This document shows, piece after piece, positions 1 to 64,000 of a stretch of DNA of 64,000 nt. The translations under genes were made by a program, and so were the position numbers. Within the stretch, counting starts at the first letter, position 1, and each line of letters begins with the position of its first letter. A model generated the notes under the pieces. It searched no databases. It was given only the letters and a program-made list of their open reading frames with translations, and had not been told where the DNA came from. The stretch comes from Octopus sinensis (taxonomy: Eukaryota): assembly GCF_006345805.1 (NCBI RefSeq), contig NC_043002.1, positions 15,438,001 through 15,502,000 of the forward strand, written 5' to 3'.

Positions 1-610
1 AAAATGTTTTAGACAAACTATCGAGATTGTTCAATATTTTATATATTTGTTCTTAAAAGAAACGAACATATTTTCACGTTTACAAAAGATCTAAATATTT
101 CTTTATAACATGTTACTTTCGCTATCAAAAAAACCTCAATTTTAAAAAATTAATCGAAAGTTTAAAGAACGTTAACGGAAATACAGTTACAACGAAATGT
201 CAGGAAAGTCACAATATTGCCTTTGGTTATATGTCTAATTATAAATATCATATTTTATTTAAATACCATAGGTAATACTTAAAATATAGAAAAACAACTT
301 ATTAATTTTCTATGCAAGAACTGTGTAGAATGACACCATAATTTTCAGAATGCCATAACACGTAAGTAGAAACCAATATGTTAAGTTCAATATCTCAAAG
401 AAACCAATGTTAAAAAATTCCAAAACAATTAATCACGTAAATTTCAATTGTTTTATTTGTTTTTGTGAATTATTCCTGGTTCCTGTTTTTTTGATCTTTC
501 AAAATAATTTGTTTTTAGTACTTTCTAGTTAAAATTTTCTAATGATTCAAGCAAAAAGAAAAAAAAAACAATTCGTTAGAATTTTTGCTATTGTTTTCTA
601 AATGATTTTC

Positions 611-930
611 TCATCATCATTGTTCGACCGTGGTCGAGACAATGGAATTTCATATGCTACGCCAGACTTCACGGTCCATCATGGCATTACGGAGGTCCTG
701 TTGCTGGATGCCTGTAACCCTGGAGATTACATCAGGGTAGGAGTGTGTGCGCCCTCTGGTATTGCGAGTAGATGGCTTCCAGAGGAGAAGAGTAGAAATT
801 ACCTCTTTTTTCAGCTCTACAACAATGTCCAGCAAACTGGACTCTCTTACCTTTCACAACGATTTTCTAGGATAATTAGTATATCGCTAACTTATTTCAC
901 GATGGTGGAGGCGCAATTGCCCAGTTGGGA
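611..930 (-). mobile_element. RTE-type LINE 3' fragment (C-terminal ORF remnant, (TGA)n tail)
   Basis: Minus ORF 650..835 reads EVISTLLLWKPSTRNTRGRTHSYPDVISR...DLRNAMMDREVWRSI, typical of an RTE ORF C-terminus. It ends in a TGA tail (tcatcatca on +). Confidence 0.7.
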
Positions 931-931
931 A

Positions 932-1013
932 AATGCTATGATGGACCGTAAAGTCTGGCGTAGCATAGTAAATTCCATTGTCTCGACCACGTACGAACAA
1001 TGATGATGATGAT
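932..1013 (+). mobile_element. Second, very short RTE 3' end in opposite orientation
   Basis: Near-perfect reverse complement of 611-688 (NAMMDRKVWRSIVNSIVSTT), ending in tgatgatgatgat. Confidence 0.7.
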
Positions 1014-1257
1014 GGCCCAGTGGTTAGGGCAGCGGGCTCGCTAAAAGCTCCACGAGGCTCCGGCACCACGAGCGGAGGGTGGTGACCCCTGTTGTGCTCA
1101 ATCGCCACATCTTTCTGTCACTCTCTCCTCCCGTTTATTCAGTAACGCTACGATGGACTGGCGTCCTGTCCACGTGGGAGAATCACATACGCCATAGAAA
1201 CCGGGAAACCGCGCCAATGAGCCTGGCTAGGCTTGAAAAGGGCGACGTTTTTATTTC
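1014..1257 (+). mobile_element. tRNA-derived SINE (shared core, tail type a)
   Basis: A-box-like TGGCCCAGTGG head; core aaagctccacgaggctccggca also seen at 7.9, 38.6, 39.7 and 57.8 kb. Confidence 0.7.
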
Positions 1258-1429
1258 ACAATGAGCACTAAATTTCTCCGAGGTTTCAGTGCATGCACTA
1301 CCTTATTATTAAAAATTCTTTACGTTATATTTGTTGTTCTTCCTCACCTATAGTTGTTGTTCTTCTTCCTAATTCATACTCTTTTTATGTTTGATGCTGT
1401 ATTTTTTTATGTAGATACGCTTTTACATT

Positions 1430-1800
1430 GCTCAGTATTTTCTATTGTTAAACTGTGTTTAAAATAAGAAACTGTAAATGAAACTGAACGATGTCGTTGC
1501 TGAAGGGACCAAGATCTAAAGAAATCATCAGTTCTATTATCCTCCGAGCATTCGGCAGGGAATTTGTTACGTTTGTTCTCGAACTGAATCGTTATATTTT
1601 CCTTTTGAAAAATGGCCTTGTGCAATTTTTTGATGGCTTCTGGGAAAATGCCTCTGTAAACGTTTACAACAGATATTCCTTCCATCCCTATCATTAAATC
1701 AACATGAAACCATAACGGTTGAAAGACATCAAATACAAAGCGGCACGAAAAACAGAAATCGAGGCATATAATCCCTTTCAATCTGTAACATCCTTGCAAC
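1430..1800 (-). pseudogene. Possible Penelope-like RT remnant
   Basis: Minus translation EAIKKLHKAIFQKENITIQFEN and a DRDG-like motif resemble the PLE RT region after YRDD. Heavily decayed. Confidence 0.35.
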
Positions 1801-2779
1801 AAGAAACTAAGTGAAACTAAAATACTCCAATAGCATCAGTAGTAATACCTCTCCATAGTTACATTGCTTAGTGAGAACAGGTGTTCAAGACCAAAAACTA
1901 GAATAACAAGAGTATTTATAAAGCCGTGAAGAAAATATATCAGGACAACGTTAAAAATCACAAGTGTGACCACAAGTGTCAAAACCAGTGGTAAACTCTC
2001 AAGAGTGACATGAACAATGCTACTGTAAGACAACTAAAATTCCAAGTTCCACACCAACCGCACCACAATTTTGAACGTCCAAATTATCATTAGCAGTATG
2101 AGAACCACAGTCTTACTCCTTCGCAGTTAATGTTATAAATTTTATCCAACTGATATGATTTATAAACAGGCTAGCTTAAAAACTGAAAATACCAAGTAAA
2201 AATTTCAAAATGATTCCCAGACAAACAGCAGAGGCACGTCGATCAATCATCAATGTGTGAAAACGAGCACACACATTCTACTAGAAATTGATAAGAAGAA
2301 GACTGTATGGTGTCGTCCATTGCAATTTATTAAATCGGTCATCAGAGTAAAGTATTCCGTTGGAATTTGTTAGGGGAAGGAATATATATATTTTAATTTC
2401 AGTTACCTGGAAGGAAGGATAGAGACCTGAAAGATATCTGAGGACTCAATGCAGCTACTTTGTAATATCCATTAAAGATACATGGTAGAGAATTCACCCG
2501 GAATAGAATTGCATTATATAGTACATGTGATAAAGAAGGACACGTGTGAAATCATCTGCCGAATAGCGCAAAACTGCAAAATACAACGCATGTTAAAAAA
2601 ACTGCTGCAGATTTCCCCACCGATTCAAAACAGCATAAAAAAACAGGAACTACAGCAATAATAAGGCACACTGCATTATCATTGGAAACAGCAAGTATAG
2701 TAAGAACAACAGCACATAATAAGCATAAAAATCTATCTCTCCGAAAAGGAATATTTGAGGATCCAGATATGGAAACTAG

Positions 2780-3420
2780 GAATGTTTGTCTCTCCCAGAC
2801 ACTTATGGTCTAGAGTACAAAGTTCTCTCAATATTGTTCAGAAAACCGTTGTTGATGCAAGTCCAAGGTTAACTGCTCGAGAACGAGCAAATGAGTTCAA
2901 GGCCCATTTCGCCCTTTTTTTTTATCATCTGGCTGCTTTTCAGCTAGTAAAGAAAATCCTCTCTGTCGCCATTGATGAATATGTTTGGTATCGCTTCCTC
3001 AGTAGAAGTATCATAATTGATGGAAAGCAAGTTGTAAGTAATCATATCTGATGAAAACTGCAATAATTTAGCATCCATATAAGAAAGAAGAATAAATCAC
3101 AAAACCAAGACTGCAGCCGACTAAAGTTTATTCAGTGTTTGTTGGAATATATATTTGAACAGGGATTTAGCAGCGCCAGAAACTTATTCTGTTCTGAAGA
3201 AGTGAAATGACACAGAGATCGAGGTTCACAGATATTTCTTTGTCAAGAATGGGAAAACTGAACTCATCTGTTCGAAAATATAAGGACACAGATAATGTGT
3301 CGTATAGTCAGATTGAGTAGTTATTTCCTGGGGCTAAATAACAGTAACATTCGTCCCAACCAGGACTGCCACATTATGTTGTCAAATTACTGTTTATATC
3401 AAAACCTGAAAAATTTTACT
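2780..3420 (+). pseudogene. Degenerate mariner transposase
   Basis: KTVVDASPRLTARERANEF (HTH), FLSRSIIIDGKQV (first D region), KPRLQPTKV..SVCWN, and SNYCLYQNLKNF (~SDYHLFRSLQNF) occur in the correct order with frameshifts. Confidence 0.6.
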
Positions 3421-3485
3421 ACTGAGTATCAGCAATGCACGAAAATTAGAATTATGTTATTAAATATATATATATATACGCACTG

Positions 3486-3518
<33 letters not shown>

Positions 3519-3632
3519 TCATCTATCTATCTATCAATCTATCTATCTGTCTATCTCTCTCTCTCTATCTATCCATCTATCTCTCTATCTCCCTCTCTCG
3601 CTCTCTCTTTCTCCCTCTCTCTCTCTCTCTCC

Positions 3633-3667
<35 letters not shown>

Positions 3668-3908
3668 TTTGGTCATAATTATTGCGGCTTTTGTTTCAAC
3701 AAATTGTATTCTACAAGAACAATAACATCAAATAAAAACACTTTAAATGATTATTCCGGAGTATATTCAGCATGTACGTCAATTACCTCTTCCCATTGGC
3801 TTGGCAAATGGTCAGACCGTCAGTTTAATATGCTTTTGTTAAATATTGTTATCGTTTTCGTTGAATGAAATTTGTTGACAAAAACCCGCACTAATTATGC
3901 ACCACCCC
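3668..3908. mobile_element. Mariner-derived MITE
   Basis: Inverted ends ggtcataattattgcggcttttgtttcaacaaatt / aatttgttgacaaaaacccgcactaattatgcacc. Internal minus-strand DHLPSQWEEVIDVHAEY* resembles a mariner C-terminus. Confidence 0.6.
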
Positions 3909-4109
3909 ACAATATATATATGTGTGTGTGTGTGTTTGTCTGTCTGTGTCTCTTTGTGTATGTGTGTGTGTGTGTATGTGCGCACGCTTGTGAAAATGCA
4001 CAACTCTGTTATCGTATTCTGCTAAGATCGAAGAGGCTGTTGCCTTGACTGATTCCACTAGAACACTTGCGTCGTAACCTAAACTTAGTATACCTACCTA
4101 CCTACCTAC

Positions 4110-4153
<44 letters not shown>

Positions 4154-4323
4154 CATACATACGTACTCCGAAAAAAATCAAGAGTTGTGGCGAAAATGTC
4201 CAAAGCTTTCCAGATTCATTTAACCACCATAATGAATCTTTAATTATATTAATTATTTCTCGAAAAACGATGTGTACAAACGTATGTGTGGAGCGTGTAT
4301 GTATATATATAAATGTATGTATG

Positions 4324-4354
<31 letters not shown>

Positions 4355-4394
4355 ATATCTATCTATATAACTACATATATATATATATATTATA

Positions 4395-4597
4395 TATATA
4401 TATATATATTATATATATATGTATATATGTATGTATGTATGTATATAAGTATAAGTAAAAATACATAATTAGAATTCTCGTTCGGATACACTATTTTGCC
4501 CTTTCGTAGTAACATTGGAAATATTACTACTTGTAAATATTTCATAAATATAAACTTACAATCACTGAACATATAAACGCCAGTGTTACATTGCACA

Positions 4598-4633
<36 letters not shown>

Positions 4634-5911
4634 AGGAATGGATTGAAGAAATTCTGGAACAGCCATTCCCCACTTTTATGACTTGGTGAAGACTAATTAT
4701 GTCCTCAGGTCTACGAAGAGAGTACATGCAAGGTAAAGCAACGGAAAAGGGGATTTAAAAGGGGAAGGAAATAAAATGTCTGCTTGTGTGCAATCTCTGG
4801 AAAATGCAACGAATAACAAAGCCCGCTTTTGCTCATTTGCATACTACATTCTTGTGCATAGCGCATTTACTAAACTACTAAACGTGCATATTCCTGAATA
4901 TATTTGTAAATAAATGATCGTGCATTCGGTTTACTATAGGTTTTATATGCCCACGAAGCCCGATGAATATTTTTCAAAGTTGACTATGTAAATTCATTTA
5001 CTAATTCATCCAGAAACACGAAGTCGTAACACCTCACTTAATACTTAATACCCGTTTAAGTACTGATGGGATATACGGATATGTAAAGTAGTAAAAAATA
5101 GTGGAAATTTTTTTACATGTATTTTTCATAAATATCTCTAGCTACGGAATTCCTTTCATTTTCTATGGCATGCACGCGTACACATTCTCACCATCGCCAA
5201 CACTCATAGCTGCATTATTTCTCTGTATGCATGAGTGTATAAATGTGTGCGTGTATGTGTGTGCGCGTGTATGTGTGTGTGCGGATGTGTGTGTTTGTAT
5301 GTGTGTGTATATTTGCGTGAATGTGTTTTCATGTACATATGCGTGGACTCGACGCAACTCGTTAGATGTTCACAAAGTAAAACTTTACTTATCAATATTG
5401 CTCACCCAACTAGCTCTTCAAAACATTCCTGATATTTAAGTTTGGTGTCTATTTTTGAACCTATCAATAAAAACCTACCTACCTACATTCGTACATCCAC
5501 CCATCCATCCATACATACATACATACATACTTACATACATACATACATACATACACACAAACACATATTCAGTGATACGGAGAAATTTTTCATATGGTGA
5601 AATTTTTATATGGTGAGATGAAGGGGCCTACTATCTCTAAATGAAAATATATATTTCTTCATTGAGAATAATTTGAACCCCTGTTATGCCGTAATTTTTA
5701 TTCCCTAACATATATATATATATTATATATATATGTATATATGTATGTATGTATGTATATAAGTATAAGTAAAAATACATAATTAGAATTCTCGTTCGGA
5801 TACACTATTTTGCCCTTTCGTAGTAACATTGGAAATATTACTACTTGTAAATATTTCATAAATATAAACTTACAATCACTGAACATATAAACGCCAGTGT
5901 TACATTGCACA

Positions 5912-5942
<31 letters not shown>

Positions 5943-7024
5943 CTAAGGAATGGATTGAAGAAATTCTGGAACAGCCATTCCCCACTTTTATGACTTGGTG
6001 AAGACTAATTATGTCCTCAGGTCTACGAAGAGAGTACATGCAAGGTAAAGCAACGGAAAAGGGGATTTAAAAGGGGAAGGAAATAAAATGTCTGCTTGTG
6101 TGCAATCTCTGGAAAATGCAACGAATAACAAAGCCCGCTTTTGCTCATTTGCATACTACATTCTTGTGCATAGCGCATTTACTAAACTACTAAACGTGCA
6201 TATTCCTGAATATATTTGTAAATAAATGATCGTGCATTCGGTTTACTATAGGTTTTATATGCCCAACGAAGCCCGATGAATATTTTTCAAAGTTGACTAT
6301 GTAAATTCATTTACTAATTCATCCAGAAACACGAAGTCGTAACACCTCACTTAATACTTAATACCCGTTTAAGTACTGATGGGATATACGGGATATGTAA
6401 AGTAGTAAAAAATAGTGGAAATTTTTTTACATGTATTTTTCATAAATATCTCTAGCTACGGAAATTCCTTTCATTTTCTATGGCATGCACGCGTACACAT
6501 TCTCACCATCGCCAACACTCATAGCTGCATTATTTCTCTGTATGCATGAGTGTATAAATGTGTGCGTGTATGTGTGTGCGCGTGTATGTATGTGTGCGGA
6601 TGTGTGTGTTTGTATGTGTGTGTATATTTGCGTGAATGTGTTTTCATGTACATATGCGTGGACTCGACGCAACTCGTTAGATGTTCACAATGTAAAACTT
6701 TACTTATCAATATTGCTCACCCAACTAGCTCTTCAAAACATTCCTGATATTTAAGTTTGGTGTCTATTTTTGAACCTATCAATAAAAACCTACCTACCTA
6801 CATTCGTACATCCATCCATCCATCCATACATTCATACATACATACTTACATACATACATAGATACATACACACAAACACACATTCAGTGATACGGAGAAA
6901 TTTTTCATAAGGTGAAATTTTTATATGGTGAGATGAAGGGGCCTACTATCTCTAAATGAAACTATATATTTCTTCATTGAGAATAATTTGAACCCCTGTT
7001 ATGCCGTAATTTTTATTCCCTAAC

Positions 7025-7025
<1 letters not shown>
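4395..7025. repeat. Tandem duplication of a ~1315 bp unit (about 4395-5710 and 5711-7025)
   Basis: The two copies align at offset 1314-1315 with a handful of substitutions and 1-bp indels. Breakpoints lie in (AT)n. Confidence 0.95.
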
Positions 7026-7057
<32 letters not shown>

Positions 7058-7282
7058 TACATACATACATACTTACATACACATACACACATATACATAT
7101 ATAAGAAATTAACTGCGTGAAATTGAATGCGAAGAGTACGCTAAACGTTTCAACTACACGTACTTACCGCAGTACTAATATTACGATTATTAGGCGTCAA
7201 TCGCAAATGAAGACTGATGAAGGCATGTATGTACGTGTAACTATTAGTAGCATAATAAGTACCGGTAGCTGAAACATATAGA

Positions 7283-7283
<1 letters not shown>

Positions 7284-7346
<63 letters not shown>

Positions 7347-7376
7347 TACTACTAGTAGTAGTATTAGTAGTAGTAT

Positions 7377-7452
<76 letters not shown>
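7284..7452. repeat. Compound (ATT)n-(ACT)n-(AGT)n microsatellite
   Basis: Directly visible. Confidence 0.95.
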
Positions 7453-7453
<1 letters not shown>

Positions 7454-7889
7454 TATAAAACATGGTTATTATCATTCAGATTAAAAATAAGAAAATGGCG
7501 ATAATCTTTTTAATGAAGATTTATCAACAAAAATCATAGCCCCATACAGCCGTTTCAATTAAGCACAATAAACATGAAATAAATATTAACAAACTCCTTT
7601 TTCGGGACAGTCGTCTATGATGATTCTATAATTCAGCATTAGAAAAAACAACATAAGTGTGTATATTTTTCAACTTCTCTGAAGAGATTTTGCCCCCAAA
7701 ATGGTCTTCGCAATGTTTATTTAATCTTTATCATGCTCAATTGAAACAGTAGTAATGGGATATGTTTTGATTTTGTTGATAATACATTTTTACTAAATGT
7801 TATATCTCCAATTCCTTAATCTTAATTTGAATGTATATAAACCATGGTTGCAAATATATATATATATATATATATTTGGAAGGAGAAAG

Positions 7890-8198
7890 TTTTGGGCAGC
7901 AGACTCGAGGTTTCGATTTCCCGACCGGGCGTTGCGAGTGTTTCTTGAGCGAAAACACTTAAAGCTCCCCGAGACCCCGCCAGGTTAGGACGAACCTCGC
8001 TGTACTATTGCACCACAATTTTCTCTCACTTTTTCCTCCTGCTTGTTGTACCTGTATTTCTAAGGGCCAGCCTTGTTCTTCTCTGTGTCACACTTAATTT
8101 CCACCAGAACTCCGTCAAAGGTAGACGTATCTGTGGAATGCTCAGTCACTTGCACGTTAATTTCACGAGTTGGTTGGATCAACTGGAGCCATCGTCTG
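7890..8198 (+). mobile_element. tRNA-derived SINE (tail type b)
   Basis: B-box-like ggtttcgattt, shared core, and a tail matching the minus-strand copies at 38415-38720 and 47820-48730. Confidence 0.7.
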
Positions 8199-8340
8199 CC
8201 ACATCCACTCACAAGAGTTTGGTCATCCCATCCCGAGGCTATAGTAATAGATAGTTGCCCAAGATTCCACTCAGTAGGACTCAACAGGGAACTATATAGG
8301 TGCGAAACAAGCGTCTTACCACACAGCAACATTTGCGCTT
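8198..8340 (-). mobile_element. SINE head/core fragment of the 46930-47355 family
   Basis: Reverse complement gctgtgtggtaagacgc...cttgggcaact...ttgtgagtggatg aligns to 47220-47345. Confidence 0.6.
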
Positions 8341-9159
8341 GTATTGTTAATTCTTAAAAGAAAAACAAGTAATAAAACAGAGACAAAATAGAATCAAGAT
8401 GTATAAATAAATCTAGTGAAATAATTTACAAATACGTTTACAAACGCATAATCTTAAGTAATTTAGTGAAACAATATAGAAAGCCAGCACACGAAAAACA
8501 CACATACGCACGCACATTCGCAAGCATTCAACACTCAGGACTACTTACAAAACCACACTAACAAACAGACATACGCACACAAAAATAAATACTTGTTCTT
8601 TTGTACGTCAATGTCGTATAATTATATACACACATGCATGAGTACCGTCAGCTATGTTTCTCATTTTCTATCTGGCAGACATGTATGAAAAAAAATATTT
8701 TTCAAAAATATTTTTTTCTTCTGTTGTAAGCATGTGAGACACATTCAGAATATCTATTATTTGAAGAAGCATGTTTTCCAGATTTATCATTATAATTTCT
8801 TTTCATAGTATATTTTTTTCTTCAGTTTTTCAACATCTAACATGGTGTAACCATAACATAATATTATCCCGCTGGGACACAACACGCTGCGGTCCCACAC
8901 GTACACTATCACAAACACATACGCACACACACGCATAGACACGAAGACGTATAAGTGTGTTTTAAATATATATATAAATGTATGTATGTATACATATCTG
9001 TGTATGGATATATATATGTGTGTGTATGTGTGTATGTGTGAGTGTATTATTTTTCTATAAAAAGAATTTAAAACACACATACATATGACATTATACGCAC
9101 ATACGCTTGCACATAAACACACACACATACATATGTATATATATATGTATATATATATG

Positions 9160-9182
<23 letters not shown>

Positions 9183-9196
<14 letters not shown>

Positions 9197-9212
9197 GGAG
9201 AGAGGGAGGGAG

Positions 9213-9265
<53 letters not shown>

Positions 9266-9288
9266 TATAGATAGATAGACAGGCATAG

Positions 9289-9346
<58 letters not shown>

Positions 9347-9363
9347 GTAGATAGATAGATAGT

Positions 9364-9443
<80 letters not shown>

Positions 9444-9545
9444 AGATAGAGATTTATATATGCATACATATGTATATATATATGTATATAGAGAGAGAAT
9501 GAGATAGAGAGCGAGAGCAAGAGAGAGAGAGACAGAGAGAGAGTT
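9183..9545. repeat. (AG)n/(AGAT)n microsatellite block
   Basis: Directly visible. Source of spurious YLSI-repeat ORFs. Confidence 0.95.
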
Positions 9546-9996
9546 AAAGGAATCGAAATATATTTGCCCATGAATATATGGTTATATAAGCAGAGATATA
9601 CTTTTATACTATTTCGTGTACGTGAATACCAATATACAAATATTTATAAGAGATTTTGCATTAATGCATGTACATATGTATGCCCTGTCAACGCCATTAA
9701 CAGGAATTGAAGTGATCGTACAATATTATTCATTACAAAATAGTGTGTTTACACTCAGTTATTTTGCCTATTTAGTATTCAACATGCACGCACGAACGCA
9801 CGTCTATAAAAATTCATATAAACACATGCACGATAACCCGCTCTCTGTAACGCTCACATTTAAACAATCATGCACAAATACATACACACATGGGCATACA
9901 TTTATAAATACACATGTATGTATCGTTCTATATACATACATATATATATATACGTATATATTTATATAATAATATATATATATATCTATCTATCAA

Positions 9997-10053
<57 letters not shown>

Positions 10054-10118
10054 CTCTCTCTATATATATATGTATATATATATATTATATATATATATAT
10101 TATATATTATACTAATTA

Positions 10119-10320
10119 ATTAAGGGTTCAGCAACGATTTGCCTCACCACATACCGAATTTAGAAATAGCAGTCAAAAAGTTTTGGCTATTCTTTCTACT
10201 TAAAAGGGCGATCCCAGTAAAACCAAAGCACTTAAAAAACAAACGACGCAGGCAAAAGAGAAAGAAATGACGGAAATCATTCTATATTAAGTTACCTACG
10301 GACGTACGTTTCGGAATCAA

Positions 10321-10322
<2 letters not shown>
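10119..10322 (-). mobile_element. Small Penelope-like remnant with 3' half of a hammerhead motif
   Basis: attaagggttcagcaacgatttgcctcaccacataccgaatttagaaatagcagtcaa aligns to 62181-62240. Minus strand reads CCGAAACGTACGTC at ~10301-10314. Confidence 0.55.
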
Positions 10323-10356
<34 letters not shown>

Positions 10357-11608
10357 AAATGAAATGTATTCATGGAAGAGCAATATTGACAAATATGGTC
10401 TTAGGTTAAAGTCAAAGTTTTAAAGTTTAAATAGAGAAGGAGGAGCATGCATAGAGCGGGAGAAATATTAAGAGAAAATTATATATTCATACATTTAATC
10501 GTACGAATTTGTGCATGCAGTATTCCCATGCTGTTATTTAATCGCACATTTTCGTATATGCATATGTATATATATAATCAAAAATATATGTATATATAAT
10601 CAAAGACAGGGAGAGAGTGAAAGAGAGAAAGATACATAAATAGATGGATAGACAGACTGACAGATAGATAGATTGATTGATTGACTGTTATATAGATGTA
10701 TACATGCATAGATAAATATATAGATAGTAAGTGGGGAGGTAGGATGGTGGATAGGTAAATAATCATGCGTACCTATATAAATGCAGGTATGCATATATGC
10801 TTCTCTTTATATGTTCAGTTCTTTTATGCCACCAACTCTTTTATTCCCTATATATTTATTCCTACGTACTTTCTGAGAATGATGTTTAAAAAAAAAGCTA
10901 ATAATACAGCACATGCAAAGTTGGGAAATATATGAAAGAACGGAAGCTGCGAGCGTGATTTCAAATCATGTAGACCTTAAATGTTGAAAACAACATTGAA
11001 AATATTTTAATAATACTTTGTCTGTCAGCGGATAGCATGCAGTTATGAAGTCATTGAAACTGGTTTCGATAAAAGAAGCTAAAAATGGATGAGGAATTTC
11101 GAAACGAAATATGTACATATGATCATGTCTATATATATTTAATGTATCTAAAATGAATGGCTACTGTTTTTCATAAAATAGCCTCAGAGGCTTCGTTTCC
11201 ATCACTCTTTCAGTATCTTAATATATCTTTACGTTTCAACTTTTCTTTGATTTTCGGAAACTAATTCACGATTCATATTGTCGTCATATTGGTAGATACT
11301 TATATAACATTTTTCTATAAGTCTATAATGTCTCTAACACGTCTACAAGCCATGTTTCCTTGTCAGCATATTTGTCGTATCTGTCACTTTCTACAAGCAC
11401 ATACATATACACACTCACACACACACACACATACGCATACACACACTCACACCACATACCTATGCACAGGCACATACACACACTGTTTCTCTCTCCCCTC
11501 CCTTTTTCTCTCTTCGATGAGCGTATATATCTAGTCATCGTATGCATATACGTGGTGTGTAAATATATACAAATATATATGCATATATACACACGAATAC
11601 ACATATAT

Positions 11609-11650
<42 letters not shown>

Positions 11651-11737
11651 CATGTGTGTGTGTGTATGTGTATATATATATACATACATACATACTTACA
11701 TACACACACATACACACACACATATAAATATATATAT

Positions 11738-12780
11738 TTTGCATAGAACGGCGAAATAACCCACTGTAGTTGCAAAACGTAAAACTCTAAGTCATAGAGA
11801 TCACTACAACACTTTGGTTTAAAAACATTTAAAAAAATATATATATATAAATATATACATATACACAGTAATTTTCATTATCGCCGAAACGCACATGGTG
11901 CAAAAATAACTGAATCAAGTTATCTCCTGCAAGAAAGAAAAAAGAAGCATCTCTCCTGAAAAAAAATCCCGTAAACCAAAAAAAAAAAAAAATAATAATC
12001 CAGACCACATTGTTGGATTAAGTATCAATTTCATCTATTTCATATTTTATTTATTATTCTATTTTATCTTTCACTTAGGCCCACATCTTAGTTAAAGTTG
12101 CGATCGTCATTTTGTTTGTTTACATTTTCAATAACTGTTCTCGATATAATAATTTTCCAGATACTCTATCTTCTAATTAGCCTTAAGATTAAATTAAATA
12201 ACGTTTAATATTGATACCGTCAAATTAGCCTTAGGATTAAATTAAATAACGTTTAATAACGTTTAATAACGTTTTCAGCAGAGAAAGACGTGATTGCCTT
12301 TGCTCTGTGAAAAAGTTTGCATAGAACGGCGAAATAACCCACTGTAGTTGCAAAACGTAAAACTCTAAGTCATAGAGATCACTACAACACTTTGGTTTAA
12401 AAACATTTAAAAAAATATATATATATAAATATATACATATACACAGTAATTTTCATTATCGCCGAAACGCACATGGTGCAAAAATAACTGAATCAAGTTA
12501 TCTCCTGCAAGAAAGAAAAAAGAAGCATCTCTCCTGAAAAAAATCCCGTAAACCAAAAAAAAATAATTCAGACCACATTGTTGGATTAAGTATCAATTTC
12601 ATCTATTTCATATTTTTTTATTATTCTATTTTATCTTTCACTTAGGCCCACATCTTAGTTAAAGTTGCGATCGTCATTTTGTTGTTTACATTTTCAATAA
12701 CTGTTCTCGATATAATAATTTTCCAGATACTCTATCTTCTAATTAGCCTTAAGATTAAATTAAATAACGTTTAATATTGT
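11738..12780 (+). repeat. Direct duplication of the LINE 5' region (offset 578 bp)
   Basis: gcatagaacggcgaaataacccactg... at 11741 and 12319, near-identical for ~470 bp. Confidence 0.93.
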
Positions 12781-13670
12781 TAATATTGTTAATAATTATT
12801 GTTAATTAGCCTTAAGATTAAATAAATAACGTTTAATATTGATACACGTCAATCCTTAGGATTAAATTAAATAACGTTCAATATTGTTTAATATTGTTAA
12901 TAAATTGTTAATTAGCCTTAAGATTAAATTAAATAACGTTTAATATTAAAAACGTCTAATTAGCCTTAGGATTAAATTAAATAACGTTAATATTGTTAAA
13001 ATTATTTTGTAATTAGCCTTAGGATTAAATTAAATAACGTTTAACATTGTTTAATATTGTTAATAATTACTGTTAATTAGCCTTAAGATTAAATTAAATA
13101 ACGTTTAATATTGTTTTAATATTGTTAATAAATCTTCAGATACTCTATCTTCTAATTAGGCTTAAGATTAAATTAAAAACGGTTAATATACCCACACTCT
13201 AATATAATATTAACATTGCTAATATATTTTCAGATACTCTATCTCCTGATTAGCCTTAAGATTAAATAACGTTTTTATCCACACTCTAATATAATATTAA
13301 TATTGCTAATATATTTTCAGATACTCTATCTTCTAATTAGCCTTAAGATTAAATTAAATAACGTTTAATATTAATAACGTCTAATTAGCCTTAAGATTAA
13401 ATTAAATAACGGTTAATATTGCTTAATATTATATATATAATTTTCAGATACTCGTCTATAATTAGCCTTAAGATTAAATTAATAACGTTTTTAATAATTA
13501 CCCACACTCTAATATAATATTAATATTGCTAATACATTTTCAGATACTCTATCCCCTAATTAGCCTTAAGATTAAATAACGTTTTTACCCAAATAACGTT
13601 TTTACACAAACTTTAATATTGTTAATATTCTTTTTCAAGTACTCTATCTTCTAATTAGCCTTAATATCTT
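12724..13670 (+). repeat. Modular minisatellite array upstream of ORF1
   Basis: About 14 copies of (taattag)cctta[a/g]gattaaattaaataacgttt, plus 2 more at 12158-12275. Interleaved with modules cagatactctatcttc, cccacactctaatataatatt and aatattgtt. Confidence 0.92.
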
Positions 13671-13725
13671 CCTGTCTTCTCTCGAACATAATTAGATAGA
13701 TAAACGGATAGACGGATTATCCAGC

Positions 13726-14632
13726 ATGTCCAGAGCATGGAGACGTGACGAGCTGGATTTATTCGTACGAGCATGGGAGTGCGCCGGCGGAGATAGCCCT
13801 AGGAGGTGATTGCGGCTGCGCTGAAGAGCAGAGGCTACAAGAGGACAGCGGCTCAGATGGAGCGAAAGAGACAGGAATTCGTGCGCTCATATGCGCTTGT
13901 ACGGTCGCACATTGGCGCACTTGATGCCATCTTTGAGAACGAGCGGAGCAAAGATGGCAAGAATGGAGACGATGAAAGAAGTCACCCCCACCTGGTGGAC
14001 GCCCGGGAGGAGGTTTTGAATGAGAAACCTGCCCGGGAAGTGAACCCAGGTCCAAGTTCTCCAACCGGCAGCAAGGGCCATGGAGACGGAGAACCCGGTG
14101 AAGAGGTAGAGGGAGGAAGAAGAACTAAAAGAAGGACTGGAAGAGCTAAGGGAAAAGAAAAAGCTCAAGCAGGACCAAAGAGTGAAACAACCAGAAATAG
14201 AAGTGGAACCGCAAAGGATGGAACCAAACAGCGCACACGGGTGTGTATGTTCTACTGAGAGGTTCCTGCTGGCATGGAAAGGAAGGTGCAGGCTGCCGCT
14301 TTGCACATCGGGGACCCTGCCACAGAGACACGAGGCAGATGGACAAACCATCAACACAAAGAAAAGGGATGGACCACGCACCACCTGCCCCAAAACGGAG
14401 GTACGCAGATGTTGTGCGCGCCACAAACAGCCAACATGATGTCGAAAGAGCAGCTGCTGAGCAACAATCTTTTTTGTGCATGGCACAAAAGATTGTACAG
14501 CAGCTGACCTGGCTTCATCAAACCCAAGCCCGCAGGTGGGACTACCCACTATATACCAGACCACCACAGCAAACAGACACAGGATGGACACCGCCGGCAA
14601 CAACGTACACCTCACCTCGATACTCCTACTGA
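13726..14632 (+). pseudogene. LINE ORF1 (Myb/trihelix-like N-terminus, basic linker, CCCH finger), two apparent 1-nt frameshifts
   Basis: MSRAWRRDELDLFVRAWECAGGDS/EVIAAALKSRGYKRTAAQMERKRQEFVRSY, then RVCMFY/LRGSCWHGKEGAGCRFAH when frames are joined at ~13800 and ~14255. Confidence 0.75.
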
Positions 14633-17563
14633 ACATCAGAGGACTGCAAACACTCAGTAACAGGACAAAGATCCCGTTCCTGAGAGACTTTGTTGCATGC
14701 AATCAAGCCTTATGCATAGCACTTACAGAAACGCACCTGAAACCGGACATAGCAGATGCGGAGTTACACATACCACAGTATGCTGTACTACGGACCGACA
14801 GGAAAGAAAGGAGTCATGGAGGTGTTGCTATGTACATCCGTGAGGACCTCACACCCCAGGTCCTCTTGTCATACTCAAACTCGGTGTGTGACACACTAAT
14901 TGTACATATGGCAACTTGATGTAGTTGTGTGTGCTACATATCGCCCTCCAGATGCCCCAAGCCATGTGGGCAAGTTTGAAGACTGCCTTATAAAAATAGA
15001 AGAAATTCTAACCACATTAGAACAACACATAGGTGTGCTTCTTATGGGAGACTTCAATCTGCCCAATGTCAGATGGCCCGAGGGCCTTTCTCTCCCAGGA
15101 ATGACAAGATGTGAACGAGGACAGGCGAGGTCCCTCCTGAACCTCATCAACACCCTGTACATGGAGCAGGTAATACTCCAACCAACCAGGGCAGGTAACA
15201 CACTGGATCTCTGCTTCACAAATGACATGGATCTCATCCATAATGTGAAAGTGACACCGACACTACTCTCGGATCACAACATGATAGAGCTGACCATGTA
15301 CGGGCCAAAAGAGAGCACGGACATGCAGCCTACAAGAAACCCTCAAAATCTTTCCAGCTTGAACTACCATAAGGCAAACTGGAAACAAATTGAGAAAGAG
15401 ATCCTCAAACAAAACTGGCCTAAATGTCTCTCCTCGCCAGACATCGACGTGAAACTTCAACAATTCATGTCTGTAATGCAAGCCATATGCTACAAATGTG
15501 TCCCAGAGAGAAAGGCCACTGTACACAAGAACAAAATCCCCAGAGAGAGGAAAATTTTAATGAGACGGCGTACGAAATTTTCAAATCGCCTAATTGAAAG
15601 CAGTGAAAAGTCCCGCCTAAAAATAAAACTGTTGGAAATCGAAAAATGTCTGCAACTCTCCCATGAAAAAGAAAGAGCAGACAAAGAAGCCTGGGCTATA
15701 GAAAACATAAAATCTAACCCCAGAGCTTTCTACAGGTATGCCAAAGAAACAGCTACAGTGCACTGTAGAATAGGGCCACTCCTCGAAAAGGATGGCACAC
15801 TTACAGGAAAACCAATGAGGGTAAGTGAAATACTGAATGAGCAATTCAAGAGTGTTTTCACTCCACCCCTTGGGCATCTCCAAATCACCAACCAACCACT
15901 GACTTTTTACCACTGCAGATATAAAATCAGAGGCGGCGACGATAGATTACATCGATATAAAGGAAGACGATGTAACCAAGGCTATAGATGAAATGAAAAC
16001 AGACTCAGCTACTGGCCCCGATGGATTCCCGGCAATCCTCCTAAAAGCATGTAAGAGAGTCCTAGCAAGACCACTGCAGTTCCTCTTTCAGAGCTTCCTT
16101 GCAGCTGGCAAACTTCCAGGAAAACTGAAGGAAGGTAAAATATGCCCCATTCATAAAGGAGGTAGCAGAGCGGAAGCCAAGAACTATAGACCTATCTCTC
16201 TGACCTCACACATCAGCAAGGTCATGGAACGAATAGTCAGAAGGAAGCTGATCACCTTCCTTGAAGAGAATGACTTGCTGCCCGACACCCAACATGGTTT
16301 CCGACCAGGGAGAAGCTGTTTAACTCAGCTCCTACAACACTATGACTGGGTGCTGAAACGGCTGCTCAACCACTCAAATGTGGAAGTGATATATCTCGAC
16401 TTTGCAAAGGCCTTTGATAAAGTCGATCATGGAATGATATGTCACAAACTGCGTGATCTCAACATAGTTGGAAAACTGGGAGAATGGCTTCATGACTTTC
16501 TGAAGGATAGAAGTCAGGTGGTAGTAGCCAATGGGGCCACCTCCATTAACACACAAATAGTGAGCGGTGTTCCGCAGGGCACTGTTCTGGGACCACTACT
16601 GTTCATAATGGCCCTCTCAGACATGCCCTCAGCCACGCAGAGAGCCACGATCACAAGTTATGCAGATGATACAAAAGTTTCACAGGCAATACAGAACCCT
16701 GAGGACACTAAACACCTGCAATGTGAGCTGGACGAAATATACAAGTGGGCTGAAAAGAATAGCATGCAGTTCAATGCTGGAAAGTTTCAAGCTTTATACT
16801 ATCAGCATGCAAAACTGAATGCAATACCCAATGAATACACTGGACCCGGAGGGATTGCAATCCCAGAGGCACAATCAGTGCGTGACCTGGGTATTCACAT
16901 GAGTGATGACGCGACCTTTCATGTACATGTTGCTAAACTGACAATGAAATGTAGACGGCTGGCTGGATGGATTCTTAGAACCTTTAGAACAAGAGAACAA
17001 GAAACCATGATGGTCCTCTGGAAGACACTTGTCCTAAGCCACTTTGACTATTGCTCTCAACTATGGTCACCATCCAGTGTCAAGTTGATCACAGAACTTG
17101 AGGCGACCCAACGAAGCTACACAAAGCCTCTATGCAGAATGTAAGCTACTGGGAAAGACTCAAGAGATTAAAATTATATTCCCTGGAGCGTAGGCGGGAA
17201 AGATATGCCATAATATACATCTGGAAGATCCTGGAGGGAAGTGTCCTGAACTTTGGCATCGAGAGTTACGCAAATGCCAGAACTGGGCGCCACTGCGTGG
17301 TGCCTAGGACTCCAAACTTGCCATCAAGATGTAGGACAAGATTCTGTGATAGCCTGGGCTTCCGAGCCCACAGCTCTTCAATATCCTCCCGAAGAACCTG
17401 AGAGACCTGCATGGGGTGGATACAGATGTATTCTAAATTGAAGCTGGATCTCTTCCTGTCAGGTGTCCCAGATGAACCAACTTCACGGCAGGAGGGGCAG
17501 ATGAGGGCAGCTGCATCGAACTCTCTCATGCACCAAATAGCAGTTGCTAGAAAGCCTCCATGA
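14584..17563 (+). pseudogene. LINE ORF2: AP endonuclease + reverse transcriptase, about four frameshifts
   Basis: APE motifs LLNIRGL, ALTETHL, GGVAMY, GDFNLP, SDHNMI. RT motifs KNYRPISL, QHGFRPGRSC, YLDFAKAFDKV, SGVPQGTVLGPLLF, YADD. C-terminal LYSLERRRER. Confidence 0.95.
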
Positions 17564-17734
17564 AGTGAAACCAAGTAGCAACACCAAATGGCGGTGCCCC
17601 AGCATGGCCACAGCTCATAAGCTGAAACTAGAATCAATCAATCAATCATATATATACATATACATATCCATACATGGGTACAGGGTTTCACCAACAGTAA
17701 ACGACATGGAAACAAAAGCATTGAGCCCAATACG

Positions 17735-18005
17735 TAAATAACGAGAGGAGCACATAGAAAACAGGAGATATAACACGAAGAACGACTTCATTCGGTTTCC
17801 TTGTATGTCTTCACTGACCTGTTTTTGTTCCAAACTTTTGACTCTCCATAAATCTCAAATTTTATTTTGGTAGTGATGTGATCAACTGTCTTCGAAGACT
17901 CATATTTTCTTTCAATGCTCGAAATGAGGAGTAGACAGACAGCTGACAACTGATGAATAGTCGTTCTTTGTGCTACTCATCCTGTTTTCCATTTGCTTCT
18001 CGTTG
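17735..18005. repeat. Imperfect inverted repeat, Penelope-remnant-like
   Basis: aacgagaggagcacatagaaaacaggag...aagaacgact (17740-17790) is complementary to agtcgttctttgtg...cctgttttccatttgcttctcgtt (17959-18004). Confidence 0.6.
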
Positions 18006-18477
18006 CTTGCGTATTGAACTAGCGTATTATACATTTTCAAAATCATATAGGGTGGTGAAGATTTTTAGAAATTTCACTGCCAGTGAATATAATTTTACGT
18101 ATGTATTTTTACGAATGTGATTTCAGCTTTTCGAAGATTGGTTCGGCATTTCTTATTTTACTGCCGAATGAAACTACGACTGCGCGAAGAATTTTGAAAA
18201 ATTACATAATATTATGTGTTATTTTTCTCTAAATTATATGTTAATTGTTAAGGCACGGTTACAAATGTATATTCACCTAGCAAATTAGTTTATTTGCTAA
18301 GATATTCTAAAACCTATATATAACCGTAAAAAATAACAAGGTAAAAGTTTTTTTTATTTTTCAATCTCTTCGAAAAATTGCCCTTAAATGTGGTTTTGGT
18401 CGTTTTGACTGCTTCGTCTAGCGTGTAAAATTACCTATTAAAGGTAGATTTCTCTCTTGTTTAAATGTACACTATGA

Positions 18478-18524
<47 letters not shown>

Positions 18525-19157
18525 AATATATGAGGAGAGAGAGAGAGAGAGAGAGAGAAATAGATAGTTATATATAGATATAAATATAGGTATTGATATA
18601 TGACAGCTTGTTGATTAAATTCCAGGCTCTCTAGCGATACTAAAAAAGATTGCTATAGACTTCTTAAATATTATACGCTAAATCAAATTTTCACTGAAAT
18701 GATGTGTTATACTATTGAAATATTTGTACGAAAAGTAACGTTGTCCTGTTTTCATGTACGTGTTCAAATTCTGCTGAAGATGATTTAAATTTAACTCATA
18801 CAGAGTCCATAAAATTGGTAAAACTTTTGCACTGGTGCCAATGTAATGGACTACCTCCTTTACTCGAAATTTCTGTCCGTGTGGCTTTAGTGAAAAGTCT
18901 AATTACGAAACATGCGGAAAATATTGTTCGAACATTTTGGATAAATTTTGTTATGGATACATGTAAATTATCAGAATTTTATTTCAGTAAATGTTAATTC
19001 AGGTGATATAATCTCTTCCACAGAATTATACTTTAATCCTTGAATATTCTTAGAACGATCCTTAATACGTGAATAGTTATGATGATGTTCAAGAAGATTA
19101 TTATAAATGTATCATAATATACATATAAAACGCCATAGATTTATATATGAAAACATT

Positions 19158-19810
19158 TACAGAAGTTGCACAAAAGAAGGTAAACCTCTTCAAATTTCAA
19201 ACAAATTTATTTTAATATGGTGTAGGACCGCCTTTGGCATTAATTACTTCAATTCCACGAGGTATAGATTCGTACAAAGTATGAATTATTGCTGTCCATT
19301 CTTCAGCTAAAATAGTGTCCATTTCTTGCAGTCGTGAAGGTGGAGGATATCGACTCCTTAATTGATTTGTAAAATGCACCATAAATGTTCAGTAATATTG
19401 AGATCTGGTGAATGTGTGGTCAGATAAGATGTTCAACGTCACTAGAAGGTTACTTGTGCCATTCAGTAACACATTTAGTTGTGTGAATAGGAGAATTTGT
19501 AATCCTGAAAGATTGTGTTTCTTCCGGAGACAGTTCCGCAGCCATAGGATCAATTTGATCCGATAATATGCTTCAATAGACTTGAATATTAATTCTGCTA
19601 TGTAGGGAAACCATTGGGCCGTCGGATTTCCAAGATATATCCCACCAGATCATCAAAGATTCTCCTCCATGTTTAACAATTGGGGGAAGGCAGTCTGGGT
19701 CAAATGCTTCTATTGGCTGTCTCCACACGTATATTCGGCAGGTGGTCGGAAATAAGGTAACGGATGACTTTTCTGAGACTATGACATTCTTCCACTGCTC
19801 TAGGGGCCGA
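19158..19810 (-). pseudogene. Tc1-like transposase remnant with one TIR-like end
   Basis: WKNVIVSEKSS...IYVWRQPIEAFDPDCLPPIVKHGGESLMIW matches Tc1 WxxVIFSDES...PTVKHGGGSVMVWG. A TA-CAG terminus lies at 19158. Confidence 0.8.
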
Positions 19811-19814
19811 TAGA

Positions 19815-19920
19815 TAGATACCGATAGAATAAGTAATAGGCTTACAAAGAATAAATCTTGGGGTAGATTTGCTCGACTAAAGGCGGTGCTCCAGCATAGC
19901 CACAATCAAATGCCTGAAAC
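19815..19920 (+). mobile_element. SINE 3' fragment with LINE-like tail
   Basis: aaggcggtgctccagcatagccacaatcaaatgcctgaaac. Confidence 0.65.
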
Positions 19921-20179
19921 GCTTATCATAAACATATATTACACAATAGAATAAGGTCAACTGTAATTCAGCTGTAATTGAGTGTGTGTGCACAGTTAGA
20001 GATGTAACAAATCGTATAGAAGTATTACCTAGAAAGAGAGAGAGTGAGAGAGAGAGAGAGAGAGAATGTGTGTGTGCGTGTGTGTGCGTGAGAGAATGTG
20101 TGTGTGTGAGTGTGAGTGCCGAAGGAAGTCATTCTATGGCATTCTTTCGTTTGAAGCACCAAAGTTGTCAACTCGATTA

Positions 20180-20280
20180 TATGGCCAATCACATAAGTCC
20201 GGGGCTTTGATTTTCTCGACTAAAGGCGGTGCTCCAGCATGGCCGCAGTCAAATGACTGAAACAAGTAAAAGAGAAAAGT
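20180..20280 (+). mobile_element. SINE 3' fragment with LINE-like tail
   Basis: ggcggtgctccagcatggccgcagtcaaatgactgaaacaagtaaaag matches LINE 3' end 17590-17630. Confidence 0.7.
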
Positions 20281-20660
20281 AGAGAAATCGGATTTTACAT
20301 ATTTTACATCTCTATAACCCAGAAACGCATATATAGTTAATCAAAGCCGAATGGATTCGTTATTTTTTTTTCCTCTGAGTTGAGAGTATTATTGTCTGGA
20401 AGATATCTTATGATACTGAAATTGTAGTTAACTGCTATTTCTAAATTTCTGTATGTGGTGAAGCGATTTTTGTTGAACCCTAATTAAAATTATGCTTATA
20501 ATCATACAATTTTTGTATAAGGTCACCGATAATGGTTCTTTTAACATACCGAACTACTTGGTAAAATTATTAATTATTAATTGATTAATTAATTTTACTC
20601 TTTATTATTATTATTATAATTATTATTATTATTATTATTATTATATTATTATTATTATCA

Positions 20661-23600
20661 TTCAGTAGTTTTATTTTTATGTCGTGCTTTCACTTCACTA
20701 CCGAGCGCAGCTCTGTGTGCCGTAGGCACGTGCTGTGATTTGTTGTGATGCTCTGATGGTTATTGTCTGGAAAGTGTTCTGCGTAGGATGTGTGCAGTGC
20801 CTAGTATTTGTCTGAATATATTTTTATCATGCCTAATGCACCTATTATGATAGGAATTGTTTCTGCTTTTAGATTCCACATTCTGGTTACCTCTATTTCC
20901 AGGTCTTTGTATTTTGAAAGCTTCTCCATTTCTTTTAAAGACACGTTGTCATCCGCTGGTATTGATACATCAATTAGAAAACATTTATTTTCTTCATAAT
21001 CTCTGACAACTATATCTGTTCTGTTGGCCTTAATTTCTCTATCTGTGTGTATTGGCATATCCCAGAGTATGGTTGCTTCCTCGTTTTCTGTGACCTTTTC
21101 TGGTGTATGCCTATACCATCTTTTTTCTGTTGTTATTCCATAATGTTGGCATAGCTTCCAGGTTATATAGGTCCCAACTCTGTCGTGTCTGTGAATATAT
21201 TCCTCCCTAGCCAGGGCTGGGCAGCGAGAGATAATATGATTTATTGTTTCTTGTCCATCTCCACATATTCTGCAGTTAATTGTTATATTTCTTTTCATTA
21301 CATGTCTTTGGTAATTTCTGGTGGAGAGGCTTTGGTCTTGTGCTGCAATTAAAAATCCGTCTGTCTCTGCTTTGAGTCCTAAGCTTCTCAACCATTGTTG
21401 GGATTTTTCTTTGTCTATTTCTTTTGCATTTAGTTTAGTCCAGTATTTGCCATGAAGGGGCTTTTCTTGCCATCGTTTTATCATGGTTCGTTGCTGTACT
21501 ATTTTTAGTTTGGATTTCATTTGTTTTATAGCTTTTGTTGTTTCTTCTTCTTCTTCTTCTTCTTCTTCTTCTTCTTCTTCTTCTTCTTCTTCTTCTTCTT
21601 CTTCTTCTTCTTCTTCTTCTTCTTCTTCTTCTTCTTCTTCTTCTTCTTCTTCATATTTGTTAGGTAGTATGATTTCTTGTTTGTATTTGTCAGCTTCCTT
21701 AAATACTGAGAATCCTTTCTTTTATTTGCTCATGTTTTTCCGCTATTTGTATCAGTTTTCCTTCCTTCTGAAGTAGATATTTTTACAGTCCTGTGGTGGT
21801 TATTTTATAGTAGTTTTCCAGCTGTATAAGGCCTCTACCACCATCTATACGTTGTATATATAGCCTTTCTATGTCAGATTTTGGGTGATGCATCCTAGAT
21901 CCTGTCATTATTTTTCTTGTATTCCTATCTATTTTGGTCAGTTCATTTAGTGTCCAGTTAAGGACATTGTAGCTGTAACTTATAATTGGGACGGCTAAAG
22001 TGTTGATACCTATTATCTTGTTTTTAGCATTGAGCTCTGTTTTCAGTATTGATCTGACTCGTCGATAATATTCTTTTTTCATTTTCTCTTTCATTTGTGT
22101 GTGTTGTGTCTTATCTAGTTCATGGATTCCTAAGTATTTGTAAGTTTGGCTTTGGTCTAATTCTTTTATTTCATTGGTTTTATCTAGTGTGATGTTGATA
22201 CTCTTAATCAGTTTTCCTCTTTTCTTGGTTACTTTGGCGTATTTCTCTAATCCAAATTTCATATCTATTTCTTTGGTAAATCCATGAACTGTCTTTACTA
22301 GTGTTTCCAGCTGTTTGTCATTTGCAGCGTATAGTTTTAGGTCTTCCATATATAAAAGGTAGCTGATCTTTTTGCCGTAACATTTATATCCGCATCCAGT
22401 TCTGTTTAGCATATCAGATAGAAGTGACAGTACCAAGCAGAAAAAGAGGGGAGAGAACGTATCTCCCTGGAATATTCCTCTTCTAATGGGGGTGGCTTTG
22501 GTTTTCACAAGTCCCTATTTTTTGGGGAGCTGTAGCACTGTTTGCCATGTACTTTATATTTGTCCTATGTACTTTATATTTGTCCTATGTACTTTATATT
22601 TGTTGGTGCAACTTTCTTAATGGCTAGTGTTTCGAGAATCCATGTGTGCGGGATGCTATCAAACGCCTTTTTGTAGTCGATCCAATCCATACTGAGGTAT
22701 TTCTTCTTTCTGTGGCTGTCTTCAGTTATGGCTTTATTGATCATTATTTGATCTTTACAACCATCTGAGCCTTTGCGGCATCCTTTCTGCTCTTCTGGAA
22801 ACAGGTTGTTTTCGTCCAGGTGCTTGTTCAATCTTTGCGATATTACTGCCGTAAATGCTTTGTACATTGTAGGGAGACAGGTCATAGGTCTGTAGCTTTC
22901 TGGTTTTGCTGTCTCATTTGATTTGGGAATTAAGATGGTTTTCCCCTTCGTGAGCCATTCAGGTATTGTCTCTGGCTCTTCCAGTATGTTGTTAAAGTTT
23001 TCAGCCAGCTTTTTGTGCATTCCTGTTAGATATTTCAACCAGAAGTTGGGGATCTTGTCATGCCCAGGTGCCTTCCAGTTGCTTAGCCTTTGCAGTGCAT
23101 GGGTGACCTCTTCCGTTGTTATGGGGGTCCAAAGTTGTTCAGATGCTGAGTTTGTTGTTTTAATACTCCTTTTTTTTGGTTGTTCGTTCGCCGACCATAT
23201 TTCTCTCCAGAATTCTTCCACTTCTTCTGCCGTTGGTGCTGCAGTGATTTCTATTATATTTTTACCAAGTTCTTGGTAGAACTTTTTGGAGTTTGGAGTT
23301 GAACAGTTTGATTTGTTCGAAGAAACGTTGGCGTTTCTCGTACCGGCGGATCCTTTGTGCTTTGGCAAGGATATCTTGCTTCAGCTTTTCTTTTATCTGA
23401 GGTAAATCTTTTTCTGTGGTGTTGTATTTGCGAAGTATTTTTGTTTTCTTTTTGTTGCTCAGTAGCGTTGATTGTCTACTGATTTCATTAAGAATCGACA
23501 GATCTTTTCTCATCTTTAGTATTTTGTTTTGGATGTTATTTATCCACCGGGTTTGTTTGGGTTGTGTTACTCCTGTTTGAATGGGTTTGAGTGTGTATCC

Positions 23601-24800
23601 AGCTTCTTTTTTGGGCTGCAGTGGCTGCTGTGTATACTAAGTCATTTAGCTCAGTGATATCGCTTTTTGTTTCAGTGGTTATTAGTTCCGTGACGGCTAG
23701 GTTTATGTTGTTTATAATTGATGTTGTTGTTTTGTCTATTTTGATTTTTGGGAGGTATTTCGGTGGTCCATTTTGAGCTCTGCGGTTTTCAGTTATTTGA
23801 TTATTCTACCTTTTACAGTTTCAGATTCATTAGGCTCCCCTTCATTGTTTCCAGATTTTAGATTTGTGTCGCTTTCTTTCTCATCCGTACGTTTGTCGTG
23901 TTTTGGCATGCTGTTTGTCGTGTATTATTATGTATCCTTACGGTCTGGGTTTGTTGTTTTTGTTTACATCGTTTTTGTTGGAAATGTTACGTTTGTCTTC
24001 GTGTTTTACTGTTTCAGTGTTTATACTATTTGGCATTGTTGCGTGGCTTCTATCTACATTTTCCTGATGTATTTTTCTTTTAAATGTTCTATTTCTATTT
24101 CTGATATTTTTTTTGCATTGAGAATATATCTCCGTATATTTGCTAGTTTATTAGGGTTCATTGTTGTATTCAGGTCTTTATTTATGTTATTTTTCTTCCA
24201 TATTTTGTATGTATGTGTTGTATTTTCATTCTTTAGGTAGAGCACTGCTGTAAAGTAAGCGTGTAGGATAGAAATGTATTCCTCACGTGTCCATTTATGT
24301 CTTTTGGGTTTTATTTGCGGGACATGAGGAACAACGTCCGGCCCATTATTTTGACGGTCGTCATTTTCGTATGGTGCCGTCCGTTCATTTCTGTTGTCAC
24401 ATTGTTTTGCACGTGTAGTTTTTCGTACATTTTATGTTGTAAGTTTACAGTACGTACTTCCCGATTGTTATTCTTGGATTGAATAATACCGGTATTATTT
24501 AATTTCTTCGTAGTTTTTTTGTACATGGTGTTTGGGGCCGGAGATGATCTGGTGTTGATGGATCGTAATGTATCAAGCATGTTTACATGTGTTGTGTTAG
24601 AGGTGGAGATGATATCGAGTTAAAATACATCATTTCGTTTTGAAAATAGTAATAAATTTCAATGAGTATTACTTTCTCGTATATAGTCCAATCCTTTTCA
24701 GTTATTTTTTAGCTCCATGCGATGTCTTTGTTTCCGATGTTTGTGGATAGATTTCGGAGCACTGCTTTATCGCTCTCAGATGTTTAACGTCCCCGGTGTA
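20661..24800 (-). mobile_element. Full-length R4/Dong-type non-LTR retrotransposon (RT + CCHC + restriction-like endonuclease), disrupted
   Basis: RT motifs EEQKGCRK, WIDYKKAFDSIPH, GIFQGDTFSPLFF, YMEDLKLY. Zinc knuckle CRICGDGQETINHIISRC. RLE motifs RHD..ILWD..ANRTDIV..IDVSIP..KYKDL..IIGALG. TAA-type repeats at both ends. Confidence 0.93.
21542..21652. repeat. (TTC)37 inside the Dong ORF (poly-Glu on coding strand)
   Basis: 111 nt of pure TTC. Confidence 0.95.
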
Positions 24801-24831
24801 TTATTATTATTAGTAGTAGTAGTATTAGTAT

Positions 24832-24891
<60 letters not shown>

Positions 24892-24921
24892 ATATATATT
24901 ATATATATATATATATATATC

Positions 24922-25012
24922 AGGAGGAATTGTGCGGCGAGAGATTTGATTCGCAACCACATAGTTCGCGGTTCAGTCCCGCTGTTTGGCATTTTGGGCC
25001 GATGTTTGTAAC
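24922..25012 (+). mobile_element. SINE head fragment
   Basis: caaccacatagttcgcggttcagtcccgctg aligns with the head of the 46930-47355 SINE. Confidence 0.55.
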
Positions 25013-26058
25013 ATGTTGACAACCGGGGTTAGCGTGTAAGTCACCGTAAATTAGAGATTCTTTACTACTCTAGGCACAAATTCCAAAATTTTGCGGAACA
25101 GGCTTAAACTAATTAAAGTAAAAGGTCGATTTTTCCCACTAAAATTCTGCGTATTGATACCATCGTATGACCCGTGTAATGACTGAAAGAAATAAAGGAT
25201 AAAAAATATATACATCCATGTGTGTTTTGTCGTAGTATCTCTAAATACATCTTTGTCCATGCCTGCGTGTATATGCTGTTGTTGTCTATGTACATATATC
25301 TATAAGCATCTTCGTTACTTGAAGTGTACGTTCGTAACAGAGTTTTCCAATACTTATATTTATTTCACTGAATCTTATAACAAAACGTCCATATTTTGTT
25401 TCTCTGTATTTATCACATAAAATACCAACTTTGACAAGTGATGTAAATTGCTTCAGACTAGTATAATTTTCACTTACGTTTAATACACAAAACCAAGAAT
25501 ACGCCGTTTAATCGCGTTATCTGATATTACTCGCTTTATTTGTATTGATTACAGTTTTTTTTTTATTATTCTTAAGTACCACAAAAAGTACACAAATCCT
25601 CTTTATTGCCATAAAAGCGAAAACATTTCGCGTGATAAAAATGTTGTCGAAACACAAACGCGACAAATGTGTTCACTCGTTATATGTTGCTGTTTCCATG
25701 AACCAGACATATTAAAGCATGTTATAGACAAATATTTCAATAAGTAATGATTTGTTTTAGCAGATTATTTCAGCTACCAACGTTTGATGTCCAGAACAAC
25801 AGTCGATTAAATGTTATTAATCATTATTGTATTAACCTTCAGAAGCATCAGTAACAAATGCGTATTGCAATTCGTACAGTTGCTATTCAAACTTACATTT
25901 CTTGTTAGTTTTCATAATTATATGAATATGCCTAGTTCTAGAAAAACTACATTTCAGTCTCCGCATTCGCCCTATGTTTCATCTTGCTTCACATTCGTCA
26001 GTCTGTTGTGTGCCTCACTCTCTCTGTCATCTTGCTTATATATATTTGCGTCTTTTAA

Positions 26059-26275
26059 GGGCGGCGAGCTGGCAGAAACGTTAGCACGCCGGGCGAAATG
26101 CGTAGCCGTAATTCGTCTGCCGTTACGTTCCGAGTGGTCGACTTTGCCTTTCAGCATTTCGGGGTCGATAAATTAAGTACCAGTTACGCACTGGGATCGA
26201 TGTAATCGACTTAATCCGTTTGTCTGTCCTTGTTTGTTCCCTTTGTGTTGGCCGCTTGTGAGTAGTAAAGAAATA
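26059..26275 (+). mobile_element. SINE (ggcgagctggcagaaacgttagcac family)
   Basis: Aligns with copies at 32721-32950, 58100-58585 and 59300-59460. Confidence 0.8.
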
Positions 26276-26319
26276 TATATTTGCGTCTTTGCTTGTTTGT
26301 GCGTATGAATGAGAGCTTA

Positions 26320-26385
<66 letters not shown>

Positions 26386-27466
26386 GAAAGTGAAGCATAT
26401 GTAAGACTGCTTCAAGAGATCAATTTAGAAGCAGGCTTCGTTGGATGGAGTCTAACTACGGGGCATTTTTGTAATTGATATCCAGAATAGGCCAAATTAA
26501 CCAAGGCTTTGTGAGTCTGAAGTGAATTTGTGGAGGCTATTTCTACGTATATGTTTCTGCGTGTCTGTAGATGCGTGGTATGCAATCTTATCCGCTTACA
26601 TATGTGTTTATGCGTTTCAGCTCGCGTATGGATATATGAATATTGTATATGCTTCCAAAACAATATAAACATAAATGTGCATATATACATATGTGTATAC
26701 ATATATATCTATGTATTCGTATGCAGGGCAATGTGCCTCTTTGTGTCTATTTTAGAATCGGTGTATTTAAATATGACACTTATTATCGCGTGGCTTAAAT
26801 TCTTGCCTTGTAATTTCATATTAACATTTATTTTTCGAAATGGAGTGTGTCTGAAGTAGATGAATTATGAACACAGAATAAACGACCGTCAAATGATTCA
26901 AACTATATAAAATTGGAAGTCATACCTACAGAAAATGTACGGCAGAGAAGATCTTTAATCATCCATCAAAGTAATGAATCGCTATTTAGATATTTAATGA
27001 GCGCTCTTCAATAAATGTCGCTATATTCATAAATGTTTTTTCTTAAATTGTCAAAATATGCATCCGCATCTAGTTCTCAACGCCAACGTTTGTTTTCTCA
27101 AACGATTACATTTATCATATAATTTCCCCTCAAAACTTCCTTCTTTCGATATATACAAATGAATATATTAATGCTCCAATAGCAAGCTGCTTCTCCATAA
27201 TACGTTAGCCTTTACGTTTATTTCAAGCAAGGAAAATCCTTCGCAGCTTTTCATGCATATGTATATATGTAAAAGAGGAAAAGGAATTAGGAAATATCTA
27301 GAAAGAAGAATCTCAGAATTTATCCGAATATAATGATAAATATAAATCCCAAAGAAACGCACCAGATTGTGTATAAATAAATAAATAGAGGCACTTATTT
27401 AAGCGTATTTTGTACACACACATACACACACACTCAAACACATATACATATAAGTATGTATATATA

Positions 27467-27536
<70 letters not shown>

Positions 27537-27929
27537 ATATATCTTTCGCGTTGTCAAGATGTACTTCATATTTTGCCTGTAATTTTGATGGTGTTTTTAA
27601 CGAAAATGACCATCAAAACTCTCGTATATTATTCGTTCGTAACTCCCATCTCGAAGTGTAAATATAGTGGGTATATTGGTAAAAATATGCCGGGAAGTTA
27701 CCCATATCAGAAAAGAGTTTGAACTCGCTGCACACATTTATATATATGCTACAGAGAACAGAATTACACAGTTAATGAATCCCGTCTAACATTGTTCATA
27801 AACGCTATAAATCATATGATCTAGAATGCATCTGACTCTCAAAATCGTCGGACAAAAACTTTACATTAAGGGCGGAAGAAATTTTCCCCGCATTATATCT
27901 TTAGTAGTTCGATTGAATGAAGGAAAAAC

Positions 27930-28095
27930 AAAGAGGCCTCTTAATTTTCACACTCGTGAAAAATGGAAAACGTATTTTACATTTCGAGCCTACGCTCTTC
28001 GACAGAAAGGAGTGAGAGTGAGAAAAATCGAAGAAGAATGCGAAAAAGCAGAGAGAGAAAAGAATTTGCAGAGGACCGACGGTACACATGGTGAA
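27930..28095 (-). mobile_element. Penelope-like remnant with degenerate hammerhead core
   Basis: Minus strand ctgtcga-a-gagc-gtag-gctc-gaaatgta. Related motifs at 44047-44075 and 45490-45518. Confidence 0.45.
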
Positions 28096-28130
28096 ATGAC
28101 TACACAGTCCTTCAGGCTTGCAGGTACTTG

Positions 28131-28266
28131 GTAACGTAACCGTTTCCCTGCGCTATGAGATTTAGTTGTGATTTCTCAGACGATATACAAATATTATAAA
28201 TTTTTATGTTATCACCTGAGGAAACACAACTAGATCTTATAATGTATTGAAACGGTTACATAACCA
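28131..28266. repeat. Inverted repeat whose arms each hold a decayed hammerhead-like motif
   Basis: + arm ctgagga...gaaacggttacataac; - arm ctgagaa...gaaacggttacgttac. Confidence 0.55.
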
Positions 28267-28692
28267 TACATGTGCAGAACTACGTTGCGTGGACGCAATT
28301 GCAATGACTACAAATAAATGTCCAACTTAGCTCCTTCTTTACTCCAACTTATTCAATAGTTCAATCACACATTACAGAGGCCGCAACGCAAATCTGGCTG
28401 TACGTAGGCTACTGCCGTGCGTATATGTGTGTGTGTGTGAGTATACGTATTACACACACACACATACACACAAACATACGCACACACATATATATACATA
28501 CATACATACTGTCCTACGTCATGGTTTTGTTTTGTTTTTTATCTTTACCGTTATCAAGATTAATCAGCCGAAATTGCGAAGATGATCTGGTTCTTGACTG
28601 ATGACTGAGGGCTTCGAATGTCCCGTCCTGTGGTTCTTGTGTCGTCTGTTTGGTGTTTCATGTTCTTGTCCATGTCTGTATTTATTTTTTAC

Positions 28693-28783
<91 letters not shown>

Positions 28784-29131
28784 TGTATGTATGCATAAGT
28801 GTTGTGTGCGCAGTGTGAATGTGAATAATTCTAGTTATTGTATTTACTTACCGCTTTTCTTTTGCTTCTTCCAAGCATTGCCCTCTGAACATCCTGGAGC
28901 ACTATATTTTGGAGCTTTTTAGTCAAACGAATTAAAACCAATACATGATTTTGCTTTAAGGGCTTATAATTATTCTATCATTTTCTTTTGTTAAATCATA
29001 ATGTTACTGGGGCGCAATAATAGCAAAACCGAGTGCCAAGCAGTGATGAAGGATACAGACAGAGCCACACACACAAACACACACACAGACACAAACACAC
29101 ATGCACACACACACACACGTACATTTATACA

Positions 29132-30060
29132 TACGAGAGCGCGTTGAAAATTTCCTGGATGTGGGTAAAAAGAAATATAGGATTTTATTCGACATATTCC
29201 CCTCTCTTATTCACACAGTTATTGCAGCGACCCATCAGTTTTTCGAGGCCCTGTAAAAAGACCTCAGAAAGTTGAACCACCAACTAGGCCTCTGTAGCAG
29301 CGATCACTTCCGAATCGGAATGAAATTCCTTCTCTTGAGTATTGTGGAAATGGATGATGGTCTGAGTGGGCCAAATCAAGAGAGTAAGTTGGATGATCTA
29401 CCTAGTCGAAGCCAACATTGCATAATTTCTGTAGAGTGTCACGTGCTTTCTGTGGTGGTGCATTGCCCGGCAAAACAGGACAAAACTCATCAACGTTTCA
29501 CATAGTTTCCACTTCCAAGTTTAATGTAGCATTTTGCGTTGATAGTGCAACTCTTTGGCAGGTATTTTATGAGGAGTACTTTCTTTTAGTCCTAAATCAG
29601 TGAAGCCAGAATCTTTCCAGTTGACGTCGGGGCCCGAAAATTCTTGGTACATGGTGAGCTGCTGTGGCATCCATTGATAGCTGTTTGGTTTGGAGATCAT
29701 AATGTTGAAGCCAACTTACATCTATTGTAATTAAACGAGTCATAAATATAGCCTCTCCTGCAGTAAACCGGACCATAATCGCCTTTGATATCGTCATTCT
29801 GATGCGCGAGTGATCTGCGTTCGGAACCCTTTTGTGGAAAGCTTGCGGAAAGCTTTCTCATGTCTGGAGTTTTATAGATGATGCAACCAACCCTTTCCCA
29901 GGAAATTCCCAGAGTGTGAGCTATGACTTTAACTGAATTCCGGCGGTCCTCCAGAATCATGAAGTGTACAGCATCGGCTTTGTCCTCTGTAATCGCATAA
30001 GCTTACTGCTCTGACTGAGAATCATGTCTGACCTTGAAATGACCAGTCCGAAACCTTGAC
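29132..30060 (-). pseudogene. Mariner transposase remnant with TIR-like end
   Basis: MILEDRRNSVKVIAHTLGISWERVGCII...DMRKLSA and RLITIDVSWLQHYDLQTKQLSM (~RIVTGDETWIHHYDPETKQQSM). TA-CGAG...gaaaatttcctgg terminus. Confidence 0.8.
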
Positions 30061-32058
30061 ACTTAGCTAAAATGAGAAGTCATACTTCAACACTTACTTC
30101 ATCTCGCCTTACATTTCCGGCGCGCATTTACTATGCACATTTTGGAACTTCATGATCACTCGTATTTCAGTTTTGCCTGATCCACTGTAGGAGTTGTATT
30201 ATGCTTTCAATCTGCAAAAATGAGAATGATGTATTGCATACCATCATGATTTATTGCATATCTTCTCCTAAAGAGTTGTCTTAACCCCCCCCCCCCTTAT
30301 TGATAACGGCTCCAATCTTTCGCGATATTCTTACAACCAGGAACGTCTTCGTGCTGGCGCGTGTGTATATGACGGAAATGTTTTTAGTTTCTGTCGACGA
30401 AATCTGCTCACAGTTTCTGAAATATATTTGTGTCATGTGCTACGCAAAAGGAATGCATCTGGAACAATGGGGTTGTGAAGGAAACCTTTTAGAAGTCATA
30501 CTATTTCAGCGGAGATTTGTACTCAGTTTTCGCCTATGATGTTATCGCTTTACGTATAGGTGTTGTTTTGTTTGTACTTTTTTGCAGGTAAATCCAAATG
30601 AGCATTCGAATGTATGGTAATAGTTCAGTGTACACTAATTACGGAGATTTCATATGAATCATACACTTTGTTATTTGGTTGAAACTTTCAATGCTACGGT
30701 TCGTGGCAACTTACGAACATGATAACATGTCAATATATGAAAGCTAGCAAAGAGCATTGTAGTTGTTTTAGTCCGATTCAAGTCAGCTCTTATAAACGAA
30801 AATTATGCTGAGATGAATTCAAGGCTATAAACTTCCTATCGTTTGTGCTATAATGCATATCCTCATACATAATACAAATATATCCTATATACGTAACATC
30901 AGTTTTCCTGCCAAGTAATACTATAAATAACCAGTATGAATTTGATTTGGTTCTGTGTAAATCATATATTTTATCGGTTTTAGATTTCGGCACTAGGCCA
31001 GAAATTTCGAGGGTCAATAACATCAATCCAAATGTTCAACTGCTACACATTTTATCGAGACCGAAATTATGCAAGTCAAAATCAACCTTGACGAAATTTG
31101 AACTCAGAACATAAAAACGGAGGGAATACTGCCAGCGCAACACCTTATCATGCATTTACATTAAGCTGTAAAGCAGATGTGTTAAGATTTACGAAGCGAA
31201 TATGTTGATCACACTGTTTAAATATTGATGAATTTTAAAAGCGATTTAAGGATGTCATATTATATTTATTAATAAAATATCAAATATCACTACTTTGTTT
31301 TGTAAGGTTTCAGAACAAACACTATTATGTCAAGGAATTATTATTTTAGAAAAGATAATTTCATTGCATAAAGTGAAGAAAGTATCGTTCAATGCATAGT
31401 GACATTTGGCACATAATTTCAATACATGACATTATTAAATGCGGTGCGTGTGGTAAAGTACTAAAGATAATTTGGGGGGGATATCAAAGTTAGGAGCGGA
31501 AATTTATCTCCTTCACATTATAAGGCTACGCCCCGCTGACTCTTTATATACTTATGACAGATATGAATATACAAATATATTCCTACACAAAAACATTCAT
31601 ATATAAACTACACACACTCATATACATACCTACATGCATATGTATGTATGCATATCTGTAAGCAATACACATATGCGTATGTGGGCGCGCTTCTATATGT
31701 GTATGTTTGTGTGTGCGTCCACTTGAATATGTCTGAATTTATGCAAATACGTGTTTCTGTATAAACTGAGAGTTGGAAAGAGCGTGAGTGTGAACGAGAT
31801 ATATTGCTTGTCTTAACATTCGTTTCCCTCCAGAATTTTCTACCTTAGAACATAAGCAGAAAATTTAATAATGTCATGTATTGGTTTATGTAACAAATGT
31901 CATGATGCATTGAATGAGATTTTTCACAGCCAATGCAGTTAAGTTATTATACACACACACACACGTACAAACGCACGCGCCCATACACACACACACATGC
32001 ACACACACATACATATATATATATATACACAATTCTCATTCACTCTCATTTTCTCTTT

Positions 32059-32059
32059 A

Positions 32060-32143
<84 letters not shown>

Positions 32144-32160
32144 GTACATATATATATATG

Positions 32161-32219
<59 letters not shown>

Positions 32220-32278
32220 ATATATATTGTATATAAATATATGTATATATATATATATGTATATATATATATGTATAT

Positions 32279-32326
<48 letters not shown>

Positions 32327-32334
32327 TATATATA

Positions 32335-32383
<49 letters not shown>
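32059..32383. repeat. Long (AT)n microsatellite
   Basis: Directly visible. One of dozens of AT/AC/AGAT tracts in the window. Confidence 0.95.
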
Positions 32384-32388
<5 letters not shown>

Positions 32389-32720
32389 AAACTACGCTCG
32401 CTCCGGTTTAGGAATACTACTGTATTTCTTACGCATGGAATGTAAATCACTAGAACTTAGGAACATATATCTTGTCATAGAATTCGCAATTTATATGATG
32501 CTTTCACTCACAACTGACTAAAGTATAATATCTGAACAAATAAGCGAATCTGAAATCAAATGGTTTACTATGTGGAGATTTTCCTATATCGTAGATGCAA
32601 ATAATCAAATTAAGAAGAAATAGCCCCTTTCTTATATTTGTTAAATTTGTTTATATTTTCTTTTGTTTATCAAATACTAAATCTTGTTTCTCTATCTCAT
32701 ACTTACTTTATGCCCGCTGA

Positions 32721-32950
32721 AGGAGGCGAGCTGGCAGAAACGTTAGCACACCGGACGAAATGCGTAACCGTAATTTGTCTGCCGTTACGTTCCGAGTTCA
32801 AATTCGGCCGAGGTCGACTTTGCTTTTCATCCTTTCGGGATCGATAAATTAAGTACCAGTTACGCACTGGAATCAATGTAATCGACTTAATCCCTTCGTC
32901 TGTCCTTGTTTGTCCCCTCTGTGTTTAGCCCCTTGTGTCTAGTAAAAAAT
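32721..32950 (+). mobile_element. SINE (same family as 26059)
   Basis: A-box-like gagctggcagaa and B-box gagttcaaattc; collinear with 26059-26275. Confidence 0.8.
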
Positions 32951-33406
32951 ATATTATTTTATGCCCACTGACCCTATATAAAGGCACACATACACACATC
33001 CACATATACATGCACGCACACATTCATACGTGCATACGTATATACGTATGGAGAATAAAGAATCAGTAAAAATAAAGAATCAGTATATACGTATAGAGTG
33101 TTTGAAGTGGTTTACAGATATTGTATGTTAAGAGGAAGCAGTGAAAATGGTGGATAATCTTTTTGCTTGCGGTCTCGTCCTTTCATTTGAAATCTTCAAG
33201 ATAACTTGAAGAAATCGGCTGAACAAGAGAGAGTAATAATAAAGAATTACGCAAAATTCTGACCGCTACCTGCTTCTTAAGCTTAGAATCGAAACTTTAA
33301 ATACTTCTTCGTTTTTCACTTCCCGAGTGTTAAAGAAATACATCTGTTTGTTCTCTAAACCACCTGTCTTCGTCTTTTGTTATTGTTTTTTTTTTTTGTG
33401 AATTCT

Positions 33407-33450
<44 letters not shown>

Positions 33451-33455
<5 letters not shown>

Positions 33456-33708
33456 TTTAAGAGACAGAGTCCCCCTCAAGCAACTCAATCATCATTGAAT
33501 GACATTATCCATAAAATAGGACTAAATATTAAAATTATCAAGATTAATACCTTCAAGAATTGAGGCTATTAATTTTGATAATTGGGAATAAGAATTGTAG
33601 GTATTAATTTTCATAATAATAATATTTAGTCCTATATGTGCCTATTGTCGATAATGTCATTCAATGATGATTGAGTTGCTTGAGGTTGATTCTGTCTCTT
33701 AAACCTAT
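33451..33708. mobile_element. Fold-back/MITE-like palindrome in (TA)n
   Basis: Arms of ~100 bp: ataggtttaagagacaga...ctcaagcaactcaatcatcattgaatgacattatc and its reverse complement. Confidence 0.75.
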
Positions 33709-33820
33709 CTATATATATATATATGTATATAATACAGTGAGTAATTCATTTTAGTGCCACTAAATTGAACTTCTCTCCCCTGTGGACTTGGAAATAGCTT
33801 CCCTAATATTAATACTAAAT

Positions 33821-33870
<50 letters not shown>

Positions 33871-33962
33871 ATGTATATATATATATATATAATATATATA
33901 TAATATATATATAATATATATATATATATAATATATATATATTATATATATATATATATATG

Positions 33963-34017
<55 letters not shown>

Positions 34018-34711
34018 ATATATATACATACATGTGAGTATGGGCGTGCACGTGTGTGTCTGTATTCATTATTAAGGGTACTAACAGGGAGTGCCGGCAT
34101 ACTAAATATAGCAGTAAAAATGAACAGACAATAAGTTTTCACGTAAACACAAAGGTGAAAGTGGGCAAATGATTGAAAAACATATGACCTCGTATCTGTG
34201 ACGAAAAGATTCGAAAATTGAAAAACTCAGATAGGCCCGTATCACTGTGAATTCGAACAATGCGGAAAAATCTCTTAGTTCATCTTCTGCGTGTCTTACT
34301 GACCCCAGGGTTATAGACCTCATTTATCTCAACCACTGTGTTTAATGACCATCCTTAATGCCGCAGCAAATTTAAAAAGGTGATTGAAGTGATACCCGTA
34401 TGCCTGAGTTTTTAATTTTCAATTACTTTCCTCGTTGGTATGGGGTCTTCGGATTTATAATCATTTGCACACTTTCACCTTTGTTCTTAATTGAAAACTT
34501 GTGGCTTGGTCATTTTGTCTGCTATAGCGATTACAGATTACACAACATTCAGATTACCCCCTGCTCAATTTGAAATCGCTTTCCGATTAACTCCGGGTGT
34601 AATTTGAAATCGATTTTAAGTTACCCCCTACGATTTCAGATTACCCCCACCTAAAATCCTTCCACAAATGTTCGTCAATGTCATAGCAAATAGGGGAATC
34701 ATTATTATCTT

Positions 34712-34763
34712 TATCATCATCATCATCATCATCATCCTCATCATCATCCTCATCATCATCATC

Positions 34764-34812
<49 letters not shown>

Positions 34813-34828
34813 CCATCATCATCATCAT
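34712..34828. repeat. (CAT)n microsatellite
   Basis: Directly visible. Confidence 0.95.
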
Positions 34829-35551
34829 TTTCATTCTGTAACTTACAAATACGTTACCAAAAATATAATTACTAATACCATATTGCATCAAGGAAGATAA
34901 TGGATCAACCCATGAAGTGTATGTGTTGTTGGTTATTACGTGTGCGCGTACATCATGTACATTTGTAAATGTAAAAGAAACTCAGAGGTTTCATTTAGTT
35001 ACTTAAATTTGAAGAAATTTGAAAGAAGCATATCTAGAATGGGTATTGTTTGTATATTAGAATAGCACAGTCCGTTCTAAAAGAACTATACGATAGAAAA
35101 CAAGAGCAACAGCAGTTCAGTATTGGAAATAAGGTTCTTCTCAACAACCCGATTAGTGAGAACAGAAAGGAAGGACATTTTACGGAACGCCGCACAGGTC
35201 TTCACACTGTTGTAGAAGTTGGAGCAAAAATACCAATCGACTTTCAAATGACAATAAAGTACTAGAAAATAAAGTAAATGCCATCAGCCTCCCTGGATAT
35301 ACTGAGCAACTGCCTGCAATTAAAAAAACGTAAAACCAATTACGAAAGTCAAAATGTCCAAGCTCCAAGCGTAACAAATACAAACTGCAATGATGTTTCA
35401 ATATACATAAATACATTTCGTTACCAATTTAAGCTGTATATATAAATATCGGTTTGTATCTAAAATGCATAACGTTCTTAAAATCAATCTGTTATCGTTA
35501 CATTCAGTCAACTCAACTCAGTTCACTCTAAGAAAAATCCATCTGCTACAT

Positions 35552-35903
35552 ATTTACATTTCATTTTCATCTAGTGTCAGCTCACGGGTTGTGGCCATGC
35601 TGGGGCCCCGCCATTGGATGTTGCTACGTGATTTTACTTCATGAATGCTTTTTAGCAATTGACATTTGGTGCATGAGAGAGTTTGATGCAGCTGCCCTCA
35701 TCTGCACCTCCTGCCGTGAAGTTGGTTCATCAGGGACACCTGACATAAAGAGGTCCAGCTTTATTTTTACGACATCCGCATCCATCCCATGCAGGTCTCT
35801 CAGGTTCTTCGGGAGAATATTGGAGAGCTGTGGACCTCTGAAGCCCAGGCTATCGCAGTATCTTGTCCTACATCTTGATGGTAAATTTGGAGTCCTTGGC
35901 ACT
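35552..35903 (-). mobile_element. 5'-truncated copy of the CR1/L2-group LINE
   Basis: VPRTPNLPSRCRTRYCDSLGFRGPQL...VPDEPTSRQEVQMRAAASNSL matches 17299-17630. Tail is (GAAAT)-like rather than (AATC)n. Confidence 0.9.
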
Positions 35904-36846
35904 AAAAAAGTATTCTGATACAAATCACTTTCTCATAACCAAAAAATGATTTTTTTTTATTTACAAAAAATGCAAAATTGATATTCGACATGTACTTTTT
36001 TTCAGCACATCATAAAACTGTTTTAAAAATCCTAATGTGCTCTCTTATTTTCATATCTTAAGTTTTATTTACAATCTTGAAATGTAATCCGTGTTTAATG
36101 TTATAAAAATATCAGGACCAGTAAGTCTTCAGTTTTATTTTTTTATATTTTACCAAAACCATTGAGGGGGTAATGTGAACAGCGTAGGGTAATTTGAAAT
36201 CGTATTCAGGTTACCCCAATTCAGATAATTTGAAATCGATTGCAGATTAGCGGGAGGTAGCCTGAAATGGGAGTGTAACATGAAATATTTACACCGGTAC
36301 TGCCTGTTTAAAATTTGCTGCGACATCAAAAACGACCACTGAACACATTCGTTGCAGAAACTCTATAAGCCTGCGGTCAGTGAGCCTCGCCGAAGATGAA
36401 GTAAGAGTATTTCTCAAAGTTTGAAATCATGGTGATACGGTCTGACATTTTCAATTTTTGGCTATTTTCGTTATTGGTTCAGGGATTAGAATTTGTTATT
36501 TATTTGCACGCTTTCAAATTTGCTTTCAATTGACGGTTTGTGATTTCGTCATTCTGACTAATACCCTTAATTATTAATTGATAATTTTTAACATTGTGAG
36601 TTTTTTTTACGTATGCTAAAACACTGATATTATTATACATGCTATATATATATATACCCTCACACACACACACACACACACACATATATACATATATATG
36701 CATATGCATATACATATATTTATATGTATATATAGATGTGTATATATATATATATGTATGTATATATTTATATATATATGCATATATATTTATATACATA
36801 AATGATAAGAAAAAAGGAAATAGAGATAAATCAATTAATGATTATA

Positions 36847-36908
36847 TTTGCATGCGATTTTTATAGATATTTACATGCACGTAAATATCTATAAAAATCG
36901 CATGCAAA
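36847..36908. repeat. Perfect 28-bp-arm palindrome with 6-nt loop
   Basis: tttgcatgcgatttttatagatatttac-atgcac-gtaaatatctataaaaatcgcatgcaaa. Confidence 0.9.
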
Positions 36909-38414
36909 AAATCTATAAATTTATTTTTGTGCAAGTAATATGATACAACTTATATTCAAACACAAACTAATTATTGTGCTCATATAGGGTTCATTGAAAA
37001 TAAGATACAAATAAAATAGTAAGAAATATATATAAATAAAGATTTATTTATTATACATACTTCTTTATTTTTTATAAAAACTAACACTCCTAAATCTATT
37101 TTGTATTAATCACATAAGATAAACAGAGTTAAAAATAAGTAGCGTTTCGTTTTTATAAGTATAGTTGACGGAAATATATGAAATAAATAAGGAAGCAGGG
37201 AAGAGTTTCTTATGTCAAAGAAAATAAATCTAATAGTTATTTTAAAATTTAAAGGATAAAATGCCCTTTTCTGCAATTTATGATATAATGAAAGAAGAAA
37301 TAAATAAAATAAAAGTGATTTAATATGTTGCATTTATAAATAAGAGAACAAGGAAAATCCCTTATATGGAAGTAAATTATTAAATATATTTTTGGTTTAG
37401 GCGGTGACATGCTCGTGTGAGCAAAAGAAGTAGTGGCCAAGGAGAGGTAAATATGGGTAGTTAAGTTTTCTAGGGAATATTAGAAAATAGATTGAAAACA
37501 ATCATTATAGTTAAAAATATATATAAGATTTTTATAATATATAAATGTTAGAAATATATATATATATATATATTAGTTTAATAATTAATTAAAATAGGTT
37601 GGTAAATAATATTAGGTAATGTAACACATTATTGGATGAGAGAAAGTTAAATATTAATAGTGAGTCTAAAATGTGTAGAAGCATTTACAATTTAGTATTA
37701 TTTACATCAATTATATGTAATGGGGGAATATAAATTAGCAATATTTAATTAAATTAATAATTACTGTTATTTGTGAATCAATTAAGAAATGTAAAAATGT
37801 AAAAATATAAAATACGTATAAGAAGAAAATAAGGAAAATAATTATAAATATAAATGTATATTTAAAATATCAAATATCAAATTTATCAAAAATTAAGTAG
37901 ATAAAAGTGATAGCATGTGTTACGGATTAATATGTGCAAATATAGTTGGGAAAAAGTTATTTACACACTTTTTATCTATTTATTTGTGTTTCGAAAATAC
38001 ATATATTCCCATGTGTACACATGTCTCTTTCATGTCTAAGGTTAAATACACAGAAAATTGCCGAGAAAATAAAATATTTTCATTTAAACCTAGAAAACAG
38101 TTTTTAGTATTAATTTTTTAAGAAGGTGCTGAAGCTATCATATTTCATTTAATATTAAAATTTATATTAAAATTTAACTCCTAGATAAATTTACTTAATT
38201 CAGTTCAATTGGATTTATGTTTGTTTCTAAAAGTCTACAAGTGCGTAGAGATGTGTTTGTTTTATTTAATTTTCCGTATCCCTAATATAAAAATATTTCT
38301 CATCTGGAATTGTTACTGTGCATTGATACATTACACATTTTCTTTTGCATGCATTATTAAATATATAAATATATATATATAAATAAATATATATATATAT
38401 ATATATATGCAATG

Positions 38415-38720
38415 AAACAGCCTGCTCTTGAAATTAACGTGCAAGTGGCTGAGCACTCCACAGATACGTGTACCAATAACGTGTAACCGTCAACCTGACA
38501 CAGACTGTGACAAGATTGGCCCTTTGAAATAGAGGTACAAGAGAAACTGGAAGAAAGTTGTGTTGAAACAGTACAGCAGGATTCGCCACCACTCCCTGAC
38601 GGTGTCTCGTGGAGCTTTAGGTACTTTTCCTCAATAAACACTCAGAACGCCAGGTCCGGGAATCGAAACCGCGATCCTACGAACACGATTCCGCTGCCCT
38701 AACCATTGGGCAATTGCGCC
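38415..38720 (-). mobile_element. tRNA-derived SINE (tail type b)
   Basis: Minus head ggcgcaattgcccaatggttagggcagcgg...ggtttcgattcccgg with shared core. Confidence 0.8.
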
Positions 38721-39268
38721 ACACAAACACACACACACATACACACACACACACACACACATACATACATATATATATATATATATATGTATGCATGCAT
38801 GGCACTAAATTGACTGAGAGCTGTCCTCAACACCAGTATTGCTAGAAATAAAAGTTAAAACAATTCATAGCCATAAGAAGCATTTATCTTAATGACGTAC
38901 AAGGAATGTAAAAACATTCGAGGGAGTGTGCCTCCTTTATCAATAACTAAGGTAAGTGCTTTTTGTGGATATGCGTTGTATTAATTCATATTTAAAAAAA
39001 AACAAGGGAGGCATGTTCCCTTGAAGGGGCTTTGCTTCCCATATCAGCCATGAAGTTTATTGCTTCTTGTGGGCATGAGTTGATTCAAATCCCATTTCTT
39101 GCAATACTTGTCCTAACTAGTGCTCTCAGTGAATTTCCTTACGTATATATATCTGCCATTCAGTTGTGATATTGAAAGTGAGCATCCCTTGTTATACATA
39201 CATACATATATACATATCTATCTATGTATCTATCTATATCTATATCTATCTCTCTCTCTCTCTCTCTC

Positions 39269-39319
<51 letters not shown>

Positions 39320-39610
39320 GAAAGTAAGAGAGAAGTCCCTGCAAATATCAAAGAGTACTGACTGTTAGACGAACTTGGTTAAGTATATCAAACAATAAGA
39401 CACCAATAAATGCAAGTAAAATGCGTATACATGATAGCCCCCTAAATGTGACAAGTATATCATTTCGAAGAATGTCGAGAAACGTAAGGTATCAGACAAC
39501 ATAATACGTATACCTTGAACTGTTAAATTCACCAGACATTTGGGTTTTCTTGTATTGGAGAATTTACAGCTGTGCATGAGTACCATATGAGATGCATATT
39601 GCCATGAATA

Positions 39611-39676
<66 letters not shown>

Positions 39677-39679
<3 letters not shown>

Positions 39680-39956
39680 CCTAGTGGTTAGGGCAGCGGA
39701 CTCGCGGTTTCGATTCCCAGACCGGGCGTTGTGTGTGTTTATTGAGCGAAAAAACCTAAAAGCTCCACGAGGCTCAGGCAGGGGGGAGTGATCCCTGCTG
39801 TACTCTTTCACCACACTTTCTCCCAAACTTTCTTCTGTTGGCCTGCTCGCTTAGCCAGCGGGGTGGCGTTATTCGAAGGCTAAAACAATGCGAACGCATT
39901 GTGACCAGCGATGTGTAACAACATCTGATGGTCTTGTCGGTCACGTGATCACGTGA
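39677..39956 (+). mobile_element. tRNA-derived SINE (tail type c)
   Basis: tggcctagtggttagggcagcgg...ggtttcgattccc head; the tail is also present at 53985-54095. Confidence 0.8.
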
Positions 39957-40058
39957 TATAGATATATATATATACACACATACACACACGCAAATACATG
40001 TATACGTATATAGCTATTATATTCTTGTTGATACTATCGCTCTCACATGTATATATAT

Positions 40059-40089
<31 letters not shown>

Positions 40090-40789
40090 GATATATATGA
40101 GTATCTCTGCGTGTGTGATTGTGTATGTATATGCACATATAATTTTACTGAAGTTGGAATACGTCCAATGCAGTAATCAGCTGAAGCCTAAGGCTAATTG
40201 CATTCTCGGAAATCTGTTGGTGTACAAAATCAATGTGTCATACCGAGAAATACAATATGCGACTTTCGTCAAAAGTGAGATATAATTTAGATAAGACAGA
40301 CAATTCATCGCTCCTGCAGTGACTAGTTAAAATTTTGTTTCGAGAGCTTTCTGCTTCTTACGCCATTGTACGCAAATGTTCCATGTGAAAACATTATACA
40401 TTTGCGCTTTAAACACGTGACTGGTATTTCATCAGACTTGCATCAAAAGCTGCACTCTTAAATTTTGCGACATTGAGACGTGGTATAACGCTTATTTCTG
40501 GATAAATAAAAAGAAAGAAATAAAAATCGAAAGAACCTTGAAAATAAATGTGCTAAAAACATAATGAAAAAAACAGAAGTAAAAGTGAAGAAAAATAGGA
40601 AAGAGAACAGGGAAGAACAGAAAGAAAGGCTAAGAGTACAGATCAAGTAGGATTATGTGGAGTGTGTACGTGAGTTTTCGAAATATACAAGCAGTGGCGG
40701 TCAATGGAGCCACATCAAAGGAAACACAAATGATAAATATTCCGCAAAGCAATTCGTTAGTGCCTCAGATATTCAGACGTACCCTTAGC

Positions 40790-41600
40790 TGTTCCAGTAG
40801 CCACCACTGCTAGCTATGCAGTGGATACAAATGTCTTTCAGCGGATACACAATCCTGAAAATATTGCTCATCTGCAACGGGAGCTGGAGAATATGTGAGC
40901 TGAGAACAATAATATGCAGTTTAGTGCTGGAAAATTCCTAGCCCCGTTTTACCACCACGCAAAGCTGAACACATTTTAGAGAAGATACACCGGCCTGGGA
41001 GTAATTGCAATGTATGAATTAAAATCCGTGCGTGACCTGGGTATTAACACGAGGAGTGATACGTCTTTCTTGGTGCATATTATTTGATAATAAATTGCAG
41101 ACGACTAACCTGATGGATCATCTGAACTTTCAGAACGGGAGAACAGGAGGACATATTTTCTCAGTCACTTAGACCACTACTCAAATCTATGGTCCCACCA
41201 CAGCAATGCAACGATTCTACGCAAGTGAAGTTGTCTCAATGCAACGTGTCAACTACTAGAGACGTTTGAAAAAGTTAAGGTTGTACTTCTTAGAACGAAG
41301 GCGGAAGACAAATGCAGTGATATACATCTGGAACATAGTGGAACGAGTTGTATCAAACTTTGGCATTGGAATTTACAGCAGGAAAGAGCGCCCCAACATA
41401 GTGCAAATGATGCCGATATCACCCTCCAACTACATGAAGAGATATTGCAACAGCTAGGGTTTCAGGGGCTCTTCAATATCCTTAAAAATTGCCTGAGAGA
41501 CTGGCATGGTGTGGATATAGGTGTATTCAAAATAAAACAGGATCTCGTAACATCAGGACAAGAAACACAGATGAATGTAGCAGCATCGACCTCACGCATC
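40790..41600 (+). pseudogene. Older, decayed 3' part of the CR1/L2-group LINE ORF2
   Basis: Aligns to ~16630-17520, e.g. gtgcgtgacctgggtatt and KKLRLYFLERRRK..VIYIWNIVE. Confidence 0.8.
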
Positions 41601-41762
41601 ACCGAATGTCGCACACGACTGTGTTTTTACTAATCTCAGATATTACTGACAATTTTAGTTCTAATATATTATTTCTACTGGCATTTTTGCACCAGTAATT
41701 TATATTGTTTATGCAGGGTTTCTGATTTGTGTACCGTGGTGAAAAACTTTGTTGTTAATAAA

Positions 41763-42260
41763 ATGATACCAAATGGAAAAGTATTGTCTGAAGATTCGAA
41801 GAAAATTATTTTTAACTTGCACAAGAATAGATAAGATTACAGGTTAATTAGAAAATGAATATATATTAGCGTAAACACAATTGCGAAAGTAATTCAGAAA
41901 TACAAAGCTACTGGAAGGTTAAGTAATAAACATCGTCCACTTCGTCATTCTGTTTTAATTGCGTATGATATTCGCCACATCCAGCATTGCGTGAGGGACA
42001 ACAGGTGTCTTACCGCTCCATCATTGGTCCAAAAAATGTGTTCTAACGGAAATAGTGTTTCCTCCTAAACAGTACGCCGAAGTTTGAATCAGTGTGATCT
42101 TCATGGATGCATTCTTCGTAGGAAACCTCTCCTCACTATCAGGCATAAATCAAGTCGTCCTTGTTTTGTCGAAACCTATGTGAGAAAGGGGAAGGAGTTT
42201 TGAAGTTTTCGAATAATTTTATTTTTCTAACGAGACAAAAATAAACTAGTTTCGATCAGT
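41763..42260 (+). pseudogene. Tc1 transposase N-terminal remnant
   Basis: MIPNGKVLSEDSKKIIFNLHK...ISVNTIAKVIQKYKATG and later LHGCILRRKPLLT..HK..R, then FSNETKIN. Confidence 0.75.
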
Positions 42261-42587
42261 TGCAATTGAAATTGCATTTACAAGTGCTAGTTTCCTATGC
42301 AGTCAAAACGTGCTTGAGATAAATTTAAAGGAGATACTCTGTGTAGAAATAAAATTTTTCACTTGTACTAATTTCTTTACTCATTGAGTTATTGGATATA
42401 ACCTCAGTAAAATAATTGTATTGCTGCGAAGTCACCTCAAGATTTACCTTTAGAATCAATTACAAAGGAATTGCTCAATCGAGTAAAAACAGGAGATCCT
42501 TACACATTGATGAGGTTAATGATACGTCTGGCATCTGCGTGGGTAATTTATCTCTATTTATGTGTGTATATATATATATGTGTGTGT

Positions 42588-42629
<42 letters not shown>

Positions 42630-44548
42630 ACCAAAAGAGGATGGGAAGGGAGAGAGAAAATGAAGAAGTCAGAGAAGGGATATTTACAATAATGACTAGA
42701 ATATAACGAATCTGATCGTGACAACTCAAATGAAATTACTTTCCCAATCGTCCAAAGAGCAGACACGCATAAACATATATCATGATGACTAATAATATTT
42801 AGCGATTATAATTTTACTGAAAGTAATTGTCCCTTAATTCCTGTGATCGGACTGATGAAATTTCCCCATAGAATCTTATGTAAGTTTAGGGAGACATTTG
42901 TAAAAATGTCTACTGAAACTGGAATTTAAATTAATATCGATACGTCACTATCATAGAACCTATTTTTAGGCCAGTTCATATTAGTTCTGCTCACAGAGGT
43001 CTTTTAGACTATATAATACAGAATATGTATTGGCAAATTATACAACCAAACAAATGAGATTATTTCTGATGCCATAGTTGCAACCCTTCATTATATTTGA
43101 TATATAAAACTATTAGTAATGGCGTTATATTGTCCTTAAAAATATCCGAAAAAACTGAAATATTAGGTATAATCATTAGCTTTATGAAAAAGTAGGGAAT
43201 TTAGATTTGGTAACAATTGTCTCTTTTCATGCAATTGATGTAGTTTTCTCTACATAGACGTAGAAGCCGAACACGCGCATGCAGAGTGCGAATTTATTCC
43301 TGTCTTCTCACATATTCTTCTCTTTATGCTGAGGATATCAATTCTGGCTCAGACTCCTGCAAAGGAACGATGAGAATGACACTTGGGTGACCTTGTCCCT
43401 CAAGCAAAATGATGGATACATTGCAGCTAATGAGTAGCATTGTATTTTCCACATTCAGCATGTTGAATTTGTGCCACCATACACGTCAGTAGTCATCCCT
43501 TGGTACACTGGTAAAATTGCGAGCAACGAAGATATTACTTTTCATCTACTTCAGCGTGTGAATTGGGATCCGATGCTATATAAACTGAAGTAACTATCAT
43601 CAATGCTTTGTGTAATTAAATGCTTGTGGCCTATATGTGCTGATTAGAAGTAACTCTTACCATGAGGTGGGTGGTGGAGAAAGTGCTGATGAGATGGGCA
43701 GAGAATCAAGCAATTTGAATTTTCAGATATCTCTTCTGGAGTTAGAGGAAGCTTCTTTCATACTAATTTCACGCTAAATCCACTTTATTCTCAGTGGGAT
43801 AGTTGCGCGAACTATTATTGTTTTTACTTCATAACATCACCTACAATATTTCTTAACATAGCTCTAATATTATTGGACTTATATGAGTATACAAGGTCAT
43901 TTCATTCTGCTTTTTGTAGGAGTAATGTTTTCCCTTCCTTAATAATTCTTACAATTTTCTCCGTAAGGAAGTAATCTTTGTAAAGACAGTTCTATCAACA
44001 ACAAAGAGATGTATTAGATTAACGCTCGGTAAGGTGAGAAAATCTATTACGTTTCGTATCTACACTCTTCAGCAGAGAGGAACACGAGGAAATAAACAGA
44101 TTGAGAATATATATATGTGTGTGCGTATGTGTGTGTCAGTGTGAGCGTGTGTATATACACATGTGTGCGTGCATATATGTATATATGTAAAATATATATC
44201 CAGTATTGTTATTTCTTTTGAAGCGCCTTAATGTCGAAATGCTATTAGTTCTACCGTTTTACATTGTTCTGTATAATAAATATGATTTAATTATTGGTGA
44301 TAATTTCAAAAACAGGCTTCGTATATTGAGTGCATCGAGCCCAGTGCTACTCGAAGAGCCGAATATTTGGTTTCATAAACAGCATGTGCAATACGTCAAT
44401 TTATACGGTTTATTTAATTTGTAAGAATGGCCAGTAAGTATAGATATATTCTGCCTCATGTAATGTAAGCAGGGGGATTAGGGGATTATATAATCTCAAA
44501 TAGATTTCACAAAATTTCAATGTATCTATCTACCTATCTAAACAAGCA

Positions 44549-44587
<39 letters not shown>

Positions 44588-45394
44588 ACTAAGTATTAAT
44601 ATTTCTGGATATATTATATTCTGGGGATTACGTAACTGTGGTTGTGACATTTTATTCTCTTTTATTGGTCATTTCGGAAGCTGTAATGGAGTGATGTATT
44701 CATTTTAATCCTGACACTAAACCCGCTCCCATGCATATAAGCTAGAAATCCAGAGAAATGTCAGAGTATGATTTGTTAAACTGCTTGTTTACTTATATTT
44801 AGAAAGATTAGTTGGATGAAGAAATTCTAAGATTTCAGGGATTCTGGATATAGCAGTAAATTTAAGATGTTCGTTTGGCAACAAAATATTTTGAGATTAG
44901 CCCTATAGCAGTGCAGTGACACCATCGGTTATTGACTTCTACCGCAGTCTAATGTGCTGTCACTGTTCTCGGTAGATACTATTTATGGGGCAGCATGCTG
45001 CGTGTGTGTATGTGTGTGTATGTGTATATGATTGAATACATACATATATCCATACATACATACATACATACACACATATAAAGTGACATAATGAAATAAA
45101 AATCCAAGGCTGTAAACAGTTTTGAGAATATTCCTAAAGAAAAAGTCTGAATTTTTTTTATCTCATTCTGTCAATTTATATATATGTATGTTAATACATG
45201 ACCCATGTTGGACTCCTCCTTCATAACATTATCTAACCTGGAGCTTTACCATGGTCTACCCGACATCTTTTGGGTCCTCTTGCCACCAATTGTTTTCATA
45301 CTCTCTACATGTGTGCATGCATACATGCATATATTTATATATCTCTATATATCTCTATTATATGCCTCATATATATATATATATATAGTTATTC

Positions 45395-45590
45395 CAAACA
45401 TGAACAAAGAGAAAACACAACAACGCGAGGACGTGGAACAAGTATAGTGTTATTGGACGCTCAGGAAAGGAAGCAAATAAGGAGGATTTACCGTTGCGAG
45501 TGGAGCTCATCGTCAGATATATAGAAAAGGAAAAGTTGCAAGGAAGGGAAGATGGGGAAAGAAAATCGCCAACGATACACACGCTGTCGC
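45395..45590 (-). mobile_element. Penelope-like remnant with degenerate hammerhead core
   Basis: Minus strand ctgacga-t-gagctccactc-gcaacggta. Confidence 0.4.
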
Positions 45591-46929
45591 ATATTATATG
45601 TATATACATATATTATATTATATTGTATATATGTGTGTGTGTATAAATTGGTTTGATTACCTGTATGCACGCTTGATTATGTCTACATGAGTCTATGTTC
45701 GTGTGAACGAATATTTTTCTTTTCTTTATGTCTCCATAAATCGACAATTTATCAACGAAATACTTGAATGATGCAACAATGATGGCAATATAAGTTTGTG
45801 TTTTCAAAGCTGTTTGTGTCAAAAACTGGAACGTTAGAGGTTGCATTGTTATCAGAAGGAATACAGCTGTGAATTAGAATGATAGATAATGATATTTCCT
45901 CTAACAAAATCTACCTACAATTGCCCTACAGATATTTTAATGGAAATCGTTTTTTCTTTTATACGTTATTTAATTCATGAGGAATAGCAAAATTATGCTT
46001 TCTTTGTTTTCATATTAAGGAGAAGCATGTAATATGTCTTTATCTTGCTTAGATAGGTTTTAAAACACCCAAGAACAGTAAATAAACTACATTATATGAA
46101 ATGTGTTTATGTATTCTATATGACATACTAGCTACAACTTTTCTAAAATGCGCTAGTGAATTTTATAATCTGACATACTAGGAATAAAATTTGGAAGACC
46201 GTATATAAAACCCAACTTATAAATTGATTCTGACCGAATATATTTATCAATAGAAATGTATAACGCATGTAATAAATTTCGGTTGAGAGAAGATCCCTTC
46301 TTAAATGCAGATTTACGTATTGTAGCATCAATTAAAATTTTCTTGAAATAATCATCAAATCAGGTTTGTTCTTGGACGCGGTTTGCATTGAAGAAATCTA
46401 AATGAACTCCATGCCATTTGCAATAGATAATTATATATTTTGATGTCATGTAACCTAAGTTCTCTTTATTAAAATGGATATTTTATATGTATTAATGATC
46501 TGTGCAATATCTCCATTAACAACCAGCAATCTTGGTCTATTCAACACTATAGAAAATACCATAAACATTTTTTAAAATCATATCCAAAGTGTTAATCTCA
46601 CCTCGATAATTGTATAAATGCTGTATATTTGAAATGCCAAGCAGGGATCTTTCACAGTTTCTCATAAAAACACTGCATTTTTTGCCAGGTGAAACAGCTA
46701 AACACATTTGCAATTGCGTCATGATAAAACATATGATTCATGATTTTTTTATTTGAATACCTCGAAACTGAAAATAGTATGTAACATACACTGGTACAGT
46801 AAACATTCTGAAACGAAATAATGCATTCAGACCCATAATATTTCAATGAAATACATCAGCTCACAAGACCAGCAACGAAATTGATATCGTTATCGGTAAG
46901 TGTACAGCGGTGTAGTACATCCGCTGATT

Positions 46930-47159
46930 CTTTTACTTGTTTTAGACATTTTGACTGTGGCTATGCTGGAGCACCGCCTTTTAGTCAGGCAAATCGACAC
47001 CAGGACTTAATCTTTGTAAGCCTAGTACTTACTATATCGTTCTCTTTTGCCGAACCACTAAGTTACGGGGACGTAAACACACGAGCATCGGCTGTCAAGC
47101 GATGTTGGGGGCACACACACGCATATATATATATATGTGTGTGTGTGTGTGCCCCCAAC

Positions 47160-47192
<33 letters not shown>

Positions 47193-47355
47193 CGACGGGA
47201 TACTTTAAGTTCCCGTCTAACAAATCCACTCACAAGCTTTGGTCGGCCCGTGGATATAATAGAAGAGATTTGCACAAGGTGCCATGCAGTGGGACTGAAC
47301 CCGGAACCATATGGTTGGTAAGCAACCTACTTACCACACAGCTACTCCTGCTCCT
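46930..47355 (-). mobile_element. Full-length tRNA-derived SINE with internal microsatellite and LINE-like tail
   Basis: Minus head gtagctgtgtggtaag...gggttcagtccc, CORE-like ggcaccttgtgcaaat, and tail ggcggtgctccagcatagccacagtcaaaatgtctaaaac. Confidence 0.8.
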
Positions 47356-47819
47356 ATTTACAATACCCAAGAAAAGAAAAAGCACTTGAGACACATACCG
47401 TCTTATCGTGGTGTAGAAAATTGTTCAGACATATATCAGCAGTAGAAACAAAAACGAAATCATGTTAGATAATATACTTAAACACATCCAGCAGAAGCCA
47501 CCCATAAACTAGCGAAAATATTAAAAATAATAATTGTATCTTTCACAAACTTGCTACATTTTCACTGACCTCACAGTTATTGAAAACCAAAAAATAGTGT
47601 AGGTATGGTTTTTCGCCTGCAAAATTCATTCATTAAAGTTTTTGTCTATATTAGAAAATAAATAATTGACGAAGTAGACAATCGTGCAGTATTAAAATTT
47701 GACATAGAAATCAATACTAAAATGATAATAAAGAAATTGTGTTAATGGGGGAAAATCATTACTTTGGAAAGCATTTCGATTCCATTTCACTAATAGACAA
47801 ATAAATTCAGATTAAAACA

Positions 47820-48730
47820 ACAGGCACTCCGTCGGTTACGACGACGTGTTTTCCAGTTCATCCGATCAACGGAACAGAATGCACGTGGAATTAACGTGTT
47901 AGTAGATCGGCACTCGACAGACACGTTTACCCTTAACTCCTTAATGGGTTATCCCGAGTTAACTCGTGCATCGCAAATGTATCTTTTGAGAATAACACGA
48001 GTATACTCAAACGAATTTATTTGTTTTGTGTCGTTTCAGTTTTACTCGAGTAGTTTAAAAAAAAAAGTATTTTTTTCATTTGATGGATTTGGTTATCTGC
48101 AATGCCTATGTTTTGTATAAAGCATGTGTGCAAAATGCGCAGAGAAAGAAAATTCGAAGAGAAAGCAGATACATGTGTGATGTCTGTAAGATAACTTTGT
48201 GTGTAACTGCTTGTTTCAAAAATTATCATTTTAAATAACTGTCAATCTCATTTTTTTTATAAATATTCCTTTGATTTAAAAGCAATCTATCTTATAAAAA
48301 ATCGAAGATAGTTAAATTATATGTATTTTTCAATGTCCAAGTTAACTCGTTTAAGTTCAAATGATTAAAGGTACATTTTAATTTCTATGATAAAAAATAA
48401 ATGAAACAAGATAAAAAATACAAACCATTTTTGTATTTAACACTGTATATAATTAAGAAAGGAAATTAAAAAAATATGCTCTGAAATGAAACGCCATGTC
48501 AAAATAATTGATCCTTTAAGGTTTTAACGTAGTTCTCAGTGAGATTCAGCGTGACACAGAATGTGGAAAAGCTGGCCATTTGAAACAAGTGCAACTCATT
48601 TTTGTCAACTGAATGAATTTGAGTAACGCGAAATACAGTGTCATACTGAAGGACACAACGCGTGACCATGAATTGAACTCATGTCCTCAAGATCGTGTGC
48701 CGAATACCCTAATCATTAAGCGACACACCA
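47820..48730 (-). mobile_element. SINE (tail type b) split by a piggyBac insertion
   Basis: 47820-47936 and 48524-48730 rejoin at TTAA into a sequence collinear with 38415-38540. Confidence 0.7.
47937..48523 (+). mobile_element. Internally deleted piggyBac element
   Basis: TTAA duplicated at 47933-36 and 48524-27, with degenerate cctta/taagg ends. Internal KKVFF-HLMDLVICNAYVLYK is joined to the Cys-rich CAKCAEKKIRRESRYMCDVCKITLCVTACFKNYH. Confidence 0.85.
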
Positions 48731-49595
48731 TCACAGTAGAACAGTTAATATTGTATCACTCAAATACACTAAGCTATTGATCATTTATACCAAATTATTG
48801 TGCAACACATGTATTATGGTATACCCCTAATAAAATTGAACGTATTTCACACAAAATTAAACCAAACGAATTATGGGTGTAGAGTATGTGAACACCTAAT
48901 AAAGTTTCATGAAACGAAGCAGAGAGCGGTTCGAAAATCATAAACTGACAGTAAAATACAGCAAATATATAACATCACAAAACTCCACAAGCACATAAAA
49001 CTGATATCTGATTACATATTTCAAATATAATTTATAAATTTCATCCGAAAACTCCAAACTTATGAATTTTAACTGGTAAAATCGTGTGTCAAATACGGCC
49101 ATCACTCCAACGCATGTAGCATACGGTATAATTACAACATAATAATCTATATCAACAAACTTTGCTAGACAGCAATATGTCAATAACTATAATACCCAAT
49201 ATTTATAGAAATAAAGATCGAGGTATATTCTAGAGGACAATTCTGAATCGGTAAGACAGATGTCAAATGATATGCATTTCTTCTAGATTTTAAGTCAAGA
49301 GATCGTTGTATTTCATGCTCAACAGGAAAAAAGAAAGAGATTATAATATACCCAAAGTTAACAGTTATGGATGTGATATATTTATTGAAACACACACACA
49401 AACATGTACACAATCTCACACCACTGCAGATATGTAGGCGCGACTACTTGAGAGCGCGCTCACGCACACACATGCATGGAAATATTTTCTCGCTACACTG
49501 TTGTTGTCAACGATAGTGAAATCATAACTGATTAAAATTTTTATTCGTTACGTACAAAATATGTAATCTTTCTGTCTGTCTCTCTCTATGTACAT

Positions 49596-49653
<58 letters not shown>

Positions 49654-50835
49654 ACATACACACAGACACACACACACACATTTATATATATATAGTTAGT
49701 TTAGAATGAAGTTATATGGAAATTGATAAAACAAAAGTACAAAGCAATAAGTAAAGGAGAAAAAATTCTAATAGTTCTCACAACCACACTGCAATTCATC
49801 ATACACGTGACGTACAATCTATCGCAATTTTTCTATAAATGTAAACCAGGCATCATTCTCAAATAACTTTCAGTTTCATTCTTGGTCACTCTAATTGGTC
49901 TTGTGTGTATCGGTGTTGCTACCGCCTTCAGATGTCACTTTTGTTTCGATTTCAATGTGCAAATGTATATATTTTCTGAGCTTGTTAAATTCTTTTGCTG
50001 AGATATTATGACAACAAGGAATACGCATATCGATCAACAAACAGAAGTTGTTGTTTTCTTATTTGACAACAATATCCGGTTTATTAGCTTTTTTCTTTCT
50101 ATCCGTATGCAAGGAAAACCCAAAACAATCGTTACATTTTAGCTATAGACTCAAGGTAGTGCTTATAGCATTTATCAACAGTTCTGAGTCTATACATGCA
50201 GACAGTAACCAATGTAGACACAGACCACCTCTGTCAAGTCTTGTTTTATACCCCATTCTGTATTTGTCGGTCTCAGTTGTTTTATCAATTCTGCACTATA
50301 CATAGTCTCCCCTAAATACTTGCTCTTGTGATGCGCATATATGTACTTTTCTTTCTATGTGCAAGTCACACAAACAGATCTATAACATCCGGACTTCTCT
50401 ATCTTACTCTGCGCACATACCTATTATAAACTGATTGCCAATTCTTTCTCTGTTCATGTCTTTTATTTCATGTTTTCTGCATTACGTTTCGTTTTGTTAA
50501 CACAGTTACCTGTCTTCGTGACGCTGGACCTCTTCACAACCATCAAATATTGTTCCGCGACATATTTTATATACGATTGTAAATTGATTTACTCTGATTC
50601 AACACGACCCTGCCAAATTATCAAACTTCTCCCACCATTTCTTCAGGACAACTATAACCCATCGGTGTCACTCGTAGGATGAGTTTCTCCATGAATGATC
50701 AGCAATTTCCGAGGCTTATTCATAAACATCAGTTCATTCTTTATTCTTTATTCTTTATTCATAAACATCAGTTCATTATTTTACTGATTTGTGATTCCAG
50801 ATCCATACCCAGATGATGTTATCGTCCATGAATTT

Positions 50836-50845
50836 ACTGCTGCTG

Positions 50846-50925
<80 letters not shown>

Positions 50926-50953
50926 GTTACTGCTGCTGCTACTACTGCTACTA
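50836..50953. repeat. (CTA)n/(CTG)n microsatellite
   Basis: Directly visible. Confidence 0.95.
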
Positions 50954-51019
50954 TTTTCATATACATACAACAGATTAGACTGGTGGAAAAGAAAAGAATC
51001 CTATCATCGTGCTATAGCA

Positions 51020-51830
51020 AGTAACCTTAGATGCCAAGAACCTAGTAAGTACCCTAGCAGTCCATGATAACACTGTTTTCTGCAGATGTACTAAACTGGA
51101 TTTTATGGGATAAATTTTACCTGCACTTTCCATAGTCTCTGTAATTAAATGGCTACGTCCTGCTACTTTGCTATTATTCTATACCTCTCATATTGCTTTT
51201 TTAATATCATTTGGGGCTGTAAAACCAATTATCTGGCACTTTCTATTCTCTTTATGTACCACTATTAAATCAGGACTTCTTTTACTCTATCAGTCTGAAT
51301 ATTAATGTCCCAAAACATCTCATATTTATTATTTTAGTACTTTTCTAGGTTGCTGTTCATACCATTTATTTAATCCTAGCTTTCTGTATAACTCACAGTA
51401 TATTCTTTCTGTGCCACTTTAACACGTTAATTTAATATATGAGTAACGCTTTCCTTTTTTGATTCGCGCAAATATCTTGTCTCACTTGTCAGCTTTCAAT
51501 TCTACAGCCATAACCATTTCTCGTTACTGCTATTTGCTGCCTGCCCTTGGGTGGAGTCCTCCATACACATTGAATTCCTTACCAGGTCTTCTGTCTAGCG
51601 TTGCTAATTCCGTTTTGCCCAATCTACAAAAGCTGCTGCGTATGTAAGTAATAATACTGCCCTAGTATTTGCAGCCTTCACTTGATTCGGATCATTTTGC
51701 TTTGATTTCATTAGCTTCCTCACTCTTCTGATGTACTCCTTAATTTTCGTGTTGATTTTTATAGTTTGTACTCTATCAAATTCTAATAATCCTAGATACT
51801 TATAAATCTCACCTCCTTTCAAGGTTTTTA
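51020..51830 (-). pseudogene. Decayed R4/Dong-type LINE fragment
   Basis: Minus YKYLGLLE..KEYIRRVRKLMKSK.N...VKAANTRAV, followed by RLE-like remnants. Adjacent to (CTA)n. Confidence 0.7.
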
Positions 51831-52249
51831 TTCATGAAATCGCAATATTTTGAGTAAAACATGATTTATTTGGTTTTTTTTAAATTTAAACTAAAGAAAA
51901 GCGTAGTTGAGAAAACTGAGGCAAAAAGTATTCAACATGGTTGCAGGCGATCCTTCAATATGCATGCTTCCACATATGCTCGTAAGAGATTTGAGCGTAG
52001 CGCTTGTCAAGCTAACATGTTACAGCGAAATAATGTTTGCTAAGAGGATTTAAAGTAGGGCCTACGACTTACGTGAGGGAGGACGCTTGATAAATCTAAG
52101 AAACGTAAATGCATTAGAGGAAAAAAGGCGGTGAAGCGCATAGACGATGAGATGGACGGAAAATATCACCGTGGAAAAAGGCAGGGTATTATCGAGGGGA
52201 CTAACAATGAAATGCAAAGGCATAAAGTATGTGTCGACAGGAAACGGAT

Positions 52250-52900
52250 TTGCAATTTTACCAGTAGCTGAAGACTCAAAAAGCAAGCTCAATGCTTGAA
52301 AAGGTTTGAAGCACTGCTTTATGATTTGCATCGATGGTTCTTTGCTGCCAATAATGGTCTCGTAGCATCTCTTCCTATACGAAATCCGTTAACACCTCTA
52401 ATGGGGCTAGTACAAAACGAGCGAATAATTAACGATCAATACTTAAAAAGAATGTTCCATCTTAGTTGTTACAGTTACTGGAGTTGCATTTTATTCTTAA
52501 ACAATGCGAACATGTTTGCACCTCAAACGTTTTGTTGTAGCTGGCAATCAATTTCTTGATGTGTTTTTTCTACTGCAAATGAATTGATGGTTTTTTGAAG
52601 CTGTTTCGTGAGTGATTTAATGTCATTCAATTCATGCATGGATAGTGTTGCGCAATTGGTGATTCCTCAAATAGTATATTCACATCACTATACAGTTCCC
52701 AGTAAAATTCAATCATTCTGTATGTTTCTTGTTGGGGTTAAATACATCTCAGAATTGTGGTTCTAAGTGAGGCTGCTTCATTAATGTTCGGCTAATGAAA
52801 CCTTTGTTTTTTTCCTATATAACATGAATGAAGTGGCTATCGGCAACAAAGGAGCTTAATTGCAGCGAAAGATGTTAGTAGATTTTCAGGCTATCTTCTG
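52250..52900 (-). pseudogene. Possible hAT transposase remnant
   Basis: Minus VTT/RWN (~TRWNS) and CFKPFQALS (~LKPFxxAT) in the expected order. Very decayed. Confidence 0.3.
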
Positions 52901-53901
52901 GGACTTATCTACAAAATTTAGCTTTTGTTTCGTGTTGGGGATTCATAACAGAGTAAGTTATTTCCTACAAGCACACGTCTGAAAGTCTGCATAATCTCAC
53001 CCTCTCTATTACTTTCTATCTATGTGTAACATGTACACATGTGGGTATGAAGGCATTTAAATTGATTTTTAGAACTTCAATCCATTTCTAAAAAGCTGTT
53101 TACAAAGAATATTCGATAAGATTGAATGAAAACAAATTAAAATTATGTGTTATTCCCGCGAGTGTTGATTTAGTCAATACCAGTTAATTGTCACATCCGG
53201 CCCTTATTGAAGACGGTTGTCTAATTTGACACTGCCTCCATAAAACACACTCTCAATGGGTAACGCTAAATTAATATTTGCTTATTTAATTGTAGTTATT
53301 CTATTGAAGCAACAAAGAGGGATTATACGCATGTGAGTGAGCGTATGATATGTTATCCGCGAATTTGCTGGGTAACTATAATTACTTTAATAGCAAGTTG
53401 CCGTATAACTGTTTCCAAGAATATTTTCGTACTAGGTATATAAGTATGTAGCCTCTTATGAAATTTCTTCGATATAATGCTATTTTATTCATCGATTAAT
53501 GTTTTCAAAATACACCACCACCTCTAAAGATTATAATTCTATTATCGTTTAATAAACGAATAAACCTCATTTCATTATTATTTCGCTCAACACATTCATG
53601 CAATTTATATTATGAATTTACATCACTGTCTAGACGTGATTTTCTTTTTAATATGATATGAAATATTTTTCATCCAATTAAAAAGAAAGATAGTAATGTA
53701 TTATATTATGGTAAATTATTACTCACATGCACACATATTTCGTCATGTGCTATGGCGTTTTCAATCTCCTTTCACACGCATACACGCATATGTATATTAT
53801 ATATTAAACCGAATTGTGATACATCTCGTGAATGTATCTGTACACACACAAATATATACATACTTTCACTCATACACACATATATATAAATATGTATATA
53901 T

Positions 53902-53984
<83 letters not shown>

Positions 53985-53987
<3 letters not shown>

Positions 53988-54112
53988 CCTACTCGCTTAG
54001 CCAGCGGGGTGGCGTCATTTGAAGGTTAAACAATGCAAAGCGCATTGTGACTAGCGATGTGTAGCAACATCTGATAGTCTGGTCAGTCACATGATGATGA
54101 TGATGATGATGA

Positions 54113-54115
<3 letters not shown>
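53985..54115 (+). mobile_element. SINE tail type c fragment with (GAT)n end
   Basis: Aligns to 39838-39950. Confidence 0.75.
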
Positions 54116-54155
<40 letters not shown>

Positions 54156-54156
<1 letters not shown>

Positions 54157-54655
54157 CTTCGATTAGAGGTTTTGTTAAACTCACGAAGGCATGATTTCAC
54201 CCAAGATATACTAGTTAAACACCTAATATTTTTGGAGAATTAGTTTCCTTAAAATTGTAGGTGCATATATATGTATATATGTGCGTGTATAAACATATAC
54301 CCCATATTCATATAAAACCGATCAACGTAAATGGAGATTGAGAAATTAATAATTGCTTATTAACAACAAATCAATCATCATCACCTACAGCTGTTTCAAT
54401 TAATAGTCAGTGAATATTAATTAAATATTAAATAGCAATGACAGAGGAAATTAAATATATATAAGGTAAGTATATAAAAGGCGTTTATAAGTTATAAATA
54501 CAGTTCAGGAAATTTGTATATATGCAAGTACACCCCACACACAACTACGAATATATAAGAAAACTTGACACATGCGCGAATACATTAATACGTATGCACA
54601 CTCACACACACATACATAATATGTATATATATATATATAAATATGTATATATATG

Positions 54656-54703
<48 letters not shown>

Positions 54704-54812
54704 TTCGATTAAAGGTTTTGTTAAACTCATGAAGGAATGATTTCACCCAAGAAATACTAGTTAAAGACCTAATATTTTGGGGGAATTAGTTTCCTTAAAA
54801 TTATACGTGCAT
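54156..54812. repeat. ~115 bp direct repeat pair (54156-54270 and 54702-54812) bounded by (TA)n
   Basis: acttcgatta[g/a]aggttttgttaaactca...ccttaaaatt[g/a]ta, roughly 90% identical. Confidence 0.85.
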
Positions 54813-54866
54813 ATATATATATATATATATATAATATATATATATATAATATATATATATATTATA

Positions 54867-54906
<40 letters not shown>

Positions 54907-55190
54907 ATATATATATATATAAGAAGCCGTAAGCATATATATGTATATATATATATATTATATATATATATGTATGTATATGTTTACGGCTTCTTACACA
55001 TCATCGCAAAGAAAAATTAATGCAGATCCAATGATGGTCAATAAATTCTGATTGGTTAATGACATTTTGAATTATTTTGTTTACCCTAAAGAGTTTCAAG
55101 GGAAGCATATTTGTTTTAACGGATTTAATAGTAAACATTTAACATATATATATATAACAAAACCAGTGATAAAGAGAAATAACGATGATG

Positions 55191-55241
<51 letters not shown>

Positions 55242-55244
55242 CTT

Positions 55245-55920
55245 TACTGTCTTTTATAATCCAAATGAACATAATGGATAATAGTTATGAAATTGACAAG
55301 AAAAGAAGCGATTCTATAAAATTCTATGGAAAGAGCATTACTGAGCTGGAAGCAATTCAGTGGTCATTGAGATTCACATTGGTTTTGATAGTTTTGCCGA
55401 GGCCACTTTCAAGAATAGGAAATTGATAAGCTGAAATTCAGTTGATGAAACAATTATAAAAGCCTTGAGAAGGAACAAAGCTGAAATGACTAGACATACA
55501 TGAAAGTTTTCTCATTCAGCACACAGTCTTGAAAGAGAAGATTAAGATGGAATGTTATAGGAGATTACGAGCAGTTCTAGAATGAGAGTTAAAGATATAA
55601 TTCGTTAGAGGATTAAATTGTTATTTATAAATTCAATTTTGTAAACTGGAATATTGGTGAAATAAATAAAAAATATTCATAGAAAAATTCGTATGTTGCT
55701 GATTTGTCATAATATACATCATCTAAAGGTAGAAGTAGTTCGACACTACCTTCTCAAAGATCAAATAGGAAGAGGCTTGATCCGGTATGAAATTTATAAC
55801 AAAACCTCCACGATCGGACTGGCCAAATGCCTTTAAGTAACGAAAGACTGGATGCTAAACTTCGTTGAAAATCAGGAAAGGTGCACAGTTCTTCATTCTA
55901 TTTTGAACGAGAAGATAGCA
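55245..55920 (+). pseudogene. Decayed R4/Dong-type RT fragment beside (AAT)n
   Basis: Remnants of KEKIKMECYREIRAVLE, HHLKVEVVRHYL and GRGLI match the 21783-22508 ORF. Confidence 0.6.
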
Positions 55921-57523
55921 TTTGCTACTGATTTGTGCTCACTGCACCAGGCCACGAATATTGGGGAAAGAATAAGTTGATTACATCGACCCCAGTGCTC
56001 AACTGATACTTATTTGATTGACCACAAAAGAATGATTGGCTCCAAAGGAATGAAAAGCAAAGCAGGTCTGCTTTGGATTTAATCCTTTCGAGTTCGATAA
56101 AATAAGTTTCCTTTGAACACTAGTGTAGATGTAAGAGACTATGCCAACTCTCTAAAAGGTATAGAACTGCAAAACTTAGAATCCTTATAATTAATGTTTT
56201 TAAACAGGCTCAGTCGGGAAGCATTCCATTCAACAAAATTTACAAGAAGCAGGAGAGTACATTGCATGAAAAACGAGCAAATTCCAAATATAGTTTGGAA
56301 AAAATGTTCCCGATTTAAAGAACGGCCGCAATCTTTTTGAGCAATACTTATGAGAATTGTGCAAGACGACATACAATGGCAGTAAAGGAACTTTTCACTA
56401 GCAGCCAAGCGTGAACTATATTATTGACACAGAATCATTTCTTTTGTGGAATGAAATATCGACTAACCAAACGAAATGTGAAGCATTAGAATTTTAATTG
56501 AAGTTGACAGGCAAGATTTGGTTCCATAACACCTTATCATGCCAGATCGTTCATATTTAATAGTTTGCATGCGCCTCATAGCAGGGTGAACAACCCTAAA
56601 GGAGCAGTGTCACAGACGCGTCTCAGCATTGTGTACAAAACGGCTTCAGAAATATATTTATGATTTAAATACCATGAAAATCATAATAAAGCGCGCAACT
56701 GAGCATTTTCATAGGTTTTCCTTTATGTATGTGTCATCTCCGTTTTTTTTATGTTGTACAGTCCTCTCCGTTCGTGCTTATGACATCTTAACAAATCTAT
56801 ATTATTATAGACAAAGAAAAAGGTTAGAAACGAATGCATGCATATGTTACTTAGACATCTGCTGAGTCATGTTTCATGTCTCCATTCATATCGTAGCTGT
56901 CAATATGTTACATTTCAAAGCTAAAAGATGTTAAGAAATACAATTATCTCTCGGCATGCATGTGAATGTCTTTATTTTTTTCCTTTTGACATTATTACAA
57001 AGCAAGCGTTGACATTTCAGACGTACGTTATTAGGTATTACTTTATAGTATTAAGTATGATCTCAGAATGGGTCAAGCTTCAGAGACGTTTTTATACTAC
57101 TGTGAATTAGGATAAAGATTCAGTCTAATTTTATGCTGTCAAAATTGCTGCTGTTTTTCAGCGAGTCACGTCATGAATTGCCGAAAATAGTATATATTAT
57201 ATTAGGATACGTAGACGCATCGGAAGAAAATACTTGCTTGTTTTCAGTTTACAATATTCTGCACGACATTTTCAATATATCACAGATTAATAATATTTGA
57301 TGTAATTCCATGACAATGACAACTTCTTTGAGAAACCATTTACCCAGATAAAATTGACGAAAAGCATGAAAAGAAATAATTATAATAAAACACAAATATA
57401 AATAAACCATTAACAATCTGTAGCATTTCTTCACCACTAAAGTTAACGTTGTTGTTCAAAGATATCTGTGGGCGATGAAGACAATATATCTAGTTTGAGA
57501 GAACTGTTTTGCAGGTTGCTGAT

Positions 57524-57822
57524 TGTTTGTTTGTTTGTTTGTTGTTTGTTTGTTTGGTTGTTGAGCGAAGCGGTCTTCGTCCTGTAGTGAGAGAAGTCCG
57601 AAACGTGGTCCTTTGTTATTCGTAAGACCCGCAGAAGAGAGAAAGCAGGTCAACCCCCGACACCGAGAGCATCGACGGACGGATGAATGCGCATCCAGGC
57701 TCGGCGGTTGCGTAGGAAGTCGGGGACAAGAAACAGGAAGAAAGAGTGAGAGAAAGTTGAAGAGAAAGAGTACAACAGAGGTCGCCACTACCCCCTGCTG
57801 GATCCTCATGGAGCTTTACGTA
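57524..57822 (-). mobile_element. 5'-truncated SINE (tail type d) with (AAAC)n tail and 13-bp TSD
   Basis: gcaggttgctgat at 57511-57523 and 57823-57835. Shared core aaagctccatgaggatccagcagggg on the minus strand. Confidence 0.85.
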
Positions 57823-58099
57823 GCAGGTTGCTGATCAAAATCCAAGCATATTTTGTGCGTTGCTACAGATTGTGATGGTAAAGGGAAAAAACATTTTTCC
57901 CTATTCAGATACTAACAAATGCAAAATAGTTTTGTCAACATACTCTCACCGTCTCATATTTGGAAAATAAATTTGCAATAATCATTCTGCATCTTAGCAA
58001 CACGTAACAATGTTGGTCCAATGAAGGATTGATAAGTTTAAGTATTTATACTTCGTTTGGTACATATTGAAACAAAGAATTATGGTATGTCTTCATGCG

Positions 58100-58585
58100 A
58101 GCCGGGCGAAATGCTTAGCGGTATTTCTTCTGCCGTTACGTTCTGAGTTCAAATTCTGCCGAGGTCGACTTTGCCTTTCATCCTTTCGGGGTCGATTAAA
58201 TAAGTACAGTTACGCACTGGGGTCGATATGATCGACTTAATCCGTTTGTCTGTCCTTGTTCGTCTTCTCTGTGTTTAGCTCCTTGTGGATAGTAAAGAAA
58301 TAGGTATTTCGTCTGCCGTAACGTTCTGAGTTCAAATTCCACCGAGGTCGACTTTGCCTTTCATTCTTTCGGGGTCGATAAATTAAGTACCAGTTACGCA
58401 CTGGGGCCGATGTAATCGACTTAATCCCTTTGTCTGTCCTTGTTTGTCCCCTCTATGTTTACCCCCTTGTGGGCAATAAAGAAATAAGAAATCGTAGCAC
58501 ACCGGGCAAAACACTCAGCGGTATTTCGTCTGCCGCTCTGTCCCCTCTGTGTTTAGCCCGATGCGGGTAATAAAGAAATAGGTAT
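58100..58585 (+). mobile_element. Head-to-tail multimer of the 26059-family SINE
   Basis: Two ~180 bp units plus a deleted third, each restarting at ggtatttc[g/t]tctgccg. Confidence 0.85.
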
Positions 58586-59302
58586 GTCTTCAATAGTACA
58601 TATCATATATATAAAAACAAACAGTTTCGTTACATCCATTGCAAATTTTTTTAACTATAGCAGCGCAGAAGAATAGTATTAATTCGAATCCGCATAGATT
58701 TAATTATGGGTAGTCATTTGCGTACCTCATACAACAATACTGATTATTTAGACGCATCAAATAAAACAAGCTGTATCTAATTAAAAAATTTCAGCTGGTT
58801 ATCCAAATTACAAAGCATAATAGCTGGGGGGCTTGAATTAGCAGTGAGATTTTTAGATAATTAAGGTAACTCTTTTTCAGTTTTTCAGGATTAAAAAAAA
58901 TTTATTTTAATGTTCACTAACGAATATGAAACATAGAAATAACACAGTAACAGTAGGAGAATCAGCAATAACATTAGAAATATGAAAGTGTAAAAGAAAG
59001 AAAGGAAAGAAGTAAAAAAGAAAAAAAGATATAAGGTAGCTTTTGGTGTTGTTTTTCAAGATGATGCTAAGGGGGAGGAGGATGAGATTAATGGTAGTGG
59101 TGATTGTGATTGCCTTAGCATTATTTATTTAATGCGATTTTTTATTATAGATATGGTATATTTGGGAAATCTAAAACTCATTTGTACTGATTTCATGCTG
59201 ATTTCACAGTTAGAATTACGAATTTTGCACAATTAGCGATGATGTAAATGCTAAAAACAAATGATATTTTGAATTATGGCATGATCATTTCCGTTTAAAT
59301 AA

Positions 59303-59460
59303 TAATCCTTTCTACCATTGGCACAAGACATGAATTTTGTGGGGAGGGGGGTAGTCGATCGAATACGAACCTATTTCTCAACTGGTACGTAATTTATCGA
59401 CCCCGAAAGGATGAAAGGCAAAGTCGACTTCAGCGGAATTTGAAATCAGAACATAGCGGC
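59303..59460 (-). mobile_element. SINE fragment related to the 26059 family
   Basis: tttatcgaccccgaaaggatgaaaggcaaagtcgac is the reverse complement of the family core. Confidence 0.75.
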
Positions 59461-59689
59461 CGAAGGTGAGCCCGAAGACTGCATTGATGGTTACAGCTCG
59501 CATTCTAAGAAGACTATAGTCTGTTTGAGTCACGGGAGAAGGTACTACTTGAAACCTTTAGGGATTTGTTATTGCCTGCTTTTAAGTAAAGAATGATCGG
59601 TAACTAAGAACTATCCGAGTCTTTCAGGTATACAACGACGACAACAACAACAACAACAACAAAAATACATAGCAAAAACACCAAAACTT

Positions 59690-60420
59690 GCGAGTATATA
59701 TAACATACAGGAAATAGTACTACTAGGCACCGCGCACAGCCTACTTAGAGATATGTTGACAGCAAACGGAGACTTCTAACCTATGAGTGACATCAAAATG
59801 CATTACTTGCCCAGAAGAAAGGGTGGGAGATTTTCATCAGTTGCCAGGATTGTATCGAAACAGAGAAAAACTGCTTTGGGTGGTATATAAAATCTGTGGA
59901 GCTACGGGGAAGGCCGGCGTCATCAAAACTGGAAATTGTGTAACCGAAGGAGAAATTTAAGCAACAAATGGCCAAATGAAGACAAACGTGTATTGAAAAA
60001 AGAGAAAATGTACGATCAGTTTGCAAGAGATAAGGACGCCAAGACAGATACAGAAGACGGGTGGCTATGGATGAGGAGGAGTGACCTGAAGAGAGGGATA
60101 AATGCACTCACATGCGCAGCTCAGAAACAAGCGTTAAGGATCAATCATATGAAGTGCAGAATTGATAACGCTACATAGAGCAACAAATGCAGAATATGTG
60201 GTGAGACGGGTGAAATGGTAGTTCACATCGTCGGCGGAAGCTCGACATTGGCACAACGCGAATACAAAAGACTCCTTGACAATGTGGAAAAAATGATCCA
60301 TTTGGAGCTCTGTTGAATTCTCGGACTATGAAATGCAAAGACGTTGTATGAAGTGCAGACGTTGACTCCAGAAGGAGTCATCGAAAATGAGAATTGCAAA
60401 ATGCTGTCGCATTGAATCAC
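59690..60420 (+). pseudogene. Decayed R4/Dong-type fragments
   Basis: IQEIVLLGTAHSL, WLWMRRSDLKRGINALTCAAQKQALR, KCRICGETGEMVVHIV and PEGVIENENCK. Confidence 0.75.
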
Positions 60421-60556
60421 TTGGAAGCATCAACACTGAACTACTAACATGGCTGAAAAAGATCCGTGTAAGTTAGGAGGTAGAAGCAAGTCGCACCTTA
60501 GTTTGCTGTCTGTAAACAGCTGACACTCTCCCTCATACTCAACAAAGTAAGCTAAC

Positions 60557-60557
<1 letters not shown>

Positions 60558-60592
<35 letters not shown>

Positions 60593-60657
60593 CGATAATA
60601 ATAATAATAATAATAACAACACCGATAATAATAATAATAATAATAATAACAACAACG

Positions 60658-60688
<31 letters not shown>

Positions 60689-60953
60689 CAACGATAATAA
60701 TAATCATAATAATAATAACAACGATAATAATAATAATAATAATAATAACAACAACAACATTATTAATAATAATAATAATAACAACAACATTATTAATAAT
60801 AATAATAATAACAACACCATTATTAATAATAATAATAACAACAACAACAACATTATTAATAATAATAATAATAACAACATTATTAATAATAATAATAATA
60901 ACAACAACATTATTAATAATAATAATAATAACAACAACAACAACAACAACATT

Positions 60954-60988
<35 letters not shown>

Positions 60989-60996
60989 CAACAATA
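60558..60996. repeat. Higher-order AAT/AAC/ATT triplet minisatellite
   Basis: ~27-36 bp units (aat)n(aac)n-gat, switching to (aat)n(aac)n-attatt. Confidence 0.9.
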
Positions 60997-61512
60997 GCGG
61001 CCGGAGGTGTTCTTCGCTGGGCTGACCAGTCAGCAGTGAATAACACAGAAACACTTATACAAACCTGCAGAATAGCTGAAAAATAGCTTTAAAACACTGG
61101 AATATCTGCAATCTCCTGTGAATAGTTAAATGTTTCCCCTGAAATAAGGTTAGAAACTTACATACCTACATTTTTCTCTGGAATAAAAAAGAAACTATCA
61201 ACTTCAAAATCTTCAACTTTTTAATTGTAAGAACACTAGAGTTTTCACTGTTCAGACGTACAAACAATATTCTTTAGAAAATTTAAATTTCAAATATCTA
61301 AAATTTTTTCGAAAATGTAAGCATACTACGGATAGCAACAAATTCAAAGCACGATAAAATTATAAGAGATAAGCACCTGCAAATGTATACGAACTGTACA
61401 ATTACGAAAAATAAACCACAGCAAATCTAAGAAACCTAATGAAAATGAAATTAAAACAAAAGAAGAAAAATCAATAAAACGTCAGATTCAAGATGTTGAA
61501 CAGTATATATAT

Positions 61513-61569
<57 letters not shown>

Positions 61570-61570
<1 letters not shown>

Positions 61571-62180
61571 TGGTATTATTAAAATACCATCACAGGTGGT
61601 AAGCGAATTATTAGCCGTAAAGGCAAATTAATAAAATATATAAATACAATATTAGATATGTACATATATACATAAGGCTACTCAGTGAGTACTTATATCG
61701 CTCATGATAGAAGTCAAAAAATACTTCTGCAGCACCGAAAAGTCACAAATCTATTACAGACAGGATAGGAAAAAAATATCAGTCAACAATAATAATGTCT
61801 TACCTTAAATGGGTCAGAACAAGTAAATGCTGGTCAACTCGGTACCGGTTTCGAAATTTAGCGTCACGTAGACGCGTGATTTCTCATCAGCCGAAGTCCG
61901 CCATCTAAATAACTACTAACATCCCCCCATCATGCCTGCGAAAGTTCGTTTGAATTGACCAAGCACCGTACGAACAAACGAAATGCGTAAAATCATTTAT
62001 AAATATATATAGGGATGGTATTATTAAAATACGATCACAAGTGGTAAGAGAATTATGAGCCGTACAGACAAATTAAAGAAATATATATACATACAATATT
62101 AGATACGTACATGTATACATAAGAGTACTAAATGAGTACCTATATCTCTCATGATAGAAGTAAAAAAATACTTCTGTACC
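61570..62180. repeat. ~160 bp diverged direct repeat (61570-61730 and 62015-62178), each copy adjoining a hammerhead-bearing segment
   Basis: atggtattattaaaatac...ctcatgatagaagt.aaaaaatacttctg occurs in both copies. Confidence 0.85.
61838..61895 (-). ncRNA. Minimal type I hammerhead ribozyme motif
   Basis: Minus strand UUCGG-CUGAUGA-GAAAU...AUUUC-GAAA-CCGG-UA^CCGAG. All core nucleotides present, stem I 5 bp, stem II 5+ bp, palindromic stem III ACCGGU. Confidence 0.85.
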
Positions 62181-62349
62181 ATTAAGGGTTTAGCAAAAAG
62201 TTGCTTCACCACATACCGAAAATTTAGAAATACCAGTCAAGACCGACTAATTCCATTAACTAGAAATATAACTCCACTGACAAGAATACGTGTAACTCAC
62301 GTAGGCAAACAAGAAGATAAATAACGAAAATAACCAGTCATTTGATTAA

Positions 62350-62405
62350 TCATGTACGCGTTTCGGGATTAGAATTGTAAAATTCACTTCCACTCATCAG
62401 CATGA
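62350..62405 (-). ncRNA. Minimal type I hammerhead ribozyme motif
   Basis: Minus strand UCAUG-CUGAUGA-GUGGA..GAAUU(UUAC)AAUUC..UCCC-GAAA-CGCG-UA^CAUGA. Intact core, perfect 5-bp stem I, palindromic stem III ACGCGU. Confidence 0.85.
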
Positions 62406-62469
62406 GAGTATGCAAATCAAAAGCGGAAAGCAGTACTCACATAGTAAGTAAATGTAGCATGCTGGTACA

Positions 62470-62950
62470 TAAAGAATGCAAAAAAAGACATGACAATCTA
62501 AGGAGAGCAACAAACTGGAAGTTATGTAGATAACTAGGATTTGAACATGCTGATAAATGGAAGGAATTCAAGTTATGAGATTTTAACTTTCAGACTGACA
62601 GTCTAATAGCAGCTAGAAGGCCTGATTTGGTAGGAGTAGACAAAGAGAATAGAAAGACAAAGAGAATATGAAATGCCATTGAATTGACTTTACAGTCCCA
62701 AATGATTAAAAAGGTAATATGAGAAATAGCTGTTGAATTAGAGAGACTAGGGAAACTGCGGATAAAATGTAACTCATCAGTTATAAGTGCACTGGGAACT
62801 ATCCCTATAGACATGAGCAGATGGATAGAGGAAATAGGCATAAAATCCAGTTTAGAACAATTGCGGGAAACAGGTTCAATAGTGACAGCTAGGATAATTA
62901 GGTTGGTTCTTGGTATCTCAGTTTACTTGTTGTAACCTAATAGAAGGGTT
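62470..62950 (+). pseudogene. Decayed R4/Dong-type RLE C-terminus
   Basis: KRHDNLRRATNWKLC, FQTDSLIAARRPDLVGVDKENRK and VISALGTIP. Confidence 0.75.
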
Positions 62951-64000
62951 ATTCGCATCTAAGGCAACTTGTAGCCAGATGTTACGATGGTTTTGTTTTC
63001 CAACATTCTAATCTGTAGCATGTATATGATAGACAATAATAGTAACGCGTGCTAAACATGTAAAACAAAAATATTTCTCTTATGTATTCCAAAAAGTGAT
63101 GCATTCTTCACTTCAGTTGTTCGAGATTGTTGTCAGTGGGTAGTTTAACTTAATGGTAGAATATTCAGCCATGTCTGACGGGTGCTGGTTCCAGTCACGT
63201 GGTTATTTATTGAGAACTTTTCTTTTCGGTCTTATAAGGGTAATAATACCCACTTGATTTAGTTTTCACGGCTGTAATGCGTTAGAAATCTTCCGTTCAT
63301 CTCTATATAAAAACGATACAAGTTGGACGATTCAATAAAAAAATGAACTTTTTCTTTACATATTTTTGTTGCATCTCTCTCTCTCTCTCTCTCTCGATAT
63401 TTGTTTTCCGTGAAAGTTTGGCGCGCTGTTAGTTGGGGCATTTGAATTATAACGTCGGATGTAATCAATTGAACCACACGCGTATTTATCGTTATGGTAA
63501 AATCTGGCGTGTGATTGAGTGGATTTCATCCAGATAGTTTTGGCTGACGAGCTACAAATGGATTTTTTTGTAAGTAAAATTACATTTAATTCATTAATAG
63601 CGAAACAATTGTCCCAAAATAATCTGTATTTTGTTATTTTTTATTTGCCCTGTCCGTGTGAGCTAACAATCGTACTGACTTTCATGGGAAACATGTATTT
63701 TCGTGGTTGAAACCTTTTGGATTAACTGGTGCTAGAGTGAGCCATATAGTGACCACTCTCTTATATTTTTTATATATATATATATAATATATATATATTA
63801 TATATATATATATATATATTATTATATATATATATATATATATATATGTTACCTATATATGTAGGTATCTCTCTATCTATCTATATTTACACATACATAT
63901 ATGTAAAGAGTGTGTATGCTTTTGATGAAACGTTGAATATTGTACGGATGTCAGAGAAACGTATTGATGAGAGATGACCACTGTCAAAACTCCGTGCAAG

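Follow-up and report, generated by a model that had tools for sequence, protein, structure and literature searches.

An AT-rich tandem array in the 5′ UTR of a young octopus LINE and its origin from a single leader segment

The window, a stretch of 64,000 nucleotides from Octopus sinensis, contains a LINE of ~5.4 kb composed of a 303-aa ORF1, an ORF2 of the APE-RT type and an (AATC)n tail, all on the forward strand. The tandem array (12724..13670) is part of the 5′ UTR of this young two-ORF element. It is preceded by a unique leader (12270..12723) that is alignable across subfamilies and begins with a conserved 5′-terminal block (12270..12330), a candidate internal core promoter. On its other side lies a 55-bp tether (13671..13725), which is inherited from the 3′ end of an older CT-rich UTR. 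ORF1 (13726 to approximately 14632) contains a Myb/trihelix-like region at residues 1–60, a CCCH finger at residues 170–195 and a C-terminal helix. ORF2 (14584..17563) encodes the APE endonuclease and the reverse transcriptase, and the (AATC)4 tail (17632..17647) is followed by a TA run. Both frames are broken in the window copy, ORF1 by small indels; ORF1 comprises 303 aa in copy L078, and ORF2 forms a 1039-codon open frame in L072 and L073.

The APE endonuclease and reverse transcriptase of ORF2, the 5′-truncated copies and the simple-repeat 3′ tail are the features of an APE-type non-LTR retrotransposon. The (AATC)n tail is found in 20/20 copies, the coding DNA of the copies differs from the majority by 0.46%, and the named homologues are those of Octopus vulgaris and Argonauta. 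TA runs are located before 44 of 53 5′ ends, and before 33 of 40 across all subfamilies, compared with a background of 9%, and partial repeats of the 5′ region occur at 5/53 5′ ends. With its short tandem tail, no RNase H and no C-terminal CCHC motif seen, the element may belong to the CR1 group. Zenon, which in the available text of PMC13343379 has no ORF1 and a poly-A tail, differs in both respects. Nested or tandem insertions are suggested by the ORF1 starts of L300 and L301, ~2 kb apart, and by the opposite orientation of the L286 and L315 elements.

The array in the window copy consists of 13 full cores and one half core (at 12854), arranged in units of 48–98 bp with an AT content of 79%. 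These counts agree with the original prediction of ~14 conserved cores ending ~55 bp before ORF1, as the last core begins at 13653, and 55 bp separate 13670 from the ATG at 13726. The palindromic words named there are all present as well (AATATT 20 times, TAATTA 15, AACGTT 12 and CTTAAG 10). However, although the array as a whole holds 69 palindromic hexamers against 43.8 in dinucleotide shuffles, a single unit of 48 or 87 bp shows no significant surplus (p 0.06–0.15 for 6- and 8-mers); the surplus in the array is thus due to repetition. Likewise, the counts of TAATTA (15) and ATTGTT (12–13) are due to the repetition of one AT-rich unit. The spacer modules, described earlier as shuffled, follow a conserved unit order with local gains and losses.

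The proposed Myb and GT-1 recognition of the array depends on a minority derived variant, AACGGTT, which accounts for 49 of 805 units and occurs about once per copy at a fixed place. The two AACGGTTAA variants are indeed present, at 13178 and 13408, but YAACKG fits just one of them (1 match vs 0.8 expected); GGTTAA has two matches in the array. Two extra cores, missed in the original prediction, are located at 12175 and 12223, inside a partial duplicate of the 5′ UTR (11738..12269, forward strand) that is found in the window copy and contains a truncated leader. This duplicate has a TA run upstream and three 10-bp repeats at its end, and shares CGTTTT with the element start at the joint.

Short-read contigs from four runs, carrying three organism labels, span all 30 bins of 12255–14700 with a likeness of at least 90%; the array is therefore not an assembly artefact. 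Contigs X13, X14 and X18, from runs guessed to be RNA, bridge the 3′ end of the array and ORF1, which is not proof of transcription, and no GT-AG joints occur in the contigs of the four runs so guessed. An intron or splice cassette was rejected, as the array has four TTTCAG words and lacks a GTRAG donor. A hairpin or other structured RNA was rejected as well: the array shows no stronger folding than its shuffles do (z +0.98), and Rfam gives no match at E ≤ 0.1 across 11700–18000.

The linkage between the array and the LINE, chosen beforehand as the refuting test, is found in three locus samples. Loci picked by the 5′ end carry 6–17 cores in 30/30 cases inside the 1.6 kb examined, starting from ~+470. 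Among the loci picked by ORF1 alone, 28/30 have 3–19 cores, and the other two are 5′-truncated close to the ATG. Loci picked by the array alone contain the leader in 30/30 and ORF1 in 28/30 cases, with some loci repeating one place. At first look, 159 candidates matched the 5′ end and 544 the start of ORF1, and 40 of each were scored. The array is thus real and belongs to the LINE, and the co-occurrence rules out an independent satellite or an unrelated insertion.

Complete arrays are present in 49 of 59 distinct copies and contain 9–28 cores (median 16) in 43 different unit strings, a count possibly inflated by indel errors of the assembly. Short derived units are located on the 5′ side, and long ancestral-like units on the 3′ side. 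The modules core, F and H occur at a ratio of 16 : 9 : 4, compared with 1 : 1 : 1 in the ancestral unit, a shift that depends on about three deletion events.

Sister subfamilies were found by protein search and the 5′-end pattern (89 matches; control 24). As judged from the comparison of their leaders, the array arose by ~16-fold amplification of a ~76-bp leader segment, of which the older subfamilies have only one copy, and it takes the place of their CT-rich tract. In L222 and L209, a single unit at +490–570 is followed by the CT-rich tract. Twenty further loci include six with one core, two with two cores and twelve with arrays, and L271 has a homogeneous run of 17 units of 76 bp. In the array-bearing elements, the last core directly adjoins the old tether. 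The array-bearing groups are the youngest, with within-group distances of 0.007 and 0.030 vs 0.040 and 0.048. The genome keeps a rare stepwise record of LINE leader remodelling, from one unit through a plain 76-bp array to a compound array, and the series provides natural constructs for asking if the number of units also tunes LINE expression in hosts other than rodents.

The presence of the core varies among related subfamilies. Distant subfamily B has a core homologue (20–21/23 identical); others possess a single core, an array of another kind or no core that can be recognised. The conservation against subfamily B is borderline (p 0.05–0.08 in four pairs), and family A itself gives p 0.29 and 0.46. 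The older form of the core is TAATTAG..ATTAAATAA, and the palindromes CTTAAG and AACGTT are late changes. This history is in line with the earlier suggestion that host homeodomain factors recognise TAATTA, insofar as TAATTA predates the rest of the core; the borderline conservation speaks against it. No binding word common to the A and B arrays reaches significance (p 0.08).

Other segments have been amplified in the sister subfamilies, with units of 42, 187, 133, 91, 87, 58 and 36 bp, whereas the C-type elements have no amplified segment and two C-type copies have no recognisable core. Subfamily B1 (L144, L149, L152, L153, L158, L223 and L235) possesses its own 42-bp array of 6–22 units. L223 and L235 contain 7–8 canonical minus-strand YAACKG words, which exceeds the number in family A. 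In L213 and L212, a 187-bp unit containing the core homologue is independently amplified to 8 and 2 copies. The related subfamily of L274, L286 and L290 has higher-order arrays with a 312-bp period and as many as 70 core-like hits within 3 kb.

The best candidate for a promoter is the DPE-like 5′ terminus rather than the array. In the window copy, the DPE-like word AGACGTG is located at 12286–12292. Intact copies begin with TCCGGTT, which the window copy lacks. The first 60 bp are 83–88% identical to subfamily B, vs 66–77% for the rest. The word is built into the loci obtained from the 5′-end pattern, and it is also present in other loci that were found without the word as query. Its offset from the TCCGG 5′ end differs by subfamily (24 vs 17–19 nt), and a DPE-type promoter is expected to have RGACGTGY at +28 to +32 relative to the start of transcription. 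According to the available text of PMC2377424 and PMC4748587, RGACGTGY is the DPE consensus of Drosophila LINEs (I, jockey, F, G and Doc). The octopus elements are alike in having an RGACGTG-like word near a TATA-less 5′ end that is kept across subfamilies, but in family A the final Y of the consensus is replaced by A, and the start site and spacing are putative. Most subfamilies (5′ ends of L201–L240) begin with ACTTCCGGTT, near the GGACTTCCGGTT start of zebrafish L1 in the accessible part of PMC5381506.

The array resembles the 5′ repeats of other LINEs. As far as the available portions of PMC5381506, PMC9022269 and PMC6454616 go, the L1 monomers of mouse and rat are likewise tandem 5′ UTR units of variable number with a short tether and ordered subtypes. 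Rodent monomers are terminal, 200–650 bp long and CpG-rich, and contain the start sites, and in the mouse type the element ends cluster at a fixed site within units. The octopus units are 48–98 bp long, AT-rich and internal, with the first core ~470 bp inside the fixed 5′ end of full-length copies. The expansion of L1 monomers is attributed to second-strand priming or unequal crossing-over in the seen sections of PMC6454616. The 5′ subunits of the vertebrate CR1 group, in what PMC13343379 makes available, also form arrays near the 5′ UTR of APE-RT LINEs with lineage-specific length and sequence, but those are 1–5 units of 100–500 bp in ORF1-less elements, compared with 9–28 short units and an ORF1 here. 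The octopus array is thus an internal, AT-rich, short-unit variant of known LINE leader repeats, with a traceable history. The literature search found no description of this LINE family or its array, and Repbase, Dfam and supplements, which lie outside that search, may catalogue the family. The octopus LINE paper PMC9115989, in its available text, describes an RTE element and leaves CR1 and Zenon unmentioned.

With regard to function, we tentatively prefer the reading that the array may act as a monomer-like enhancer, tuned by copy number, for host AT-recognising factors of the homeodomain type. This preference is based on the core being the part kept in the 16 : 9 : 4 ratio and on the youth of the array lineages. 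Transcription would begin ~470 bp before the array, at the DPE-like terminus, so that the array would be transcribed and would have to stay AUG-free, which fits the scarcity of ATG in the UTR. Template jumps during retrotransposition, or else unequal exchange, would add and remove units, and the TAATTA/ATTAAATAA core would raise the output. In mouse L1, monomers raise promoter activity, as stated in the part of PMC9022269 at hand. The many unrelated segments amplified in the sister subfamilies count against an enhancer, as a hot zone of neutral slippage would produce such variety.

Alternatively, the array may be a minisatellite under little or no selection in a UTR prone to slippage, a spacer constrained only to lack AUG and to hold the leader at ~1–2 kb, and carried along by a successful master element. 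This reading ranks close behind the host-factor enhancer. Amplification of many different units across subfamilies, with none in the C-type elements, and the hypervariable unit number are consistent with such a spacer, as are the chance level of palindromes per unit and the folding at shuffle level. Moreover, the array has no ATG, vs 7.4 in shuffles, and the 1456-bp UTR has one (at 12473 in the leader, opening a 4-codon uORF) vs 14.9 expected; this depletion is also found in UTRs without the family-A array (none in L214, one each in L231 and L201). Retention of the core above the spacers, its persistence as a single copy in distant subfamilies and the confinement of complete arrays to 9–28 cores argue against neutrality. 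If neutral, the array would be an ordinary UTR minisatellite.

The N-terminal region of ORF1p agrees with the predicted Myb/trihelix-like domain in its modelled fold, but the family-level sequence match falls below the cut-off. Residues 1–60 match Pfam PF13837 with an E value of 0.009 and 16.8 bits (cut-off 27), and six of 15 homologues match it at E ≤ 0.1. The model has pLDDT values of 80–95 over residues 1–70 and forms a three-helix fold with a long third helix. Its similarity to GT-1 (Z 7.6, a middling value below 8; rmsd 2.7; 58 residues aligned) is tied with that to SANT, RAD and LUX, and a Foldseek structure search found no match at E ≤ 0.001. Residues 1–60 carry a net charge of +6, and R40, Q44, K48 and Y56 are nearly invariant in the 15 homologues. 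Myb folds usually have Trp at the equivalent of position 49, where ORF1p has K/R. The CCCH finger located after this domain resembles that of Muscleblind.

The original prediction that ORF1p binds the cores through this domain and thereby regulates its own element appears distinctly unlikely. The modelled fold, its charge and its invariant residues are compatible with such binding, and the Myb type follows the array: the newer type occurs with arrays in 27/30 loci, all 27 loci with the family-A unit array have it, and 18/19 loci of the older type have 0–1 core. This correlation, however, stems from one branch. Furthermore, the minority status of AACGGTT, the K/R at position 49 and the lack of a significant word common to the A and B arrays speak against an operator, and nearly identical Myb domains occur in elements with a single core, with another array or with none that can be recognised as a core. 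In L292 and L299, a CT tract of the old kind adjoins an ORF1 with the new Myb, although both are 5′-truncated and an upstream array is possible; no full-length copy of this combination is present among the 40 scored of 370 candidates. More likely, the Myb-like domain would have a use common to all subfamilies; recognition of (TA)n targets, for example, would fit the TA preference that they share (33/40). The N-terminal Myb domain of R2, as far as PMC11204384 is available, similarly belongs to a non-LTR element with a target preference, but it sits in a single RT protein and binds the 28S target, whereas here the domain is predicted in ORF1p beside a CCCH finger. The accessible text of the ORF1 survey PMC4120745 makes no mention of a Myb, SANT or CCCH ORF1, nor does that of PMC11203168 mention a Myb or CCCH ORF1.

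The changes that separate the two Myb types are mostly A>G. On the stem branch of the array-bearing lineage, 13 of 59 A changed to G within ORF1 nt 1–240 (window 13726–13965; L291–L339), vs 1 T>C of 41 (p 0.007). None of 23 A after G changed (p 8e-4), and over 1.7 kb the branch has 26 A>G changes, none after G. Avoidance of A after G is the neighbour preference of ADAR, and clustered sense-strand A>G changes with 5′-G depletion are the pattern of its A-to-I editing. An ADAR editing burst in the founder of the array-bearing lineage is therefore the probable source. About ten residues of the Myb domain are recoded by A>G changes, and the domain changed at 16/52 synonymous and 22/188 non-synonymous sites; that synonymous sites are raised too points to a mutational, ADAR-like origin and away from an operator. 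If true, RNA editing would feed fixed protein change into a retroelement, and this side result may matter more than the array itself.

The same burst bears on a role at the RNA level, in which the array would have taken over from a CU-rich tract whose pairing with the purine-rich ORF1 start attracted ADAR editing, so that array-bearing elements would escape recoding. This role can coexist with the other readings, and we consider it very unlikely. Predicted pairs between the UTR and ORF1 nt 1–240 number 75–90 in six old-type copies vs 0–31 in five array-bearing ones; these were computed with 60 nt left out, and shuffles reach nearly equal energy, so that composition explains most of the pairing. 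In the family-A copies of today, A>G is not above T>C after duplicate removal (p 0.15), which fits escape without showing selection. The trees, from which 6/49 broken or chimeric loci and loci shorter than 1500 bases were left out, do not separate the order of events. A full chain would run from an ADAR burst in the founder, recoding about ten Myb residues of ORF1, through loss of the CT tract to a conserved cis-element multiplied 16-fold and read by the recoded ORF1p or host homeodomain proteins, and end in the youngest wave of the clade here. It appears rather improbable, and far less likely than the editing burst alone.

Other repeats are located elsewhere in the window. A 334-bp 3′ fragment of a related LINE (35570–35902, minus strand) is 87% identical to 17300–17632. 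Matches to RT and zf-RVT mark the remnant of a further non-LTR element at 20801–22412 on the minus strand, which is presumably R4/Dong-like. In addition, 4454–7024 contains a near-identical local duplication with a period of ~1.3 kb.

Follow-up and report, generated by a model that had tools for sequence, protein, structure and literature searches.

The two hammerhead ribozymes located 512 nt apart on the minus strand of the stretch of Octopus sinensis DNA analyzed here (64,000 nucleotides in its entirety; referred to as the window) stem from two different retroelement families, which we designate A and B. We consider it probable that the locus is composed of a truncated copy of A joined to a truncated copy of the unrelated family B, most likely through a later insertion of B at the TA boundary where A ends; the co-oriented hammerhead pair would then be a by-product of this event. 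The genuine units measure about 550 nt in A and 447 nt in B, and the 512-nt piece would be a one-off hybrid and not a working unit.

Affiliation of the two hammerheads

The sequence-only reading had reported two co-oriented type I hammerheads on the minus strand with GUA sites and a spacing of 512 nt, and all of these features were found again in the sequence and by a descriptor scan (Table 1). In the core of HH1, CUGAUGA begins at position 62400 and is followed by the GAAA half; its stem III is the palindrome ACGCGU, its stem I (UCAUG/CAUGA) has 5 bp, and its stem II has 4 bp and one bulge plus an inner hairpin. The core of HH2 starts at 61890, with GAAAU/AUUUC as stem II, the palindrome ACCGGU as stem III, and a 5-bp stem I (UUCGG/CCGAG) that includes one G-U pair and could be lengthened. 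The same descriptor found a mean of 0.02 motifs in dinucleotide shuffles of the window (n = 200), and none of the 200 shuffled windows contained one with a stem II of at least 3 bp and a palindromic stem III. Strict hammerheads occurred four times per 232 kb in 70 loci that had not been picked for them, and not at all in 20 shuffles. A chance origin of the motifs is ruled out by these shuffles of the window and of the unselected loci. A check of the window against Rfam, which the earlier reading had suggested, yielded no hammerhead among 141 matches at E values up to 1, nearly all of which are microsatellite noise; the identity of HH1 and HH2 therefore rests on the descriptor and on conservation within their families. 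Taken at the sequence level, this supports an assignment of HH1 and HH2 to the Penelope-type hammerheads with palindromic stem III, residing in non-coding, ribozyme-bearing retroelement families. The earlier proposal of such an origin is thereby borne out, though for two families and not for one.

Table 1. Positions of the ribozymes, repeat family copies, and adjoining sequences in the window
Feature	Position	Strand	Remarks
HH1, type I hammerhead, family A	62350..62405	-	Descriptor scan; GUA site with predicted cut at 62355/62354
Family A copy, 225 bp of ~550-bp tandem unit	62181..62405	-	29 other loci, 84-92% identity
HH2, type I hammerhead, family B	61837..61897	-	Descriptor scan; GUA site with predicted cut at 61843/61842
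Family B copy, 5'-truncated, ~1.4 units of 447-bp period	61570..62180	-	Best other copies 93-94% identical
Upstream copy of B terminal redundancy	62017..62180	-	Boundary set 447 bp from downstream copy
Downstream copy of B terminal redundancy	61570..61733	-	Ends at commonest B 3' end
(TA)n tail, usual 3' neighbor of families A and B	61504..61571	.	Compared ends
Family C copy with third hammerhead	63398..63765	+	Stem III ACAAUUGU; core 63544; GUC site with predicted cut at 63613/63614
Family A relative, diverged, flanked by TA runs	10117..10322	-	Only 3' half of core (GAAACGTACGTC)
Decayed family A relative, core incomplete	20301..20482	+	Sequence/profile comparison
GTGAGT, putative splice-donor-like site	62295..62300	-	54 nt after HH1 cut
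TTTCGCAG, putative splice-acceptor-like site	61936..61944	-	Upstream of HH2; CAG conserved in listed B loci
GTAAGA, putative donor-like site	61803	-	Family B
Non-LTR retrotransposon remnant, 5'-truncated, broken	62406..62970	+	Zinc knuckle and C-terminal region; 1510 candidates in genome

The affiliation of the hammerheads was deduced from searches of the genome (G000; 2.72 Gb). The HH1 region gave 1190 candidates, of which the best 40 were scored and 29 other loci were fetched, and the HH2 region gave 345 candidates, again with the best 40 scored; the loci studied are best matches to the window copies and not random members of their families. Both A and B consist of a tandem unit with one hammerhead per unit. 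The match to A ends at or before 62181 in the other fetched A loci (29/29), with the exception of L013, in which a low-identity match runs on into TA-rich sequence past this position. These loci extend about 330 bp upstream, where most of them continue, and about 130 bp downstream of the A portion present in the window; they run into A sequence on both sides, and B sequence was found next to A in none of the 29 other A loci. None of 48 other matches to a junction-spanning query covered both sides (best 40 of 1452 candidates scored). A and B are no more alike than expected from block shuffling, their score being reached by 28 and 11 of 200 shuffled sequences, and profiles gave no cross matches. 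Exact-pattern searches of the whole genome recovered 32 A cores and 82 B cores (reversed controls: 0 each), and genome coordinate lists place only the window's pair within 1 kb of each other.

The suggestion that the pair forms one retrozyme-like unit able to yield a 512-nt RNA could consequently not be upheld: HH1 belongs to A, HH2 to B, the junction is unique among the scored matches, and by the junction query and the exact-core counts the pair is single-copy. The 512 nt between the predicted cuts are made up of 174 nt of A and 338 nt of B. Among the listed pieces from contigs of two presumed RNA runs (X15, X17), none bridges the A-B junction; A-, B-, and C-like pieces occur there at 90% likeness, those of A and B with several differences, as expected of paralogues. 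A DNA contig (X7) spans 62376-62481 with three differences and 30 letters on the A side, one fewer than the bridging rule demands, and none of the listed DNA contigs bridges 62181.

Two further elements of the sequence-only reading hold in part. The repeat of about 160 bp that it had placed behind each hammerhead is real, but it is confined to family B and does not form part of what follows HH1 in its own family: it is the overlap, or terminal redundancy, of a B copy 1.4 units long, and its two copies (62176-61995 versus 61729-61550) are 86% identical. The sister sequence reported at 10119-10322 is likewise present (about 10117-10322), yet its kinship is with the unit containing HH1, and without the CUGAUGA half of the core it is no ribozyme. 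Together, three pieces of family A lie within the 64-kb window.

The A copy of the window is truncated at its 5' end within stem I and terminates at its 3' end with CCCTTAAT, the commonest end of this family. Its tandem period of about 550 bp can be read from L026, a dimer in which two ribozymes with altered cores are 555 bp apart, and from L015, which has a terminal redundancy of about 548 bp. The B period is 434-454 bp in eight loci. Two exact B cores lie 426 bp apart in L060, the only one among the 82 cores with a second exact core one period away, and in L043 the second core has decayed. In family B, about 15 nt following the cut (in the window, 61842-61828, minus strand) are complementary to a stretch about 110-120 nt ahead of the cut (61965-61950, minus strand); this complementarity would tether both ends of a cut monomer. 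The loci also revealed at least six more hammerhead families; their stem III is palindromic too, but they differ in their stems and show no relation to A, B, or C (L032, L050, L052, L128, L130, L139, L161, L169, and L172).

Relationship of the families to animal retrozymes and Penelope-like elements

Animal non-LTR retrozymes have been described as non-coding tandem units with type I hammerheads, circles of which are expressed in coral, mussel, and axolotl (PMC7229834), and a recent preprint proposes their derivation from the pseudo-LTRs of Penelope-like elements (PLEs) (Li, Clavereau and Pollet, 2026; 10.64898/2026.07.22.740005). Judged by their sequences, A, B, and C fit as additional members of this known group. 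They resemble the retrozymes portrayed in these two sources in their short non-coding tandem units with one type I hammerhead each (PMC7229834; 10.64898/2026.07.22.740005), in their occurrence as monomers, dimers, and multimers in a genome that also harbors coding PLEs, and in a low GC content (30-34% in the monomers) combined with natural monomers that are predicted to be strongly self-paired as circles. With 447-555 bp, their units reach or exceed the 150-450 bp of the first description (Cervera and de la Pena, 2020), and they lie within the 51-972 bp given in the preprint. An active retrozyme is described as having two consecutive units of one repeat, each with a complete ribozyme. The tandem in the window is a mixture of A and B and so departs from this rule, whereas same-family pairs of complete ribozymes are found elsewhere for B (L060) and for C (many arrays). 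No frame of at least 130 aa is present over 61570-62405, and no element-borne coding frame is attached to A or B in 60 loci inspected with 1.5-kb flanks. In the part of the literature covered by our search, there is no account of families A, B, and C, or of mixed-family tandems.

The ribozymes of the three families share with the pseudo-LTR hammerheads of PLEs, as these have been described, a long stem II, a short stem I, and a small palindromic stem III (Cervera and De la Pena, 2014; PMC4209133), a predicted use as dimers, many families per genome, and mostly dispersed single motifs (PMC4209133). The splice-acceptor-like site of family C lies beside stem I, as reported for Penelope of Drosophila virilis (PMC4209133). 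Unlike PLE pseudo-LTR hammerheads, A, B, and C have no attached ORF. A GTRAG motif follows the cut at a distance of 35-55 nt in 25/28 A, 26/32 B, and 9/10 C ribozyme copies, which are not independent of each other, against a background of 0.065 per 45-nt window. In B and C, the core is preceded by acceptor-like CAG sites. From these motifs, the RNAs of A, B, and C may be subject to splicing; an exact-pattern search of the genome found no intron-less copies of B or of C, and a spliced joint was not observed in RNA. Should the splice-like sites be real, they would constitute a second hallmark tying retrozymes to PLE pseudo-LTRs.

Nearly all 3' ends of A, B, and C run into a TA-rich microsatellite, and each family has two clusters of ends. 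Counted in nucleotides after the cut, these are at about 170-200 (13/28) and 255-305 (13/28) for A, at about 205-215 (7/31) and about 290 (21/31) for B, and at about 160-200 (9/17) and 290-310 (8/17) for C, with the reservation that some of the loci are segmental duplicates or overlapping fetches; the A end at about 170-200 nt is usually followed by TA. Of 23 A loci, 5 carry an inverted piece directly at the 5' end, as do 10 of 29 B loci, and such pieces are frequent in C. Endonuclease-bearing PLEs are described as leaving partial tandems and inverted 5'-truncated copies with a bias toward (TA)n (Craig et al., 2021; PMC8557442), and an Anolis PLE was reported to start reverse transcription internally at two sites and to cleave AT-rich DNA, its ribozyme needing the protein to cleave (PMC11167929). 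In their partial tandems, inverted 5' copies, (TA)n targets, and two internal 3' ends, A, B, and C are akin to Neptune, Naiad, and the non-autonomous MRC1 as depicted in these accounts (PMC8557442; Frangieh et al., 2024; PMC11167929); however, their two ends are about 80-130 nt apart, versus the 30-40-bp tail described.

By analogy with published retrozymes, tandem copies would be transcribed, and matching ribozymes, working in pairs, would release monomers that probably become circular. A Penelope-like protein with RT and GIY-YIG domains, provided in trans, would nick (TA)n; reverse transcription would start at either of two AU-rich sites within the RNA (170-210 nt or so and about 290 nt past the cut), and the presumed enzyme would copy more than one unit, giving the partial tandems and inverted 5' pieces that are observed in the genome.

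Family C came to our attention through a third, intact hammerhead in the window (63544-63613, plus strand) that is absent from the sequence-only reading. Its query gave 927 candidates, and the best 40 scored contained 142 matches, mostly 98-100% identical. C forms 534-bp arrays of up to eight units with inverted heads and TA ends (L074-L092, L123, L124, and L132), and all six frames of its monomer are closed. A distant relationship to A extends over about 330 nt after the cut, a score reached in 1 of 200 block shuffles. In 26 monomers from eight arrays, substitutions average 0.43% within versus 1.21% between arrays, and there are variants common to all units of an array; this pattern fits copying from one circular template, and local amplification fits it too. 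Apart from such array-wide variants, two C arrays, L132 (G000:C2) and L078 (G000:C11), each show a variant that returns after three units (units 1 and 4; units 2 and 5), which would suit a trimeric template, but the numbers are small, and an assembly error or local duplication is possible. C is a young retrozyme family, and a better experimental target than the flagged pair. So far, a mobilizer of animal retrozymes has only been proposed; the octopus genome holds young C copies together with intact RT/GIY-YIG ORFs that share the same TA targeting, so that the proposed rolling-circle reverse transcription of circular RNA becomes directly testable.

Coding Penelope-like elements and the search for a parent

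Intact ORFs of 775-781 aa with RT and GIY-YIG domains are present in the genome, and the elements containing them also end in (TA)n. The coding families examined display the order RT, Cys-rich linker, GIY-YIG and were labeled Neptune-type on this basis (order as in PMC8557442). The sequence-only reading had called for a search for the partner Penelope RT; coding RT/GIY-YIG elements are indeed there, but the three families are without homology to A or B. The latter result was obtained by profile comparisons of A and B with the three coding families in 78 loci, in which no coding parent was found, and the mobilizer of A and B is therefore one that we infer. A weak score of A against a coding family (z of 5.1) was dismissed as AT-rich noise on profile comparison. 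One coding family shares GAAACCGGTAC with HH2, which is too short to count. The three coding families carry other ribozyme-like motifs, two of which resemble the U3-A8 core variant.

One of these families (L123-L127 and relatives) is a young Neptune-type element with an intact 781-aa RT and GIY-YIG ORF, and an upstream ORF of up to 479 aa that has no Pfam match. Close to the 3' end of this element lies a putative hammerhead of the U3-A8 variant (TTGATAA ... GAAACATGT), whose stem I is poor. The third family (L149, L153, L155, and L171) contains a hammerhead-like motif of the U3-A8 type (TTGAAAA GGTC ... GACC GAAACCGGTA) about 70 nt from the TA tail, at a distance of about 800-900 nt from the preceding endonuclease match; it has the same stem III and GUA site as HH2.

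In view of the presence of such elements, A and B might be nothing else than the pseudo-LTR ends of coding PLEs, so strongly 5'-truncated that the ORF hardly ever shows. This was the case that the sequence-only reading had put forward as speaking against a retrozyme family, and we regard it as very improbable. It would accommodate the finding that most A and B copies comprise 1 to 1.5 units, with only the L060 core paired among the exact B cores, and pseudo-LTRs are also characterized by splice-like sites, conserved here, and by a pattern of two ends; moreover, the reading for attached frames covered 60 loci with 1.5-kb flanks only. However, copies extending past one unit continue head to tail into the same unit and not into an ORF (L026, L015, L043, L060, and the eight B loci with the 434-454-bp period), no coding frame is attached in the 60 loci, A and B lack homology to the three coding families, and in the related family C as many as eight units follow one another in pure arrays.

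Origin and surroundings of the A-B junction

The later insertion of B at the TA boundary of A is favored by the sequence that follows the B copy. Other A copies continue after CCCTTAAT with TATATTTAT (10 of 24 loci) or with TA runs; the end of B in the window is the only one among 23 B ends to be followed by ATTTATATA. These letters after B resemble a displaced end of A, as would be expected had B inserted at the TA boundary there. Nesting in TA tails occurs elsewhere as well: a C-like element lies ahead of B in L034, a decayed A lies ahead of B in L037, C lies beside A in L005, and B and C sit in the tails of coding Penelope-like elements (L139 and L132, respectively). Pieces of A are located within 1.5 kb in 3/29 other B loci versus 1/41 control loci, and, with three A pieces in the window itself, a strong enrichment is not needed to explain the encounter. 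Under uniform placement, the 32 and 82 cores lead one to expect only about 0.001 pairs of an intact A with an intact B, so that an argument from chance has to pool all hammerhead families. Extrapolated from just four matches, a rough estimate is that the genome contains tens of thousands of hammerheads and some hundreds of co-oriented chance neighbors less than 600 bp apart. The flagged pair itself is ordinary in this light, as stacked Penelope-type hammerheads are to be expected in a genome so rich in them.

The joint itself has a 1-nt overlap and no TA between A and B, neither a target-site duplication nor an empty site was found at the window locus, and, in 20 loci representing 11 copies of the right-hand remnant, the sequence upstream matched the left flank (61000-61503) neither as DNA nor as protein; these observations count against the insertion reading and leave its order of events presumptive. 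Private changes number 13/225 in A (5.8%) and 27/620 in B (4.4%), which does not separate their ages, and this similar decay also fits a single event. A less probable, though by no means negligible, course would be one insertion in which a Penelope-like RT primed at (TA)n, copied B RNA, jumped to A RNA, and copied through HH1 before the product was joined to the chromosome; the jump would have hit the preferred internal start site of A, and the hybrid would record two retrozyme RNAs sharing one enzyme. The joint lacking TA, the like decay of both parts with their intact cores, and the internal RT start without homology described for an Anolis PLE protein, for which a dimer is predicted (PMC11167929), are all in keeping with such a jump. 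A second joint of an A end with a short piece of B, separated by 10 letters, is present in contigs assembled from two runs that belong to separate studies (X1, X7), but its short side of only 27 letters makes it weak, it equally fits repeated insertion at the end of A, and its exact pattern is not found in G000. Against a single insertion also stand the ATTTATA after B, with its likeness to the displaced end of A, and those loci in which nesting has left the TA in place. An extended form of the same idea, which we hold to be doubtful, has the locus recording an RT switch between two retrozymes, with a hybrid that is bounded by two ribozymes and whose 512-nt circle could not be recleaved, and has family C, intron-bearing and young, still spreading through an intact Neptune-type element that turns single circular templates into inserted arrays. 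If true, template switching between retrozymes would be a route to the birth of new retrozyme families. We adhere to the later insertion of B as the preferred explanation.

Whichever way the pair arose, our structure predictions bear on the 512-nt RNA that it was thought to release. In the published model, matching tandem ribozymes pair via stem III and exchange stem I, and dimer use with a palindromic stem III has been described for PLE ribozymes (PMC4209133, PMC6765202). The caveat of the sequence-only reading that the two stems I are mismatched proved well-founded: HH1 with HH2 has predicted probabilities of 0.0 each for a trans stem I and a trans stem III. Since they are unable to form a double hammerhead, a 512-nt RNA would need read-through transcription and monomer cleavage, trans dimers, or help from a protein. 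The HH2 homodimer with short flanks is predicted as a double hammerhead (-44.0 versus -36.6 kcal/mol for two monomers), the values being 0.21 and 0.04 with 22-nt flanks; as the outcome shifts with flank length, the dimer models are soft. HH1 has lost the upstream 330 bp of A and is preceded instead by retrotransposon sequence, with a predicted CUCAU/AUGAG hairpin over the core; a transcript through HH1 would have to start upstream, in foreign sequence. For stem I, the models give HH1 a probability of 0.16 in isolation; in context, the values are 0.0 (HH1) and 0.15 (HH2), and family A copies span 0.0 to 0.99. As circles, the natural monomers have MFE z scores of -5.1 (A), -4.0 (B), and -5.7 (C), and the 512-mer one of -2.2 (40 shuffles each). 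On the strength of these models, release of the 512-nt RNA is possible, efficient release is unlikely, and the hybrid RNA is probably made rarely or never.

It is against these predictions that the notion of a functional unit, in which both ribozymes cut a read-through transcript and the released 512-nt RNA circularizes and can be mobilized, has to be measured. Both cores and stems are intact in the window, as opposed to an intact ribozyme in 14/30 and 22/30 of the best-matching A and B loci, respectively. A 512-mer circle would not rebuild a ribozyme, its arms GACUUCGG and CAUGAUUA being unpaired, and would be stable once made, and hammerheads with a 2-bp stem III can cleave in part as monomers, with 22% in 1 h reported for an axolotl motif (PMC7229834). 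Nevertheless, the A-B pair is single-copy and no heterodimer is predicted, HH1 has a new flank predicted to pair with its core in place of its own upstream 330 bp, stem I probabilities are low, and only one of nine predicted retrozyme dimers cleaved in a recent test described in the preprint (10.64898/2026.07.22.740005). We therefore deem a functional 512-nt unit highly unlikely.

On its right-hand side, the A copy adjoins the broken retrotransposon remnant (Table 1) head to head at its 5' end; this remnant is not part of the ribozyme elements. We take it to be R4/Dong-like, and at the protein level it is 28% identical to the element with an RT at 20801-23380. On the left-hand side, an AT-rich flank (60997-61503) follows right after an (ATA)n array (60559-60996), at which a C-terminal LINE-type remnant (60003-60560, plus strand) ends. 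Farther away, the window contains broken LINE-type retrotransposons at 13800-17144 (plus strand; endonuclease and RT match) and 20801-23380 (minus strand; RT and zinc-binding matches), and an AT-rich minisatellite at 12738-13371 with periods of 53, 64, 87, and 107.
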